DNA from: Minisyncoccia bacterium
Lineage (GTDB): Bacteria; Patescibacteriota; Minisyncoccia; Phycocordibacterales; UBA918
Direction: 5' to 3'
Length of the DNA: 64,000 bases
Assembly: GCA_046598345.1 (NCBI GenBank)
Contig: JBKJIT010000003.1
Coordinates: forward strand, 5,089-69,088
Shown here: piece after piece, positions 1 through 64,000 of the stretch
Layout of the letters: each line of letters starts with the position of its first letter
How positions within the stretch are numbered: the first letter of the stretch is position 1
Position numbers and translations under genes: made by a program
Notes under the pieces: model-generated
What the model was told of the DNA's origin: nothing
The model's input: the letters and a program-made list of their open reading frames with translations, nothing else
Databases searched by the model: none

Positions 1-2546
1 CCAGTAGAAAAGGGTCCAACACTCTGACAAATAGTTGCATTATTTGAGCCCCATGAAACTTGTACTAAATCTCCTGTCGTTATGTTTTTTGTCGATGCTG
101 CTCCACCATTATTGGTAATAGGACTTGCGCCCCCTACATTAGCAACTGTAATGCTTGCAGTGGGAGCGGCCGCACAGGCACTTCCATTCCAAGCAGAGCC
201 AGCAGTGCAAGATGCTGTTCCAGTTGCCGCATGGAGGAGTGTCGTGTTGTTATAGAGTGTAAACGCATTTGTTGCACCTGATCCGTAGGAAAGGTTTCTG
301 GAAGTTCCAGGATTTGAAGCTGCCAGGTTGAATAATCCTCCACCCTGATACACACGCGGAGTAGTTGCGTTTGAAGTCCAAGATACAGAGGTGGAGCAGT
401 TATTTGCACCGACTGCAATTGTACAATTGGGAACGGTAATCGTTCCCGTAGGGGCTGGAATACATGTAAACGTTCCTCCTTGAGCTGAGTTGCTCCAGTT
501 GCCATTTGCATGACGAGTGTGCATATACCAATAATATTGGGTATTTGGGTCTATTGTTGTTACCCGTGAAGTACCGGTGTAACTATCGAGACACAGCCCC
601 TCCGGTTCTGTTTTATTCGGAGAACATGCACTTGTCCAACTTTCTGCCGCTGGAGCAGGGGGACTTTTATAAAGACGCAGAAGTGATTGAGTGTATGTAC
701 TCGGAAGTGTCCAATTAAGTGTTGCTTGTGTCCCCGCTGCATTACAAGTTACGGCACCGGGTGTTGGAACAGGCGGAATATCGAAATAAATCACATTGCT
801 CGTTCCTACGGTCCCGTTAGTGCACTCAACCCGGTATTGAGCTATAGAAGTTACACCCGTGGGAAGCGGGTATTGTCTAGTACCTGGATATGGATAGGTT
901 CCAACGCTTGCATATGCGCCTGCATTCCACCTATACACCGTACACGATGTCGGGTTGTTAGTAGCACTCCAACCCAAAATTGCTGTTGCCCCGCTCTCAT
1001 TGTAGAAGGCACTTCGTATCCAATTGCCGGTCCCACCACTCTGTGTCGTGCCCGTAGCAGTAACGACTGGAGCAGGAGGAGGAGAGACTGTTCGAGACCA
1101 CGTCATGGTGTTGCATAGTATGTTGCTTACAGAGGCCGTATTGAGATACACATGTGTATTAAAATTTCCATATTCAGCATTCCCCGCTTTGTGATTCGCT
1201 AAGTTTATCGATCCTCGCCAGGTACCTCCTCCCATGTTTGTTCCTGGATACCAGACAAGGTCGTCCTGCCCCCCTGAATCTCCCCACGTTGGAAATGTTA
1301 CCGAGGTAACATTTGCACTCACCCCATACGCATAGGTGTATAACGTTCCTGTGGTGGCGGATGTATTAGAAGATTCCATTGCAACACTCGAACAAGAAGC
1401 TGCAACAGCACTGACCGTAACGGATTGCGCACCGGTAGACACACCGCTACCATTCCAGCACTCCAACGTGAAAGTCTTAGTTGCAGGAATAGCTTGCACT
1501 GAGCTTCCATTTACAACTTGCGAACCTGTCCATCCATTCGAAGCTGTGCAAGAAGTAGCACCACTCGTTGTCCACGTAAGGGTTGAGTTTCCATTTGCAG
1601 CAACAGATGTTGGGCTAGCGGAAAAATTGAGTGTTGGAGCCCCGGGACACGAAGGCGATGCCATGGTACTAGGCGTTGGTCCTGCATTTGCTGACGATCC
1701 TGCTGAGTTTGACGCTCTTACATAGTACGTATGACTCGAAAGTGGTGAAACAGCGTGAGTGTATGAAGTAGCAGCTCCAGTATAGATAATGTTACCAGCA
1801 CTTGTTCCGTCAGCCATGAGCGTGTAGCTCGTCGCACCCGAAACAGCATTCCACGATATATTAATGAAACCACCACAACCACCAGATTGAGATGCAACAA
1901 GATTTGTAGGGGTTGTGGGAGCGACAGCACAATTTACGCCTCCATTTGGCTGATACGGATTCCAACCAGCAGGAGCTGTTTGTACAGTTCCACTGCAATC
2001 AATATAGCAAGAATCACCGGGTTCAAGTTGGTTTATGTATCCATTGGCGGCATTGGGGCTCATTGATGTGCATGTCCACCACCAGCCCGGCTGTCCATAA
2101 GACGCACTACCTGCATTGTTTGTTCCCAAACCACCTGGCAAACAGGATGACCCCGTGGTTCCGCAAATTGCGTGTGCGTAAATATCCACCGCTTTAGTTG
2201 CTGTATTTACCGTATCAGTACATGAAACCTCTCGATTGGTATACCCGGTAATCGGTCCGATTCCGCTCACTGAGCTTACTGTAGGATACGAATATGCAGC
2301 AGCAGGAGCGTCATTAACAAACTTAACTCGACAACTAGTAGCACCTACTTGACCCGATGGGAACCAAGACAGGTTGATGTATGAGTTGTAAGGAACAGAA
2401 TGAGATGATGGACTAAAAAAGGTAGAGCCCGACACCCCAGTAGATACACTACTCACAGCGATCGCGTCTACGGGAAAAAAGAAAACCACAGCCACAAATC
2501 CAAGAAGGAGTACTTTTTGAAATAAATTTATAGAAAAAGTATTCAT
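1..2546 (-). CDS. Large secreted surface protein, 3' part (runs off the window start). Signal peptide MNTFSINLFQKVLLLGFVAVVFFFPVDA, S/T/G/A-rich with recurring Cys and Ig/FN3-like W-x-S/T repeat units.
   Basis: Hand translation of the minus strand from ATG 2546..2544 found no stops in the stretches checked (e.g. 1140-1184). The ORF track shows only short fragments here because the ORF has no in-window stop. Repeated motifs such as LTWTTSGATSCTAS, LNWTLPSTYTQ and VSWTSNATTP. Confidence 0.55.
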   Translation of the reverse strand, partial: MNTFSINLFQKVLLLGFVAVVFFFPVDAIAVSSVSTGVSGSTFFSPSSHSVPYNSYINLSWFPSGQVGATSCRVKFVNDAPAAAYSYPTVSSVSGIGPITGYTNREVSCTDTVNTATKAVDIYAHAICGTTGSSCLPGGLGTNNAGSASYGQPGWWWTCTSMSPNAANGYINQLEPGDSCYIDCSGTVQTAPAGWNPYQPNGGVNCAVAPTTPTNLVASQSGGCGGFINISWNAVSGATSYTLMADGTSAGNIIYTGAATSYTHAVSPLSSHTYYVRASNSAGSSANAGPTPSTMASPSCPGAPTLNFSASPTSVAANGNSTLTWTTSGATSCTASNGWTGSQVVNGSSVQAIPATKTFTLECWNGSGVSTGAQSVTVSAVAASCSSVAMESSNTSATTGTLYTYAYGVSANVTSVTFPTWGDSGGQDDLVWYPGTNMGGGTWRGSINLANHKAGNAEYGNFNTHVYLNTASVSNILCNTMTWSRTVSPPPAPVVTATGTTQSGGTGNWIRSAFYNESGATAILGWSATNNPTSCTVYRWNAGAYASVGTYPYPGTRQYPLPTGVTSIAQYRVECTNGTVGTSNVIYFDIPPVPTPGAVTCNAAGTQATLNWTLPSTYTQSLLRLYKSPPAPAAESWTSACSPNKTEPEGLCLDSYTGTSRVTTIDPNTQYYWYMHTRHANGNWSNSAQGGTFTCIPAPTGTITVPNCTIAVGANNCSTSVSWTSNATTPRVYQGGGLFNLAASNPGTSRNLSYGSGATNAFTLYNNTTLLHAATGTASCTAGSAWNGSACAAAPTASITVANVGGASPITNNGGAASTKNITTGDLVQVSWGSNNATICQSVGPFST

Positions 2547-3181
2547 GATGTCTGTAGAATAGTAAGGGTTTCCGCCACAGGGATTAACGCATCCCTCTTT
2601 TCGGGTGCGCGCACATCCAGAACAAAAAACCAACCGGAGTATTTCTCAAAATGAAAAATGACCAAATCGGCATTTTCTCCTATGTGTTCAAGCCCATTTA
2701 TACCAGGAATACTTAGAGTAAGTGGCCTAGTTCGATACGAAGGTCCCACGTATTCCTTGAGTGTTGTTCCAAAAAAGGCTTCCCACGCGGCTTCATGTGC
2801 GTCTTCCTCACCGTTATAGAAAGTCCTGAGAATGATTGAATCAGTTGTACTTGAGACTGCGATGACGCTGTCCTCATTATTCAACTGCTGAACATTCATT
2901 GTGGATTCTGGATATGTGAGAGTGTAGGAAATACCTTTTGTACCCTGTTTCGGCTTATCAAATGTCTTTCCAGTAAAAGTACTCATAGGCTCTGGCGCAG
3001 GAATCACTACGCTTTCAGATACTTCGTTTTGTTTATCTCTTTCGATGGCACCCACTGGCTCTGGTTGACTCTGCTTGTTTCCAAAAAAAAGAAAAAACGC
3101 ATATGCGAGGAGTAATGCAAGCACAACGCTACCCGAACACATGATTGCGTACCCAATAATTTTTTGTTTAGGGGTTGCCAT
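2543..3181 (-). CDS. Membrane-anchored hypothetical protein (N-terminal TM, extracytoplasmic domain)
   Basis: 212-aa ORF whose stop TGA (2545..2543) overlaps the ATG (2546..2544) of the downstream giant surface protein, an ATGA overlap. Hydrophobic N-terminus VVLALLLAYAFFLFF. Confidence 0.5.
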   Translation of the reverse strand: MATPKQKIIGYAIMCSGSVVLALLLAYAFFLFFGNKQSQPEPVGAIERDKQNEVSESVVIPAPEPMSTFTGKTFDKPKQGTKGISYTLTYPESTMNVQQLNNEDSVIAVSSTTDSIILRTFYNGEEDAHEAAWEAFFGTTLKEYVGPSYRTRPLTLSIPGINGLEHIGENADLVIFHFEKYSGWFFVLDVRAPEKRDALIPVAETLTILQTS

Positions 3182-3302
3182 AACAAACCGTGGACAATTC
3201 CAGAGGTATTACCCCTAATATTAGCATGTAGTCACGTCAGTAAATTCACTTTAGTTGAATTCTGTGACTATTTTATAGCGAAACCAGATAATACGGACGG
3301 CC

Positions 3303-3330
3303 TTGACAAAATACCCTATGATGGTATATA
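3303..3330 (+). promoter_or_regulatory. Near-consensus sigma70-type promoter TTGACA-N16-TATATA upstream of 3422 gene
   Basis: TTGACA at 3303-3308, 16-nt spacer, TATATA at 3325-3330. GGAG Shine-Dalgarno sits 8 nt before ATG 3422. Confidence 0.5.
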
Positions 3331-3421
3331 CTCCTTTTCGGTTGGTTTGGTCTTTTCAAAAAAACTTTCGCGGGTAAAACCGCACCCAATTCCTAGGGGG
3401 TAACCTGGGTGGAGATGTGAA

Positions 3422-3826
3422 ATGAAAAGCATGAAAAGCATCATTTTGGCGGCCACCTTGGCTGTTTTGTCGCTATTGTCCTTCGGGGCATCGGCGGAAA
3501 ACAATGGCATTTGTGAGACGCTGTACGCCGTTCGAGCATTCCCCGAGGGTAAGCGGCCAACGATTATTCAGGCATGCAAGCCCCTTCTGGTCGGCCAACG
3601 GTGGTCAATGATCACGACGTGCGGCGGCAACGGCTTTGCCATCAATGGCAACTTCCCTCCCTATGTGTATCACGGGATGGGCGGAACGACCGTCAGCTGC
3701 GTTCAGCTCGAAGTGGCCAAAGCTGAAGCAAACAGGCAAATCGATGCGACCCTGAAGGCCCTGACGAAGCTCGGCGGCGACGCCAGCTACTGGATGGCTA
3801 TCCAGGACGCACTCCCGGCGGAATAA
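3422..3826 (+). CDS. Small secreted protein (signal peptide, Cys-containing), unknown function; visibly GC-richer than the surrounding genome
   Basis: 134-aa ORF. N-terminal MKSMKSIILAATLAVLSLLSFGASA is a signal peptide. Codon usage rich in GGC/GCC/CTG/ACG. Own promoter and own terminator. Confidence 0.6.
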   Translation: MKSMKSIILAATLAVLSLLSFGASAENNGICETLYAVRAFPEGKRPTIIQACKPLLVGQRWSMITTCGGNGFAINGNFPPYVYHGMGGTTVSCVQLEVAKAEANRQIDATLKALTKLGGDASYWMAIQDALPAE

Positions 3827-3848
3827 CGGGCAGACGATCTGCCCTCCC

Positions 3849-3887
3849 ATGCGCAGGTATCCTACCAAGGGTCCTGCGCATTTTTTT
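3849..3887 (+). terminator. Rho-independent terminator (ATGCGCAGG...CCTGCGCAT + T7), preceded by second hairpin GGGCAGACGATCTGCCC at 3828-3844
   Basis: Inverted repeat followed by TTTTTTT at 3881-3887. Confidence 0.6.
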
Positions 3888-3914
3888 AACCACGCATATT
3901 CGAAGGAGAATTGC

Positions 3915-4331
3915 ATGAAAATTCGTTCAGTGTCCTTTGCAACGATGGTGAGTTTTCTCTCCATATTCACTTGTGGTGCTCAGACTGCTCCGCCCATTAC
4001 GCCACCAGGAAGTTCCACACCGACGGTGGAAGTGGTGGTAACAGTTCCCTGCAATCACTATACGTGGATTCGCTGGTCCTCGTCGGCAAACACACGGTAC
4101 TGTTACATGCAGCATGAAGGACTGATTGAACCTAACGGCAAAAAGTACGTAGGGCCAATACTCGCCTACACCGTGCGGTCAGTGACGTGCTTCAATGGAA
4201 CTGGAACTGGCTGGAGTGCCCACTACCCCATCGCGATCGTTCCCAGCACCATAAATCCGGACAACCCGCACGACTGTCGCATTCCTGTCCGCCTCAAAGA
4301 TGATCACGAGGAAGACGGGTCTGTCCCATAA
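3915..4331 (+). CDS. Small secreted protein (signal peptide), unknown function, GC-rich
   Basis: ATG 3915 preceded by GAAGGAGAA SD. The track ORF begins at 3849, but that would read through the terminator. Signal peptide MKIRSVSFATMVSFLSIFTCGAQTA. Several Cys. Confidence 0.55.
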   Translation: MKIRSVSFATMVSFLSIFTCGAQTAPPITPPGSSTPTVEVVVTVPCNHYTWIRWSSSANTRYCYMQHEGLIEPNGKKYVGPILAYTVRSVTCFNGTGTGWSAHYPIAIVPSTINPDNPHDCRIPVRLKDDHEEDGSVP

Positions 4332-4365
4332 AATACAGACCGTGGATTAACCTCTCTGACAATCG

Positions 4366-4407
4366 CCCGTCCCACTCGAAGTATGAGAGTGGGACGGGCT
4401 TTTTTTA
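4366..4407 (+). terminator. Rho-independent terminator CCCGTCCCACTCGAAGTATGAGAGTGGGACGGG + T7
   Basis: Perfect 12-bp stem and T-run. Confidence 0.65.
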
Positions 4408-4461
4408 TGTACATTTTTATAACGCTGGAGGAGAACATGCGTTCTGGTGTATCATGACTCT

Positions 4462-5028
4462 ATGATTGCGCGCCTTACGGGAGAAGTGGTTGATGCAAAG
4501 CTCACGCATATAGTGCTCAGCGTTGGTGGTGTGGGGTATCTTGTCGCTGTCCGTCTCACCTCAGCATTTGAAATAGGTGGCCTCGTGACTCTCCACACCC
4601 ATCTAGCGGTGCGCGAGACTGCCCTCGATCTGTACGGATTTCTGACGCAAGACGAACTCCGTATGTTTGAGCACCTTATTAAGCTTCCGAAGATTGGTCC
4701 AAAGTCCGCGATGCAGATTCTCTCCCAAGCGGAACTTACCCTGCTCCGGCAGGCAGTACGAGAAAACGACCCGACATACCTCTCGAAGATGTCGGGCATT
4801 GGAAAGAAGAGCGCCGAAAAAATTGTACTCGGCCTCAAAGACATTTTTGAAGGTGACGATTTTCTTATGAGTGAAACCCATGGCGGAAAAGACGCAGACG
4901 TTATTGATGCACTTATTGCGCTCGGGTACTCAGAACGTGACGCGCGTGCTGCGCTCCAGAAGCTTCCCGCGGAAATCACGGATACGAACGACCGTATAAA
5001 ACACGCACTCAAATTTGTAAGTTCTTAG
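4462..5028 (+). CDS. ruvA: Holliday junction DNA helicase subunit RuvA
   Basis: MIARLTGEVV... N-terminus, helix-hairpin-helix middle region, C-terminal LIALGYSERDARAAL motif. Alternative GTG start at 4447. Confidence 0.85.
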   Translation: MIARLTGEVVDAKLTHIVLSVGGVGYLVAVRLTSAFEIGGLVTLHTHLAVRETALDLYGFLTQDELRMFEHLIKLPKIGPKSAMQILSQAELTLLRQAVRENDPTYLSKMSGIGKKSAEKIVLGLKDIFEGDDFLMSETHGGKDADVIDALIALGYSERDARAALQKLPAEITDTNDRIKHALKFVSS

Positions 5029-5199
5029 CCTCAACTGAACACCCCTTAGTCTCTCTTTTTCTCTCTTTTATTTTTTCTATCCTTAAAATTTTTTTGTCCC
5101 CGTCTTCTGTTCCTGTCTTCTTCTGCTCATTTTTACTTTTTTAGAGTTGCCCCAAGCTAATCAAGCTAACAACGTAATTTGTGTATTTACTTAATTCCA

Positions 5200-5239
5200 A
5201 CATATACCATAAGGGCCGTACGGCCCTTATGGTATATGT
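5200..5239. repeat. Perfect 40-nt palindrome ACATATACCATAAGGGCC-GTAC-GGCCCTTATGGTATATGT (copy 1)
   Basis: Self-complementary by inspection. Near-identical copy at 5970-6019. Confidence 0.85.
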
Positions 5240-5364
5240 TGCTCAAAAAAAGTTGGGCGATACTCAATATGAATAAAAATACAGAATATAAGGTATAGAG
5301 TGTTAGGTGTTGGGTGTGAAATATCGAACACGGGGTATTGGATATGAAATACGAAATGTGGAAT

Positions 5365-5410
5365 GTCGGGTGTCGGGTGTCGGGTGTCGGGTGTCGGGTG
5401 TCGGGTGTCG
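5365..5410. repeat. Tandem heptamer repeat (GTCGGGT)x6.5, preceded by degenerate GT-rich copies from about 5290
   Basis: gtcgggtgtcgggtgtcgggtgtcgggtgtcgggtgtcgggtgtcg. Confidence 0.9.
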
Positions 5411-5968
5411 TCAAATCCTAAAATATTTCCGCAGATGCTTGTCGTTTTCAATGTAATCTGACGTAAGATAAAGCACATCTGAACTGAGTCCGAGGTGTGA
5501 TTTTAAAAGTAGAATAAAATCATCACACGCATACGGATACACCCATACACTTTTCTGAAGCATGTAAAATCCGTACAATTTCATACCTCGACGAAGCTCC
5601 TTTCTCACTTTCTCTTTCGTATTCGGTACGTCAAAAACAACAACTCTCCACCTCTCATCCCATTTCTTTTTCTCGGAAGATTCTATCCTCTGATGCCTGA
5701 GGGCAATTTCCCACTTACCCTTCTTTGTAACCTCAAGTACTTTCTCGCCGCCCTCATTGTGTGTCTGTTTAATAAGCCCTGATCTGAGCAGTGATTCTAT
5801 GTTCCTCTTGATAGATTGTCCGGGTGAATACTTCTTACGCTTAAAAGTTCCCCCCAGAAGTGAAAGTGCATTCGGTGCCACTACAGCGATAGTTACCACC
5901 CCGAGGGTACCAATAGTCATAAGAACCCCTTCTCCAATTTTGCCTAGTTTTTGTCGCGTTAGTGACAT
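5411..5968 (-). CDS. PaaX-like C-terminal domain protein with N-terminal TM helix and winged-helix-like segment (putative membrane-anchored regulator)
   Basis: Motif KKKWDERWRVVVFDVPNTKEKVRKELRRGMKLYGFYMLQKSVWVYP matches the PaaX_C / Cas2-like W-D-x-x-W...F-D-V-P...L-R...G-F...L-Q-x-S-V-W pattern. Hydrophobic stretch VLMTIGTLGVVTIAVVAPNALSLLGG. An alternative start at 5920 (MTIGTL) has a better SD (GGAGAAGGGG). Confidence 0.45.
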   Translation of the reverse strand: MSLTRQKLGKIGEGVLMTIGTLGVVTIAVVAPNALSLLGGTFKRKKYSPGQSIKRNIESLLRSGLIKQTHNEGGEKVLEVTKKGKWEIALRHQRIESSEKKKWDERWRVVVFDVPNTKEKVRKELRRGMKLYGFYMLQKSVWVYPYACDDFILLLKSHLGLSSDVLYLTSDYIENDKHLRKYFRI

Positions 5969-5969
5969 T

Positions 5970-6019
5970 ACCGTAAATATACCATAAGGGCCATACGGCT
6001 CTTATGGTATATTTACGGT
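5970..6019. repeat. Palindrome copy 2 (about 50 nt, 2 mismatches) sharing the core ATATACCATAAGGGCC..GGC.CTTATGGTATAT with 5200-5239
   Basis: accgtaaatataccataagggccatacggctcttatggtatatttacggt. Confidence 0.85.
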
Positions 6020-6040
6020 GTAGGGGTTATTTGGGTTATA

Positions 6041-6064
6041 GGGGTATAGGGGTATAGGGGTATA
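6041..6064. repeat. Tandem octamer repeat (GGGGTATA)x3 with degenerate copies from 6022
   Basis: ggggtataggggtataggggtata. Confidence 0.8.
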
Positions 6065-6207
6065 TGTCTATCTATACAGTGCGCTTTAATACTTTTTAAT
6101 AATTAAGGTGTTTTATGGAGAAAAATGTATGGGGAAAGAGCAATCCGCCAACCTCATTTAATTTGAGGCAAAGCGAAAAACCCGTATACTAAATTTAAGC
6201 TTTTCAT

Positions 6208-7497
6208 ATGGAATCTTTGCTTTACCACTTAAAACGACTTTTCCCAACTTCGTTATTTAAGCTCGTGCAGCCTCCTTACCACTACCTCCTCGCAGTACTC
6301 GGAGCGATGTACTATCAATTCCCCTCAAAAGAGATCACCGTTATCGGAGTAACCGGAACGAAAGGAAAATCAACGGTCGTTGAACTTGTAAACGCACTTT
6401 TTGAAGCTGACGGGAAACGAACTGCACTCGCGGGAACAATTCGCTTTAAAATTGGGGAGAAAAGCGAACGAAACCTTCACAAGATGACTATGCCGGGAAG
6501 ATTTTTCATGCAGAAGTTTCTCAGGGATGCGGTGAATGCTGGGTGCGACGTTGCAATCGTCGAGATGACTTCAGAAGGCGTGCGTCAGTCCCGACATAAA
6601 TTCATTCACCTTGATGCGCTCATATTTACAAATCTTTCACCTGAACATATTGAATCCCACGGCTCGTATGAGAAATATATTGCGGCAAAACTAGAACTAG
6701 CGCGGGCGCTTGAGGAGTCAAGGAAGCGCCCGCGCTACGTGATCGCGAATAGTGACGACGCGCAGGGCGCGGCGTTCCTCCGTGCGCGAGTAGAACACGC
6801 ACTCCCCTACAGTCTCGATGATCTTGAGCTCTACACATTAAACCGTGAGGATGTGAGTCTCGTGATAGATGGTACGACGATTCGCGTTCCGTTGGTTGGT
6901 CTTTTCAATATTTATAATGCACTAGCGGCAATCGTAACTGCGCGCGCATTTGGCATTCCACTTAAAACCATACTCGGTGCGTTTGCAAATTTAGCTCCCA
7001 TTAAAGGCCGTGTTGAACGCTTTAAATCTCCGAAGGGTGCGGCACGAAAAATTACTGCGGTAGTCGACTACGCACATACTCCGGATTCACTGGAGAAGCT
7101 CTACCAAGCATTTGAAAAAGAAAAGAAGATTTGTATTCTCGGCAACACAGGAGGAGGAAGAGACAAGTGGAAGCGTCCAGAAATGGGACGAATTGCCGGG
7201 GAATACTGCGAGCGCGTGATCCTCACGAACGAAGATTCATACGATGAAGATCCGGCAAAAATTGTTGACGAAATGGCACGCGGAGTTGAGGATGAATCAA
7301 AAGTAACTATCATCATGGATAGACGTACGGCAATTCGCACTGCACTTGAAGAAGTGCCAGACGGGGGCGTCGTGCTTATTTCCGGGAAAGGTACTGACCC
7401 GTACATCATGGGTCCTCACAACACGAAAACACCATGGAGCGACGCGAAGGTGGTGGAGCAAGAAATGGCTGCGCTCTTTGGTGAGCAGGCTACGTAA
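6208..7497 (+). CDS. Mur ligase family protein (MurE-like UDP-N-acetylmuramoyl-tripeptide synthetase, short form)
   Basis: P-loop GVTGTKGKST, DYAHTPDSLEKL signature typical of MurE, C-terminal Mur ligase domain ILGNTGGGRDKWKRPEMG. Confidence 0.65.
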   Translation: MESLLYHLKRLFPTSLFKLVQPPYHYLLAVLGAMYYQFPSKEITVIGVTGTKGKSTVVELVNALFEADGKRTALAGTIRFKIGEKSERNLHKMTMPGRFFMQKFLRDAVNAGCDVAIVEMTSEGVRQSRHKFIHLDALIFTNLSPEHIESHGSYEKYIAAKLELARALEESRKRPRYVIANSDDAQGAAFLRARVEHALPYSLDDLELYTLNREDVSLVIDGTTIRVPLVGLFNIYNALAAIVTARAFGIPLKTILGAFANLAPIKGRVERFKSPKGAARKITAVVDYAHTPDSLEKLYQAFEKEKKICILGNTGGGRDKWKRPEMGRIAGEYCERVILTNEDSYDEDPAKIVDEMARGVEDESKVTIIMDRRTAIRTALEEVPDGGVVLISGKGTDPYIMGPHNTKTPWSDAKVVEQEMAALFGEQAT

Positions 7498-7529
7498 CTT
7501 TTGTTTGAACTAAAAGGGGTGCGTGCGTT

Positions 7530-7991
7530 CTAGGCGAAGTGGAACAAAATAATCCCCGCCGCGACGGAAACATTGAGCGATTCTTTTTTACCCTCCATCT
7601 TGATGTGGAGCACGTGGTCACACACTGCACAGATTTCCTGCGGCACTCCCTCTATTTCATTTCCTAATATGAATGCCACGTCGAGCACGATCCCTACGCT
7701 TCGATACTCCTGCGAACGTTCGTGTTGCTCAATCGCAACAATGGAGACCCCTTCGGCTTTCAGTTTCAGGATCACCGCTTCAGTAGTTTCCGCGTACTCC
7801 CAAGGAACTGTTTCAGTCGCGCCGAGGGATGTTTTTTGTATATCTTCCCGAACCCGTCCAAAACGATCTGTAGGACACGGCGTGTACCCTGTGAGAAAAA
7901 TCTTTCGAATGCCTGCTCCGTCCGCACTTCGAAAAATAGACCCTACGTTATGGGCACTGCGTATATTATGAAGAATGACGTATCGATTCAT
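7530..7991 (-). CDS. SpoU/TrmH-family RNA 2'-O-methyltransferase
   Basis: ILHNIRSAHNVGSIFRSADGAG start and SPOUT C-terminal motifs (LGNEIEGV, SLNVSVAAGIILF). Start taken at MNRYV (7991) rather than the track 8033. Confidence 0.75.
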   Translation of the reverse strand: MNRYVILHNIRSAHNVGSIFRSADGAGIRKIFLTGYTPCPTDRFGRVREDIQKTSLGATETVPWEYAETTEAVILKLKAEGVSIVAIEQHERSQEYRSVGIVLDVAFILGNEIEGVPQEICAVCDHVLHIKMEGKKESLNVSVAAGIILFHFA

Positions 7992-8006
7992 GATGGTACA
8001 CTGTAC

Positions 8007-8363
8007 ATGATGTTGAATCCGTTTCCCATTCAATTCCTCGCGCTCCTCGCATATGCACTTTTACGTATCTGTGTTGGAGGAATTCTTGCGTACCGTGCTA
8101 CTTCCCATCTTCGCGAGAAACGAACGCTGGTTCAGGCCTTTGGCGCACTCGAGCTTGTCTCTGGGCTCATGCTGATTGTGGGCTACTACACGCAAATTGC
8201 AGCACTCCTATCGGGAGGAGTTGCACTCCTTGCGCTCTCGGTCCACGCTGTTCGATCGGCACTCAGTATGGGAGGGCGGCAATTTTACCTCCTTCTTTTT
8301 GTTGCTTCCCTTTCCCTTTTCATCACGGGAGCGGGATTCTTTGCCTTTGATTTGCCTATCTAA
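8007..8363 (+). CDS. DoxX-family small membrane protein
   Basis: 118 aa with 3-4 TM helices; LALLAYALLRICVGGILAY... The track ORF (7722..8363) is over-extended through the SpoU gene. Confidence 0.5.
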   Translation: MMLNPFPIQFLALLAYALLRICVGGILAYRATSHLREKRTLVQAFGALELVSGLMLIVGYYTQIAALLSGGVALLALSVHAVRSALSMGGRQFYLLLFVASLSLFITGAGFFAFDLPI

Positions 8364-8394
8364 CCAGTGTCAAAATCCGTGATACAATTTCTTC

Positions 8395-9204
8395 ATGACT
8401 GACGTCTTATACTATTTACTCCATGGAATGCTTGCTCCCTCGCCCGTTTTTCTCATTGGGTACGTTATTGTAACTTCGCTTCTCACCCTCCTCGCGGTGT
8501 CCTGTTACCTACACCGCTCTCAAACTCACCGTGCTGTGAAATTCATTTCTCCCATAAGTCATGTTTTCCGGCTTATTCTTTGGCTTTTTACCGGAATGGT
8601 GACGAAGGAGTGGGTTGCGGTCCACAGGAAGCATCATGCATCGAACGACACCCCTGAAGATCCCCACAGCCCTCGTCATTTTGGTCTTAAAAAAATCCTT
8701 CTTGAAGGTGCTGATATTTATCGCGACGCAGGAAAAAATTACCCACACCTTATGGATGAGTACGGCGAAGGCACTCCTGATGATTGGATGGAGCGAAACG
8801 TGTACTCAGGAAAGCTTCGCAATTGGGGTATCCGTGTAACGCTTGTTGTTGAGCTTGCTCTCTTTGGCCTTCCTGCACTCATTATTTGGCCGATTCAAAT
8901 GCTTGTGATCCCCATAATGGCTGCAGGATTTATTAATGGGATCGCGCACGTCTATGGGTATCAGCGATATAAAGACGGGATGCCGAGAGGTAATGGAAAA
9001 GTATACGAACGTATTGGAGATGCACGAAACGTACCGACATACGGTCTTGTCGTTGGAGAAGAGTTTCACAACAACCACCACGCTGAGCAGGGCAACTACA
9101 AATTTTCACATGCATGGTACGAATTCGATCTCGCTGGAACACTTATTGAACTCATGACCTGGATAGGCTTTGCGTGGGTGCCAACCCGACCAAAAAACAA
9201 TTAG
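8395..9204 (+). CDS. Membrane fatty-acid (acyl-lipid/acyl-CoA delta9-type) desaturase
   Basis: Three histidine boxes: HRSQTH, HRKHHASNDTPEDPH, HNNHHAEQ. Multiple TM segments. Confidence 0.7.
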   Translation: MTDVLYYLLHGMLAPSPVFLIGYVIVTSLLTLLAVSCYLHRSQTHRAVKFISPISHVFRLILWLFTGMVTKEWVAVHRKHHASNDTPEDPHSPRHFGLKKILLEGADIYRDAGKNYPHLMDEYGEGTPDDWMERNVYSGKLRNWGIRVTLVVELALFGLPALIIWPIQMLVIPIMAAGFINGIAHVYGYQRYKDGMPRGNGKVYERIGDARNVPTYGLVVGEEFHNNHHAEQGNYKFSHAWYEFDLAGTLIELMTWIGFAWVPTRPKNN

Positions 9205-9355
9205 CGAGTGATGTCGACATGATGAATTGATGTGCTATAGTTTCGGGGCGCAATTTGGCGCTATCATATCAGTACATCTCAGCTGTACGCGTAAACAGTA
9301 CCCCGCACTGCTTACCCTTATTAAGGAGAAGGTACGCATGTACAATTAAATATAT

Positions 9356-9428
9356 CCGCCCATAGCTCAGCCGGTAGAGCAGCTCCCTTTTAAGGAGAAG
9401 GTCCTTGGTTCGATCCCAAGTGGGCGGA
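9356..9428 (+). tRNA. tRNA-Lys (anticodon UUU)
   Basis: Cloverleaf by hand: acceptor CCGCCCA/TGGGCGG, D-stem GCTC/GAGC, anticodon loop CTTTTAA, T-stem CTTGG/CCAAG with TTCGATC loop. No encoded CCA. Confidence 0.85.
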
Positions 9429-9437
9429 CTCACAAAA

Positions 9438-9476
9438 ACCAAAAGGACTAGTTCATATGAACTAGTCCTTTTGGTT
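9438..9476 (+). terminator. Perfect hairpin ACCAAAAGGACTAGTTCATATGAACTAGTCCTTTTGGT after tRNA-Lys
   Basis: 18-bp inverted repeat followed by TTT. Confidence 0.55.
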
Positions 9477-9651
9477 TAGCATGCAAACTGCTTTGCACGC
9501 GACGCATGTCCGAACCGGAATGATGTTTTTTGCCCCGAAAAACGAATGAGGCGGGATCGCGAACACTTAGGAGCGAAGCGAGTTAGTGATTCGTGATGAC
9601 AAAAGATTGAAACCTGAATAGTTCATGTACTCAAAAATTCCGAAGGCTGTT

Positions 9652-10062
9652 TTACTCCTCCCGCTTAAAATACTTGTACAAACTCGCAACACCGACAATC
9701 CGGAGCGTTCGAAGGATTCGTATCGCGCGAATTGCTTTGAGAAACGTAAAATTTCCAACCCCAATATACGTCGGTAGAATAGAGAGAAAATCAACAATAC
9801 CAAAAAAGCTGGTGAAATACCGAATTTTTTTTGCTGCTGTCCAAATTCTCGCTGCATACTCCACGGTAAAAATAATTGTCGTTATCCATTGAACGAAGAA
9901 AATCGTGAGTGGGTACGCCTCTCTCGCGAAGTGTTCAAAAAGAAACGCAATAAGCGAAACGAGTGCAGCAATGGCAAGTACTCCCTGCACACCCGCAAAA
10001 TACTTTGACGTTGGTACATTTAGGGACTCAGTAGTCGCATTTTTGAAGGCTGAAACATTCAT
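9652..10062 (-). CDS. Stand-alone voltage-sensor domain (S1-S4) protein without pore domain
   Basis: Four TM segments. S4-like FLKAIRAIRILRTLRIV with Arg at every third position. ATG overlaps the holA stop (ATGA at 10059-10062). Confidence 0.55.
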   Translation of the reverse strand: MNVSAFKNATTESLNVPTSKYFAGVQGVLAIAALVSLIAFLFEHFAREAYPLTIFFVQWITTIIFTVEYAARIWTAAKKIRYFTSFFGIVDFLSILPTYIGVGNFTFLKAIRAIRILRTLRIVGVASLYKYFKREE

Positions 10063-10760
10063 AGAGAAAGAGCCCATTTTTCCAGCGCTATATCCATATC
10101 CCGTTTCCCCAAATGCGCATCATGGTAGATGGTAAGAAGTTCCCTTGAGATTACATCCACTTCTCCCGGCTTAAATGATGCGAGCGCCCGCTTTGCTTTC
10201 GAGTACACAAAGGGTTTTTGTTTTGCTTCGTCCGCACTCTTTGTCTTCTCCGCAAGCCGGAGCATTTTCACCTGCCAATAGAGGGTTCCTAGAACTTCTT
10301 CCGGAGAAAGCCCTTCACGCCATGCCTGCATAAGAAGGAGCCAGAGCGTTTTCTTATCCCGCTCGAGGAATGCATTAGCGAGCCCAAATGCATTGAAACG
10401 TTCCTTTAATGCGCCGCTGTATTCGGTACACGCATCGGCATGTTTTGCGAGCGCTTTTACCTCCGCCGCTTTTAAAGCCCCCTCAATACAAATAAAAGTG
10501 TGCGCAGATTCGTGTAAGAGTTTTGCTTCCTGAGTAAGTTCTTCAAATGCATCTGGCTCCTCAGAGAGCGTATCGAGTATGATAATCTCACATCCCTGGA
10601 AGAGCGACATCCCGGTCGCCGCATTCGCGAGTATTCCTGGTTCATACGTTTCAGAAGTAATAGTTCGTGTGATCGTTTCTTCCGTCTCCAAAACATGCGC
10701 CTCTTTGAAAGCTTTTTCTCGAACTGTAATGACGTCACTTCCCCAGAAAACTCGAAGCAT
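10059..10760 (-). CDS. holA: DNA polymerase III delta subunit (HolA), short form
   Basis: MLRVFWGSD N-terminus and overall delta-subunit-like helical architecture. Confidence 0.65.
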   Translation of the reverse strand: MLRVFWGSDVITVREKAFKEAHVLETEETITRTITSETYEPGILANAATGMSLFQGCEIIILDTLSEEPDAFEELTQEAKLLHESAHTFICIEGALKAAEVKALAKHADACTEYSGALKERFNAFGLANAFLERDKKTLWLLLMQAWREGLSPEEVLGTLYWQVKMLRLAEKTKSADEAKQKPFVYSKAKRALASFKPGEVDVISRELLTIYHDAHLGKRDMDIALEKWALSL

Positions 10761-10773
10761 GATAGGGTAAAGT

Positions 10774-11193
10774 ATGCGCTATCTTACGTATTTCCTCAAT
10801 CTCCCCTGGACGCTCATTGGGCTTTTGAATGCGCTCATCGCTGTTCCCATAAAAATGGAATTTCGAAATGATGCGATTATTTTTCATACGAAAACTGTAG
10901 GACTTGTTGCCTTATACCAGCCAAAAGGGGCTGGGGTAGCCCTTGGTAACGTTGTGATCGTAAAACGCGATCTTGCTATAAAAATCCTTGATCATGAGCT
11001 TGTGCACATTGAGCAATTTATGCGCGAACCGTTTATTCATCCTTTTTTATACTCGATAGAACTCTTAAGAAAAGGATATTTCAACAATAAATATGAGTTC
11101 GAGGCCTATGAACGTACTGACAGTTGGCCAGACTATATCAAAAAAGACAAAGAAAATTTTCTTAAAAATTCCAAAGTAATACGGATCAAATAG
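10774..11193 (+). CDS. Hypothetical protein with HExxH (HELVH) motif, possible small zinc peptidase-like protein, N-terminal TM
   Basis: DHELVHIEQ motif; hydrophobic N-terminus. Confidence 0.35.
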   Translation: MRYLTYFLNLPWTLIGLLNALIAVPIKMEFRNDAIIFHTKTVGLVALYQPKGAGVALGNVVIVKRDLAIKILDHELVHIEQFMREPFIHPFLYSIELLRKGYFNNKYEFEAYERTDSWPDYIKKDKENFLKNSKVIRIK

Positions 11194-11208
11194 TACGACT
11201 ATCGATTT

Positions 11209-11310
11209 GATGCTAAATAGATGAGATGCGCGGCGGCAAGTCGTGAAAACGTGAGGCGTATTTTTATACGATGAACGTTTGAACGACGTAGCCAACAAAG
11301 CAGATCGCTA
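11209..11310. repeat. Inverted-repeat element copy A: ATGCTAAATAG ... CTATTTAGCAT (11-bp perfect terminal IRs, about 80-nt interior with internal hairpins)
   Basis: Lies between convergent genes. Related copy at 16988-17056 shares the IRs plus GAGATG and ATGAACG..AAC interior motifs. Confidence 0.5.
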
Positions 11311-13713
11311 TTTAGCATTAAATCGAGACATTTCCTCCCAATTAGGGCCAACCTTAACCTCAGCGCTAATCGGCACCCCCTTCCCCTCTTCATTCGTAAG
11401 TACTCCCTCCATAATCTCTTTAAGCTTTGGCACAATTTTCTTCGTATCACTCTTTTTAATTTCAAACACTAGTTCGTCGTGCACCTGAAGCATCATGTGC
11501 ACGCGATCGTTTAGTTTTTCCTTCGAAAGATACTCATGAATCCGAACCATCGCAATGCGGGCAACGTCAGCAGCGGTTCCCTGCACAGGAGCATTAATTG
11601 CCATGCGTTCTGCCTGCGCGCGAATAAATGGCGCACTCGAGTTCATACCAGGAAAATGACGGCGACGTCCGAAGAGGGTCTCGGTAAAGCCGTGACGCCT
11701 CGCATACGCCTTCGTTTCCTCCAAATACTCCGCAAGTCGTGTGAACGTATTAAAGTACGCAGTGAGAAATTCCTGTGCTGCAGCACGCGACGTCCCTTCA
11801 CCTAAGTTCGCCTTGAGAGCATTCACACCCATGCCATAGAGAATACCAAAATTGATAACCTTCGCCTGCCTTCGCATATCAGGTGTCACCTCATCTTCAC
11901 TCACTCCAAAGACGCGAGACGCAACCCCACGGTGCACATCCTCCCCGCGCTTGAAAATCTCCATGAGCTTTTCGTCGTGAGATAAAATCGCCGCAATACG
12001 AAGTTCAATTTGTGAGTAATCGATGGCGACCAAATCAAATCCTTCTTCTGCCATAAATGCACGTCTAATTGCCCTCCCTTCGTCAGTGCGAATTGGAATA
12101 TTTTGGACACTCGGATTTTCTGAAGCCATGCGTCCAGTGACCGCACCAGCTTGGAGAAACGTGGGGTGAATGCGTCCATCTTTCTGCACCACATCGGGAA
12201 GTGTGTCCACGTAGGTCGAGACAAGTTTCTGAAGTTCACGGTAACGGAGAATTTCCTTAATGATGGCGTGTTCATCAATAAGTTTCTCAAGCTCAGATTC
12301 GCGCGTCGATCGCTGACCCATTGCTGTCTTTTTTTGATTCTTAGGTTTAAGCCCTAACGTGTCATAGAGAATCTCACCCAGTTGTTTCGGTGAATTGATG
12401 TTGAACGTAACTCCAGCATGTCCATAAATTCTCTCTTCAAGGATAGTGAGTTCCTTATGAAATTTCTTTGAAAGTGTTTTAAGATACGGAACATCGATCG
12501 TTATACCAACCTTCCGCATACTGTCGAGCACGTCCATGAGTGGAAGTTCAAGCGTCGTATACAGTGCTTGGAGTTTTGGGTCTGCTTCCAAATCAGCAAA
12601 AATTTCCTTCCGGGCCTCTTCAAACGTAGGGGTTCGATCTTCCGTCCTCCTGTATGAGATAACATCATCAATCGTAGGGCTCGTCATGTCTGAATTAAGG
12701 AGCCAGAGCGCAATCGTAGTTTCGGTGAGTGTGCGAGGATCAACTGATGCCGCTTCAATACTAACCTCTTCTGCCATCACAACCCCAAAGAGAGATTTAA
12801 CGCGCACGCCAAGTGTACGGAACCCCAGTACGCTAAAGAGCGTGAGTACTTTTTCAACATCCAGATTCTCTCGCCACGTGCCTTGTGGAAGTGCGTAGGT
12901 AACTGGTGCATCTCGCCTGATGGTCGCAAGCATTTTTGAAAAGAGCGCCTCTTCTTCACTCGCCTTAAGGAGTTCCACAATACGCGCCTTGATCCCCGCA
13001 TCGAGAAGTGTCTTCTCATTTTTCTTCAGCTTTTTATAGAGGTCTTCTATTGACCCAAAGGCGACAATGAGATCAGTCGCGCTTTTTTCTCCAATTCCTT
13101 TCACGCCAGGAATATTGTCCGACGGGTCTCCTCGAAGTCCTTTGTAGTCGGGGACGAGTTTTGGTCCAAATCCAAATCGCTCTTTCACGAGCTTCTCCGT
13201 GTAAAGAATCGTATCTTTAATTCCTTTTTTTAGCGTGTACACCGTGACTCGCTCACCCTGAACAAGCTGGAGCGTATCCATATCCCCCGACGCAATGATT
13301 ATGCGGAGATCTTTCTCATCCTTAAATTGATGCGCGAGCGTTCCCAAAATATCATCAGCTTCAAAACCAGGGTGTTCGAGAATAGGAATGCCAAACGCAG
13401 CAAACACATCGCGCGAGCGTTCGATCTGACTCACGAGCAAATCATCCGTTTTCGTGCGAGTTGCTTTGTACCCCTCGTAAACCTGGTGACGATACGTAGG
13501 ATCAGGGAGATCAAAACACGAAACAATATAATCGGGTTTCAGTTCTTCTACGATTTTGAGAAGCATTGCAACGACGCCGTAGAGTGCCCCCGTTGGCTCT
13601 CCCGTAGGAGAAGTGAAGTCAGGGAGCGCATGATAGGCACGGTGCAGAATCGCATGCGCATCAAGGAGCACGAGCGTTTTCTTCGCACTTGTTTTTTTAG
13701 CTGTCTTTGTCAT
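11308..13713 (-). CDS. polA: DNA polymerase I (5'-3' exonuclease + Klenow-like polymerase)
   Basis: RRQAKVINFGILYGMG, VHDELVFE and other family A polymerase motifs. Start taken at MTKTAKK (13713), 17-nt overlap with tsaE. Confidence 0.9.
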   Translation of the reverse strand: MTKTAKKTSAKKTLVLLDAHAILHRAYHALPDFTSPTGEPTGALYGVVAMLLKIVEELKPDYIVSCFDLPDPTYRHQVYEGYKATRTKTDDLLVSQIERSRDVFAAFGIPILEHPGFEADDILGTLAHQFKDEKDLRIIIASGDMDTLQLVQGERVTVYTLKKGIKDTILYTEKLVKERFGFGPKLVPDYKGLRGDPSDNIPGVKGIGEKSATDLIVAFGSIEDLYKKLKKNEKTLLDAGIKARIVELLKASEEEALFSKMLATIRRDAPVTYALPQGTWRENLDVEKVLTLFSVLGFRTLGVRVKSLFGVVMAEEVSIEAASVDPRTLTETTIALWLLNSDMTSPTIDDVISYRRTEDRTPTFEEARKEIFADLEADPKLQALYTTLELPLMDVLDSMRKVGITIDVPYLKTLSKKFHKELTILEERIYGHAGVTFNINSPKQLGEILYDTLGLKPKNQKKTAMGQRSTRESELEKLIDEHAIIKEILRYRELQKLVSTYVDTLPDVVQKDGRIHPTFLQAGAVTGRMASENPSVQNIPIRTDEGRAIRRAFMAEEGFDLVAIDYSQIELRIAAILSHDEKLMEIFKRGEDVHRGVASRVFGVSEDEVTPDMRRQAKVINFGILYGMGVNALKANLGEGTSRAAAQEFLTAYFNTFTRLAEYLEETKAYARRHGFTETLFGRRRHFPGMNSSAPFIRAQAERMAINAPVQGTAADVARIAMVRIHEYLSKEKLNDRVHMMLQVHDELVFEIKKSDTKKIVPKLKEIMEGVLTNEEGKGVPISAEVKVGPNWEEMSRFNAK

Positions 13714-14140
13714 ATGTAAATGTTCTCGTACCGTCCTTTTCGAGAATGGTGATGTGAAGTGCATTGACTGGAATAAGACGCGGGATTCGCTCTGGCCATT
13801 CAAGGCAGACGAGATTCGATGGATCCTTCAGTATCTCTTCAAAATTAAGAACGCGCATTTCATCTTCATCATCGACACGATACGCATCAATATGTATGAG
13901 TGTCCGTAAAAAAGTATGCGAAGGAATTGCATGTGTTTTCATTATGACAAACGTGGGACTTGTAATGTGCTCAGTGATTCCCAACTCCCGAGCGAGTGCC
14001 TTTGTGAACGCAGTTTTTCCTGCCCCAAGCTCGCCTCGGAGCGTTATGATCTGTGCAGTTTCCTCCTGCGACAACGATGCCAGCACTTCCCTCGCAACTG
14101 ACGCGAGCGCAGATTCCTCCGTAACCGTATGGGTGACCAT
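13697..14140 (-). CDS. tsaE: tRNA t6A biosynthesis ATPase TsaE
   Basis: GELGAGKTAFTKALARELG ... SPTFVIM. Confidence 0.8.
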   Translation of the reverse strand: MVTHTVTEESALASVAREVLASLSQEETAQIITLRGELGAGKTAFTKALARELGITEHITSPTFVIMKTHAIPSHTFLRTLIHIDAYRVDDEDEMRVLNFEEILKDPSNLVCLEWPERIPRLIPVNALHITILEKDGTRTFTYDKDS

Positions 14141-14198
14141 GTGAGCATTCTACCACCCTAAAAAGAAACCGCTCGTCCATAACATATTGAAAAATAAT

Positions 14199-14233
14199 CA
14201 AAAAAAACCGCGTTGAACGAATCCAACGCGGGT
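14199..14233 (-). terminator. Rho-independent terminator for the minus-strand lipoprotein genes (CCGCGTTGAACGAATCCAACGCGG + T8 on minus strand)
   Basis: Hairpin with A8 on the plus strand upstream, which is T8 downstream on the minus strand. Confidence 0.55.
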
Positions 14234-14248
14234 ACTTCTGTTTGAAGG

Positions 14249-14536
14249 TCAATTATTTTTGCACTGCAGCCTTCTCGAGGAATCTGCTGCAGTTTCCTTT
14301 TCGGCCGAGTTTCTTGGACCAAACGGAGAGCTGTACAGGTACGGTTTTTGGTACACATTCACGCCGCGCTGCTCGTACTGCGTTCCCACTCCCTTCGGGC
14401 ATGCGGTATGAGACAGCCGCTGGAGTGCGAGACTGAGCTCGGGGTCGAGACCCTTCGTTTCCACGATGGTTCCACGGTGTGCACAACCACTGAGAAGCGA
14501 AATGGTGATACAAACGAACATGAACATTTTGTGCAT
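14249..14536 (-). CDS. Small lipoprotein (lipobox LLSGC), GC-rich
   Basis: MHKMFMFVCITISLLSGCAH. Confidence 0.5.
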   Translation of the reverse strand: MHKMFMFVCITISLLSGCAHRGTIVETKGLDPELSLALQRLSHTACPKGVGTQYEQRGVNVYQKPYLYSSPFGPRNSAEKETAADSSRRLQCKNN

Positions 14537-14545
14537 GGTTTCTCC

Positions 14546-14899
14546 TTATCGGCCGTATTGGTAATACGACGGGGTATAGGAAGGATAATACGAGGGGTAG
14601 GTGTACGACTGGATGGGCGTGGTGTAGATCGGATTCCCGAACTTCGCCTCGCTCTCCCATTCGTAGACACAGACGCCATTCACAACTCGAGCACGCTTCC
14701 TTTCGCCGCTTTCTCCGGTTTTACCATCCGAAAGCGTCCGGCCCCATGCAATGAAGTCTTCGACGCCCTTTGGAGGGATCGCACAATTGTGCGTGACTGC
14801 GGTTACTCCCGGGCGGTCGTGCCTTACCATCTTTTCCTTCGTGCAGCCGAAGATGCCGGTCGTGAGTGCCAAAAGCAGTGATACGATTCCATAGTTCAT
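14546..14899 (-). CDS. Small lipoprotein with C-terminal Tyr/Pro/Ser repeat (YTYPSYYPSYTPSYYQY), GC-rich
   Basis: Start MNYGIVSLLLALTTGIFGC, preceded by AAGGAGA SD. Confidence 0.55.
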   Translation of the reverse strand: MNYGIVSLLLALTTGIFGCTKEKMVRHDRPGVTAVTHNCAIPPKGVEDFIAWGRTLSDGKTGESGERKRARVVNGVCVYEWESEAKFGNPIYTTPIQSYTYPSYYPSYTPSYYQYGR

Positions 14900-15017
14900 G
14901 TGAATCTCCTTGAAAGGATCCAACGATTGTAGAAAAACAAGTGATTTAAACCAAGTTTAATTATACCATATCTAGGTATATTGTCAATCTTGGGGTAACC
15001 TCATAAATCCTTATTTT

Positions 15018-16694
15018 GTGCCGTGGTACCATGGGGGAATGCCGATTTTTGACGATAAAACGCAACAAACTCGAGTGGAAGAACTCCATCACCGAGAGGA
15101 GGAGGCACTTATTCGTGCTCTGGCTCCGAAGTATGGGTACCAATACGTCAATCTCCATGATGTCCCAATCGATAGCGACGCACTCACCCTCATCCCGGAA
15201 GCGGATGCGCGTCTGGCTGAGGTAGTCATTTTTGCTCATGGAAACAATGTACTTTCAATTGCAATCCGTAATCCTAAGAACCCTGAGTCGATCGAAATGC
15301 TCGAGCGGATTAAAAAAATTGGATATACCTCACAGGTATTCATGGCGTCTTTAGGCAGCATTGAATATGGCTGGGAGAAGTACAAAGATATAAAAAATAC
15401 GAGTGCAGAAAAAAGGGGTGTGCTCGACATTGATCCGGATGCGATTATTTCCTTTTCGAAGAGCATTGAGTCACATTTAGACGTTGCGGCAGCAGTAGCA
15501 GAAGTACAGAAAGGAAACGGTTCTGAACAGGTTACGAAAACAATCGAAGTTATTTTTGGAGGTGCCTTGGCACTTAAAGCATCTGACGTCCACATCGAAC
15601 CTGGACCTACAACCGCACGCATTCGGTACCGTCTCGATGGTGTGCTCTGGGATACCATCGATGTGCAAAAAGCACTCTACACACTGATTATTTCGAGGCT
15701 TAAACTTCTTTCAGGGCTGAAGCTCAACATCCACAACGAAGCGCAGGACGGACGATTCACGTTTGATATCGGGGACAGAAAAGTGGAAGTCCGTTCATCG
15801 GTGATTCCAGGTGGCTACGGCGAGTCTATTGTTATGCGACTCCTCGACCCTTCTGCTTCAAGCTTCAAACTTGAATATCTCGACTTGAATACCAGACTGC
15901 GGGAAATAATTACAGCAGAGTTGAAACGTCCGCATGGAGCAATTATTACAACGGGGCCAACGGGTTCAGGAAAAACGACAGCGCTCTATGCATTCCTTCA
16001 AGCAGTCCATACTCCTGAGATTAAGATTATTACCATCGAAGACCCTATTGAATACAAACTCACCGGTATCGTACAAACACAAGTGAGTGAGGACTATTCG
16101 TTTGCGGCTGGTCTCCGTGCCGTACTTCGTCAGGACCCCGACGTTATAATGGTTGGTGAAATCCGTGATCGAGAAGTGGCGGAAACGGTTGTTCACGCAG
16201 CGCTTACTGGGCACCTCGTGTTTTCTACCCTTCACACAAACAGTGCCGTTGGTGCAATCCCTCGCCTCGTCGACATTGGTGTTGACTCACGCATGATTGG
16301 AAGTGCATTCAATTTAATCTTAGGCCAGCGACTCGTCAGGCGGCTCTGTGAGAAATGTAAGGTGGAACGAAATGCGACCACAGAGGAACAGGTGCTGATC
16401 ACAAAGATTATGGAACAGCCCGTTGCGATCCACTCACTCTTTACCGCACCCGGGTGTGATGCCTGTGGCATGAGTGGGTTTAAGGGGCGATTAGGAATCT
16501 ACGAAGCGGTACAAATTGATAAGGAAATGGATGAGGCAATCATTAGTGACCCTAGAGAAGATAGTCTTCGCATTGCGGCGAAGGTACAAAAAATTCCAAA
16601 TCTCCAACAGGATGGGATTATGAAAGTACTTGCTGGTGACACTTCGCTTGAAGAACTCTCGCGTGTTATTGATCTCTATAACGGGGGACGCTAA
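15018..16694 (+). CDS. Type II secretion / type IV pilus assembly ATPase (GspE/PilB family)
   Basis: GspE N-domain, Walker A GPTGSGKTT, MVGEIRD, C-terminal CxxC...CxxC. Start ambiguous: GTG 15018 or ATG 15039. Confidence 0.85.
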   Translation: MPWYHGGMPIFDDKTQQTRVEELHHREEEALIRALAPKYGYQYVNLHDVPIDSDALTLIPEADARLAEVVIFAHGNNVLSIAIRNPKNPESIEMLERIKKIGYTSQVFMASLGSIEYGWEKYKDIKNTSAEKRGVLDIDPDAIISFSKSIESHLDVAAAVAEVQKGNGSEQVTKTIEVIFGGALALKASDVHIEPGPTTARIRYRLDGVLWDTIDVQKALYTLIISRLKLLSGLKLNIHNEAQDGRFTFDIGDRKVEVRSSVIPGGYGESIVMRLLDPSASSFKLEYLDLNTRLREIITAELKRPHGAIITTGPTGSGKTTALYAFLQAVHTPEIKIITIEDPIEYKLTGIVQTQVSEDYSFAAGLRAVLRQDPDVIMVGEIRDREVAETVVHAALTGHLVFSTLHTNSAVGAIPRLVDIGVDSRMIGSAFNLILGQRLVRRLCEKCKVERNATTEEQVLITKIMEQPVAIHSLFTAPGCDACGMSGFKGRLGIYEAVQIDKEMDEAIISDPREDSLRIAAKVQKIPNLQQDGIMKVLAGDTSLEELSRVIDLYNGGR

Positions 16695-16702
16695 CTGACA
16701 CA

Positions 16703-16736
16703 AAAAATCTCACGCGTGGGCGTGAGATTTTTTGTG
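16703..16736 (+). terminator. Rho-independent terminator AAAAATCTCACGCG-TGGG-CGTGAGATTTTTT
   Basis: Perfect stem + T-run. Confidence 0.7.
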
Positions 16737-16840
16737 TCTAAAACTTCTTTTATGTTAGAAATGAATTTTCTTTTTGGGTCAAGGGGGCATTTAGCGTTTG
16801 TATGCTATATTCCCTCTTAACACGTCTGCACCTTGAGATC

Positions 16841-16984
16841 ATCCAGGGTATAACCCTCTAAGCAAAGGCTTCCGTATGAAAGTGGCCTTCGGAACTAAGA
16901 AATAGTTCAGCGGTCACGCTCGAAGCGAGTGCCAAAATACCCTCGTACCGAGTGCCGGTTTACTTAGAGGGTTATCTCCTGGAT
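16841..16984. ncRNA. Candidate structured RNA (unclassified) closed by a long helix (7 bp + 13 bp perfect ATAACCCTCTAAG/CTTAGAGGGTTAT) enclosing about 100 nt with several hairpins
   Basis: Long-range complementarity 16841-16862 vs 16963-16984. Internal CTCGAAGCGAG and CC(UUCG)G-like hairpins; repeated CGAGTGCC. No ORF. Confidence 0.3.
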
Positions 16985-16987
16985 ATA

Positions 16988-17056
16988 GATGCTAAAAAGA
17001 AAAACATCTCGCCTGACGGCTGAGATGAACGAACTAACATGGCTATTTTAGCATGT
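16988..17056. repeat. Inverted-repeat element copy B: ATGCTAAAAAG ... CTATTTTAGCAT with internal hairpin CATCTC..GAGATG
   Basis: Same terminal IR as 11209-11310. Confidence 0.45.
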
Positions 17057-17112
17057 TATAGTTTTTTGTCAACCCCATCCACTCTCTCTTATTTTCATAT
17101 ACAATAGACCAC

Positions 17113-18111
17113 ATGAATGATCCGGTACGCGAAAAAACTCCTTTGGAGCGAGAGGTAGGAGGAAATCTCGACCAAACGCTCCGCCCTCAAAAATGGGATG
17201 AGTACGTTGGACAGAAGAAGATCAAAGAGAATTTGCGTATTCTCCTTACGGCAGCGCGCGAGCGCGGCCACGCTGCAGAACACATACTTCTCTATGGCCC
17301 GCCAGGACTTGGAAAGACGACTCTCGCTCACTTGGTTTCAAAAACGCTTGAAACAAACTTGCGGACCACTTCAGGCCCTGCAATTGAGCGCGTAGGTGAC
17401 CTTGCGGCAATCCTCACCAACCTCTCCCCGGGAGATGTCCTCTTCATTGACGAAATTCATCGCCTCTCGAAATCTATTGAGGAGGTGCTCTACCCTGCAA
17501 TGGAGTCTGGCGTACTCGATATCATTATTGGGAAAGGCCCCTCGGCTCGTACTGTGCAACTTGATCTTCCACCCTTTACGCTTGTGGCCGCAACGACTCG
17601 CATTTCCCTCCTCTCTGCCCCACTTCGCTCACGATTCTCAGGAGGCACATTTCGACTCGAGTTTTATACGAACGAAGAGATCGGGGACATCTTGAGAAGA
17701 TCAGCAGGACTTCTAAACATCGAAGCTGGAGAAGTTATTCTCGCAAATATTTCGAAGCGCGCTCGTGCGACTCCCCGTATGGCTAACTATCTTCTCAAAC
17801 GGTGTCGCGACTTGGCCCAGCTCGAGGGAACTTCGCTGACCGCTCAGATTGTTGATCGTACATTCGAGCTGCTTGAGATTGATGCAATCGGACTCGGTGC
17901 CCCAGACCGAGCTGTGCTCGATGTGATCATTAATAAATTTGGAGGCGGTCCTGTAGGACTCAATACCATCGCAGCTGCGACGGGAGAAGAGATGTCAACA
18001 ATTGAAGAGGTGATTGAACCCTATCTCATTCGCCAAGGGCTCCTCGAGCGCACTCCCCGTGGCCGTATGGCGTCCCGAGATGCGTATGCCCATTTAGGTA
18101 AACTTGATTGA
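17113..18111 (+). CDS. ruvB: Holliday junction ATP-dependent DNA helicase RuvB
   Basis: [18 protein letters not shown] Walker A, RuvB signature regions. Confidence 0.9.
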
Positions 18112-18196
18112 CGTTGCAATATTTTTTAGAGTGAATACTATTGATGGTCCCACTTCCGAACATTAGTAAAGTATACATTCGTAACAAAATCTAAGC

Positions 18197-18748
18197 ATGA
18201 GCGGACATAATAAATGGTCACAAATAAAACATCAGAAAGCCAAGACGGACGGCAAGAAAAGTAAAGTTTTTTCTAAACACGCGAGTGTTATTGCAATGGA
18301 GTCCAAAAAAGCTGAGGGGAACTTGAGTGCCCCGAGTCTTATTGCTGCTATCGAGCGGGCGAAAAAGGACTCGATGCCTAAGGAAAATATTGATAGAGCA
18401 ATACAAAAAGGAAAATCGGCAGACGGCTCATCGCTCAGCGAAGTATTGTACGAAACGTATGGGCCAGGAGGTACTGCGATTCTCGTCACTGCGGTTTCAG
18501 ACAATCCAAAACGTACCACTCCAGAAGTACGGCATATATTATCGAAGCTCGGGTACCAGCTCGGTGGAGTGGGTTCATCAGCGTGGGCTTTTCAAAAGAC
18601 GGCGGAAGGATACGTACCCACTATGGTCGTTGAACTCAGTGAGGCGGATGGTGAAAAACTTGCAGCGCTCGTTGAGGCACTTGAAGAACACGACGATATT
18701 CAAGATATCTTTACGACCGCCGACAGTCCGGAATCTGAGGTATCATAA
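18197..18748 (+). CDS. YebC/PmpR-family probable transcriptional regulator (short form)
   Basis: MSGHNKWSQIKHQKAKTDGKKSKVFSK... canonical YebC N-terminus. Confidence 0.75.
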   Translation: MSGHNKWSQIKHQKAKTDGKKSKVFSKHASVIAMESKKAEGNLSAPSLIAAIERAKKDSMPKENIDRAIQKGKSADGSSLSEVLYETYGPGGTAILVTAVSDNPKRTTPEVRHILSKLGYQLGGVGSSAWAFQKTAEGYVPTMVVELSEADGEKLAALVEALEEHDDIQDIFTTADSPESEVS

Positions 18749-18752
18749 AGAC

Positions 18753-19232
18753 GTGAGAGTTTTAGCACTAGATCCAGGCTATGGGCGTCTCGGCATAGCA
18801 GTTTTGGAACGAATACAAGGAACCGAAACCCTTCTCTACTCCTCTTGTATGGAGACAGATAAAGAATCGCCTATCCCAGAGCGACTGCATGTCATTGGGA
18901 ATATGGTTCTGCGCCTTCTCAAAGAGTACAAGCCGGATTTCCTCAGTGTTGAAACGCTCTTTTTCAACAAAAATATCAAAACGGGTATCGCTGTTGCTGA
19001 GGTGCGTGGCATCATACTCTATCTTGCGAAGGAACATGGGTGTACTATCTGTGAATATGGGCCACAGGAAGTGAAGGTGGCCGTAACAGGTTACGGTAAT
19101 AGCGACAAAGATGCCGTCATACTCATGGTGAAGCGCCTAGTGAAGGGTGCGCCCCCAAAGGCGATCGATGATGAGTACGACGCAATTGCCGTAGGGCTTA
19201 CCTGTCTTGCCCATAATAGGAGTGCGCGCTGA
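18753..19232 (+). CDS. ruvC: Crossover junction endodeoxyribonuclease RuvC
   Basis: VRVLALDPGYGRLGIAV... RNase H-fold RuvC motifs. GTG start 5 nt after the yebC stop. The track's 18327 start is an over-extension. Confidence 0.8.
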   Translation: MRVLALDPGYGRLGIAVLERIQGTETLLYSSCMETDKESPIPERLHVIGNMVLRLLKEYKPDFLSVETLFFNKNIKTGIAVAEVRGIILYLAKEHGCTICEYGPQEVKVAVTGYGNSDKDAVILMVKRLVKGAPPKAIDDEYDAIAVGLTCLAHNRSAR

Positions 19233-19315
19233 AAAGAATCTTGCATTGCAGTCCAACATCTGATAGAAAATACGAGACGTTATAAATTTAGATGAACTAG
19301 TCAGAGAGATCACAT

Positions 19316-19561
19316 ATGTTTTTAGAAGAAGAGGAAGAAAAAGAAAAAGAGATACTAGACGATGCGCTCCTCGACGGTCTCGTGGAAGAAGTGGTGCTCG
19401 ATGATGAACTCCTTGATGAAAGTGGGGTGCCTATTCCGATACCTGAGGCAATAAAGGAAATTGACGAATTTGCAGACGACAAGGAGTTGTTGGACGGTGA
19501 CTTAGAAGAAGACGAGGAGGTGGATGACTATGACTCATTCGACGACCACGACGAGCTATAA
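19316..19561 (+). CDS. Small highly acidic low-complexity protein (81 aa, D/E/L-rich)
   Basis: ORF sits between ruvC and a strong terminator. Weak SD; could be spurious. Confidence 0.3.
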   Translation: MFLEEEEEKEKEILDDALLDGLVEEVVLDDELLDESGVPIPIPEAIKEIDEFADDKELLDGDLEEDEEVDDYDSFDDHDEL

Positions 19562-19572
19562 AAGAAAACATA

Positions 19573-19605
19573 AAAACCGGCGGCCCCTAGGGGCCGGCGG
19601 TTTTT
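19573..19605. terminator. Bidirectional rho-independent terminator AAAACCGGCGGCCCCTAGGGGCCGGCGGTTTT
   Basis: Perfect GC-rich palindrome flanked by A-run and T-run, between convergent genes. Confidence 0.8.
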
Positions 19606-19625
19606 ATGTTTTCTTTACGAAACTA

Positions 19626-20822
19626 TTACGGAATAAGTTTCACGAATCGTCGTTTCCCAATCTTCAGCGTACAGTCTTCTGTTAGCTCTGCAGGGAGTTC
19701 AGTGAATTTTTCCCCGGTCTCCATACTACGTACTCCCCCAGCTTCGAAAAGGCGATGGAGTTCAGATTTCGAACTCACTATTCCTGCCGCAACAAGGTTT
19801 TCTGCGTACGGCGCACGAATTTCCACCACATCCTCTGGCACCTCTTTATTTTGAAACACAGAAATAAATACCTCCTCTGCAGTCGTAGAATTCTCTTCTC
19901 CGTGGTACATACGAACGATTTCGCGTGCGAGACGCATTTTAATATTTTTTGGATTCTCTTCTTCATTGAAGATGCGTTCAATCTCTTCAAGCGAAAGCGT
20001 CGTGCAGTCAGTGAAAAGCTGGCGCATATTTTCATCCGGCTGCGCCATTATTCCTCCGTACATCTGGTCCGGTATAGAATCCAAAAACACACCGGTTCCT
20101 TGGGACTTCGACATCATTTTTTCTTTTGTTTTTGGATTTTCAAGCAAAGTGGTGATGAACACAAACTTTTCCTTATCTTTCAATTTTCGTAAAAGTGTTC
20201 TTCCTGCAAGCGCGTTGAACTTCTGGTCAGAGCCACATAGCTCCATATCAACCTCCATGGCAACTGAATCATATCCTTGCATGAGTGGGTAAAACAATTC
20301 GTGGAGGTAGAGTGGCTTATTGTCTTCGAGTCGTTTCTCAAACATATCTCGCTCTATCATCTGTTGCACCGTAAAATGGGAAGCAAGGTTGACCACATCT
20401 TCAAATGTAAGTTTCGAGAGCCAGTCGTGATTGTAGAGGATGGTGACCGGATTTTCGGGGTCATCAACTCCAATGATGGGGCGCACCTGCGTAAGCCACG
20501 TTTTGGTATTTTCCATCACCTCTTCCCGAGTGAGTTGCTTCCTTGCTGAGTCGCCCTTATCAGTCGGGTCTCCGATGCGGGAGGTGAAATCTCCAATCAA
20601 AAAAATTATTTCATGGCCAAGTTTTCGGAGCTTCTCGAGAATGAGGTAATTTGTTGCGTGTCCCAAGTGAAGCGAGGTACCCGTTGCGTCGGTACCGATG
20701 TAGATTTTGAGGCGACGCCCTGAAAGCAAAGCCTCCTTGAGACTCTCTTTACTTGGTAATATTTCCTTTACTGATCGGCTGAGAAGTTCGTCAATTAAAT
20801 GTTCGTGAGCGTGTGGATTCAT
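19626..20822 (-). CDS. tyrS: Tyrosyl-tRNA synthetase
   Basis: HLGH and KMSKS (KMMSKS) class I motifs, C-terminal S4-like region. Confidence 0.9.
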   Translation of the reverse strand: MNPHAHEHLIDELLSRSVKEILPSKESLKEALLSGRRLKIYIGTDATGTSLHLGHATNYLILEKLRKLGHEIIFLIGDFTSRIGDPTDKGDSARKQLTREEVMENTKTWLTQVRPIIGVDDPENPVTILYNHDWLSKLTFEDVVNLASHFTVQQMIERDMFEKRLEDNKPLYLHELFYPLMQGYDSVAMEVDMELCGSDQKFNALAGRTLLRKLKDKEKFVFITTLLENPKTKEKMMSKSQGTGVFLDSIPDQMYGGIMAQPDENMRQLFTDCTTLSLEEIERIFNEEENPKNIKMRLAREIVRMYHGEENSTTAEEVFISVFQNKEVPEDVVEIRAPYAENLVAAGIVSSKSELHRLFEAGGVRSMETGEKFTELPAELTEDCTLKIGKRRFVKLIP

Positions 20823-20892
20823 AGAAATTTCATAAACTGTAACATATTCACATCAAGTTTATATATACACAATACAATGCTATATTTGCAAT

Positions 20893-23175
20893 ATGTCGTT
20901 TCTTCCAAAGTGGCTTAGAGCCAACGCAAAAGAGCTCGCCATTGACGCGCTCATTATTTTTTTTGTACTTGGTCTCATCGGGACGGGAGTAGTTTTTCTC
21001 TGGATTTCAACCTTAAACATTCCTGACCTCTCCTCGTTTGAAGAGCGCCGCGTCCTCCAGTCAACTAAAATCTATGACCGCACAGGGGAAGTTCTTCTCT
21101 ATGACCTTCATCAAGATGTTCGCCGCACCATTGTTCCCTACGAAAAAATCTCGCGACATATAAAAAATGCGACGGTTGCCATTGAAGACGATTCCTTCTT
21201 TGAGCACGGTGGGATACGGCCGTTTTCTATTCTCCGCGCTGTAATTGCCAATCTTCAGGGTGGAAACCTTCTTGGTGGACAGGGTGGATCGACCATCACG
21301 CAACAGGTTATTAAAAATTCGATCCTTGAGCGTAATAAAACCCTCACGAGAAAAATAAAAGAATGGATTCTTGCCATTCGTCTCGAGCAAGTGCTCACAA
21401 AAGAAGAAATATTAGGCCACTACCTCAACGAGTCACCGTACGGTGGGACAATTTATGGTGTGGAGGAAGCGAGCCAAACTTTTTTTGGGAAACCAGCAGC
21501 TGACGTAACCTTGGCAGAGGCAGCCTATCTTGCTTCGCTCCCGCAACTTCCCACGTATTATTCTCCCTACGGGTTACACCGAGACGATCTTGAGCTCCGA
21601 AAGAACCTCGTACTTTTGCGCATGAAGGCGTTAGGATTTATTACTGAAGAAGAACATGCGGTTGCGCTTGTCGAAAAGGTGGAATTTAAATCCCAGACAA
21701 CTGGTGGTATTCGTGCGCCTCATTTTGTCTTTTACATAAAAGAACAACTTGCGAGTATGTATGGAGATGAATTCCTTGCAGAGCAAGGATTTAAAGTAAT
21801 TACCACACTCGATTACGAGCTCCAGGAAGAGGCTGAAAAAATCGTACACGACAAAGCACTCGAGAATGAGAAAAAATTTAACGCTGAAAACGGTGCCATT
21901 GTTGCCACTGACCCACAGACCGGGGAAATCATTGTTATGGTTGGTTCACGGGATTATTTCGATACGGAAATTGATGGTAATTATAATATCGCACTTGCGC
22001 TAAGGCAGCCGGGTTCGGCATTTAAACCTTTTGTATATGCAACAGCCTTTAATAAAGGCTATACGCCCGACACTATTCTCTTTGATGTCGAAACACAATT
22101 CTCAACCACCTGTGCGCCAAATGACTTCACCTCAGGTGACAACTGTTATTCCCCACGTAACTACGATGACCGATTTCGTGGGCCCGTCAGCATTCGGAAC
22201 GCCCTCGCACAATCGCTCAATATTCCTGCAGTCAAAACGCTCTACCTTGCTGGTATTCCCGCCTCTATTAAAACGGCACGCGATTTTGGTATCACGACGC
22301 TCACAAACCAGAACCAGTACGGTCTTACGCTCGTTTTAGGGGGTGGTGAGGTACGCCTCGTCGACATGGTGGGCGCGTACAGCGTCTTTGCAAACGAAGG
22401 CATCAAACATGAACTGACCGGGATCCTCCGGATTGAAGATAGTTCTGGAAACACAGTGAGAGAATTTAAATCTGATCCAAAGCGCGTCCTCGATGCTGAG
22501 GTGGCACGAAAAATTTCTGACATTCTTTCAGACAATGTGGCGCGTACGCCACTCTACGGAGCTAATTCGCTTCTCTATTTCCCCAACCGAGACGTGGCGG
22601 CAAAAACCGGAACAACGAACGATAAGCGCGACGCTTGGATTATTGGGTACACCCCGAACCTCACCGTAGGTGCCTGGGCTGGCAACAATGACAATCGCTC
22701 AATGAGTGAGATCTCAGGCCTCATCATTACCCCAATGTGGCGTGCGTTTATGGACGTTGCGCTCGCGAAATATGAGGAAGAAACCTTCACTGAACCCCTC
22801 GCAACCCCATCGGATCTTAAGCCTATTTTACGAGGAGTGTGGTTTGATCCAACTGCGGCGATTACTGGATACCCTTCAGATCCAGACCAGGCTCCAGAAC
22901 TTAACCTTGCGGGTACAATTGGTAGCGCTCACTCCATTCTCTATTATGTAAACAAAAATGATCCAACTGGTCCCTACCCTACAAACCCCGCAAGCGACCC
23001 GCAATTTGCACTCTGGGAATATGGCGTTACGAGATGGAAAGAAGCAATGCTTGGTGCACTTACTCCCCCGGCCACTACCACTGTGGATCAGGGTACCAAT
23101 ACTGATACTACCGATATTGATGCAGAAGAAGATACTGGCCGAAGAAGCCGGAATCGTAACAGCGACAACAACTGA
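20893..23175 (+). CDS. Class A penicillin-binding protein (transglycosylase + transpeptidase)
   Basis: EDDSFFEHGG, GGSTITQQ, SAFKPF (SxxK), SLN, KTGTT motifs. N-terminal TM. Confidence 0.9.
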   Translation: MSFLPKWLRANAKELAIDALIIFFVLGLIGTGVVFLWISTLNIPDLSSFEERRVLQSTKIYDRTGEVLLYDLHQDVRRTIVPYEKISRHIKNATVAIEDDSFFEHGGIRPFSILRAVIANLQGGNLLGGQGGSTITQQVIKNSILERNKTLTRKIKEWILAIRLEQVLTKEEILGHYLNESPYGGTIYGVEEASQTFFGKPAADVTLAEAAYLASLPQLPTYYSPYGLHRDDLELRKNLVLLRMKALGFITEEEHAVALVEKVEFKSQTTGGIRAPHFVFYIKEQLASMYGDEFLAEQGFKVITTLDYELQEEAEKIVHDKALENEKKFNAENGAIVATDPQTGEIIVMVGSRDYFDTEIDGNYNIALALRQPGSAFKPFVYATAFNKGYTPDTILFDVETQFSTTCAPNDFTSGDNCYSPRNYDDRFRGPVSIRNALAQSLNIPAVKTLYLAGIPASIKTARDFGITTLTNQNQYGLTLVLGGGEVRLVDMVGAYSVFANEGIKHELTGILRIEDSSGNTVREFKSDPKRVLDAEVARKISDILSDNVARTPLYGANSLLYFPNRDVAAKTGTTNDKRDAWIIGYTPNLTVGAWAGNNDNRSMSEISGLIITPMWRAFMDVALAKYEEETFTEPLATPSDLKPILRGVWFDPTAAITGYPSDPDQAPELNLAGTIGSAHSILYYVNKNDPTGPYPTNPASDPQFALWEYGVTRWKEAMLGALTPPATTTVDQGTNTDTTDIDAEEDTGRRSRNRNSDNN

Positions 23176-23192
23176 CCATAACTCTTAGCCCT

Positions 23193-23486
23193 CTACAAAA
23201 TATCTGTAGGCGTACTCTTCTCACCCAGTCTACCTTTTAAATGGGTTAAGATTTCTCCCTTGCGAAGGAGAATTTCTGATTTAAGCGGTCCACCGACATT
23301 TATATGAAGTGTTTTTGTTGCAACCGTGTACGTGCACGCCCCCTCTTTCAGCGTAAAATTAAAGAGATCGTAGATTACCTCACAAAAGACCTTAGTAACG
23401 GTACCTTGGGGCGCTTTGAAGCGTGTAGCATACACAGAAAAGAGTTTGGATATTTTTGTAATTTCTCCTCGTCCAAATTTGCGCAT
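23193..23486 (-). CDS. Small conserved protein downstream of dnaN, possibly DUF721/DciA-like
   Basis: 97-aa ORF 20 nt after the dnaN stop, same strand. Weak resemblance only. Confidence 0.3.
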   Translation of the reverse strand: MRKFGRGEITKISKLFSVYATRFKAPQGTVTKVFCEVIYDLFNFTLKEGACTYTVATKTLHINVGGPLKSEILLRKGEILTHLKGRLGEKSTPTDIL

Positions 23487-23505
23487 TGTAGTGTATCGTT
23501 TTCGC

Positions 23506-24597
23506 TTACTTATTCATCGGCATCACCAGGTATCGTAACGAGTGGTCATGGAGGTTTTGAATCACCACCGGCCGGCCGATACCAGCTAGGTGTAAAACCA
23601 TACTTTCATCACTAATATGAGGAATAACATCTGAAATGTACCGTTGATTAAAGCTGAGGGTAATTTCGTCTCCTTCAGTCGCAGCATGAATTGACTCAGT
23701 CGTTGCTCCGATTTCAGCATTTTGAGATGAAATAGTAATACTCTTGTCTGAAACAATGAGTGACATTTGCATAAACTTATTAAGAAAAATACTCGTCTTT
23801 TTAAGAATGTGTGCAAAATCAGCGGTAAGTGTGGTTGCGTGCGCTGCATATTCTTTCGGAATAATCTGTTCATAATCAGGAAACGTTCCCCCAACAAGCC
23901 GTGAGGTGATATAAAGATCTGGGGCCTCTAGTGCACATTGATTTTCAGTAATATAGAGTGTCACCTCCCCATCATACTCTCCAGCGACTCGAGCAAGTTC
24001 GAGGGCATTTTTATAAGGAATGAGTAAAGACTCAGAAAGCACCAAACCGTGTGCTGCCACGGTTTTTTCCATCAGTCGAAATGAGTCAGTAGCAACAAAT
24101 GTAAGTGAGTGCTCCTTTTTTTGAAAAATATACACACATCCTAATTCTGGCTTAATGGCAGATTGAGAAGCAGTAAATGCGGTAGTTTTAATACCTAATG
24201 CCAATAGAGAACCTTTGATTTTTTGTGGTGCTCCGGTTATTTTCGCAATTACGGGAAAGTCTTCTGCCGCAATACTCTTGAGTTCAGATTTAGATGTTGC
24301 GGTTTCAATAGTGAGAATAGTTCCCTCGGTTGAAAGTGAAATATTTTTTTGATTCACCAAATTTACAATCTGGAGAAGTGTTTGTGCAGGCACAGCAATC
24401 ACTCCCTCCCCTTCGATTGTTGCAGGAATAGTAACCTCAATTCCAATTTCCAAATTCGTTCCTTTAAGGATGAGTTTTTTACCTTTCGCTTCAATGAGCA
24501 CACATTGAAGAACTGGAAGTGTAATGTGTTTCGTACTCACTCGAGATACAGCTTCCAATGCTTTCTGAAGTTCAGTCGTTGTTGTCGTGATGTGCAT
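23506..24597 (-). CDS. dnaN: DNA polymerase III beta sliding clamp
   Basis: Three-domain beta-clamp length and typical N-terminus MHITTTTTELQKALEAVSRV. Confidence 0.85.
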   Translation of the reverse strand: MHITTTTTELQKALEAVSRVSTKHITLPVLQCVLIEAKGKKLILKGTNLEIGIEVTIPATIEGEGVIAVPAQTLLQIVNLVNQKNISLSTEGTILTIETATSKSELKSIAAEDFPVIAKITGAPQKIKGSLLALGIKTTAFTASQSAIKPELGCVYIFQKKEHSLTFVATDSFRLMEKTVAAHGLVLSESLLIPYKNALELARVAGEYDGEVTLYITENQCALEAPDLYITSRLVGGTFPDYEQIIPKEYAAHATTLTADFAHILKKTSIFLNKFMQMSLIVSDKSITISSQNAEIGATTESIHAATEGDEITLSFNQRYISDVIPHISDESMVLHLAGIGRPVVIQNLHDHSLRYLVMPMNK

Positions 24598-24907
24598 ATC
24601 TCGAATGATTATTTTTTTAATTCATCTTTTACTCATCCTTATTATGTATGTGGATGTGTGGAAGGTTTAGTTTTAATGAGTAATTACATACTATTCTAAG
24701 GAAGCCTAGTTGTGTATTACTGTGGATTTGTGTGTGACTTGTGTGGTTAGGGTGTGTAGTACTTTATTAAATAATGTTTGGTGTTTGTAAAAAACCAAAC
24801 ATTCTCCACTTTTGTACATACTTCACCCTTCTCACACACAGAGATAGTACAAGTGATATCCCTCTGTAATCCACACTCATGAGACACAGTAAAAAACTGT
24901 AAAAGAA
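24598..24907. promoter_or_regulatory. Candidate oriC / DnaA-box cluster between dnaA and dnaN
   Basis: Several 7-8/9 matches to TTATCCACA or its complement (TGTGGATGT, TGTGGATTT, TAATCCACA) in an AT-rich spacer. Classic origin gene context. Confidence 0.4.
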
Positions 24908-26308
24908 CTACTTGAGGAGTGTACGTATTTGTGACACCTCTTCCTCAAGTTCGGTATCCACGAGAAGTTCACGTTTTATCTTTTCACACGAATGAATAAC
25001 GGTGGTATGGTCGCGGCCACCCATTTTTTGTCCAATAGCGGGATATGAAACGCGAAAATCTTCTCGAAGGATATACATAATAAGCTGACGCGGCTTCACC
25101 ACCTCTTTTCGTCGTGTCTTTTCATAAATACTTGAAGGGTCGATGTCAAAATAACGCGCAACCTTATCTACAACGTCAGAGACCGCAAGTGATTTCCGTG
25201 GTCGGGTACTGTTTTTTATAAGCACCTTCACTTCATCAAGGGAGAGTGAGCGACCAAGGAGTTGTGACTGGCATAGAATGGTATTGAGTGCGCCTTCAAG
25301 CTCACGAATGTTGCCCTCAATAATTTTTGAAAGGTGCTCTACAACTTCGTCAGCGAGTGTAATTGTGTTCTGTGCTGCTTTTGCTTTCAAGATAGCGGAG
25401 CGTGATTCTGAATCCGGGGGTGGAATATCAACAATCATTCCCTGTGAGAAACGAGAGCGGAGTCGATCCTCCATACCGTTCATGAGCGCAGGGTGTACAT
25501 CACTCGAGAATACAATCTGCTTGTTGTTGTCGTGCATTGCATTAAAGAGGTGGAAAAGTTCTTCCTGTGTCTTTTCTTTTTGTGCGAGAAACTGCACATC
25601 GTCCATGATTAAAATGTCATACTGTCGGTATTTATCTTTGAAACTATTTGCCGTACCGCTTTGGAGCGAATTCATATAATCCACGGTAAAACGCTCACTC
25701 GTGACATAAAAAACCTTCTTCCCTTGTCGTTTAAGCTGGTTCCCGATTGCTTGGATGAGGTGGGTCTTACCATGACCTGTCTTCCCATAAATAAAGAGTG
25801 GATTGTATGCAATTCCAGGCTTTGCAACCACTGTTTTTGCTGCAGCGTGGGCAAGTTCGTTGAATGGACCCACAACAAAGGTCTCAAACACGTACTTTGG
25901 ATTCAAATTGTCGCTCTTATTAATGTAGTACTCCTCAAGTGGAAGAGCCGCATTTACCGTTTGCTTCTTTGAGCTCTCGTTTTTCCGGTCATTTCGCTGA
26001 ACTACCGCGTATTCAATGCTTCGCACGTGCGACGTAATATCTCGAAGATTTTTAAGTATGAGTGCTTGGAACTTGTCTTGAATCCAGTCGCGTACAAACA
26101 CACTCGGCACAGCGAGTGTCACTGTGCCGTCTTCAAGTGCAAGAATGTATGTATCGCGGAACCAGGTCTTGAAATTCGCCGCAGTTATGGAGAGTTCGAT
26201 GGTTACGAGCACGTCGTCCCATAATTTTTTCACATCAATTTGTTCTGTTTGGAGAATGCTTGTTGATGTATTCGGGAGGTAACTCATAGCAGACGAATCT
26301 AATAGCAA
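24908..26308 (-). CDS. dnaA: Chromosomal replication initiator DnaA
   Basis: GKTGHGKTHLIQAIGN AAA+ motif, C-terminal DNA-binding domain. Confidence 0.9.
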   Translation of the reverse strand: MLLDSSAMSYLPNTSTSILQTEQIDVKKLWDDVLVTIELSITAANFKTWFRDTYILALEDGTVTLAVPSVFVRDWIQDKFQALILKNLRDITSHVRSIEYAVVQRNDRKNESSKKQTVNAALPLEEYYINKSDNLNPKYVFETFVVGPFNELAHAAAKTVVAKPGIAYNPLFIYGKTGHGKTHLIQAIGNQLKRQGKKVFYVTSERFTVDYMNSLQSGTANSFKDKYRQYDILIMDDVQFLAQKEKTQEELFHLFNAMHDNNKQIVFSSDVHPALMNGMEDRLRSRFSQGMIVDIPPPDSESRSAILKAKAAQNTITLADEVVEHLSKIIEGNIRELEGALNTILCQSQLLGRSLSLDEVKVLIKNSTRPRKSLAVSDVVDKVARYFDIDPSSIYEKTRRKEVVKPRQLIMYILREDFRVSYPAIGQKMGGRDHTTVIHSCEKIKRELLVDTELEEEVSQIRTLLK

Positions 26309-26550
26309 GCATTATACCGGGCTGTGGAAAAGTGTAAATAGATATCGAAAAAACGAAGCAATGCGCCATGTTGCATAACTGCTGTGTACAAGATGTGGAG
26401 AACAAAAAATAGTTTGCATCAATTTTGTATGACACGCATTCGCAAATACAGTTTAAGAAATACGCATTTATTTCAAATAATCCTCGAAGATCATTCCTAT
26501 TGATTAAAAAGGACGCTTAGTGTACATTAAGCCACACAAAACATTCATAT

Positions 26551-26688
26551 ATGTCAAAGCGAACCTATCAACCAAAGAAGAAAAAGCGGGCAACAACCCA
26601 CGGTTTTCTCGTACGCAGCCAAAGCAAGACAGGTGCTAGGGTCCTCCGGGCGCGTCGCCGCAAGAAGCGTGCAAAACTGAGTGTTTAA
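26551..26688 (+). CDS. rpmH: 50S ribosomal protein L34
   Basis: [45 protein letters not shown]. Below the track's length cutoff; found by eye. Confidence 0.85.
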
Positions 26689-26702
26689 GCTACACTAGAA
26701 GC

Positions 26703-27035
26703 ATGCTAGCCAAAAAAGAACGATTGAGCCGAGAGACCTTCAATCGTTCTTTTTCGTTGGGAAAGCGGTTACACGGGACGACGCTCCAGCTCGTGTACTC
26801 GAAATCTGAGACACTCCATGGCGCTGTGGTGATTCCAAAAAAGATTGAACCCCGTGCAGTTATGCGGAACAAGCTTCGGCGTCGCGTCTACGATGCGCTC
26901 CGCCAGGTAGCTAAGGAGGAAGGGGTGATTGGTACATTTATCTTTATTTTTAAAGCGAAAAGTTCAGCGCGAGCGTTTACTGATTTGAAACAAGAGGTGT
27001 CTGAATTGGTACATACAGTGACAAAGCAAAGGTAA
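26703..27035 (+). CDS. rnpA: RNase P protein component
   Basis: Position after rpmH and basic RnpA motif KLRRRVYDALR. Confidence 0.8.
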   Translation: MLAKKERLSRETFNRSFSLGKRLHGTTLQLVYSKSETLHGAVVIPKKIEPRAVMRNKLRRRVYDALRQVAKEEGVIGTFIFIFKAKSSARAFTDLKQEVSELVHTVTKQR

Positions 27036-27060
27036 TCGACTATAGTAAGTCACGTTTTCT

Positions 27061-27807
27061 ATGTTTAGCTCAATTTGGCACGGAGTCTTCTTTGATCCGA
27101 TATACAACAGCCTCGTATTTTTTATCGATTCGTTGCCAAAGGGCGATGTTGGGCTCGCGATCATTGCTACTGTGGTACTCGTAAAGCTTATTCTTCTCCC
27201 CTTTTCCCTAAAAGTCGCGCGCACGCAGCTCATAATGCGAGAGATAGAGCCAAAGCTCAAAGAACTTAAAGAAAAGTATAAGGATCAGCGGGAAGAACAG
27301 GCTCGCCGCATGATGGAACTCTACCGGAATGCCGGGGTAAATCCCTTTTCAAGCATCCTGCTTCTTTTTCTCCAGATCCCTATTGTTATCGCCCTTTATT
27401 TCGCCGTCTCTACCGGTGGTGGTGTTTCACTTCCAAATATCAATATAGACCTTCTCTATTCATTCGTTCCGAAGCCAGAGACCGCCAATATGCTTTTCCT
27501 TGGAATTGTTGACATTGCAGGGAAAAGTCTTCTTCTTGCTCTTCTTGCAGGCATTACTCAGTACATTACCGGGCACCTTACCCTTCCCAAGCCTGAACCG
27601 CGTCTCGCAGACTCGAAACCCGATTTTAAAGACGATCTCGCGCGGAGCATGCAGCTTCAGATGCGCTACATGATGCCGATTCTTATCTTTGTTGTTGCCT
27701 ACACTATTTCAGCAGCGATTGCGCTCTACTTCGTGGTGAGTAACCTCATGGCAATTGCACAAGAAGTTGTCGTCCGACGCCAAGGTCTCAAACCAGCGAA
27801 AAAATAA
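27061..27807 (+). CDS. yidC: Membrane protein insertase YidC (short form)
   Basis: rpmH-rnpA-yidC synteny, multi-TM, YidC/Oxa1 core. Confidence 0.8.
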   Translation: MFSSIWHGVFFDPIYNSLVFFIDSLPKGDVGLAIIATVVLVKLILLPFSLKVARTQLIMREIEPKLKELKEKYKDQREEQARRMMELYRNAGVNPFSSILLLFLQIPIVIALYFAVSTGGGVSLPNINIDLLYSFVPKPETANMLFLGIVDIAGKSLLLALLAGITQYITGHLTLPKPEPRLADSKPDFKDDLARSMQLQMRYMMPILIFVVAYTISAAIALYFVVSNLMAIAQEVVVRRQGLKPAKK

Positions 27808-27877
27808 ATAGTTGAATACGTGCGACAGAGAGGTGCTCCGCATCTTTCTCTGAATAACTGAATAAAAATCAGAATAT

Positions 27878-27934
27878 GAAACCCCGTCATATCCTATACG
27901 GTCCGGCCGGACCGTATAGGATATGACGGGGTTT
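27878..27934. terminator. Long perfect palindrome GAAACCCCGTCATATCCTATACGGTCCGG|CCGGACCGTATAGGATATGACGGGGTTTT between yidC and the convergent T4SS-like operon
   Basis: About 27-bp stem with T-run. Confidence 0.6.
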
Positions 27935-27974
27935 TTGTCGGGTCTTTGTTTGGGGGTAAGGATGTTATTTTCTT

Positions 27975-29126
27975 TTAGTCACCTCGCACCGAGGTGTCAT
28001 ACATCCAGAGGGTACCGTCGTTTTTGTTTATGAAATAGATGTAGTCTCCATTTGCACTTACACCAATCTTTGACACATCAACCTCTCGTCCACTTTCAAC
28101 TTCAAAATCACTGAGGAGTGCCCCCTCGCCAGATGTGATATTAATTTTCCAAAGACCATCGGAAAAGGAGACTATTCCTTTATACCAATCGTCTGGGTAC
28201 AGTGCTTCCGGCATTTTGAAGGGCGCTGCACAGATCAAATGTCCCCCCACGGGTTCCTCGGTGCATTTTTGAGGAAAGAGTGAGAGTGGAAGAGGACGTG
28301 TCTCAGCCGCTGACACATGTGAAGAAGTTAAACTACTTTCAGTAATTTTTGTCATACCGATGCCATACAGTGCAGGAAATGCCATAAGCCCAACCCCACC
28401 TGGAGCCACATATCCAAGGGAACCATTTGTGATTCGATAGAGGTGTCCAATCTGTGCCCCGCTCGGAGTGGTGTATACATATGTGTCTGTCCCCCATACA
28501 ATTTGTATGTCGCGTAGAGGGATTGAAAACAGCACGGAGGTTTGCCCGGTTCCTATGTGGTACTGCACACCCACCGTACCAATATCAGTCGGTTCAATAT
28601 ACGAAATGGTATTTTCCACTGTAAACGCCGCTTCCCGTGCGCGCGGGGGCAGCTGAAGTGTTTCAATTTTTCCTCCAGAACTATCTGAAACATACGTCCC
28701 TAACACAGTCTGTATTCCCGCTTCGGTATCATACGTAATAAGCACTCGTTCACCAGTTTCGTTAAAAATTGCATCTGTTGTACGTGGGAGGGTGGTGCCG
28801 CTGAGGAGCGTTTCATTGCCGCTTAACAGTTGTATTTCATAGAGATGGCCAGTTCCCCGTTCCATGTAGCGTACTCGTTCGCCGATAAAAACAGCACCCG
28901 CAACCGGACGTGTGGTTAGTTGTCGCAGTGCTTTGCGTGATGCTGTGTCATTACTCCCCCCATTTTGTGATGAACTCGGTTCAAAAACGCTTGGTGATCC
29001 AGAACCAAAATTAGCAAAGATGTCTTCCCCATTTTCGGGTGCACCAAACATAAACAAATATACCCATACAACCACAATAAGGAGGATAATGATGATGCCT
29101 GAAATAATGAGAATTGGTTTTTTCAT
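27975..29126 (-). CDS. Membrane-anchored extracytoplasmic protein (possible beta-propeller), last gene of T4SS-like operon
   Basis: N-terminal TM IISGIIIILLIVVVWVYLF. Start ATG 1 nt after the upstream stop. Confidence 0.5.
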   Translation of the reverse strand: MKKPILIISGIIIILLIVVVWVYLFMFGAPENGEDIFANFGSGSPSVFEPSSSQNGGSNDTASRKALRQLTTRPVAGAVFIGERVRYMERGTGHLYEIQLLSGNETLLSGTTLPRTTDAIFNETGERVLITYDTEAGIQTVLGTYVSDSSGGKIETLQLPPRAREAAFTVENTISYIEPTDIGTVGVQYHIGTGQTSVLFSIPLRDIQIVWGTDTYVYTTPSGAQIGHLYRITNGSLGYVAPGGVGLMAFPALYGIGMTKITESSLTSSHVSAAETRPLPLSLFPQKCTEEPVGGHLICAAPFKMPEALYPDDWYKGIVSFSDGLWKINITSGEGALLSDFEVESGREVDVSKIGVSANGDYIYFINKNDGTLWMYDTSVRGD

Positions 29127-29127
29127 A

Positions 29128-29910
29128 TTATGAACCGTTTGCTTTAGGGTACGTGCACACTGAACTTCTTTGATCAGGGTTGCTCACAAATGTACCCTTC
29201 AATTGTGTACATTGTGTTCTGCAGGGTCCGGGAGGGTAGTCAATGATCGGCTGACCACAATTTGTTTCTTCTGCTGTACAGCCACCAACAATTGTCGTCA
29301 CCGCTTCGTAGGTACATGTTTTTGTGGCAGTTTCATATACACAACCAGTGGTATTGTCAGTTGTGCTTTCAGTAAAGGTTCCACCCAGGGCTCTGCACTC
29401 ATTTGCACATAGGCTTATGTCGGCATTACTTTTCGAACAAATTTTTGTTGCGGTCGTCCCAGTCAACCCAGAATTTGTACCAGTTGTTCCCGCGGCGTCT
29501 TTGCTTTTAATAGTAATTGTTGGGGCGTTACCCAAGATATTTAAATTTGTGAGACCAGAATAGATGGTATTCAGTACCACAAATGGAATAAGGAGAATTC
29601 CCAAACCTTTTAATACACCCATAATGTCGTCTTTAGCCTCCTCCTTATTTGTGATCACGTCACCAAAAGCGTACTTCGCACCCGCAATGGTTATTTTAAT
29701 GGCCGCCGCGATGGCACCAATTATAATAAGAAACTTGTAGAGTTGATTTAAGTAGTTTGCGAGGCCCCCGGTAGATGTTGGTGTAATGCCCGGAATCCCC
29801 GCAAGAGGGACAAATTCATTTCCCGCAAACAAAGTAACCGGCAAGATAAGGTACATCACACTTAGGAGAATGAAAGTGGTTACGTTCCTGTGTTGTGAAA
29901 TAGTGTGCAT
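29128..29910 (-). CDS. VirB2/TrbC-like pilin with C-terminal Cys-rich (10 Cys) extension
   Basis: Signal peptide, then two hydrophobic helices separated by a short charged loop (LYKFLIIIGAIAAAIKITIAGAKYAF - GDVITNKEEAKDD - ILLIPFVVLNTIY). Start at MHTIS (29910), 1 nt after the upstream stop. Confidence 0.5.
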   Translation of the reverse strand: MHTISQHRNVTTFILLSVMYLILPVTLFAGNEFVPLAGIPGITPTSTGGLANYLNQLYKFLIIIGAIAAAIKITIAGAKYAFGDVITNKEEAKDDIMGVLKGLGILLIPFVVLNTIYSGLTNLNILGNAPTITIKSKDAAGTTGTNSGLTGTTATKICSKSNADISLCANECRALGGTFTESTTDNTTGCVYETATKTCTYEAVTTIVGGCTAEETNCGQPIIDYPPGPCRTQCTQLKGTFVSNPDQRSSVCTYPKANGS

Positions 29911-29911
29911 G

Positions 29912-30898
29912 TTATTTAAAGAAAACATCGAATGCACCTGCGACGTACGTGGGGATCTCTCCGACGTGTTTGAGTACATACCGGAATCCAAGATTCGCAG
30001 ACCCTTCGCCCCCAGTATGACGGAGAGTAATAGCATTCTGCTCACTGTTTCCAGGATTTACGGAGCTACCATTCATTGTCCACTCCGCATCCCCTTCCCC
30101 TCCAACATTACGAGTGTCCATAAAATACGGCTCAGCGAGAATGGTGGTTTCTTCCCCAGTCATTGTAAATGTGGGCGTGAGTGCCTTACGACTTAGTCCA
30201 CGGAGAGGATTTGTTTCATAAAAATACAGTTCAGGCTCTACTCCATTCAGAAGAATAATATTTCGGCCGAGAGTCGATCGATTAGTGTCGTACACCGTCA
30301 CCATAAGCCTATGGTCTGCATACGGGGGCATATCAAAAGTTACTGCATACTTTCCCTGTACTGGTCCGCCAAAGAGAACACTGCCATCGAGTGACCATTC
30401 ATAGGTGTAGCGTTCCGGGGCGGTGTTGGTTTTTCCATGCACAATTGCAATCGCACGAATAGGAGCATTCTCTGCCGGAAGTGCTCTCCCCTCATAGAAA
30501 TCGGGAACGCTCGTTTCCGCCTCAATAATAAGATCTACAGCACCGACTTGAATAGAAAGTTCCGTTTGAAGCGGGACACCATTTGAGGTCATTCGGACAC
30601 GTACCGTATGCTCGGTGCCAATTTTTCCGGTAGTAAACGAAATTGAACGCTCGTTTCTTCCTTCAATCATCTCCTTTCCGTCTACATACCAGAAGATGCT
30701 TGACCCTACTGTATTCATAGAATATGCATCGAGAGTAACGGTGACGGTGGAATTCGGTTGAGGAAAGCTTGGTACAGTAGAAAGTGAGATTTTACTCTGA
30801 TAGTCTGAAAGGGATTGTGCGTTCGATGGAGAACTTGAAAGAACAATGCTGCAGAGAAGCATTGCAAAAAAAAGTAGGCCGTTTCGAACGCGTACCAT
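29912..30898 (-). CDS. Secreted protein (signal peptide, beta-rich/Ig-like), T4SS-like operon
   Basis: MVRVRNGLLFFAMLLCSIVLSSSPSNA signal peptide. Confidence 0.5.
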   Translation of the reverse strand: MVRVRNGLLFFAMLLCSIVLSSSPSNAQSLSDYQSKISLSTVPSFPQPNSTVTVTLDAYSMNTVGSSIFWYVDGKEMIEGRNERSISFTTGKIGTEHTVRVRMTSNGVPLQTELSIQVGAVDLIIEAETSVPDFYEGRALPAENAPIRAIAIVHGKTNTAPERYTYEWSLDGSVLFGGPVQGKYAVTFDMPPYADHRLMVTVYDTNRSTLGRNIILLNGVEPELYFYETNPLRGLSRKALTPTFTMTGEETTILAEPYFMDTRNVGGEGDAEWTMNGSSVNPGNSEQNAITLRHTGGEGSANLGFRYVLKHVGEIPTYVAGAFDVFFK

Positions 30899-30924
30899 TA
30901 CCTCTAGTGTATCATTCGGAGTCG

Positions 30925-31824
30925 TCAACTGGCCGGGTTTTCGTGGATTAGTGCGACGGTAGATCTCACCTTTACAATTATGACCCAGATGAGAAGCCAG
31001 GGACCAATATTTGTTACGGGGAGAAAGCTCAGGGTAAAGCAAAGCGGCGTCAGTAGGGGGTGTTTTTTATTCACCTCAATCCCCGTAATGTAAAACGAAA
31101 TAATACAAGCGAGAAATACTCCAATGGTGATCAGTGCAGCGACACCCCAAAATGCCCACCCCAGTAAATCTGGTTGAAGCGCTGAATTGGCAAGGCTGAA
31201 TATCCAATTCGTGGCAAAGCCATGCCATGCGGTAGTTTTTGACCCTTCGATCGTGGCATATATTCCCCAGGCAATGAGTGTAATAAGTGCACAGATGAAT
31301 TGCCATACATACGCAGTTGCAACGAATCCAACTATTCCCCAACCCACAAGGCTTCGTGCCTGCTTTCCTTTTTGAGCAATTTGCTTCACCTGTCCCGCAG
31401 CACGCTGTGCATTGGCCAATCGCCCGCCTGCGCCCTCCAACCGTCTTGCCGTCTCTCCAGAACTTTGAGCACCACTGGTACTCTTCATTAGGGCAGTTTT
31501 TTCCTTGATATCTTGTGCAACACCCTTTTCTCCTGTCTCGGTTCGAAATCGCGCTGAAGAAGCAAGTGGGGATTCGTAGTGGGTCTCTACATTTTGTGGT
31601 GAAGACTGAGGTGAAGATTTGCGGACGGCGTGTCGGTGAAGGGTCCGCACCTTTTGTATAGAGTAGGAAGGGTCATTTGCGGCTTCTTCTCGTGAATCCC
31701 GGTCTCTAATTGCATCAGGATTATACCGATCCTCAAGCACGTGTTCCATTCCAGGTTGTTGATCAACACGACGAGGGTCTGCCCACGCATCATTTTTTCG
31801 TACCGTGCTCCTATCCCCTTTCAT
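30925..31824 (-). CDS. Membrane protein with hydrophilic N-terminal region and about 4 C-terminal TM helices, T4SS-like operon
   Basis: TM segments from LVGWGIVGFVATAYVWQFICALITLIAW onward. Confidence 0.5.
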   Translation of the reverse strand: MKGDRSTVRKNDAWADPRRVDQQPGMEHVLEDRYNPDAIRDRDSREEAANDPSYSIQKVRTLHRHAVRKSSPQSSPQNVETHYESPLASSARFRTETGEKGVAQDIKEKTALMKSTSGAQSSGETARRLEGAGGRLANAQRAAGQVKQIAQKGKQARSLVGWGIVGFVATAYVWQFICALITLIAWGIYATIEGSKTTAWHGFATNWIFSLANSALQPDLLGWAFWGVAALITIGVFLACIISFYITGIEVNKKHPLLTPLCFTLSFLPVTNIGPWLLIWVIIVKVRSTVALIHENPAS

Positions 31825-31846
31825 AATTGTTTATATGAGGCGTATG

Positions 31847-33643
31847 TTAGCCATTACCTTGAAGTTCCGCACGGGCATTCTTTATTTGGAGAATTTGTGA
31901 GGGATCAGAAGTAATGATTTGGTCTTCTGTGTAGGAAGCAATAACTTTAATCGCTACATGTTTTAGTCCTGCAAAGAAAATCCCTTCGCCAACTCCCGAC
32001 TCAAGGAGAAGAAACTTCTCTTCATCGGTAAGGTTGAATACACTTTGGAGCGTATCGACTGCGGTTGGCGATTGTTTCATAAGCATCTGCATAGATGAGT
32101 TCGTGATCATCGGGACTCCGTACGGTGAGCGGAGGAAGTCATCCACATCCTGCGTAATGGTCGCAATCCCGAGGTAATATTTGCGACCGCGCTTTGCAAG
32201 GCTGTGAAGGAATTCAGCCGTGTCGGGGGATTTGAGCATCCACCACGCCTCATCGATAACGAGGAGTCGCTTCTTCAGCTCTCTCCGGATCGCGCCCCAA
32301 ATGTGACTTGTAACGATGTACATCGCAATGGTTTTGAGTTCCTCCTCCATGTCTCGGAGAGAAAAGACGATAAAACGCTGGTTGATGTCGATGTTCGTGG
32401 ATTGATTGATGAATCCTGACCACGTACCTGAAGTATATTTTGACAGACGTTGTACGAGTGACTCACTTCCCTCCATACCTGCGAGAACCATTTCAAAGTC
32501 GGAGAGCAGTGGTGGTTCGAGGTTGGTGTAGTCATTATTACCAGTGATGTCCTTTAGTGCATATGTTTCGCGGAGTGCCTGGTCAATAATGGCATCTTCT
32601 TCAGGTGTAAGCCCTGAAAGCATGAGCTTAAAAAGTCCAACGAGCTCAATAATATGTGATCGGAGAAGGTCCTCAGGATTCTCGTCCGCCTGTGGAGGTG
32701 GAAGATCAAATGGATTAATGTGGTGGCTCGACGAGAGAGAAATATTGAAGAAACGTCCTCCAGTTGCCTCTGCGAGGTACTCGTACTCTCGTTCAGGATC
32801 GATCACGATAATCTCTGTACCAAACATGAGTGAGCGAAGAATCTCGAGCTTCAACGCATAGGATTTACCTGCACCGGAGGTAGCGAAAGTCACCGAGTTG
32901 TAATTGGGGAGAGAGAAACGGTCAAAGAGAACGAGCGATGAGTTGTGCCTGTTGATGCCGTAGAGAATACCCGTGTCTGAAGTAAGGTCAAATGAAGTGA
33001 ATGGGAAGAAGCTTGAGAGTGGTGAAGAGTTAAATTTGCTATGCACGAGCAGTTTGTCGCTCACCGTTGGAATAACGCTTGCAAATCCTTGCTCTTGCTG
33101 GAAGAGCGCTGGTTTAATGTAAATAAGTCGTGCATCGAGCGAGGTCTTAATTTCCGCTTCTGTTTTATTGAGTTCCGTTTCAGTATCTCCATAAATAGCC
33201 ACGTAGAGCCCCACATCAAAAAGTTTCTCTTCTGCTTGTTGGAGTTTGTCGCGAAGATCTTCCAGGTTGCGGTATGCTGCGTCAAGTTGTGGGTCACGCA
33301 CCTGGTGATGCTCTTCGCGCATATTTATCTGGCTCTGCACCTCTGCCACCTTCTTCGTAAATTTCTTTAATGTTTCAGCGGTACTAATGGGGTGAATGAT
33401 GATCGTGACATCGAGTTCGCGTTCAATATTGAGAATTGGCTCCATCCAACCATCGTTCAAGTACCGTGGGTAGGAAACCGCAAAAAACACACGTGCGAGC
33501 TTGCCACTTATGCTAATGCTCCTTGGATTAATGCTGATTGCGGCAGGCGCAACTACATCTTCCATAGTGAGCGGCGCATCGCTCCCCACGATTTCCATTT
33601 CGTCTTCCTTCTTATGTGGTTTTAATGCGTCAAAAATTCCCAT
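31847..33643 (-). CDS. VirB4/TrbE/TraC-family type IV secretion ATPase
   Basis: Walker A TSGAGKSYAL, Walker B LLVIDEAWWML, RKYYLGIATITQDVDDF. CagE/TrbE/VirB-type N-domain. Confidence 0.8.
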   Translation of the reverse strand: MGIFDALKPHKKEDEMEIVGSDAPLTMEDVVAPAAISINPRSISISGKLARVFFAVSYPRYLNDGWMEPILNIERELDVTIIIHPISTAETLKKFTKKVAEVQSQINMREEHHQVRDPQLDAAYRNLEDLRDKLQQAEEKLFDVGLYVAIYGDTETELNKTEAEIKTSLDARLIYIKPALFQQEQGFASVIPTVSDKLLVHSKFNSSPLSSFFPFTSFDLTSDTGILYGINRHNSSLVLFDRFSLPNYNSVTFATSGAGKSYALKLEILRSLMFGTEIIVIDPEREYEYLAEATGGRFFNISLSSSHHINPFDLPPPQADENPEDLLRSHIIELVGLFKLMLSGLTPEEDAIIDQALRETYALKDITGNNDYTNLEPPLLSDFEMVLAGMEGSESLVQRLSKYTSGTWSGFINQSTNIDINQRFIVFSLRDMEEELKTIAMYIVTSHIWGAIRRELKKRLLVIDEAWWMLKSPDTAEFLHSLAKRGRKYYLGIATITQDVDDFLRSPYGVPMITNSSMQMLMKQSPTAVDTLQSVFNLTDEEKFLLLESGVGEGIFFAGLKHVAIKVIASYTEDQIITSDPSQILQIKNARAELQGNG

Positions 33644-33662
33644 GGCATCTATATAGTAACGT

Positions 33663-34289
33663 CTATTGCTTGGGCGCGCTCGACATGTCTGTAGGATTAA
33701 AAATGTGGTAGTACAGCTCTATGAGCGCGTCGTTTCCTAGCGCCGCCGTACGCACCCCGATGCGCGATAGACCCTGCTCTACCACACTCACGCGCTGCTC
33801 AAGCTGACTCCGCTCTTCTGCAAATTTAGCAGCATCCATCCCCACACTTTTTTTCTTCGCTCCAATGTTGAGAAGGTCTTTAATTCCCGCAGTATCAATA
33901 CCACTCGGAGTGTAGGGCACAACGACGAAGAAGTTTTTAGACATAATGTCTACCTCTTCGGTAAACGAACGGATAAACTCCATGTATTCGCGGAGTTGAA
34001 TCTTCATGAGGTCGTTGTACTGGCCTGCCTCGTGCGAGCGGAGCACTTCCATGTATGGGCGAATGTCGAGACGACGAGATTGTATGTAGATCTGCAGTGA
34101 GAAATCAATGGTATTAAGGAATGATTGAAAGTTGGTGAGGATTGCCTCCTGTTCCGCCGCTGACTTGAGAGCAAAGTTGATCGACGATGCGAGGAGCACC
34201 ATGCACATTTGCCCATTTTTAAGTATGACAATTCCATCACGGATATCCTTGATGGGAACAAAATGTTGTGTGGGAGAAGTAGTTGCCAT
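33663..34289 (-). CDS. Soluble 208-aa protein immediately upstream of VirB4-like ATPase (possibly a split-off VirB4 N-terminal/accessory domain)
   Basis: 20-nt gap to the ATPase gene; no TM. Confidence 0.45.
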   Translation of the reverse strand: MATTSPTQHFVPIKDIRDGIVILKNGQMCMVLLASSINFALKSAAEQEAILTNFQSFLNTIDFSLQIYIQSRRLDIRPYMEVLRSHEAGQYNDLMKIQLREYMEFIRSFTEEVDIMSKNFFVVVPYTPSGIDTAGIKDLLNIGAKKKSVGMDAAKFAEERSQLEQRVSVVEQGLSRIGVRTAALGNDALIELYYHIFNPTDMSSAPKQ

Positions 34290-34291
34290 AC

Positions 34292-34702
34292 TTATTTAGT
34301 GTCGTTCATATTTAATTCAAGCTTGTGTGCGAGAGCTGCGAGATTTTGCTTTTGCATTGGAATATTCTCGGGAACCTCAACTGGCTCTTCACGCTTTGTC
34401 ACAATACTCTGCTCTTTTACCTTCCTCCAAAGATATAACTTGCTTCCACTAAAATAACTCACAAACGCCTCAAGAAACGATGAAAATGGACGATTATTGA
34501 CCTGGTGGAATGCAAGAAAACCTGCGAGGGAGGCAACGGGGATTGCGAATAGGAGGAATAGGAGGAATGGAAGCATAAAAAAGAGCACCACACAGAGCCC
34601 CACCCCACCCGCAACATACACAAACTGCTTCCAGGTAAGTGGGCCGACGATCTTGTCTTCAACGTCAATAAATTGAGGTACTTCAAAGCGCATACACCAC
34701 AT
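34292..34702 (-). CDS. VirB3/PrgI(TcpE)-like small 2-TM protein
   Basis: 136 aa, two adjacent TM helices (VYVAGGVGLCVVLFFMLPFLLFLLFAIPVASLAGFLAF), positioned just upstream of the VirB4-like gene. Confidence 0.45.
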   Translation of the reverse strand: MWCMRFEVPQFIDVEDKIVGPLTWKQFVYVAGGVGLCVVLFFMLPFLLFLLFAIPVASLAGFLAFHQVNNRPFSSFLEAFVSYFSGSKLYLWRKVKEQSIVTKREEPVEVPENIPMQKQNLAALAHKLELNMNDTK

Positions 34703-34742
34703 TGTATCCTACTTTTCCTCGAGCTTTATGAAGCCGTGCGGA

Positions 34743-35279
34743 TTATTCCTTCCCCTCGTTTTTTGCTGCATCAGCTTTTATGCGCGCAGCTTCAATATCA
34801 CTCGCCATCGTGCGCTTTGGAGAAAGTGCATTCATGAGTTCTTCGCGCGTAAGTGGTCGTGCCATTTCTTCAACAATCCCCACTTCTGGCGATACAGAGT
34901 TTTGTTTTTGCACGCCCTCGGGACGAAGATCTAGACGTTCTTTAGAATCTGAAATTTCAAAAGTTTGTTTCACCGCAGAAGAAGTATTCGCTCTCCCCTC
35001 AATTGGCTCTAGAAATTCTTTTAAGTCACTCGCGATTTTATCGGCTTCGTCTGAAGACACTTTTACGTTTTCAACCATAAGTTTTTTCAAGTCAGATATT
35101 GGATAGAAACCCAATATTATGTCTCCAACAACATTTATAAGGGCATACTTGTCTGATACAGAATATTTTTTGATGAGCGAAAGAAAAAGTTCACCACTCT
35201 CTTCCGAGCTATACATTGACGCATATGATTCAGGAAGTTGTGAGAACGCCGCTAAACGCATTTCTTTTGTGATTGTCAT
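34743..35279 (-). CDS. Soluble hypothetical protein, T4SS-like operon
   Basis: Start at MTITKEM (35279), 2 nt after the VirB6-like stop. Confidence 0.45.
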   Translation of the reverse strand: MTITKEMRLAAFSQLPESYASMYSSEESGELFLSLIKKYSVSDKYALINVVGDIILGFYPISDLKKLMVENVKVSSDEADKIASDLKEFLEPIEGRANTSSAVKQTFEISDSKERLDLRPEGVQKQNSVSPEVGIVEEMARPLTREELMNALSPKRTMASDIEAARIKADAAKNEGKE

Positions 35280-35281
35280 AT

Positions 35282-37489
35282 TTATTTTCCAAATTGAACT
35301 CCCAATGCAGAACTGAGCCAATTGTCTGCCGCGCTAAGGTAGGCGGCGTTAGGTAACGGAGGACCGCCCGCAGCTATTGCCGCGTTGTTTGCAGCGATAG
35401 CTGTTTCGAGTTGGGTCCTAATATGTGCCTGATCGACGGTATTTATTGTTGAGTCTTGAGCTATCTTAGCCAGAGCATTTACGGGAATTTCAGTGCTAAT
35501 CAGTTTCAATACTTCTGCGGGCATTTTTGCAATTTCTCCTGATTTTTGTTTAAGTATGTGATCCTTATCAAGTGTTGCTGGTGCCCCTGCTCTCATCGTA
35601 GCAATCGGAATGTTTTGAGCTAGCTGTTTCAGTGCATCTTCGCGTTTTTTAGAAAGATTACCAAACTCAGTTTTTGTAAACTTTTTCTTTAGATCATCCA
35701 TTTGCGAAGAGGTTAGACGTGCTGCATATTCAGGATCCTCAAGGAACTTTGCTCCAAGCCATTCAAGGTGCTCTGCACTTGCTTTCGCGAGAGAATCACG
35801 ATCTGCTTCGTATATCGCTTTAATTGCATCAGATTTCTTACCTTTAATTTTATTTTTTTCTTCCTCACTGAGTTCAGTGCTCTTGTCGAGTCCCTCAATT
35901 TGGCTTGTAGACAAGTCAGCCGCAATTGCTTCTCGCTCTTCTTGGCTGAGTCCCTCAAGGATCTTTGTGGTGGCGTCTGCAACTGCTCGCTCTTTTTTAA
36001 TACGAGCTACATCCCCAGCACTCCCCAGTGGCGCAGCTACACCCCCTGCGATAGCATCTTTGAGTTTTGCTTTTTCGCCACTCACCGTTCGCTCATTTTT
36101 AATCTCCTTTTTTTCCTTTTTTGCTTCTACACGTGACTGGGAGCTACCAAACTTAGCTTCTGCTCCCGCATGTGCAGCACCATACACTCCCGTTCCTCTC
36201 ATAAGACCCGCAGCTCGCTGTTGCCATTTATTATCGCTTTTACGCATATCTTCTTGTTTGTGTGCAATTGCATAGCCCAATCGTCCCACAGTGTTTCTCC
36301 CGGCAAATCCTTGAATACCCCCACGGATTTTGTTTGACCAGTCCTTTCCAAGTGACATTGCCTTGTCGGCACCCTTGATGCCAAATTCCTGTGCAATTTT
36401 GAGAGAAAAGATCAAGAACATGATGCTGATAATAAAAAGTAAGACGACATCAAACATTCCTGCGGAAGCAGCGGGGTTTCCTGCAAGTTGACCACTTCCT
36501 GAAAGGGCATCGGAAAGAGATTTCACTGGGTTTCCTTTTGCATCCAAATAATTTAGTGATTTGAACGCCCCATCAAGAATGTGAATAGAAATAAGAAGCA
36601 AAAATATGTATGCAGGTGCAAAGAAAGAGTAACTAATCAGTTTCGAAATAAGATCGTCCGCGTACTTTTTAGTTTGGGGAAATACTCTGGCCGCAAAAAT
36701 AATTGGGGAAAACACCATAATCAGTACAAGCGCAACGAAGCGGACAATGAGGAGAATGCCTCCTGCTGCAAGGACAAACCCCGCGATCATGAGAAACACT
36801 GCTCCCATCACAAAGAAGGCAAAACTCCCGCCGCCGGTGAGCTTGGCCGTTGCCTCTGGCTCCATGGTATTCCAGAAGGTTTGAATCCCCATAAGGCTTG
36901 CAAATTTTTCTGATATGTTTTTGTTGGTTGATCCCTTCAGCATGGTGGTGTAGGTCTCCACAGCAATGTAGTTTGAAACATCGATGACCACTTTTGTGAA
37001 AAAGAGACTGAAGTTAATGAGGAGAGCACCGATGATGATCGCGGCAAGCGTGCGTTTCACGTCAGCACTTTCTGAATCAAGGATGGTCCTGATACCCAAG
37101 TAAATAAATCCAAAGATAAAGGCAAGGTTCGCAAGGTCACGAATAGTAGTCCAGGCTGAATTAATAGCAACACCAAGATCCCCCTTCACTAATGCACCTA
37201 ACCCAAGCACCAACTTATCAATCGAAACTTCAAGAATCATTCCCCCCACCCACGTAGCCCGAGAGGCAACATAGAGAATCATGTTTCCGATTGTGTTTCC
37301 CATCATTGAGAGGATGTCCACTCCTCCTTGGGCTGCTGCTCCTCCTGCCACGGCAGCGGGGGGTGCAACCTCACCGGCCGCAAAAACAGTGTGTACTTCC
37401 AGAAAAAGTGCTGAAAACACAAATACGCAAGATAAAATTCCTAGAAGAATTTTTTGAATTTTTGTGTTGTGAGTGTTAACGGCAACCAT
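35282..37489 (-). CDS. VirB6/TrbL-like polytopic membrane protein with long C-terminal hydrophilic extension
   Basis: Signal/TM N-terminus, at least 6 TM helices in the first 400 aa, then a charged coiled region (K/E/A-rich). Confidence 0.55.
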   Translation of the reverse strand: MVAVNTHNTKIQKILLGILSCVFVFSALFLEVHTVFAAGEVAPPAAVAGGAAAQGGVDILSMMGNTIGNMILYVASRATWVGGMILEVSIDKLVLGLGALVKGDLGVAINSAWTTIRDLANLAFIFGFIYLGIRTILDSESADVKRTLAAIIIGALLINFSLFFTKVVIDVSNYIAVETYTTMLKGSTNKNISEKFASLMGIQTFWNTMEPEATAKLTGGGSFAFFVMGAVFLMIAGFVLAAGGILLIVRFVALVLIMVFSPIIFAARVFPQTKKYADDLISKLISYSFFAPAYIFLLLISIHILDGAFKSLNYLDAKGNPVKSLSDALSGSGQLAGNPAASAGMFDVVLLFIISIMFLIFSLKIAQEFGIKGADKAMSLGKDWSNKIRGGIQGFAGRNTVGRLGYAIAHKQEDMRKSDNKWQQRAAGLMRGTGVYGAAHAGAEAKFGSSQSRVEAKKEKKEIKNERTVSGEKAKLKDAIAGGVAAPLGSAGDVARIKKERAVADATTKILEGLSQEEREAIAADLSTSQIEGLDKSTELSEEEKNKIKGKKSDAIKAIYEADRDSLAKASAEHLEWLGAKFLEDPEYAARLTSSQMDDLKKKFTKTEFGNLSKKREDALKQLAQNIPIATMRAGAPATLDKDHILKQKSGEIAKMPAEVLKLISTEIPVNALAKIAQDSTINTVDQAHIRTQLETAIAANNAAIAAGGPPLPNAAYLSAADNWLSSALGVQFGK

Positions 37490-37492
37490 ACT

Positions 37493-39076
37493 TTATGGAG
37501 CAAATGGGGTACGCAAATCAACAGCAATTGAACAGTCGGATGCGACGGGGCAGGTAAGTGTCGGTCCAGTCGCATTTCGGACATTCACGTACACAGTGCT
37601 GCCTGGAGTTAAATTCGCCTGTGTTCCTGATACATTTCCATTAATTGAGAAGGTGATGCCGGCGCTCGGCGTTCCACCACTTCGTGTGTCTGGGTATTCT
37701 GTCGTTGTAAAATTACACGGAACGCTGGAGACATTGTATTCGCGAGAGACACTAACGGGTGTCACTGTTTGTCCTTCAGTATCGCTGTACGCTGGCAAAG
37801 TGAAAATATCAACCGTGCCTGCCTTTTTCGGCAATTCCCCATTAAATGAGGCTGGGATCTGGAGCTTGATAGCCACATTAGAATTACCCGCTCCCGTCAT
37901 TAACACTTTTCCCATCTCAACACCATCATCTACTGGCCAATCCAAAATCGCTTCGTAACACGAATTACTCTGAGATCCTACAACAGTCTGGCGCACATCT
38001 TGGTAGGTCGGGGTTTCTGGTCGTGGGGTATTATCCACGTAACTATACCCCTCCGTCGTAGTGGCCAGGGTGCTACTTCCCACCCTATCGAGATAACTAA
38101 GTCCACTCCCGTTCTTTGAATTCGTAAGACCAACGAGCCCGCCGGCCTCTTTCATTGCCATTTTTGCAAGTTGTGTAAAAAGCGCTGCAATAATTTCGTT
38201 GATTTCGTCTGCAACCATGATGCGATCCACGGGAATGCCAAGAGTTCTATCGAGCGTATCTTTTATGGTGCTTCCTGGTGTGACTGTTTGACACTCTTGT
38301 ACTCCGGCAGCCGGGCCTTCGGTAATGGTAAAACACTCTTGCCTACTTAAAAACCCATTTCCAAAATCAAGACGCTTATACTCCTGCCCGCGTGCGTTAG
38401 AAAGCCGTTCTGAAAGTTCCCATTGCCCCAAAAGCATTGCCCCATACGGATTGTTCTGAGCATTTGTAGTCATTTGAAACCATCCATCCCACCCCCCAGC
38501 GAGGAAATTACCATTCATGAAACTCTCTACATTACTCGTAACTTTTGAAAGTGTACATGCCTGAGCGGAGCCCTTCCCAAAATCTCTTCCGGACTTGTAT
38601 TGCAAATTGAGTGCGAGCTTAATGTCGAGTTGAAGTGGAGAACAAAGAAAGTTGAGTGCCGTGCCTTCGAGAAAGTTCCCTGCAACCTCATCCCCAATGC
38701 CCTGCATAAACCCTCCCAAGTTCGTCACAAACGCTGGACTTCCTTGGAAGCCCGAATTAATCCAGTTGATTGTTTCCTGTGTAAGTTGTTGAAGGATAAG
38801 GTTAACTGCATACCAGGCAACGCCATCAAGCCAACCCTCTTTCATTTTAAGATATTCATTCGCCCAGGCAGAAATTGCTGCCTGTGCACCGGTGTACCAC
38901 GCACCAATTGCAGTCACAGCAGTCTCTATATCTGCGATTAAATCTGCGACTATCCATTGTGCATTTGCTGTTGGGGTTTTGTGTGTAGGGGCATATGCGC
39001 CACCAATAAGCGAAAGTACAATGAAGAGTGAGAGAATGAACTTTGCACAGCGCTTTGTAAAGAAGTCTTTCATCAT
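37493..39076 (-). CDS. Large secreted protein (527 aa, signal peptide, Cys pairs), T4SS-like operon
   Basis: MMKDFFTKRCAKFILSLFIVLSLIGGAYA signal. ATGA overlap with the upstream gene. Confidence 0.5.
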   Translation of the reverse strand: MMKDFFTKRCAKFILSLFIVLSLIGGAYAPTHKTPTANAQWIVADLIADIETAVTAIGAWYTGAQAAISAWANEYLKMKEGWLDGVAWYAVNLILQQLTQETINWINSGFQGSPAFVTNLGGFMQGIGDEVAGNFLEGTALNFLCSPLQLDIKLALNLQYKSGRDFGKGSAQACTLSKVTSNVESFMNGNFLAGGWDGWFQMTTNAQNNPYGAMLLGQWELSERLSNARGQEYKRLDFGNGFLSRQECFTITEGPAAGVQECQTVTPGSTIKDTLDRTLGIPVDRIMVADEINEIIAALFTQLAKMAMKEAGGLVGLTNSKNGSGLSYLDRVGSSTLATTTEGYSYVDNTPRPETPTYQDVRQTVVGSQSNSCYEAILDWPVDDGVEMGKVLMTGAGNSNVAIKLQIPASFNGELPKKAGTVDIFTLPAYSDTEGQTVTPVSVSREYNVSSVPCNFTTTEYPDTRSGGTPSAGITFSINGNVSGTQANLTPGSTVYVNVRNATGPTLTCPVASDCSIAVDLRTPFAP

Positions 39077-39951
39077 TGTTCAAAAAGATACATAAGTGCA
39101 CCAGCCTCTTCGTTAGAAAAAGAAATGTCGTTAGCTTTAAAAACATTCACCATTTCTCCAGCTGTTGTGAAGAAAGCCTGTAAATCATCTTGGTAACGAT
39201 TTGCGCGCGCAAGACCGAAGAGGGGATCTTCGAACATGCCCTTCATAGCAACGAGATCGAAACGGACTGCCTCATACCCATTTATAAATCCAAGGTGCAC
39301 ATCTATAAGATTCACTGGAGTTGGTACTGCGAGCATCTCTTTGATCATTGTTTCGTACGCATCGATACTTGGTTGGAGTTTTTCAATAAGCTCACGGTCA
39401 TTTGTCTGAAGTGCCTTTAGGAGGGTCTGCCCATTTCCATCCCCAGAGTTGTCGGCGGGATACATGCCTACAATGCGGAAAATTTCATTTGCATACATGC
39501 GCATGCTTTCTTCCGAGACAGGAATGATGGTGAGCTCAAGTCGTGAATGCCGTTTACTTTCGGTATTTTGTTCGATTGCTTCCACCGCAGTGTCTATAAA
39601 TGCCGTGGGATCTTCAAACGATTCCCCACTCCCCTTACGCGACATGTAGTCTTGGAAAAATGCGACCGCAAACTTTCCCGTGAAGGTCGTGGGTGGCGTG
39701 TAGCTCGCCACTCCCGCGAGAAGTGTTGACGATGCTGATACTGAAGGGATGATGTTTTTGCTTATCTCGTCCTCCCAGTCCGGAGTACCATTTTGATCCG
39801 CATCAATTTCCCGGATGTGGTTTTTTTCAGGAGCTTGAATCACCAGTGCTGCTTGCGAAATTGCTTCGTCTCCGGTGCGTGCATAAAAGGCTATTGCGAT
39901 AAGTGCAACACCACAGAGTACCGCTCCTCCTATACGAATAATGCCTTTCAC
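39073..39951 (-). CDS. N-terminally anchored extracytoplasmic protein, first gene of T4SS-like operon (VirB8/TcpC-like topology)
   Basis: TM GGAVLCGVALIAIAFYA followed by a 270-aa soluble domain. Confidence 0.45.
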   Translation of the reverse strand: MKGIIRIGGAVLCGVALIAIAFYARTGDEAISQAALVIQAPEKNHIREIDADQNGTPDWEDEISKNIIPSVSASSTLLAGVASYTPPTTFTGKFAVAFFQDYMSRKGSGESFEDPTAFIDTAVEAIEQNTESKRHSRLELTIIPVSEESMRMYANEIFRIVGMYPADNSGDGNGQTLLKALQTNDRELIEKLQPSIDAYETMIKEMLAVPTPVNLIDVHLGFINGYEAVRFDLVAMKGMFEDPLFGLARANRYQDDLQAFFTTAGEMVNVFKANDISFSNEEAGALMYLFEQ

Positions 39952-40030
39952 GCAAAGGTAAGTTACTCAGTAAGTATACCAAGTGATGTGGATTATCAGG
40001 GTATAACTTTGTTGAAAAGCAGTATATAGA

Positions 40031-40858
40031 TTACTGCGTGCTTTGTGGGTTATCTGTGGAAAGAATTGCGTCAGCGAGTGTAAGCCACGATTCGATAGAA
40101 AGGTCCTCCCCACGAACGTCGAGAGCGAGACCCAGTGTGGAAAAAATGTGGGTAAGCACTGCTCTGTCCATTACTTTTGAAAGATTCCCAAGGAGCTGCT
40201 TGCGTTTTGAGGCAAATCCATGATGAAGGAGCTTAAAAAATTCCTCTTCCCGGAGTTTTGCAAAAGATGCGTGGGAAATGTTCTCAATGAGTAAAATAGC
40301 AGATTCAACGTTCGGTGGTGGTGAAAAATTTCCCCTCCTCACGGTGGTTACGTACTTTGGCTTCCCGTACGCTTTCACACTGAGCGAAAGAAGGGATTCT
40401 TTTTTGTCCCTCGCAATACGCTCCGCAACCTCCTTTTGGACGAGAAATACAATATCGGACGGCTGCATATCGGTCTCGAGAAATATTCGAAAGAGCATCC
40501 CTGAGAGAAAATATGGGATATTCGCTACTACTTTGTAGGAATGTTCAGGTAGCTTAAGGTCGTGGAGGGAAAAAGTGCGAATGTCTTTGTGCATGAGCGT
40601 CAGCTGTTTTGATGTCAGGTAGGAAGCAAAATCATTGGTGAGCGATTCGATTGCTCGCAGATCAGTTTCGATGGCGATTACCACCCCTCCCCGTTCAAGT
40701 AACTCCCTCGTCAGTACACCAGTGCCTGGCCCAATTTCCACAATAGTTTCACCTGACACTACGCGTGCAGCGTCCACCATTCGTTTTGGAACGCCGCGGT
40801 TATTCAGAAAATGCTGTCCGAGAGATTTTTTAGGAGCAATTTTTCCAAGCCCTTTCAT
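40031..40858 (-). CDS. rsmA: 16S rRNA (adenine1518/1519-N6)-dimethyltransferase
   Basis: LGQHFLNNRGVPKRMV, EIGPGTGVLT SAM motif. Confidence 0.85.
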   Translation of the reverse strand: MKGLGKIAPKKSLGQHFLNNRGVPKRMVDAARVVSGETIVEIGPGTGVLTRELLERGGVVIAIETDLRAIESLTNDFASYLTSKQLTLMHKDIRTFSLHDLKLPEHSYKVVANIPYFLSGMLFRIFLETDMQPSDIVFLVQKEVAERIARDKKESLLSLSVKAYGKPKYVTTVRRGNFSPPPNVESAILLIENISHASFAKLREEEFFKLLHHGFASKRKQLLGNLSKVMDRAVLTHIFSTLGLALDVRGEDLSIESWLTLADAILSTDNPQSTQ

Positions 40859-40896
40859 TACTGTACTCTGCCTTAAAAATGAGAATTTTGCACGCG

Positions 40897-42846
40897 TTAA
40901 TCAAAAAATATTGTTGTTTCGTAGCCCGATTCACTCGGATTACTGCTTTCAATAAGGTCTTTGCTGATGTCGTGGAGAAAGCACGAGGGCACGTTCACCC
41001 GCTGACTTCCAAAAATAGTGCGAATGTGGGCAAATGAGAGGAACACCTTTTTCCCCGCGCGCGTGAGTGCTACGTAGAAAAGACGGCGCTCCTCCTCTTC
41101 GTCCGTCTTCTCATCTGAAAGTCGCTCATGGGGAAAGAGCCCCTCTTCAAGCCCAGTGATAAATACGTACGGGAACTCGAGTCCCTTTGATGCGTGTACC
41201 GTCATAAGTCGTACGGCGTTTTTCTCCTCCTTTGATTTAAGCTCGTCCTGATCACTTTGGAGTGCGGCATCCTCAAGGAGATGCTCGACGGCTTCCTCGG
41301 GTTCGTATTCTGCGTACTTCGTACCGAGCGTGACGAGCTCTCGTAAGTTTTCAAGTCGTTCGAATCCTTCTTCCCCCTCCGTTTTGAGTGTTTCTTCCAG
41401 GCCCGTACGTTTTAAAATATACTTAAGGGTTTCGGAAACAGGATTTGTAGTTGCATAAAGACGAATCGCTTCCATCATTTCTCCAAATTGTGCAACCTTG
41501 TCCCTCGTGCTCCCTGTAAGCTCGGCACGCTTCCCCTCCACAATTTTCATGAGGGTTACTTTTCCAATACCGCGTGATGGTGTATTAATCACACGGCTGA
41601 GGTCAGCGATACTTTCAGGATTGAGTGCAAGTCGAAGGAAGGAAAGTACATCTTTAATCTCTTTTCGTTCAAAGAAGCGCGTGCCAAGCATTTGGTAGGG
41701 CACGTTGTAGTTAATAAACGCTTCCTCAAGCACGCGCGACTGAAAGTTTGTCCGAAAAAGTACCGCAATCTCTGAGGGGGACACATTATTCTGAATCAAT
41801 TTTTTGGCTGTAAGCGCCACGTACTCGGCTTCTTCTTGCCCTCCCATGGCGGCATAGAGAGAAATCAGCTCCCCCTCGTGATTTTTGGTGAATACGTTTT
41901 TCGGGGGACGGTTTACATTTTTTCCGATGATGTCATTGGATGCAGAAACAATAGTTTGAGTTGAGCGATAGTTTTCCTCGAGCATGACGATTTTTGCAGA
42001 GGGAAAATGTCGTTCGAATTGCATGATGTTTTTAATATCTGCACCGCGCCATGAGTAAATATTTTGATCCACATCCCCCACAACACAGATGTTTTCACGA
42101 GGGCCAACGAGTAACCTTGCAATTTCGTACTGGACGCGATTAGTGTCCTGGTACTCATCTATATGAATATACTGAAAACGCTCTCGATATAACTCAAGAA
42201 TAGGCGGGTGACTCTTGAGAAGGTTGAGTGTTTTGATGAGGAGATCGTCAAAATCAAGCGCCTGCTCTTCTTTAAGTATTCGGTCATAGAGTTTCCACGC
42301 TTCTCCGGCGACTCGCTCAGGGTATGACCGTGCCCCGGCCAGGTAGTCCTCGGGAGAAAGCGCATCACCCTTTGCTTTGGAAATCATACTGAGAAATTTC
42401 CTGGGTTCAAACTGCTTTTCGGTGTATCCCGCTGTTTCTAGGGCTCGTTTCATAGCCCTAGTTGAATCACTACGGTCATAAATGGTAAAATGTCGGCGAA
42501 GTCCTAGTACCTCGTGATGTTCGCGGAGAATTCGTACACCAAGTGAATGGAAGGTTGAAACGGTAGGAGTTCCATCACTCATCGTACGCGCTCCCACAAA
42601 GTGTTTTGCTATAAGCGCGCGTACCCGCTCTCGCATCTCTGCCGCAGCCTTGTTGGTAAAGGTAACTGCGAGAATTCTCTCTGGAGGCACTCCCTTCTCG
42701 ATGATGTGGAGGATACGGTGGGTAATCACCCTCGTCTTCCCAGAGCCGGCTCCAGCAAGCACGAGAAGTGGCCCTTCAGTGTGAAGTACTGCCTCTTTTT
42801 GCGCATTATTTAGGCCTTCGAGATGCTCCGTTGTCATGAAAAACAA
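40897..42846 (-). CDS. pcrA: UvrD/PcrA-family ATP-dependent DNA helicase
   Basis: GAGSGKTRVITHRI Walker A and SF1 helicase motifs. Confidence 0.85.
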   Translation of the reverse strand: MFFMTTEHLEGLNNAQKEAVLHTEGPLLVLAGAGSGKTRVITHRILHIIEKGVPPERILAVTFTNKAAAEMRERVRALIAKHFVGARTMSDGTPTVSTFHSLGVRILREHHEVLGLRRHFTIYDRSDSTRAMKRALETAGYTEKQFEPRKFLSMISKAKGDALSPEDYLAGARSYPERVAGEAWKLYDRILKEEQALDFDDLLIKTLNLLKSHPPILELYRERFQYIHIDEYQDTNRVQYEIARLLVGPRENICVVGDVDQNIYSWRGADIKNIMQFERHFPSAKIVMLEENYRSTQTIVSASNDIIGKNVNRPPKNVFTKNHEGELISLYAAMGGQEEAEYVALTAKKLIQNNVSPSEIAVLFRTNFQSRVLEEAFINYNVPYQMLGTRFFERKEIKDVLSFLRLALNPESIADLSRVINTPSRGIGKVTLMKIVEGKRAELTGSTRDKVAQFGEMMEAIRLYATTNPVSETLKYILKRTGLEETLKTEGEEGFERLENLRELVTLGTKYAEYEPEEAVEHLLEDAALQSDQDELKSKEEKNAVRLMTVHASKGLEFPYVFITGLEEGLFPHERLSDEKTDEEEERRLFYVALTRAGKKVFLSFAHIRTIFGSQRVNVPSCFLHDISKDLIESSNPSESGYETTIFFD

Positions 42847-43205
42847 CTATAGCATGAGCGCTCCTTTGGGGATGTGAAAAGTGTATGAAAAGGCTTTAAG
42901 CCATTATTACACAATAAGATTTAAAGTTTGCATATAGCTACAAAATGGCGTTTCCAAAGGGTTAAATTGAGTTTTTTATCACACTGTGGACAACGATTTT
43001 TGGCAAGGTTGCTACTCGTCCCTATTCCGATATCATAGTGAAGTACTGATGAAGTGGTACAGAAAAAAAGGGGGTCTACGATCCGCTTTTTTATTTCGGT
43101 AATTGCTGTAATGGAAGTATTGCGGAGAGTCCATAACATTTGCATATAGAATCTCACTACAAAAAATCTGATACCTCCCATAAGCGTTCGGGTACAAGAG
43201 GTCAG

Positions 43206-44228
43206 ATGACATACAGTTCATTCAAGCGGGTGTCTTTTGCACCACTTTCGCTCTCTTTACCCGTTCTCGTTGGTATTCTTGTTAATGCCAGCATTTACTT
43301 TGCAATCTACTCAGTGAATGAAAAGGCAGAAGCTGAAGGCTTCGCTGTTTCTCCTATGAATGCGCAGACGATGCCACTTCTTAAAGCAACTCATTCGGTA
43401 CATCAAAATTCTGCGAAAGGAGGGGGCGATATTATTGTTGAGGATGGATCTCTCGTGTCTCCTAATGATGTGAGTGAAAGGGATGACGCAGAAAATGGAA
43501 AGACATCTAATGGTGAGATTAGCCTCTATCTCGTCCGTGAAGGAGATACCCTCTCACAAATTGCCGATATGTTTGAAGTGAGTGCGAAGACGATTCTTTG
43601 GGCAAACGACCTTAAGTCTGCTGGACTCATTAAACCAGGTTCATCACTCGTTATTCTTCCTATTACGGGCGTACGACATATTGTAAAAAAGGGTGACACC
43701 ATAGCGTCAATTGCTAAGAAGTACAGTGGAGACGTCGATGATATTCTTTCGTACAACCAACTTACCTCAGGTAGCGAACTTACGGTTGGAGACACGGTCA
43801 TGATTCCTGATGGCACGATTACTGTACCTACTCCTGCGCGAAGTGCCACCGGAAAGGCTGGAGGAAGTGCAGTTGCAAGTGGGGGGGCACTCTCAAACCC
43901 GCTTCCGGGTGGTGTAAAGACACAGGGAATTCACGGATACAACGGTGTTGATCTATCAGGAGTGCCAGTAGGAAGTTCAGTGGTTGCGGCCGCCGCGGGA
44001 GATGTAATTGTGGCAAAGGGTTCTGGCTGGAATGGTGGGTACGGAGCATACATAGTTATTAAGCATCCAAACGGTACACAAACACTGTACGCTCACCTCT
44101 CAAGTGTGTCTGTTTCCGTAGGGCAGTATGTTGGAAAGGGAGCGGTGATCGGTGGTATGGGTAATAGTGGTCGCTCAACCGGGCCGCACCTACACTTTGA
44201 AGTTCGAGGATCACGGAATCCGTTTTAG
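43206..44228 (+). CDS. Membrane-anchored LysM(x2)-M23 peptidase (peptidoglycan endopeptidase)
   Basis: Two LysM repeats (GDTLSQIADMF..., GDTIASIAKKY...). M23 motifs HGYNGVDL and HLHFEV. TM near the N-terminus. Confidence 0.8.
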   Translation: MTYSSFKRVSFAPLSLSLPVLVGILVNASIYFAIYSVNEKAEAEGFAVSPMNAQTMPLLKATHSVHQNSAKGGGDIIVEDGSLVSPNDVSERDDAENGKTSNGEISLYLVREGDTLSQIADMFEVSAKTILWANDLKSAGLIKPGSSLVILPITGVRHIVKKGDTIASIAKKYSGDVDDILSYNQLTSGSELTVGDTVMIPDGTITVPTPARSATGKAGGSAVASGGALSNPLPGGVKTQGIHGYNGVDLSGVPVGSSVVAAAAGDVIVAKGSGWNGGYGAYIVIKHPNGTQTLYAHLSSVSVSVGQYVGKGAVIGGMGNSGRSTGPHLHFEVRGSRNPF

Positions 44229-44235
44229 AAATATG

Positions 44236-44269
44236 AAAAACCCCGCGGCCGGGAGGCCGCGGGGTTTTT
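44236..44269. terminator. Bidirectional terminator AAAAACCCCGCGGCCGGGAGGCCGCGGGGTTTTT
   Basis: GC-rich perfect hairpin between convergent genes. Confidence 0.75.
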
Positions 44270-44281
44270 CGTAATGTTTTT

Positions 44282-45808
44282 CTATATTTTCACCCGATAC
44301 TGAAGGGCTTCGAGTACATGCTCTGATGTAAGCTCCTCATCCCCTTCGAGATCTCCGATTGTGCGAGCTACTTTAATAAGTCTGTGGTAGCTTCGGGGCG
44401 AAAGTTTCATTTTTTCCGCTGATTGACGAAGGAGCGCTCGAACGGTATCGGAAAGGACGATCCGGTCTTCAATGTCGCGAGAGGACATTTCTCCATTTGT
44501 TTGGACACCAAGCCCCTTAAGACGTTCTCGTTGCATCTTTCGAGCTTTAAGGATTTGCTCTCGTACCAATTCCGTTTCTCCGGGCTTTTCTTCTTTTACT
44601 TTATCTCGAACGCGCGTAAGCGTATCAAAATCAACGTGTGGTACAGGAAGCCAAAGGTCGATGCGATCGAGGATAGGTCCAGAAATCTTTTGCTTATATG
44701 TGGTGATCATCTGTGCGGCGTAATCACCTCCCTCATCTCCACCTCGAGTCGGGTTCATTGCAGCAATTAAAATAAAGTCTGCAGGGAAAAGTGCTGAGGA
44801 ATGGACTCGCGAGATCGTCACGACCTTGTCTTCCAGGGGTTGCCGGAGCGCATCAATACTTCGTCGTTCAAATTCTGGAAATTCATCAAGAAAGAGTACG
44901 CCTTTGTGAGCGAGCGTGACCTCCCCAGGCTTTGGGTGAGTACCTCCACCAACGAGCGAGGTGTGTGAGGCTGTGTGGTGGGGCGCACGAAATGGCGGAC
45001 GTGACGAAATGCGTTCCCCCGTACCCGCGACCGAGTGAATCGCGGTGACTTCAAGTGCTTCCTCAACGGAAAGCGGCGGCAGGATACTTTGAAATGCACG
45101 CGCGAGCATTGTCTTCCCTGTACCTGGTGGACCAACCATGATGATATTGTGCCGCCCTGCCGCCGCGATCATGAGTCCACGCTTTGCAGTTTCCTGACCC
45201 CTAATATCTTCGAGGCGAAGCGCGCTTTCGTCCCAGATCGTCTCAATTTGTGTGGGTGGTTGTGCAGCCAGAGGTTGATGGTCGTCTCGTTTGTGGTCGA
45301 GATGTCGAATGACTTCACCAAGCGTACGGGCTGGTGTCGTAATGATATCCGGAATAAGCGCAGATTCTTCAGCATTTTCATGTGGCACAATCACCTCGGT
45401 AAATCCTCGTCGCATAGCCTCTCGCACAATTGGAAGTACGCCGCGCACCCTCCGGAGTGTGCCATCCAGTGCAAGTTCCCCAATAAGGAGACAGGTGGGC
45501 GAAACGGGCGCCATGTCTTCGTTTGCAACGAGGTACGCGATCGCAATAGGAAGGTCAAAGAGTGGTCCTTCTTTTTTAAGATCAGCGGGCGCGAGCGAAA
45601 TAATGACTTTGTGATTTTCACTCTTCGGGGAACTGAATCCAGAATTTTTAATAGCACTTGAAACACGATCTTCAGCCTCCTCTACCGCTTTGCCCGGAAG
45701 TCCAACAATTGAAAATGAATACAGACCTCGCGAGAGGTCTGCTTCGATAGTTACAATGTCTCCCCCGGTGACGGAAGGTTGTGCAGCATGTACTCGTGCA
45801 ACAGCCAT
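44282..45808 (-). CDS. YifB/ComM-family Mg-chelatase-like AAA+ ATPase
   Basis: N-terminal Lon-like domain SFSIVGLPGKAVEEAEDRVSSAIKNSGF, Walker A GPPGTGKT. Confidence 0.85.
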   Translation of the reverse strand: MAVARVHAAQPSVTGGDIVTIEADLSRGLYSFSIVGLPGKAVEEAEDRVSSAIKNSGFSSPKSENHKVIISLAPADLKKEGPLFDLPIAIAYLVANEDMAPVSPTCLLIGELALDGTLRRVRGVLPIVREAMRRGFTEVIVPHENAEESALIPDIITTPARTLGEVIRHLDHKRDDHQPLAAQPPTQIETIWDESALRLEDIRGQETAKRGLMIAAAGRHNIIMVGPPGTGKTMLARAFQSILPPLSVEEALEVTAIHSVAGTGERISSRPPFRAPHHTASHTSLVGGGTHPKPGEVTLAHKGVLFLDEFPEFERRSIDALRQPLEDKVVTISRVHSSALFPADFILIAAMNPTRGGDEGGDYAAQMITTYKQKISGPILDRIDLWLPVPHVDFDTLTRVRDKVKEEKPGETELVREQILKARKMQRERLKGLGVQTNGEMSSRDIEDRIVLSDTVRALLRQSAEKMKLSPRSYHRLIKVARTIGDLEGDEELTSEHVLEALQYRVKI

Positions 45809-45817
45809 AGAAAGAAA

Positions 45818-46195
45818 TTAGAGGGGTAAGGTTGTTTCGTCATTCATGTGGGCTTTGTCGGTTCGCGCTTCTGGGCTCACGAGAAGACGATCTTCTTCAA
45901 CCTCGCTTCCACAAACCTCGCAGGCGCCATACGTTCCTTCCTCAATTTTTCGGAGCGCACGCTGGATGTTGTTGTATTGGACTTCGAGTGTTGCGACAAG
46001 TCCCCGTCGTTCATCCCAATCTTCCGCCACGTCAGCAACAAGATCGACATCAGCTTCATTTGCGTCGACACCTTCAGGCACAGCAATCCAATCTTGAGGA
46101 TTATCGGGGTTATGAATACCTACGGTCTTAAGTTCTTCGGTAATATTTACGAGTAGCACCTCAAGCTTCGCCTTATATGTTTGTGTATCCATCAT
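45818..46195 (-). CDS. DksA/TraR-family C4-type zinc-finger protein
   Basis: YGACEVCGSEVEEDRL C-terminal motif. Confidence 0.5.
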   Translation of the reverse strand: MMDTQTYKAKLEVLLVNITEELKTVGIHNPDNPQDWIAVPEGVDANEADVDLVADVAEDWDERRGLVATLEVQYNNIQRALRKIEEGTYGACEVCGSEVEEDRLLVSPEARTDKAHMNDETTLPL

Positions 46196-46216
46196 TTTTC
46201 GAGTATACCACGAATT

Positions 46217-48058
46217 TTATTCACCTAATTGCCCAAGAATTACCGAAAGTGCCTCACTTGAAGTGGTAATCACCAGTGTCGTTTGGTTCACAAATGCGTA
46301 CACGATGCGCTCTCGCCCATCGGTACCATAGAGAATCCGAATGGCGGCATTCTGAGAAATAGCATCCACGAATCCCCGCGACGAGGCACTGCTCGGGTCA
46401 TTAGCTCCAAAAAATACTCCTAGGTCAGCTGCAATAAATGGCTCCCACGCAAGCATGCCGGCAAAGGCAACATCAAATGCATTTGAGCGCAGAACGATGT
46501 ATGGCTCATTTCGTGCTGACGTGGAAACGCTTCCGAGTGCCAAGTCGGCCTGAAGTGCGCGCCTCCAAGAACCTTCGGTATGCGGTGCTAGCACTTCCAT
46601 TATGGTTGCAGCGGTCGGGTCTTGGAAAGCATCAGTAAATTGAATGTGTGAAATTCCATCCCCGGCATTCGCAATTGCTTTCTGGAGGCTTGTCGTGAGC
46701 ACTGTGTTCGTAGTAGCCCACGAAACAGTCAGAGTTGTATCGGTGGTAAGAAGCGACGGTGAAGAAAGAGGTGTCGCTATGCTTGCAGGTTTCTCATGTG
46801 TATAGAGTGCCGCTCCAATCCCAGCAACCGCTCCAAGTATGACGAAAAACAAAATAAGAAAAACAGGAAAAAGACTTCTTCCGGGTTCGGGAGACGCTGC
46901 TGCGGTTGCCCTGCGTGCACGTACCGGCACTCGTGACGCGAGAGGCGAGGGCTCCATGACCGGTGGCGATGGAGGTAGTTCTTCAGGAATGGGCGCAATT
47001 GGTACGACTGGTTCTCTAGGAATCTCCTCTTCCACAGTAATTTCCTTCTGAATTTCATCGTGTATTTCATGTCTTTCAACTTCTGGTGCAGGTATCGGTG
47101 CAATTTCTTTCTCGGGCGTACTCCAACGAGTGTCAGTAATAATTTCCGCTACAGGAACGGGAGGAGGCACCGGATCTGGTTTTGAAAAAGTAAGCGGGGT
47201 TCTCGTGGTGACTTCCGGGGCAACGCCCGATTCCATCGCCCCGACGTTTAGGTGCCCCGAATTCATAGTTGGAGACGAAGTTGTTTTTACTGTCGGGGTT
47301 GGTGTCGTCGGTTTCGGAATCTCAGGTTTTCTTACGTACGCATCAATAGGTCGATCAATTTTTCGCTCAACTGCGGGGGCAACAGCAAACCCACGCATAT
47401 CGAGAGGCTGCTTTGTGAACACAGGAGCTGGTGAGTGCGGAGGTGTTTCTTTCTTTGGTATTGGTACGGGTATTGATTCTGGTTTCAGAGTTGGTGTGAT
47501 TGGCGCGCTCCACGTTGGGGTGCTCTGTGCAGATGGCTTTATGATTTGGTACGGCTTTCCGGTAATCTTTTCTGCATCATGGGAGAGCGTCTTTAGTTTT
47601 TCGACCACAACGGCGTGGTCATTGTGAGGCACCAAGGTTCCATGTTTAGTTGCTTCAGCAATTATTTCTTTCCGCTTTTCTGGGGGTGCCATCGTGGGCG
47701 CGGGAAGATCCACATACTCGATTTTTTCGAGAGTATCTTGGAATTTCGTAATCCATTCCTTTGCGGCGCCTTTTAGTGCTCCTCCCAAACCCATGTGATG
47801 GTGACGCTTGTCGGTAACTATCGTTCCACTCTCTACATGATCTTCCTGGAACATTTTTCCCACGTCAAACACATCGCTCTTGTTTGAAAGGATTGATTTT
47901 TGTTCTTGCCGCCCACCTCCTCCCGCCTTAAGCGGAGCGTGCATATTCAGCGTATCTGAATTACCTGTTGTGGCAGGTTTAAAGACGACCCCCATTCCTG
48001 GATTCGTTTCGCTGTGCCCTGCATCAGATTTTACCAGTGGGTCATCCTTCGGCATCAC
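46217..48058 (-). CDS. Proline/threonine-rich bitopic membrane protein (cytoplasmic Pro-rich N-region, one TM, extracytoplasmic C-domain)
   Basis: Long PxP repeats; TM LFPVFLILFFVILGAVAGIGAALY. Confidence 0.5.
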   Translation of the reverse strand: MMPKDDPLVKSDAGHSETNPGMGVVFKPATTGNSDTLNMHAPLKAGGGGRQEQKSILSNKSDVFDVGKMFQEDHVESGTIVTDKRHHHMGLGGALKGAAKEWITKFQDTLEKIEYVDLPAPTMAPPEKRKEIIAEATKHGTLVPHNDHAVVVEKLKTLSHDAEKITGKPYQIIKPSAQSTPTWSAPITPTLKPESIPVPIPKKETPPHSPAPVFTKQPLDMRGFAVAPAVERKIDRPIDAYVRKPEIPKPTTPTPTVKTTSSPTMNSGHLNVGAMESGVAPEVTTRTPLTFSKPDPVPPPVPVAEIITDTRWSTPEKEIAPIPAPEVERHEIHDEIQKEITVEEEIPREPVVPIAPIPEELPPSPPVMEPSPLASRVPVRARRATAAASPEPGRSLFPVFLILFFVILGAVAGIGAALYTHEKPASIATPLSSPSLLTTDTTLTVSWATTNTVLTTSLQKAIANAGDGISHIQFTDAFQDPTAATIMEVLAPHTEGSWRRALQADLALGSVSTSARNEPYIVLRSNAFDVAFAGMLAWEPFIAADLGVFFGANDPSSASSRGFVDAISQNAAIRILYGTDGRERIVYAFVNQTTLVITTSSEALSVILGQLGE

Positions 48059-48125
48059 ATAAGTATCTCATGCTTCATACAAAATCGCGTTCATATTTTG
48101 TGAACGCGATTTTGTAGCACGGAAA

Positions 48126-50267
48126 TTAGGCGATCGGTTTCCTCTCCGGCGCTTTGATTCCTTTCTTCTCTGCGAAATCTGGATCTGCCTTTTTAATGGA
48201 GAGGCCAATTTTTCCTTCTTCAATCTTTGAGACGACGACCGGGACGACCTCCCCCACTTTAAGGAGTCCCTCAACGGTGTCGAGGCGCCAGGACACAATT
48301 TCAGAAATGTGAACGAGTCCTTCCGTTGAGTCGTTAAGTTTTGCAAACGCACCGAAGGTCGCGATGCGTGTAATCGTTGCATCAAGTCGTTCACCAATTT
48401 CGAATACGCGGGTAATTGCTTTAATTCTCTCCAAGGCTCGTTCGGCTGAACCATCTTTCCCTGTTATGTAGACGGTACCATCGTCCTCGATGGTGATCTC
48501 ATCGACGCCCGTATCATCTTTGATGCCGTTAATGGTCTTCCCCCCACCTCCAATCACAAGACCAATTTGGCTTGGAAGAATGGTATGAACGAGAATTTTT
48601 GGCGCTCGGGGAGAAATATCAGGTCGTGGAGAAGCAATTTCTGCAATGAGCACGTCAAGAATTTGGAGTCGGGCGAGCCGCGCTTTTTCTAGTGCTTCTG
48701 CGAGAATTTGTACGGGTATTCCACCCACCTTCACGTCCATTTGAATCGCTGTAATACCTTTGGTTGTTCCTGCAACTTTAAAATCCATATCACCAAACTC
48801 ATCCTCTGGGCCTTGAATATCGGTGAGGAGGGCGTACTCACTTTCGCTTCGCATCATGAGTCCTGAAGCAATGCCGGCAACCGGGCGTGTAATCGGAACA
48901 CCCCCGTCCATAAGTGCGAGTGTTGATGCGCAGACGGATCCCATTGAGCTCGAGCCATTTGATGACATGGTTTCTGAAACAAGTCTCACGGTGTATGGGA
49001 ACACCTGCTTAGTCGGGAGTATGGGGAGGAGTGCTTTCTCAGCGAGCGCACCGTGTCCGATCATTCTGCGATTTTGTCCTCCGACGCGACCAGTCTCACC
49101 TACTGAGAATGGTGGAAAGTTATAGTGGTGCATGAACTGCTTCTTCGTATCATTTTCTTCGATGGTGTCGAGTATCTGTGCATCATCTGGCCCACCGAGC
49201 GTAAGTGCAGTAAAAATGTGTGTTTCTCCGCGATAAAAAATACCGCTGCCATGAAGTACGGGAGAAATACCGCCCGCTTGTGCGTAGAGTTTGCGCACCT
49301 CATCCATGCCTCGTCCATCTGCACGCTTTCCGTCATCGATTGCGCCACGGTGAATCTCGGCATCAACTCCCTGCTCGAATAGGTCGCTTGCGTCAGTGGA
49401 CTCAGCCTCTGGAAGTCGTTCCTTCACGAGTGCCATCCATGAGTCCTTAAGTTCATAAATATGAGCCTTTCCAGAGCGGTTTGAGAACAGCGTTTCAGAA
49501 AGTTTTACTTTCATCTCAGTTTCAAAAAGCATCCGCATGTCGAGTGGAATTTCTTCAAGTCTCATTGCACGCTTCGCTTGTCCAATTTCTGCAATAATTT
49601 GCTTCTGGAATGCTTCGATTGCTGTATTGATAGTGGCCGCTTGTGTAAGTGCACTCAAAATCTCAGCTTCAGCAATTTCATTTCCGGCAGTTTCAATCAT
49701 GTTGATGCTGCCGTCTTTTCCGCACGCGAGTACTTCATAAGAGAGCACACCGTCTTCTCGCTCCTTATATGTTGGGTTGATGACAATAGCGCCCGTATCA
49801 TTTCGCTTACCAATACGTACTGCGCCGACGGGTCCTCCCCAAGAAATCGGAGAGGTGGCAAGCGCGAGTGATGCCCCGATAATGCCGAGTGTGTCCGGGT
49901 CATCTTCTCCCATTGCGAGCACGGTCACAATGACCTGTATTTCATTCCGAATTCGGTGATCAAAGAGTGGGCGAATCGTACGGTCAACAATGCGTGCAGA
50001 AAGTACTGCCCCGTCACTCGGCCGTCCTTCTCGTCGCATAAAGCGGCTTCCTAAAATCTGTCCGCTTGCATAAAATTTTTCCTCAAACTCAACAGAAAGT
50101 GGAAAATAGGAAAGTCCAGGATTTTCCCTGCCCATTACTGCTGTTACAAGAATCACCGTCTCCCCCATGCTGACCATTACGGAACCATGTGCTTGGTTCG
50201 TGAGGTCGTTAAATTCTGCAGTAAGTGTCTTCCCTCCAACTTCGTGTGTAAACGATCGTTTCTCCAT
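48126..50267 (-). CDS. pnp: Polyribonucleotide nucleotidyltransferase (PNPase)
   Basis: Two RNase PH domains + KH + S1, typical N-terminus. Confidence 0.9.
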   Translation of the reverse strand: MEKRSFTHEVGGKTLTAEFNDLTNQAHGSVMVSMGETVILVTAVMGRENPGLSYFPLSVEFEEKFYASGQILGSRFMRREGRPSDGAVLSARIVDRTIRPLFDHRIRNEIQVIVTVLAMGEDDPDTLGIIGASLALATSPISWGGPVGAVRIGKRNDTGAIVINPTYKEREDGVLSYEVLACGKDGSINMIETAGNEIAEAEILSALTQAATINTAIEAFQKQIIAEIGQAKRAMRLEEIPLDMRMLFETEMKVKLSETLFSNRSGKAHIYELKDSWMALVKERLPEAESTDASDLFEQGVDAEIHRGAIDDGKRADGRGMDEVRKLYAQAGGISPVLHGSGIFYRGETHIFTALTLGGPDDAQILDTIEENDTKKQFMHHYNFPPFSVGETGRVGGQNRRMIGHGALAEKALLPILPTKQVFPYTVRLVSETMSSNGSSSMGSVCASTLALMDGGVPITRPVAGIASGLMMRSESEYALLTDIQGPEDEFGDMDFKVAGTTKGITAIQMDVKVGGIPVQILAEALEKARLARLQILDVLIAEIASPRPDISPRAPKILVHTILPSQIGLVIGGGGKTINGIKDDTGVDEITIEDDGTVYITGKDGSAERALERIKAITRVFEIGERLDATITRIATFGAFAKLNDSTEGLVHISEIVSWRLDTVEGLLKVGEVVPVVVSKIEEGKIGLSIKKADPDFAEKKGIKAPERKPIA

Positions 50268-50394
50268 AAGTAAGTCATTTTATTGAACGATCCAGATTTC
50301 AGATTTCAAGTATGCTTGAAACCTACCTATCTAGATCGCACCTAATAACCCCCTGAGTGTATCAGAACTGGGAAAAATTTACATAAAGACAGTA

Positions 50395-50412
50395 TCCCGC
50401 GCGCTGAACTGG
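50395..50412. repeat. Direct repeat copy 1 GAACTGGAGGAGGTTCGA (context GCGCTGAACTGGAGGAGGTTCGAGC)
   Basis: About 21/25 identical to the copy at 51021-51045. Confidence 0.55.
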
Positions 50413-50490
50413 AGGAGGTTCGAGCCCGGTATTGCGTATAAAAAGAAACCGCTCGACGAGCGAGCGGCTCGTGGGGCGGGTGGATGTGGG

Positions 50491-50877
50491 TTAGGCGTCG
50501 TTGAATTGTTGCCAGAACTCCTTCCGAGTCTTGACCGGCTTCACGACTTCTGCCGAGTTGTGGTCGAAGAGGAACAGGGCGAACGGATGGTTTGGGAAAC
50601 CACCTTCCATCCAGTACTCGGCCGCTTCAGGTGACTTCTGCTGGAGTGCTTCAATCGCATGCGTCTGAAGCACGATGTAGCCGGGGTAGTCCGGAACTTC
50701 GAATCCAGTCTCCACGTCGAGGGTGCGGTCACCCTCATTGGGCGGTACCCCATCGTGCGTAAACATGCAGGGCACCTCGACCCCGATCCATTGCTCACGG
50801 ATTGAAAGAGGTGCACCACCACGGGGAACGGAAATAAGACGAATCGTTCCCAGGTCCTCCATTTGAATTTGCCTCAT
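50491..50877 (-). CDS. Hypothetical protein, GC-rich ORF of foreign-looking composition
   Basis: Start at MRQIQMEDLG. Own rho-independent terminator (CCGCTCGCTCGTCGAGCGG + TTTCTTTTT on minus) at 50440-50470. Confidence 0.45.
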   Translation of the reverse strand: MRQIQMEDLGTIRLISVPRGGAPLSIREQWIGVEVPCMFTHDGVPPNEGDRTLDVETGFEVPDYPGYIVLQTHAIEALQQKSPEAAEYWMEGGFPNHPFALFLFDHNSAEVVKPVKTRKEFWQQFNDA

Positions 50878-51025
50878 GACAAGACTCCCGAGGATGAACA
50901 CATGCCGACATAGGCAAGATGGGATAAGTAAACTTGAATAAGTGCTCGAAGTCAATCAGTTGTCGAACTCTATTCCGCACAAACGAAAATAACCCCAATA
51001 AATTGGTTATTTTCATTTGTGCGTC

Positions 51026-51043
51026 GAACTGGAGGCGGTTTGA
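51026..51043. repeat. Direct repeat copy 2 GAACTGGAGGCGGTTTGA, followed by 12-bp perfect palindrome TTTGAAACTCAT-GGG-ATGAGTTTCAAA (51037-51066). An 18-bp hairpin lies just upstream at 50977-51028.
   Basis: By inspection. Confidence 0.55.
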
Positions 51044-51159
51044 AACTCATGGGATGAGTTTCAAAGCTGTTCAGAGATAGTTTTCGAGTAAAGCGAAGAT
51101 AAATACCCTGAACGGGTACTGAACATGTAATGTTCGAACTTTTGTGCTCAGAAATTATA

Positions 51160-51729
51160 CTAAATTTTGTCAGTATCAGTTCCGACAATCTGCTGGATGT
51201 GTTTACGGAATTTGCCGGCGCCGCGGAAACCAATCAAAAATTCTCGTGGATTCTCATCCATATCAATGAAGTCGTCTACGGTTTCTCGAAGTCGTGAGGA
51301 GCTTGAGCGTCCAAACGCGATCGCTTCAACTTGGCAGCCATTCGAACGGACATATTCAACGAGTGGTACGAAGTCACCATCTCCCGTGGCGAGTACGATT
51401 GCATCGACTTTTTGGGAAAGCTTAATGGCATCAATAGCCATACCAACGTCCCAATCGGCTTTTTTTGCTCCCCCGTAAAAAATCTGGAGGTCTTTTGTCT
51501 TTACTTCGATACCAATTTTTTCAAGCGCTTCAAAGAATGACTGCTCTTCCCCACTTTCAGTGGTGACAACGTACGAAATCGCCCGCACGAGCTTACGGTC
51601 ACCAAGCGCAGCCTTTACGACTGCGTCGAAGTTTACTTTTGATTTATGAATATTTTTTGCACTGTGATAAAGGTTTTGTGTGTCAATAAAAATGGCGACA
51701 CGCTGTTCTGCATGTTTAATGATGGACAT
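51160..51729 (-). CDS. NYN-domain (LabA-like, PIN-like) protein
   Basis: VAIFIDTQNLYHS ... LATGDGDFVPLVEYVRSNGCQVEAIAFG. Confidence 0.7.
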   Translation of the reverse strand: MSIIKHAEQRVAIFIDTQNLYHSAKNIHKSKVNFDAVVKAALGDRKLVRAISYVVTTESGEEQSFFEALEKIGIEVKTKDLQIFYGGAKKADWDVGMAIDAIKLSQKVDAIVLATGDGDFVPLVEYVRSNGCQVEAIAFGRSSSSRLRETVDDFIDMDENPREFLIGFRGAGKFRKHIQQIVGTDTDKI

Positions 51730-51884
51730 AGTACATATGTAAAATAATAAATAGAATTCTGAAGCTACCTTCAGAAAAGTTTTAAAAGATCGTGTTCCTA
51801 CAGAACCAGTATACCAAAAAGCATTATGTGAGAAAAGTGAAGAAAAATACACGCGCTTCCTTTGGAAGCGCGTGTATTTTCTTG

Positions 51885-52148
51885 TTACTTAAGGCCAAGT
51901 TTCTTTACGAGGGACTTGTGTGCCTTCTCGTCATGGCGCTCGAGGTATTTGAGATGCTTCCGTCGGTCAGCGACCATTTGCAAGAGGCCTCGTCGTGAGT
52001 GAAAATCATTTCGATGCTTCTTTAGATGCTTTGAAAGCTCATCAATCTGCTTCGTGAGAAGCGCAACCTGAGCCTCAGGCGATCCAGTATCGCTGTCATG
52101 TCGTCGCACGTCTTTCAGTGCGTTCTCTTTCTTTCGTTTTGTAAGCAT
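51885..52148 (-). CDS. rpsO: 30S ribosomal protein S15
   Basis: 87 aa; GSPEAQVALLTKQI...HSRRGLLQMVADRRKHLKYL. Confidence 0.85.
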   Translation of the reverse strand: MLTKRKKENALKDVRRHDSDTGSPEAQVALLTKQIDELSKHLKKHRNDFHSRRGLLQMVADRRKHLKYLERHDEKAHKSLVKKLGLK

Positions 52149-52288
52149 GATGTTTTAAAAATGCGTCTGTATGTGCTAGATCATCACATAGACGCTGTTA
52201 GTACTAACCTGCGAAGGTTGTAACCACTCTACCACAAATTGACATACTTTGCAACCCCTCGTGTAATGAAGAATTTCATGGGTTCGGT

Positions 52289-53233
52289 GTGCGGTACAAT
52301 AGAGGTATGACGCTTACAGAACTCAAACGACAATTCCTTGAATACCTTGAAATTGAAAAAGGGCGAAGTATTCGCACTATAACGAACTACGATCACTACC
52401 TGACTCGATTTTTAGACTACGCAAAGACGGATTCCCCAGCGAAACTTACCGAAGAAATGGTTCGCGAGTACCGCCTGTGGCTGAATCGCCAACCGGGAAC
52501 AAAAACAGGGCGCCAGCAGGACACATTAAAGCGAAAAACTCAGAACTATTATCTGATTGCCCTTCGTGCATTTCTCAAATTTATGCGCAAGCGTGGCATC
52601 GAGTCTCTCAATCCGGAACGCATTGAGCTCGCGAAGGTGCCGGAGCGTTCGCTTGATCTCATTTCGCCCCAAGAACTAGGGCGTCTTATGGATGGGCCAG
52701 ACGTTCGCACGTTACCAGGGCTTCGTGACCGCGCCATGCTTGAGCTACTTTTTTCCACCGGCCTCCGTGTGTCAGAACTTTGTTCCCTTTCTCAAGAGGA
52801 TGTAGACCTCTCTCGTGACGAGTTTTCTATTCGTGGGAAGGGAGAGAAGATTCGCGTCGTGTTTCTCTCTGACACTGCGAAAGATGCGATTCGAGCGTAT
52901 CTCAAAGAACGAAAGGATTTTGATGATGCGATGTTTATTCAGTACGGAAAGAACGCTAAGCAGGCAGAGATACAAAATAAGGACTTACGGCTAACTCCTC
53001 GGAGTGTGCAACGGATCATGAAGCGCTACGCGACAATCGCCGGCATTACGAGGAAGGTAACCCCGCACGTCATCCGGCACAGTTTTGCTACAGACCTTCT
53101 TTCAAATGGTGCAGATCTCCGATCGGTGCAAGCGCTCCTTGGTCATGCACACATCGGAACGACGCAGGTGTATACGCATGTGACTGACAAGCATTTACGC
53201 GATATACATAAGAAATTCCACTCAAGGAAGTAA
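52289..53233 (+). CDS. Tyrosine recombinase XerC/XerD family
   Basis: R...HxxRHSFAT...LGH...Y catalytic motifs (HVIRHSFATDLL, LLGHAHIGTTQVYTHV). Start GTG 52289 or ATG 52307. Confidence 0.85.
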   Translation: MRYNRGMTLTELKRQFLEYLEIEKGRSIRTITNYDHYLTRFLDYAKTDSPAKLTEEMVREYRLWLNRQPGTKTGRQQDTLKRKTQNYYLIALRAFLKFMRKRGIESLNPERIELAKVPERSLDLISPQELGRLMDGPDVRTLPGLRDRAMLELLFSTGLRVSELCSLSQEDVDLSRDEFSIRGKGEKIRVVFLSDTAKDAIRAYLKERKDFDDAMFIQYGKNAKQAEIQNKDLRLTPRSVQRIMKRYATIAGITRKVTPHVIRHSFATDLLSNGADLRSVQALLGHAHIGTTQVYTHVTDKHLRDIHKKFHSRK

Positions 53234-53243
53234 GAAAATAAAA

Positions 53244-53274
53244 ACACCCGCGGCCTCCGGCCGCGGGTGTTTTG
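53244..53274. terminator. Terminator ACACCCGCGGCC-TCCG-GCCGCGGGTGT + T-run
   Basis: Perfect hairpin. Confidence 0.7.
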
Positions 53275-53290
53275 CGTTTCTGTGAGTGAG

Positions 53291-53803
53291 TTATTCAACA
53301 ATCAATTTTCCAACCATGCCGTTTGCGCGATGTTGTCCTATTGAGCAGTAGTACTCAAAGGTTCCTTTCTTGTCAGCAACAAAGGTTACGCTCGTGGTTC
53401 CGTCTGTTTGGACTTTCCCGGTGCGTGCATTAAATTCATCCACTACCCAATCATGGAATCCTCCCGTACTCGTGAAGTTAATCTTGACCGTGTCTCCTTC
53501 TTTCACCCGAATCTCCGCTTTGTCATAATCAAAGTTTTTTCCACTGATCTCAATTATCTTTGCATCAGCTGGTAAATCGGCGATTGGATATTCCATATTG
53601 ATGTCAGTTCCGGTTTCTCCACTCATGTCTGCTCCCTCGTGATCAGTTGGTTCTTCGTCAAGGGTTTCAGTGGTAATGGGTGTCGTGGACGTTGGGGTAA
53701 GGACGATTACTTCTTCAGTGGGAGCAGGTGTGCTCGTGCGCATAAAGAGAAATCCAACAACGAGAAGGACGAGGATGGTTATAACAATTGGTAATGGTTT
53801 CAT
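53291..53803 (-). CDS. Membrane-anchored cupredoxin-domain (type-1 blue copper-like) protein
   Basis: GGFHDW ... YYCSIGQHRANGM places His/Cys/His/Met ligands in cupredoxin spacing. N-terminal TM and Thr/Pro linker. Confidence 0.5.
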   Translation of the reverse strand: MKPLPIVITILVLLVVGFLFMRTSTPAPTEEVIVLTPTSTTPITTETLDEEPTDHEGADMSGETGTDINMEYPIADLPADAKIIEISGKNFDYDKAEIRVKEGDTVKINFTSTGGFHDWVVDEFNARTGKVQTDGTTSVTFVADKKGTFEYYCSIGQHRANGMVGKLIVE

Positions 53804-53865
53804 ACGTAAAAATACTTACGAGTAATTGAATCGATATTCTATCACAGTGACTGAAAATCTAGGTT

Positions 53866-55089
53866 TTAGAGCTGCTCCCCGTTAATATCGACGAGTGTGT
53901 GCACGTATGCGCCAAGACAATGCTGAGTGACGTCGATACGCTGTGTTGGTTCAGTATCGCTTACGATGAATCCCCCCAGCGCCCGCACGGGCTTTGGTAG
54001 AGTCCTAAGAATAAGTGTTCCGTCTTCTCTCAGTACACGCACCTTGTCTCTTTCGGTCAATTGAACAAATACGTGGCGGGCGTTCAGCGTATGTAGTTCT
54101 TTTTTGAACCCCGTCACGTCTACAGTTGGACTGTTCTGTAAAATGGAAACGGCACTCGCGAGTCCTTCTGCATACCCACAGTAATTACGAATCGGGCCGC
54201 TACTAGCCTTCGAGCCATCGATGCGCCAACTTGTAAAATCATTCACGTATGTTGTGTACGTGTCTTTTTCAAGTATTCCGTCCGCATCCTTTAGTGCAGC
54301 CATGATCCAGAGGTATAGGTTTGCATCAAACGGCTGAGCTTTCAAATAGGTAAATGCCTGCAGGATGGCCTCCTTTACTTCCCCGCTTGGATTGAAGTGG
54401 TACAACCGGACGAGCGCAAGGAGCGCTTCCCCGTTTGAGAAAGGTGACTCTGCTTCAGCTTGTGTTCGTACACCAAAGCGATATCCATTTCGAAATCCAC
54501 CGTTTTCTTTCTGTTGCCCCAAGATAAATGCACCGTAACCTGAAATTAATTCAGCATATGTGCGTTCCTTTGCGGGCATTTCTTCCACATAGGAGAGCAA
54601 TCCGATGAGCGCTAGGCTCGTAGCACCGAGTTGGCACCGTGAGCTCACTTCTGTAGCACGAATGCACGCGATGGCTGTGTCTTCCTCGTGTCTGGTGAGG
54701 CCTTCGAAATACGTGATCGCACGCGTAATTGGTGTACCGAGCTTCAGTGAATCATTTTGCGACTCCCGGAAGAGCTCTCCTAGAATGTAGAGCGCACCTG
54801 TTTGTCGTACGATGTTGTCATCCGTACTGTATGTGTCTTCATACGGAGTATATTCATATCTAAAATGACCATTCGGTTCCTGTGACTTAGTCATCCACCC
54901 CGCTCCTGCAGTAATCGAATCACGCAGTTCTGCATCAGTAAGCTCCTTGGTTTGTCTAAAGGTTCTCGCGAGGTACGAACTAATTGCCGGAAGTTGTTCA
55001 AGAAGACTCTCGTCCACCTCCTCCGCCTGAAGGCTAAAAGGAGTAGAACAGATACTTATCATCAACAAAGCGAATACTATTTTTTTCAT
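53866..55089 (-). CDS. Secreted protein with QxxNGGF-type repeats (possible alpha/alpha-toroid, prenyltransferase/squalene-cyclase-like fold)
   Basis: Signal peptide MKKIVFALLMISICSTPFSLQA. Repeats QEPNGHFRY and QKENGGFRNGYRFG. Confidence 0.4.
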   Translation of the reverse strand: MKKIVFALLMISICSTPFSLQAEEVDESLLEQLPAISSYLARTFRQTKELTDAELRDSITAGAGWMTKSQEPNGHFRYEYTPYEDTYSTDDNIVRQTGALYILGELFRESQNDSLKLGTPITRAITYFEGLTRHEEDTAIACIRATEVSSRCQLGATSLALIGLLSYVEEMPAKERTYAELISGYGAFILGQQKENGGFRNGYRFGVRTQAEAESPFSNGEALLALVRLYHFNPSGEVKEAILQAFTYLKAQPFDANLYLWIMAALKDADGILEKDTYTTYVNDFTSWRIDGSKASSGPIRNYCGYAEGLASAVSILQNSPTVDVTGFKKELHTLNARHVFVQLTERDKVRVLREDGTLILRTLPKPVRALGGFIVSDTEPTQRIDVTQHCLGAYVHTLVDINGEQL

Positions 55090-55175
55090 TCCACTATTAT
55101 GCCGATGAACGAGAAAAAAAGAAACGCGAGCCGAAGGCTCGCGTTTCTAAACTGTAGTACCAAGAGTGAAGCAAC

Positions 55176-55748
55176 TTACTCAAATTGTATTGGAATCTCG
55201 AGTGCGTTGTCGTTTTCGGGGAGGCCTGAGGGGTTATCTTTCTTAAAAATGATTGCACCGCGGCGGTACGGTGTATCGGCAGGAAGCGTGTACGTAATGG
55301 TTGCACTAAAAGGTACAAAGTCCTCAGTCATCCATTCGCCATCAGCGGTTGCAATCCCTTCCCCAATAATGAGCCCATTCCAATTGACAATGGTGATCGG
55401 AAAACTTGCCTCGAAAAACCAATATCCGCGCGCCTCACCAGTAATCGTGATCGGTGAACTCACCACTGTGTCGCGTTTTGGACTTTCTACCATAATAAGA
55501 TTTGCTTTTGAATCGATATGGGCCTGGATGTCGTCACCAACTGGTGTGGGGCACTCCGCAAATTCGCAGTTGGAGCCAGTCCTCCCTACCGCGCTTCCAT
55601 CAGGGCACATTTTTGCGTCCATAGTGCAGGCGACTTGTGTGTCACCACCGTTCTGGCCTGTCCGCCTATTCTCTAGCGTGATCCAGAGTGCTATGCCAAT
55701 AATAACGACAATAACGAGTGCAATAATATTGATTGTATTTCGATGCAT
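55176..55748 (-). CDS. Membrane-anchored extracytoplasmic protein with Cys-rich segment and beta-rich (Gmad2/Ig-like) C-domain
   Basis: TM IIALVIVVIIGIALWI; 6 Cys in 30 aa. Confidence 0.4.
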   Translation of the reverse strand: MHRNTINIIALVIVVIIGIALWITLENRRTGQNGGDTQVACTMDAKMCPDGSAVGRTGSNCEFAECPTPVGDDIQAHIDSKANLIMVESPKRDTVVSSPITITGEARGYWFFEASFPITIVNWNGLIIGEGIATADGEWMTEDFVPFSATITYTLPADTPYRRGAIIFKKDNPSGLPENDNALEIPIQFE

Positions 55749-55771
55749 ATATTAGTATTTAAATCGGTAAC

Positions 55772-56371
55772 TTATCGTGAACCTCTCCCCTTTGCCGCAA
55801 AGAGTATGAGTGCTGTTACAGCCCCAAGTGTATCCATAAGGATGTCTTTTTGCGCGTCCCAAATATCTCCCTGTGAACCTAGAAACGCAGCTCCTGCATC
55901 CCCGCCATAGGACGCTGCAAACCACCATTCAATCATTTCATAGGCCGCAGCAACGCTGATAATGAAAAAAAGTGGGGTCAGGTAAAGGAGCCATTTGGTA
56001 TTCACGAGGTTCTTTGCACGAATAATTTCGGCGAACGGATATGCATAGAAGCCTACAGAAAAGTGCGCAATCCGATCGTACATGTTGCGTTCATATCCGA
56101 AGAGTTCACTAAACCACTCGAACGGCACGCGTTCAAAGGTAAAGTGTCCCCCTATTGTATGGAGGTAGAGGAGTACGAACATGAGTGCATAGGATGTGTT
56201 TGAGAACCTAGTCCCACGAACATAGAGGATGAAGAGTATGAGCGCAATGATGACAATCGGTAAGTTTTCTGCAAACCAGACGGCTCGGTTATATGGCGAA
56301 ATGGCGAGTGCCACAAATAGTATTCCGTAGGCAAGAAATAGAAATTTAGGAAAAGATGAGGTGTTTATCAT
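55772..56371 (-). CDS. Polytopic inner-membrane protein (YjdF/DUF2238-like)
   Basis: 5-6 TM helices; resemblance is from memory only. Confidence 0.4.
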   Translation of the reverse strand: MINTSSFPKFLFLAYGILFVALAISPYNRAVWFAENLPIVIIALILFILYVRGTRFSNTSYALMFVLLYLHTIGGHFTFERVPFEWFSELFGYERNMYDRIAHFSVGFYAYPFAEIIRAKNLVNTKWLLYLTPLFFIISVAAAYEMIEWWFAASYGGDAGAAFLGSQGDIWDAQKDILMDTLGAVTALILFAAKGRGSR

Positions 56372-56373
56372 AA

Positions 56374-56745
56374 TTGTATTGTACTATGTCTGCTATGAAA
56401 ATGTATTCAGGTTCGTGTCATTGTGGGGCAGTAACGTTCAGTGTCACGTGTAGTGTGGAAAATGTCATTGAGTGTAACTGTTCACACTGTGCGCAAAAAG
56501 GACTTCTGCTCACCTTTGTCCCTGCGTCAGAGTTTTCTCTTCACAGCGGAGCGGACTCACTCACCGAGTATCGGTTTAATAAAAAAGTTATCGCGCACCA
56601 ATTTTGCAGCGTGTGTGGCGTCGAATCATTTGCTCATGCACAGAATAAAGAGGGAGAGCCGACGGTGGCAATCAATGTGCGATCGCTCGAAGGCGTAGAT
56701 GCGGCGGCAATCCCGCGAGCGATGTTTGACGGAAAGAGTTTGTAG
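56374..56745 (+). CDS. GFA/CENP-V family (Mss4-like) zinc-binding protein
   Basis: CHCGAV ... CNCSHC ... CSVCG cysteine pattern. Start may be 56395 (MKMYSGSCHCGAV) given the divergent gene 2 nt away. Confidence 0.6.
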   Translation: MYCTMSAMKMYSGSCHCGAVTFSVTCSVENVIECNCSHCAQKGLLLTFVPASEFSLHSGADSLTEYRFNKKVIAHQFCSVCGVESFAHAQNKEGEPTVAINVRSLEGVDAAAIPRAMFDGKSL

Positions 56746-56752
56746 CTAAAAT

Positions 56753-56790
56753 AATAAATACCGCGCGCCTTTGGCGCGCGGTATTTATTA
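56753..56790. terminator. Bidirectional terminator AATAAATACCGCGCGCC-TTTG-GCGCGCGGTATTTATT
   Basis: Perfect palindrome between convergent genes. Confidence 0.7.
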
Positions 56791-57645
56791 TTCATCGTTC
56801 TTCCCCCTTCCCGTATTTTCTCGATTTCCCTCGTTTCCATTCTGTGGCTCACGCACCGTCGACTCCCCTTCCACCACACCCTTTTCTGGATTTTTTTCTA
56901 CTTCAACGCGGACTTCCCCATCCTTTTTTTCAATACGCGTCCGGTCATTTTTCCGGGTGATGTCAATTCGTGTTTCACCGCTAGCATCATGGCGGATTAC
57001 AACGGTGCGACCCTTTTCCACTGCATCTTCCTGCCCGTCTGCTACATTCACCTCAAGTGCGAACGCGTCAATTTCATGAAAGATCCCTTCAAGCATTTTT
57101 TCACGGTCAATTTCCTCAAGTTCTGTGTCATCAATAAAACTGAGTATTGCATCAACTGCAACACCGACGCGCTCCTCCCCATGCTTCGACAGAGATTTTT
57201 GGGCCTGGGTGCTCGTCGTGGGCACCATCATTTTCGCTACATCATCTGAAATCGAGTGCTCATTAATAAGTTCGCGTAACTCTGCGATACGTTTTTCAGA
57301 AAGTGCAGATTTAAGTTCTCGCTTGGCTTCGGCATTTTTAGTTAAATGAAGTCTTGTATTTTCAATCACGCGCTCGAGCGGGAAAAGTACATCCCCGGGA
57401 CGTGAGCCATCTGCTGCGAGCGCAGTAGTGCCGCCGGTAATGACGACGAGAAGAATAACGAAAGCTGAAAGAAGCGAGCGATGATACGCAAGACTACTAA
57501 ATGTAAAAGGTAAAAAAGGAGAGGGTACGGCACTCTGAGGAGGGAGCTTTTCAGAAATACGTGTCCACAGTAATGCCTCTACCTCATCGTTGAGGCGAGG
57601 TGCGTGAGCGTTTAATTTTTCTATAATGTGTTTGTCGTCTTTCAT
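56788..57645 (-). CDS. Putative anti-sigma factor (single TM, K/E-rich extracytoplasmic domain) coupled to ECF sigma
   Basis: ATG 1 nt after the sigma stop; TM LLSAFVILLVVITGG. Confidence 0.45.
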   Translation of the reverse strand: MKDDKHIIEKLNAHAPRLNDEVEALLWTRISEKLPPQSAVPSPFLPFTFSSLAYHRSLLSAFVILLVVITGGTTALAADGSRPGDVLFPLERVIENTRLHLTKNAEAKRELKSALSEKRIAELRELINEHSISDDVAKMMVPTTSTQAQKSLSKHGEERVGVAVDAILSFIDDTELEEIDREKMLEGIFHEIDAFALEVNVADGQEDAVEKGRTVVIRHDASGETRIDITRKNDRTRIEKKDGEVRVEVEKNPEKGVVEGESTVREPQNGNEGNRENTGRGKNDE

Positions 57646-57646
57646 G

Positions 57647-58171
57647 TTACGGTTTGATGTTTTTTCGTAGCGTAGCGATTGCTCTGTGGTGGCGTACTCG
57701 TACTGCTGTTTCATTCATACGGAGCATCAGTGCGATTTCTCCGAATGTGTACCCTGACCAGTGGTGGAGCGTTATGACTTCTTTCGCCTCAGGACTCAGT
57801 GTCTCAAGAAGGCGAGAAATTTCATCTTCTTGTTCGTGGTTACTATCACCATCTTCCTCCCCCAGAGCGTTTTCGTCAAATGGGAGTGGATCTCGTGCAC
57901 CGCGCGAATAATACTGTGCAAGTTGACGTTTCGTGATCACGAACACGAAGGCGTAAAACTGAGGAAGTGAGCGAAAAACAAACTTTGGGAGTGCTTTCCA
58001 GAGCTCAATGAATACGTCCTGTACCAGATCCGTTGCTGCTTCCTTCGTCTTTACCCGCGAGCGTACGTATGGAAAGACACGTGAAACGAGGTGCTCATAG
58101 AGACTTTTGTAACATTCTGTGTCACCCTTCCCACTTTTGGCGATAAGAGTCACTATGTGCGTAGAATCCAT
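57647..58171 (-). CDS. ECF-type sigma-70 family RNA polymerase sigma factor
   Basis: Region 2 (DLVQDVFIELW) and region 4 (GYTFGEIALMLRMNETAVRVRHHRA). Confidence 0.8.
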   Translation of the reverse strand: MDSTHIVTLIAKSGKGDTECYKSLYEHLVSRVFPYVRSRVKTKEAATDLVQDVFIELWKALPKFVFRSLPQFYAFVFVITKRQLAQYYSRGARDPLPFDENALGEEDGDSNHEQEDEISRLLETLSPEAKEVITLHHWSGYTFGEIALMLRMNETAVRVRHHRAIATLRKNIKP

Positions 58172-58338
58172 CCGTCTACTCTACTATATATGCTGTCATT
58201 TGTTTAAAAACGTTACAGATGTGTGAGGGATTCATGAAACGTGACATTGAGCCATATCTACGGCATAATCTCTCCCGTTCCCGAGGCAAGTTTGCTTAGG
58301 GATAGGATTGTTCTTTACAATAACTAAAGGGATTGACC

Positions 58339-58722
58339 ATGCGAGTGGTTGTCATTGTAGTTCTGTTTTTCTTTGTTTCGTTCGCGGAAGCAGCCCGTGC
58401 GGAGACGTACTTTGTTTCACGAACATCAGATATGTATCCGGTATTGCTAAACAAGCCGCCGAAGGGAAAAATCGGCAGGAACCTCTATGAGCGTGCACGT
58501 AGCACATTGTTGAGTGCAGGTTTCGAGGAAGTTTCAGAGCGACCGCACAATTTCGAGAATCAAGCTTGCGAATTGGTACCGTACAGCTCACGGATGTACA
58601 TAGCGTGTGTGCGAGCGACTGAGGAACCGTTTTGCGCATTTTTGCCAGATCAGATTCATGTGAACGCCATCGTTCACATGATGAAGACATTTCGTCGGGC
58701 CTGTCCGACACGGATTATCTGA
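58339..58722 (+). CDS. Small secreted Cys-containing protein
   Basis: Signal peptide MRVVVIVVLFFFVSFAEAARA; AAGGG SD. Confidence 0.45.
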   Translation: MRVVVIVVLFFFVSFAEAARAETYFVSRTSDMYPVLLNKPPKGKIGRNLYERARSTLLSAGFEEVSERPHNFENQACELVPYSSRMYIACVRATEEPFCAFLPDQIHVNAIVHMMKTFRRACPTRII

Positions 58723-58731
58723 GGAGATGAC

Positions 58732-59184
58732 ATGCAAGAATTAGAAGCCGAGGTAATTCGGGAAGAAGACCGGAGCAGTTTCATTATGACCCTTGTGGTG
58801 GCCGTTCCGCTAGTGGTTGTGTCTGCGCTAATGCTGAACATCGGACAGAGGTCAGTCTTGGAGTTCAAGATCGGCGGAGTGCCCTACGTTGTGGACGCAA
58901 CAAGAAACACGGAGGTGTTCAAATCCTTGCTAAAGCAGGGAGGAGCGCGCATTCCTGCCACAAAGCATGATGACAACCCGAATGCCTACTTCTGTGTCGT
59001 GGAACCAGCGCAAATTGGGGTCGTTTCGTACGTGTACCAGGCGTGCGGAAAAATGGGTGCGGAAAAAGGAGAAGTCTTTGGGTGCAATGTAGACTCACTG
59101 GATGCCGCACAGAGCATTCTCGAATACATTCGATACTCGAAGAAGTTCACTTGTTCATTGGAGGGAGGAAGAAGGCCAGTGTAA
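58732..59184 (+). CDS. Small membrane-anchored protein
   Basis: TM IMTLVVAVPLVVVSALML; 4 Cys. Confidence 0.45.
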   Translation: MQELEAEVIREEDRSSFIMTLVVAVPLVVVSALMLNIGQRSVLEFKIGGVPYVVDATRNTEVFKSLLKQGGARIPATKHDDNPNAYFCVVEPAQIGVVSYVYQACGKMGAEKGEVFGCNVDSLDAAQSILEYIRYSKKFTCSLEGGRRPV

Positions 59185-59197
59185 TTGCTGGGCAAAT

Positions 59198-59230
59198 GGG
59201 GGATGTGCGCAGGCACTCCCCCGTTTTTTT
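59198..59230 (+). terminator. Terminator GGGGGATGTGCGCAGGCACTCCCCC + T7
   Basis: Hairpin + T-run. Confidence 0.65.
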
Positions 59231-59235
59231 GTTAC

Positions 59236-60027
59236 CTACTCTCCTGTAACTGTAAACGTGCCGAGTGGAATCAACTGACTTCTTAGCGTTACATACTCTA
59301 CGTCATCATACGGAATAGTATTTGAATACTCTACTGAGTACGTTTCTCCCGCTTTCATACTCGTGGTGAGCGAAACATGTACACGACGGGTAGGTCCACG
59401 CGAGAGGGGTATACTTTTTCCTACTATCTCGCCGTTACTATTTGTTACAAAAAGAACAGCACCGTCATTCTCGAGTTCAATATAATCAATAATCACCTCC
59501 TCTCCAGTCGGCTGATTAGTAAGTGCGAAACCAAGCACCGCATTTGAAATGTAATCGGTGCCACTTTCGGCAGTCATCGCACTTTCATTAAATGGAGCTA
59601 ACATTTTTGCATCCATATCAGGAGTGGGGGCACCCATGGTGTCCATAGCGGGCGCGCTCACTGACTGTGATTCAGGCGAACTCGTGTACGAGGTACTTGG
59701 AACTCGGGGGGTGCGAACCACGTCGTCCACTTCCCCACCGTCTCGTGTCATAAACTGCGGTACAAGAATAAGGAGAAGAAGTGCGACTGCACTAAGCGGT
59801 GCAACACGCATCATGAGCGCATGCATGAACGGCGATGGTGCGGGTTTTTGTACGGTCTGTGCATAGATGAGTTTGGCACGGAGTGAGCGTACAAACTCAG
59901 GGTCTATGGTAATGGAGGGCTTTTGTGTAATCAGCGCCTCGACAATCTGGCGCACGTTCGCATCTCCCTTCCAAGAAGGGTCGAGCATTTCTAGTTCTGT
60001 AAGTATTGTGTCGATATGGTCGTGCAT
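59236..60027 (-). CDS. Putative anti-sigma factor / bitopic membrane protein downstream of second ECF sigma
   Basis: Single TM VAPLSAVALLLLILV, 8 nt after the sigma stop. Confidence 0.4.
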   Translation of the reverse strand: MHDHIDTILTELEMLDPSWKGDANVRQIVEALITQKPSITIDPEFVRSLRAKLIYAQTVQKPAPSPFMHALMMRVAPLSAVALLLLILVPQFMTRDGGEVDDVVRTPRVPSTSYTSSPESQSVSAPAMDTMGAPTPDMDAKMLAPFNESAMTAESGTDYISNAVLGFALTNQPTGEEVIIDYIELENDGAVLFVTNSNGEIVGKSIPLSRGPTRRVHVSLTTSMKAGETYSVEYSNTIPYDDVEYVTLRSQLIPLGTFTVTGE

Positions 60028-60035
60028 ACTGTATA

Positions 60036-60683
60036 TTACGAAAGTTCCTTAAAAGGTAACGCTAGGGAATCCGGGAGAAGAGCAGAGTGCATGGTGAAGA
60101 AAAGGAAGAGTCCCAGCGCGCCACATTTTTCCCGCACATCGCGAATACTTCTCGAGAACGCCATTTTTACACTGTCCTCGGTCCCTCCCACAATCAGAGC
60201 GATCTCCTTATAGGATCGCTCTTCCCAAATGCGAAGCGTGATAATTTCTCGTTGCTTAGGCGTAAGTGTTTTGAGGTAGATCTCGACTTTTTCGAGGGCC
60301 ATAAGCGCATCTGTTTGCTCCGCAGTGCGCTCATCAAATCCGATATCAAACAGGTCGTCGATCGGCACCGTCGACTTCTTTGTCCGGTAATAATCAATGA
60401 TCGCGTTTCGTGCAATGCGATAGAGCCACGCAGAAAATGAGCCCTTTGCGGCGTCAAAAGAATTAATTTTTTGGAATGCCTTAGTGAACACTTCGCTCGT
60501 GAGGTCCTCAGCGATTTCTTTGCTCCACACTTTGTAGTAAACAAAGCGGTAGATACGATCGAGGTATCGATCGTAGAGCGCACCAAACGCAGCGCTGTTC
60601 CCTGCTTGAGACTCCATAACATCAGAAAGGTCCGTATCCATGCTCACAGTATGCATGCTCATTCGCCGGAATTCAATGTGCAA
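60036..60683 (-). CDS. ECF-type sigma-70 family sigma factor (second copy)
   Basis: Region 2 DLTSEVFTKAF and region 4 SYKEIALIVGGTEDSVKMAFSRSIR. Confidence 0.8.
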   Translation of the reverse strand: MHIEFRRMSMHTVSMDTDLSDVMESQAGNSAAFGALYDRYLDRIYRFVYYKVWSKEIAEDLTSEVFTKAFQKINSFDAAKGSFSAWLYRIARNAIIDYYRTKKSTVPIDDLFDIGFDERTAEQTDALMALEKVEIYLKTLTPKQREIITLRIWEERSYKEIALIVGGTEDSVKMAFSRSIRDVREKCGALGLFLFFTMHSALLPDSLALPFKELS

Positions 60684-60702
60684 AAGGAGTTATAATGGAT
60701 AT

Positions 60703-61461
60703 ATGAAATGGAAAGGGGCATACCCAGATGGCATCGTTGCACCAGGGGCACTTCTCGCGAGCGCCATCATTGCCTTTCTTTCGGTCATGGGATTCCTCGT
60801 CGTGCCGCTCGCGACGGAACCGCTTGCTGACATGCGCATCGAGCCTTCCTCGGGTACGCTCACTGTGGGGAGTACGTTTGACGTGAAGGTTCTCGTATCA
60901 GCAAAGACGCCCGTGAACGTATTTAAGGGCGCTCTTACATTTGATCATACGAAGCTCAGTGTGGATTCGATTTCGTACAACACGTCGATTGCTAATATTT
61001 GGGCTGAGGAACCGTGGTACCGGAATGGTGAAGGGACGCTCGGATTTATTGGTGGCACGTCACGTAGTGGCGGATTTCTTGGTGACGGAGAATTACTAGT
61101 CATTACGTTTCGTTCTATGAAAGAGGGGGATGCGGTCATTAGGTTCCATGAGGCACGTATTCTAGAACACGATGGACTCGGCACGGATGCCACACTCGAA
61201 TCCCCGATCGATAGTATTTTTCTCGTTGAACAGGCAGAGCTCGAACGTGAAACAGTTGCGGTACCGCTCCCCGATGAAGCTAGAATTGCTTCGGTGAAAG
61301 AGTACGCAAGAACAGACCTCAATTACGACGGCAAGCAATCTCTCGCTGATATCAGTATTTTCATGCTCAACATGATGGGTGATAATCCTCGATTTGATTT
61401 CAATACTGACGGAAAAGTTACCACAAAGGATCTCAGTATTATCCTAAGCGCAGAAAGGTAG
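60703..61461 (+). CDS. Secreted protein with cohesin-like beta domain and C-terminal dockerin-type Ca-binding repeats
   Basis: Two D-x-N-x-D-G-K repeats (DLNYDGKQSLADIS, DFNTDGKVTTKDLS). N-terminal TM/signal. Confidence 0.5.
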   Translation: MKWKGAYPDGIVAPGALLASAIIAFLSVMGFLVVPLATEPLADMRIEPSSGTLTVGSTFDVKVLVSAKTPVNVFKGALTFDHTKLSVDSISYNTSIANIWAEEPWYRNGEGTLGFIGGTSRSGGFLGDGELLVITFRSMKEGDAVIRFHEARILEHDGLGTDATLESPIDSIFLVEQAELERETVAVPLPDEARIASVKEYARTDLNYDGKQSLADISIFMLNMMGDNPRFDFNTDGKVTTKDLSIILSAER

Positions 61462-61535
61462 GGTGTTCCCCGCCTCTGTTTGAAGGACCATTGGTGGTGA
61501 TAGAAAAACGGCGGCCTCCCTGAGCCCTCCGTTTC

Positions 61536-62006
61536 CTATTTGAGATCGTGCAAGTCTTGCAGTACGTCGTCTGCATGCTTTGGTGGTTTCACATTCTCGT
61601 ACACTTTGCGCAGTATGCCTTTTGGATCAATGAGAAATGATGTTCGAAGAATTCCTTCGAATTCCCTTCCCATGAACTTTTTCTTTCCCCATACACCGTA
61701 GAGCCCTACAACTTGTTTCAGAGAATCTGAGAGCAATGTAAATGGAAGTTTGTACTTCTCTTCAAATTTCTTGTGACTCTTCTCGCTATCGGCACTAATG
61801 CCAAACACGACACAGTCTAGCTTTTGTAATTCTGGAAACGCATCCCTGAGGACACAGGATTCTTTCGTACATCCGGGTGTGTCGTCTTTTGGATAAAAGT
61901 ACATGAGCACCCATTTTCCTCGGTAATCAGAAAGAGTATGCACCTTCCCATTTTGATCAGGGAGTGAAAAATCGGGAGCCGATCTATCAATCGTTGGATG
62001 GGCCAT
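61536..62006 (-). CDS. bcp: Peroxiredoxin Bcp (thiol peroxidase)
   Basis: PKDDTPGCTKESC active-site motif. Confidence 0.85.
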   Translation of the reverse strand: MAHPTIDRSAPDFSLPDQNGKVHTLSDYRGKWVLMYFYPKDDTPGCTKESCVLRDAFPELQKLDCVVFGISADSEKSHKKFEEKYKLPFTLLSDSLKQVVGLYGVWGKKKFMGREFEGILRTSFLIDPKGILRKVYENVKPPKHADDVLQDLHDLK

Positions 62007-62010
62007 ATAT

Positions 62011-62829
62011 TTAGAGCGAAGTTTCTGATCCAGTTTCTATTTTAATTTCTATATCCGCACCTTCGCGAAGTGTGGCAAGAAATGCATTAACCAGCTCAAG
62101 GCGTTTTGGTGTGATAATTTCTCGTTCGATTTCCGAACGAATTGTGTCGAGAGGTGGAGTAGTGGTGCCTCCTTGTTCGCTTAGCATCGCGTAGAATGCA
62201 CCGATCTCTTCAGGAGTTGCAGCAAGCAATTCAATATCCGTTTCTGCTTCGATAAATTTATCAACGACAATTCTCTCGTAAATATTGCTGCGGAGCTTTT
62301 CCTCAGTAAGACCTACCACGTCCATTTGGGCCTTCAGGTTTTCCTCTCCCTTGAGTTCAAGTACAAGCGCATCTCGTTGCACTTTAATTTCTTCGTCACT
62401 AGCAGTGATATCTGCATCCCCAGCTGCTTCAAGAAGAAGTGCATTATTTACAAGCGTGTCGATTGCCTGCGTTGTGATTTCCTTTTGTATATCTGGACTG
62501 GTCACATCGTATCCTTGGAGCGATGCCTGTTGGGTGATGAGTGCAACATTGTTATCAAAATCAATCTTCTTGATCTTCGTTCCGTTTACTACTGCCGCAA
62601 CGGTATCGGATTGTGAGCGAAGGTAAAACATTCCTCCTGCAACAAGTACGCCGACGAGCACAATACCGATTGCTATCTTAATTTTCCCTGCGTTTCCGTG
62701 ACCTAGAGCGTCTGTGCCCGGTGTTTCAGGCGCCCCTGTCTCGCTCGTAGTCTCACTTGTGTCGTCTCCAATTATTGTTGCATCAGTAATCTGATTGTTA
62801 GAATTTTGTTCGTCCATATCAATATTCAA
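62011..62829 (-). CDS. SurA N-terminal-domain-like periplasmic chaperone-type protein (no PPIase domain evident), membrane-anchored
   Basis: TM IAIGIVLVGVLVAGGMFYL followed by a SurA_N-like helical region. Confidence 0.4.
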   Translation of the reverse strand: MNIDMDEQNSNNQITDATIIGDDTSETTSETGAPETPGTDALGHGNAGKIKIAIGIVLVGVLVAGGMFYLRSQSDTVAAVVNGTKIKKIDFDNNVALITQQASLQGYDVTSPDIQKEITTQAIDTLVNNALLLEAAGDADITASDEEIKVQRDALVLELKGEENLKAQMDVVGLTEEKLRSNIYERIVVDKFIEAETDIELLAATPEEIGAFYAMLSEQGGTTTPPLDTIRSEIEREIITPKRLELVNAFLATLREGADIEIKIETGSETSL

Positions 62830-62890
62830 AAAGTAAATATACGCACGCTGATAAGTACGTCAAGGGTACCATGTCGGATCAGACTTGTAC

Positions 62891-62933
62891 AAAAGAAGGG
62901 CGACGAGTCTCCAGAGGAGACTCGTCGCCCTTC
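62891..62933. terminator. Perfect palindrome GAAGGGCGACGAGTCTCC-AGAG-GAGACTCGTCGCCCTTC
   Basis: 18-bp stem. Confidence 0.7.
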
Positions 62934-62952
62934 AACATCGCCTTTCACCCCC

Positions 62953-63372
62953 TTACCCCCAGCGTCCAATAAGGAAACCGTACATGAGAAACAGCACGAG
63001 CTGGAATCCAGCCTGAATGAGAAACAACGCCCATTTCACCTTGTTGGGCTGGTTATTCCACATCGCACTCCCTGCCACTGTGGGCATGACGAATCCGAGC
63101 CAGAGGAAAAATGCCACCCCCACACTTTGTGCCGACCATGAGTTCCATGTAATGAAATTACTAAAGATATATACTTGCAAAAGACTGAGTGCAAACTGAA
63201 TAATGTAGAGCGGCTTTGCAGCCCTCTGCATTTCCTTTCGTTTCTCAGCGTCCATCTCAGTCGCCCCCATGATCTGCATCCACTTTTTTCCAAAAAGTGG
63301 TCCAAACCACACAAAGCCGATAACCATTGAGAGGAGTGCACCGACAAGAATAATTACGTAATTTGCTTCCAT
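62953..63372 (-). CDS. Small polytopic membrane protein (DUF1761-like)
   Basis: 4 TM helices. Confidence 0.4.
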   Translation of the reverse strand: MEANYVIILVGALLSMVIGFVWFGPLFGKKWMQIMGATEMDAEKRKEMQRAAKPLYIIQFALSLLQVYIFSNFITWNSWSAQSVGVAFFLWLGFVMPTVAGSAMWNNQPNKVKWALFLIQAGFQLVLFLMYGFLIGRWG

Positions 63373-63415
63373 AATGATTAGTTAATCTTATATAGTCATA
63401 GCGTACCACCAGGTT

Positions 63416-63925
63416 TTACATCTTTCTACTATCATATGCCCAGTGAAGCAGCGCCTGTCGCTGTCGCCTCCGACAGAATTCGTCACCCTTTCTGCAGTGG
63501 AGAACCACTTGCGCGACATGACGCCGAATCGCATTCCAACGTTTAATTTGGCGCACATCGTCCTCATGCCTCCGACCGAGATAGTAACGACAATACCACT
63601 CAAACCATCCGTGAGGGTCGTCTGTATGAATCCATCCTTTTTTTTGCCACACAGAGCGTGGTTGGCTCGCGAGCACTCCAAAATAATTAAGTTCTTTGTG
63701 CGGTGCACCATCAGGGGAAAGTCTCGCTCCTTTCCACCAGGATGTAGGAAATTCTTTCGTACGTTCTTCAAAATATGCACCTCCAAAAACTCCGAGGGCT
63801 AGCATTTCTTGCGGAGTAAGTTGCGGTCTAAATTCCTTGGCAAAGTTTTTTCCTACGGGTTCACTACAAACGTACGAATACTTCTTTTGAAGTGGTGAAG
63901 AGACAACGACTTTTTTACTTCGCAT
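63416..63925 (-). CDS. Conserved hypothetical protein (HGWFEWYCRYY motif), slightly GC-rich
   Basis: 169-aa ORF with coding-like composition. Confidence 0.4.
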   Translation of the reverse strand: MRSKKVVVSSPLQKKYSYVCSEPVGKNFAKEFRPQLTPQEMLALGVFGGAYFEERTKEFPTSWWKGARLSPDGAPHKELNYFGVLASQPRSVWQKKGWIHTDDPHGWFEWYCRYYLGRRHEDDVRQIKRWNAIRRHVAQVVLHCRKGDEFCRRRQRQALLHWAYDSRKM

Positions 63926-64000
63926 CTTTCAGATAACTATCAAAGTAAATTGCGTGGCAAGTGAGAAAGTCTGGGTGAAAAATGCCGGGGGCATTTTGCA

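Follow-up and report, generated by a model that had tools for sequence, protein, structure and literature searches.

Xer-dependent modules, such as pdif modules and IMEX elements, rely for their movement on a recombinase that the host supplies in trans, and in the rpsO-pnp operon of E. coli the pnp leader is processed by RNase III. To our knowledge, the mobile elements of candidate-phyla-radiation bacteria are poorly known. Islander-type genomic islands are integrated at tRNA or tmRNA genes (PMC4383910). cis-Mobilizable elements (CIMEs) and the tandem accretion of decayed integrative elements were described by Pavlovic et al. (2004), as summarized in a review (PMC5704250), and integration at tRNA genes is known to give rise to decayed elements that are flanked by att sites and lie in tandem (PMC5704250, PMC4383910).

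In the 64,000-nucleotide stretch of DNA analyzed here (hereafter the window), a small segment carrying a single gene, designated orfX, lies between two genes of RNA decay, the NYN-domain gene and pnp, in the rpsO-NYN-pnp locus of a candidate-phyla-radiation bacterium. Like tRNA-gene islands, this segment is missing in relatives and is bounded by direct repeats that resemble a tRNA 3′ end, and related copies of its cargo are found directly downstream of tRNA-Asn or tRNA-Tyr genes with repeated tRNA 3′ ends. Unlike these islands, which span kilobases to tens of kilobases, it comprises about 0.75 kb and one gene, has no tRNA gene at its insertion site and no integrase inside, and its repeat is tRNA-like with 5 extra nucleotides. 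With CIMEs it shares att-like repeats at both ends (candidate att sites), the lack of integration and transfer genes, and relatives arranged in tandem arrays that are split by the same junction. However, CIMEs are elements of Firmicutes, several kb in size and located next to ICEs or IMEs, whereas the units considered here are single genes of 0.4–0.9 kb in candidate-phyla-radiation bacteria, which all have a promoter and a terminator of their own and no known ICE or IME as a partner. Integron cassettes also form arrays of single-ORF units with variable cargo and a recurring junction element, but the present motif is not palindromic and, by inspection, has no RYYYAAC/GTTRRRY cores, so that an integron attC was rejected; nor was there an IntI-type gene, attI or Pc, and the units carry their own promoters and have ends conserved in sequence, not only in structure. 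Similarly, pdif modules and IMEX elements are small and have short flanking recombination sites, and an Xer-like tyrosine recombinase gene (52289–53233) is located 1.1 kb away. The motif, however, lacks dif-like 11-6-11 inverted arms, and this recombinase gene is syntenic in all relatives and not attributable to the cassette. A dif site, an IMEX element and a replication terminus were all rejected, as we found no dif-like architecture and no GC-skew switch, with no skew inflection near 50–51 kb.

Native organization of the rpsO-NYN-pnp locus

All three genes of the locus are on the minus strand. The context genes outside the insert are rpsO (ribosomal protein S15; 51885–52148; Pfam PF00312, E = 2e-29) and pnp (polynucleotide phosphorylase; 48126–50267), and the LabA-like NYN nuclease-domain gene at 51160–51729 (Pfam PF01936, E = 9e-35) lies between them. 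The first-pass annotation had correctly placed rpsO and pnp 1.6 kb apart (the distance is 1617 nt) and had recognized the NYN gene in the gap, but it expected the two outer genes to be adjacent and counted NYN as part of an insertion. We compared the window with 80 related loci that were fetched with pnp as query (60–81% PNPase identity) and searched by tblastn with five window proteins. The order xer / rpsO-NYN-pnp, with xer divergent and upstream, was kept in every related locus that was long enough (approximately 75 of 80), rpsO was upstream of NYN in all loci reaching far enough, and NYN homologues (58–97% identity) were directly upstream of pnp in 77 of the 80, the remaining three being on contigs that were cut. 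Judged by this synteny, rpsO-NYN-pnp with an upstream divergent xer is the native arrangement across the whole lineage. The adjacency premise is inapplicable here: NYN between rpsO and pnp is the lineage norm, and only about half of the gap is new.

As in the E. coli rpsO-pnp operon, rpsO is upstream and is followed by a terminator (a hairpin at 51843–51881, minus strand, with a 17–18 bp stem and a T run), and the pnp 5′ leader contains a long conserved hairpin (50340–50286, minus strand). Unlike in E. coli, an NYN-domain gene is the fixed third member between them, and the sequence of the leader is particular to the lineage, with no corresponding Rfam family. The leader hairpin is conserved in related loci and showed compensatory changes at 10 of 10 outer-stem pairs; the native gene order, with this covarying structure, ties an NYN nuclease to RNA turnover. 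The native pnp promoter (extended -10 element TGATACACT at 50364–50356, minus strand) is also kept in related loci, and both promoter and leader hairpin are intact, downstream of the insert.

The NYN-pnp gap is 892 nt in the window versus about 160–300 nt in the 11 closest relatives, which have a GC-rich NYN terminator at the place now taken by the insert. In the window this native terminator is missing rather than duplicated and seems to have been replaced. Neither the window nor any of the 80 relatives was found to have a tRNA gene in the NYN-pnp spacer. ARAGORN and Rfam detected only tRNA-Lys (9356–9429) in the window, and neither ARAGORN nor Rfam, the latter at gathering and E-value thresholds, reported a tRNA or other known RNA at 50250–51250. 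We also observed that the NYN-pnp spacer holds other inserts, unrelated to this one, in relatives L029, L031, L039, L064, L079 and L086.

Extent and ends of the insert

Alignments place the insert at approximately 51150 to 50399, i.e., about 750 bases with one gene, orfX, which is the only supported ORF within 50399–51150. It occupies the short spacer from the NYN stop codon to the pnp promoter, where relatives have the NYN terminator. We found that orfX was absent from the rpsO-pnp locus in 80 of 80 related genomes (tblastn), all the while NYN, where covered, was present. The insertion is thus a direct observation, and the first-pass interpretation of the ORF and its flanks as a cassette footprint holds, except that the shared sequence extends to about 51150 instead of 51066 and that NYN is not inserted. 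The closest relatives have 79–81% PNPase identity, so the empty site is not resolvable at the nucleotide level.

The left end of the insert (51044–51150, minus strand) consists of the right-end tail of a preceding cassette plus a non-coding block of about 105 nt that starts at a TTCGAAC box (51138–51132) and contains a 12-bp hairpin (51039–51065). This region aligned with L091 (3731–3860), with L095 (5346–5480, including a 28-nt exact match) and with two copies in L090, and no similar sequence was present after the NYN stop codon in relatives. The arms of the hairpin (51039–51050/51054–51065; 12 nt, perfect) showed compensatory changes across loci. A second, 19-bp hairpin (50976–50994/51005–51023, minus strand; 19 nt, 95% complementary) follows the upstream copy of the motif, at the position where, in other loci, a terminator hairpin comes after the tRNA, or the tRNA-like repeat, that lies upstream of orfX. 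Both strong hairpins had been noticed earlier, and the fold z-score for 50960–51145 was -7.3. Neither an integrase nor a transposase was found in the insert.

On the right side, the orfX-pnp junction was matched by a separate assembly at 100% over 987 nt. Only the present assembly covered the left junction, between NYN and the insert; L096, an independent Logan contig, begins at 51136, inside the insert. An exact-protein look-up of NYN returned no record, and that of pnp returned only the Logan contig starting inside the insert. This single coverage, with the contig break at 51136, would fit an assembly chimera at the junction, or else orfX may have been ancestral here and lost in relatives. 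We consider both very unlikely: orfX would have to have been lost independently a great many times to be absent from 80 loci spanning 60–81% PNPase identity, the orfX-pnp junction is reproduced by the separate assembly, and the GC content of orfX is foreign.

The cargo gene and its expression signals

The cargo gene (50491–50877, minus strand) encodes a protein of 128 aa. Its GC content is 55.6% (GC3 64%) versus 46.8% for the window, a value reached by only 0.9% of 387-nt segments. GC-rich is a relative term here (56% versus 47%). In 13 other loci, orfX had 51–56% GC compared with 37–50% for the host DNA and was richer in each of them. The window protein was 87–89% identical to Moranbacteria-type copies and 70% identical to that of a Kaiserbacteria genome. 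The copies sit in unrelated genomic contexts, all different, and often just downstream of tRNA-Asn or tRNA-Tyr. A foreign origin of orfX is supported by these sequence features, namely GC, GC3, the identity pattern and the varied contexts. The protein family is conserved and widespread (807 clusters at E ≤ 1e-3) and had no match in Pfam, PDB, phage, PHROG or PADLOC searches and no recombinase domain. orfX exposes a widespread, uncharacterised protein family behaving as mobile cargo; its product might, as a guess, be a small cytoplasmic accessory protein.

A putative orfX promoter is located at 50927–50955 (minus strand) and comprises TTGACT (50955–50950), a 17-nt spacer and TTTACT (50932–50927), preceded by a AGTTCGAC box at about 50968. 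A consensus promoter scan made no call at TTGACT-N17-TTTACT. The TTGACT hexamer was invariant in 7 aligned orfX loci, and nucleotide similarity with most orfX loci starts there; we infer that this element is the promoter of orfX. The 5′ UTR contains a box, ATCTTGCC-N6-GGCATGTGTTC (50896–50920, minus strand), in which nearly all positions were invariant in the 7 loci and which was more conserved than the coding sequence. An intrinsic terminator at 50446–50470 (minus strand), a terminator-like hairpin with a T run in which the GC-rich hairpin is followed by TTTCTTTTTATAC, was conserved in L002, L090 and L091, in agreement with the initial description of a GC-rich ORF with its own terminator.

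Junction motif and related cassette arrays

Two copies of one motif flank orfX. The upstream copy, TCAAACCGCCTCCAGTTCGACGCAC on the gene strand, is at 51019–51043 (minus strand; nhmmer E = 3.5e-7), and the downstream copy, TCGAACCTCCTCCAGTTCAGCGCGC on the gene strand, is at 50399–50423 (minus strand; E = 5e-6), where it forms the right end of the insert and follows the orfX terminator in the same position as in L091, L090 and L002. As direct repeats (50401–50423 and 51021–51043) they are identical at 19 of 23 positions and 620 nt apart, and they are the only two copies in the 64 kb; the imperfect repeats reported in the first-pass annotation are real at about that distance, with the first copy at 50401–50423 and not at 50390–50412. 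A degenerate 18-mer gave a mean of 0.27 matches in shuffled sequence, with none of 100 shuffles giving two or more, and 19/23 identity was never reached when the two flanks of orfX were shuffled 500 times. The consensus on the gene strand is TCGAACC-NN-CTCCA-N5-GCGCAC (23–25 nt), and a longer form including the flank is TTTTATAC-N14-TCGAACC-NN-CTCCA-N5-GCGCAC. The motif was not found in about 1 Mb of related pnp loci, and viral contigs gave 0 matches.

Two further organisms have this motif as the spacer that sets apart orfX and other cassettes of a single gene. L091/L097 has three copies, of which the second and the third enclose orfX; L090 has four, which space out single-gene cassettes of 420–600 bp; and L002/L003 has one degenerate copy. 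The metagenome scan for orfX yielded only 6 loci, so this array survey is small. In L090, two cassettes have about 90 nt of left end and about 85 nt of right end in common while their cargo is unrelated, and the identical right ends diverge within the motif, just after CTCCA. Significant flanking direct repeats (≤2 of 200 shuffles; 0 of 500 for the window) were found in the window, L089, L091 and L099. The flanking repeat of L094 passed the shuffle test too, but it is a promoter box, and in about half of the tested orfX loci the flanking repeat was not significant.

In its 3′ half, the motif is similar to the 3′ end of a tRNA. By our own count, the last 15 nt of the upstream copy (TCCAGTTCGACGCAC) match the 3′ end of the L097 tRNA-Tyr (TCCAGCCCGGCGCAC) at 12 of 15 positions. 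Both window copies score 11–12 of 15 against this 15-mer and the other motif copies 80–87%. In L097 itself, the tRNA-Tyr 3′ end recurs at that level in all three motif copies, 4–5 kb downstream and in the same orientation; no integrase was found within 10 kb of this array. The motif and a tRNA 3′ end do not agree exactly; compared with the tRNA-Tyr, about 5 additional nucleotides separate the T-loop-like TCGAAC from the TCCAG part. A parallel case was observed directly with tRNA-Asn: in L099 its 3′ end, ATCCCTACCCACGGAGC, is present twice more as exact 17-nt repeats bracketing orfX. The gene lies 150–400 nt downstream of tRNA-Asn in L095 and L099 and about 1.2 kb downstream in L006, and it is downstream of tRNA-Thr/Tyr in L001.

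These observations support the att-like character of the repeats proposed in the first-pass annotation, as the motif marks the boundaries of orfX and of other cassettes on contigs that are not related and looks like the 3′ end of a tRNA. Its second suggestion, target-site duplications of a transposon or MITE-like insertion, accounts for direct repeats around a small insert but is extremely unlikely: the repeat is not local target DNA and recurs at cassette junctions of other organisms, its 23–25 nt are longer than expected for such a duplication, and the insert has neither a transposase nor terminal inverted repeats at its ends, unlike transposons and MITEs.

We further considered whether the repeat might be a DNA regulatory site (a transcription-factor site or UP-like element) that precedes small-gene promoters, with the two copies serving orfX and pnp. 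In L090 and L091 the motif indeed precedes a TTGACA -35 box by 5 nt, and in many loci a related TTCGAAC box precedes the -35 box of orfX by 5–6 nt. However, the spacing between motif and promoter varies: it is 5 nt in L090, about 30 nt at the third copy of L091 and about 65 nt, with an intervening hairpin, for orfX, and the extended -10 element of pnp is about 34 nt away. Moreover, the motif is absent at the pnp promoters of the 80 relatives, identical cassette right ends stop inside it, and its 3′ half matches a tRNA 3′ end at the same locus, all of which makes a regulatory role of this kind quite improbable. An ECF-type promoter (GAAC ... CGTC) was rejected separately on the basis of its unfit spacing and a conserved CCTCC within the would-be spacer.

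Origin of the cassette

Taken together, the insert is probably a horizontally acquired, integrase-less, CIME-like mini-island, which carries tRNA-derived att remnants and now resides where there is no tRNA gene. In its 3′ half the motif would represent the T-stem 3′ strand, the acceptor 3′ strand and A73 of a tRNA-Tyr-like 3′ end, and the direct repeats would be att-type remnants of recombination by a tyrosine integrase at tRNA genes. Such recombination could build tandem arrays of decayed, CIME-like elements, the junctions having presumably been made by a site-specific integrase acting in trans. The cassette appears to be self-contained, with its own TTGACT-type promoter, conserved 5′ UTR, 128-aa ORF and intrinsic terminator, so that it leaves the coding sequence of NYN as well as the promoter and leader of pnp intact and would insulate pnp from read-through. 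With no tRNA gene in the NYN-pnp spacer, either here or in relatives, the unit is not at a canonical attB; it may have arrived at a secondary site or as an already-flanked piece of an array through illegitimate or homologous recombination. Some observations count against the mini-island model: the site is not a canonical attB, the insert has no integrase, the tRNA match is inexact, about half of the tested orfX loci have no significant flanking repeat, the left junction is covered by one assembly, and replacement of the NYN terminator is not expected from precise site-specific integration.

The second route of arrival was also considered by itself. A fragment of a foreign array, flanked already, might have entered by illegitimate or homologous recombination (e.g., after natural transformation), in which case the repeats would be passive and unused here. 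Both motif copies entered jointly with the tail of the preceding cassette (51044–51150), all of them collinear with L091; NYN lacks its terminator, the site in relatives has no tRNA or attB-like sequence, and in six relatives the same spacer has received the unrelated inserts mentioned above. This scenario is indistinguishable from secondary-site integration followed by deletion, and it is a variant of the mini-island model that differs in the last step only and does not call an att-type origin of the repeats into question. We regard it as a minority possibility.

Taken alone, the window records an ordinary event, in which one small foreign gene entered an intergenic spacer and left its neighbours unbroken; this is a modest case of gene traffic and not a new kind of system. 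The recurring tRNA-like junction and the conserved cassette ends could nevertheless provide a handle on the movement of gene cassettes in candidate-phyla-radiation bacteria. A bolder and rather doubtful proposal is that tRNA-anchored arrays of 0.4–0.9-kb single-gene cassettes, all with their own promoter and terminator, constitute a previously undescribed system of these bacteria, in which a recombinase in trans would capture and shuffle cassettes at a tRNA-3′-end-like site and the cassettes would occasionally seed secondary sites such as the NYN-pnp spacer. Such a system would be functionally analogous to integrons while lacking both IntI and attC. A major question would be affected only if the cassettes turned out to form an active system. 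Finally, homologous recombination through NYN was considered and rejected as the route of entry: the L091 array is also preceded by an NYN gene, but its product is 21% identical to the window protein.

The native locus and the inserted unit

In the window, rpsO (52148 to 51885; strong terminator, 51881-51843), an NYN-domain gene (51729 to 51160) and pnp (50267 to 48126) follow one another on the minus strand, and xer, a tyrosine recombinase gene of the XerC/D type, is divergent from rpsO (52289-53233, plus strand). With PNPase as the query, 80 related loci (60-81% PNPase identity to the window) were retrieved; the species-representative genomes that they come from bear the labels Kaiserbacteria, Nomurabacteria and Paceibacteria. 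The five window proteins were placed in these loci by tblastn. The order xer (divergent), rpsO, NYN, pnp was found in every related locus reaching far enough. In 77 of 80 loci the NYN gene immediately preceded pnp, and the remaining three contigs ended at pnp. The NYN gene is therefore a fixed member of the locus, and the proposal of the first-pass annotation that it formed part of an insertion is refuted. This conserved association of an NYN/LabA-like nuclease gene with rpsO and pnp in the lineage suggests a shared role in RNA turnover.

orfX, the 128-aa ORF between NYN and pnp (50877 to 50491, minus) that had also been suspected of being inserted, was missing from all 80 related loci (tblastn). 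The NYN-to-pnp distance is 892 nt in the window and approximately 160-300 nt in its closest relatives. In a spacer alignment, relatives have an NYN terminator rich in GC, as well as an extended -10 box (TGnTACACT) and a pnp leader, both conserved. The -10 box (50364-50356) and the leader are also present in the window; its NYN terminator is missing, and about 750 nt of foreign sequence occupy that position, as judged against relatives too distant to provide an empty site at the nucleotide level. The unit is self-contained; it lies precisely between the stop codon of NYN and the promoter of pnp and leaves both neighbours intact. The previously noted orfX terminator was confirmed as a hairpin followed by a T run (50470-50446, minus) and is shown to shield pnp. 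In several relatives (L029, L031, L039, L064, L079 and L086), the NYN-pnp spacer holds different, unrelated ORFs of 126-287 aa, encoded on either strand and in one case at 55% GC. The spacer therefore tolerates insertions and is a recurrent insertion spot.

The pnp 5' leader (50286-50364, minus) contains a long hairpin behind the extended -10 box TGATACACT, with an outer stem GCGATCTAGAT / ATCTGGATCG, an internal loop AGGTAGG and an inner stem TTTCAAG / CTTGAAA. It is kept in about 50 related loci with compensatory changes at 10 of 10 outer-stem pairs, corresponds to no Rfam family, and may be the counterpart of the autoregulatory E. coli pnp leader.

Cargo gene and anatomy of the insert

orfX is a real, well-conserved gene, with 55 homologues at 55-100% identity, nearly all of 127-128 aa, and 807 clusters in a profile search at E <= 1e-3. 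Neither orfX nor ten distant relatives matched a Pfam, NCBIfam, PHROG or PADLOC model, and no match to orfX was found among PDB sequences, plasmids or phages. Its GC-rich character was upheld: 55.6% GC (GC3 64%) versus 46.8% for the window, in the top 0.9% of same-size windows. In 13 other loci, orfX has 51-56% GC and the host DNA 37-50%. Copies on Moranbacteria-type contigs share 87-89% identity with the window protein, whereas one in a complete Kaiserbacteria genome shares only 70%, and every genomic context of orfX is different. This distribution points to horizontal movement.

Read along the gene strand (minus throughout), the insert begins at about 51150 with the tail of a preceding cassette's right end, followed by a non-coding block of about 105 nt between two TCGAAC boxes (51138-51044), an upstream copy of a junction motif (51043-51019), a 19-bp hairpin (51023-50976), a AGTTCGAC box with a promoter candidate TTGACT-N17-TTTACT behind it (50955-50927), and a 5'-UTR box, ATCTTGCC-N6-GGCATGTGTTC (50920-50896). 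The latter is almost invariant in seven loci, where it is more conserved than the coding sequence, and has a possible role as operator or RNA element. Behind the orfX terminator lies the downstream motif copy (50423-50399), with the native pnp -10 box approximately 34 nt past it. Both strong hairpins proposed earlier were recovered, at 50976-51023 and, with 12 bp and compensatory changes in its arms, within the 51044-51138 block region. The ~105-nt block is shared with other orfX loci (L091 3731-3833, L095 5346-5440, L090 1775-1860 and 2975-3110), and 28 nt of it are identical in L095, which is from an unrelated organism. Its position between TCGAAC boxes looks as if it were nested in the junction motif.

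The NYN-to-insert junction is covered by this assembly only; the orfX-to-pnp side is matched at 100% identity by an independent Logan contig that starts at 51136. In this contig (L096/L103, SRR31159418_430846), assembled from the same strain, the break coincides exactly with the beginning of the repeated 105-nt block, which fits a block that is multi-copy or polymorphic in that sample.

Junction motif and cassette arrays

The direct repeats around orfX occupy 50401-50423 and 51021-51043 and are identical at 19 of 23 positions; the first-pass annotation was right about their existence and the second copy, and had placed the first copy at 50390-50412. A degenerate 18-mer of the repeat matched exactly these two sites in 64 kb (mean of 0.27 matches in shuffles, with at least two in 0 of 100), and shuffling the two orfX flanks gave a 19-of-23 match in 0 of 500 trials. 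The motif is TCGAACC-NN-CTCCA-N5-GCGCAC when read along the gene strand. Most orfX loci resemble the window at the nucleotide level from the invariant TTGACT box, which precedes the start codon by about 70 nt, to a point after the orfX terminator. In L091/L097 and L090, the similarity extends outward on both sides and takes in both repeats. A profile built from the motif copies matched L091/L097 three times (orfX sits between matches two and three), L090 four times, the window twice and L002/L003 once, in a degenerate copy, with no match in about 1 Mb of related pnp loci. Flanking repeats passed a shuffle test (<=2/200; window 0/500) in the window, L089, L091 and L099. L094 also passed, but its repeat is the promoter box; the L090 repeat was weaker (13/200), and seven other orfX loci had none.

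The interest of the insert lies chiefly in the cassette arrays in other genomes to which it points. For example, L090 (1-3510) is a 3.5-kb metagenome contig in which single-gene units, 420-600 nt long, follow one another in tandem. Each begins with the motif, followed 5 nt on by a TTGACA-N17-TATTGT promoter and one small ORF without a Pfam family, and ends with a hairpin terminator and TTTTTATAC before the next motif. Two adjacent units have about 90 nt of left end and 85 nt of right end in common around unrelated cargo, and their identical right ends part inside the motif, right after CTCCA. Conserved ends, variable cargo and a similarity break inside a short junction are the pattern that a recombination site would produce, and are unexpected of a transcription-factor site; the arrays seen are few (L090 and L091/L097). 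That the motif is instead regulatory is a weak alternative: its distance to the promoter varies, relatives' pnp promoters lack it, and the similarity break falls within it. The orfX copy in L090 has an in-frame stop.

We conclude that the repeats are imported cassette-junction sequences and not local duplications. The small integrated cassette with att-like repeats envisaged at first is real, but the repeats are not target-site duplications, as the motif recurs elsewhere and terminal inverted repeats are absent. Other readings were also rejected or are weak: an integron cassette (no attC cores, own promoter, no IntI), a Xer/dif module (no dif-like architecture, no skew switch, syntenic xer gene) and known RNAs (none found).

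Links to tRNA genes and origin of the insert

orfX follows a tRNA-Asn gene at a distance of 150-400 nt in the unrelated loci L095 and L099 and of about 1.2 kb in L006; in L001 it is downstream of tRNA-Thr/Tyr. In L099, the final 17 nt of tRNA-Asn (ATCCCTACCCACGGAGC) are exactly repeated at +197 and +1065 nt, a terminator hairpin follows each copy of this 3' end, and orfX is between the second and third copies. In the window, the upstream motif copy is followed by the 19-bp hairpin; at other orfX loci that position, after the tRNA or the tRNA-like repeat, is taken by the terminator. L097 has a tRNA-Tyr gene that points the same way as its array and lies 4 kb upstream of it. The 3' end of this gene, TCCAGCCCGGCGCAC, is made up of the 3' strands of the T-stem and the acceptor stem plus A73 and C. 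It recurs at 80-87% identity in all three motif copies; it agrees with two L090 copies at 14/15 positions (counted by hand) and with the window copies TCCAGTTCAGCGCGC and TCCAGTTCGACGCAC at 11/15 and 12/15. The 5' half of the motif (TTCGAAC) is T-loop-like, but has about five extra nucleotides relative to the tRNA; the motif is therefore tRNA-like and not a clean duplicate.

Non-coding sequence between the tRNA gene and orfX is similar and internally repeated in L001 (4560-4840) and L099 (9720-9840), with the elements CCAACTNCTTGGCTTT ..., ... ATATTTGTGAC.GAATC and no Rfam match at the gathering threshold. Between tRNA-Tyr and the array, L097 (5146-9290) encodes a reverse transcriptase (RVT_1) with an HTH gene, a DUF559 protein and a second-type NYN protein, which looks like a defence-type island beside a tRNA gene.

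Islands at tRNA genes are known in general (PMC4383910), and for CIMEs (cis-mobilizable elements) and accretion, tandem pile-up of elements and integrase loss have been described (PMC5704250). By analogy, the repeats are probably att-type remnants left when an integrase inserted elements at tRNA genes, and units of this kind would stack in tandem and lose the integrase. Neither the insert nor the sequence within 10 kb of the L097 array was found to contain an integrase. Unlike tRNA-gene islands, the insert occupies a site without a tRNA gene. Its last step might have been integration at a secondary site with a later deletion. The two motif copies are collinear with L091, as is the preceding-cassette tail, and the NYN terminator was lost; therefore, import of an already-flanked fragment by non-site-specific recombination seems at least as likely.
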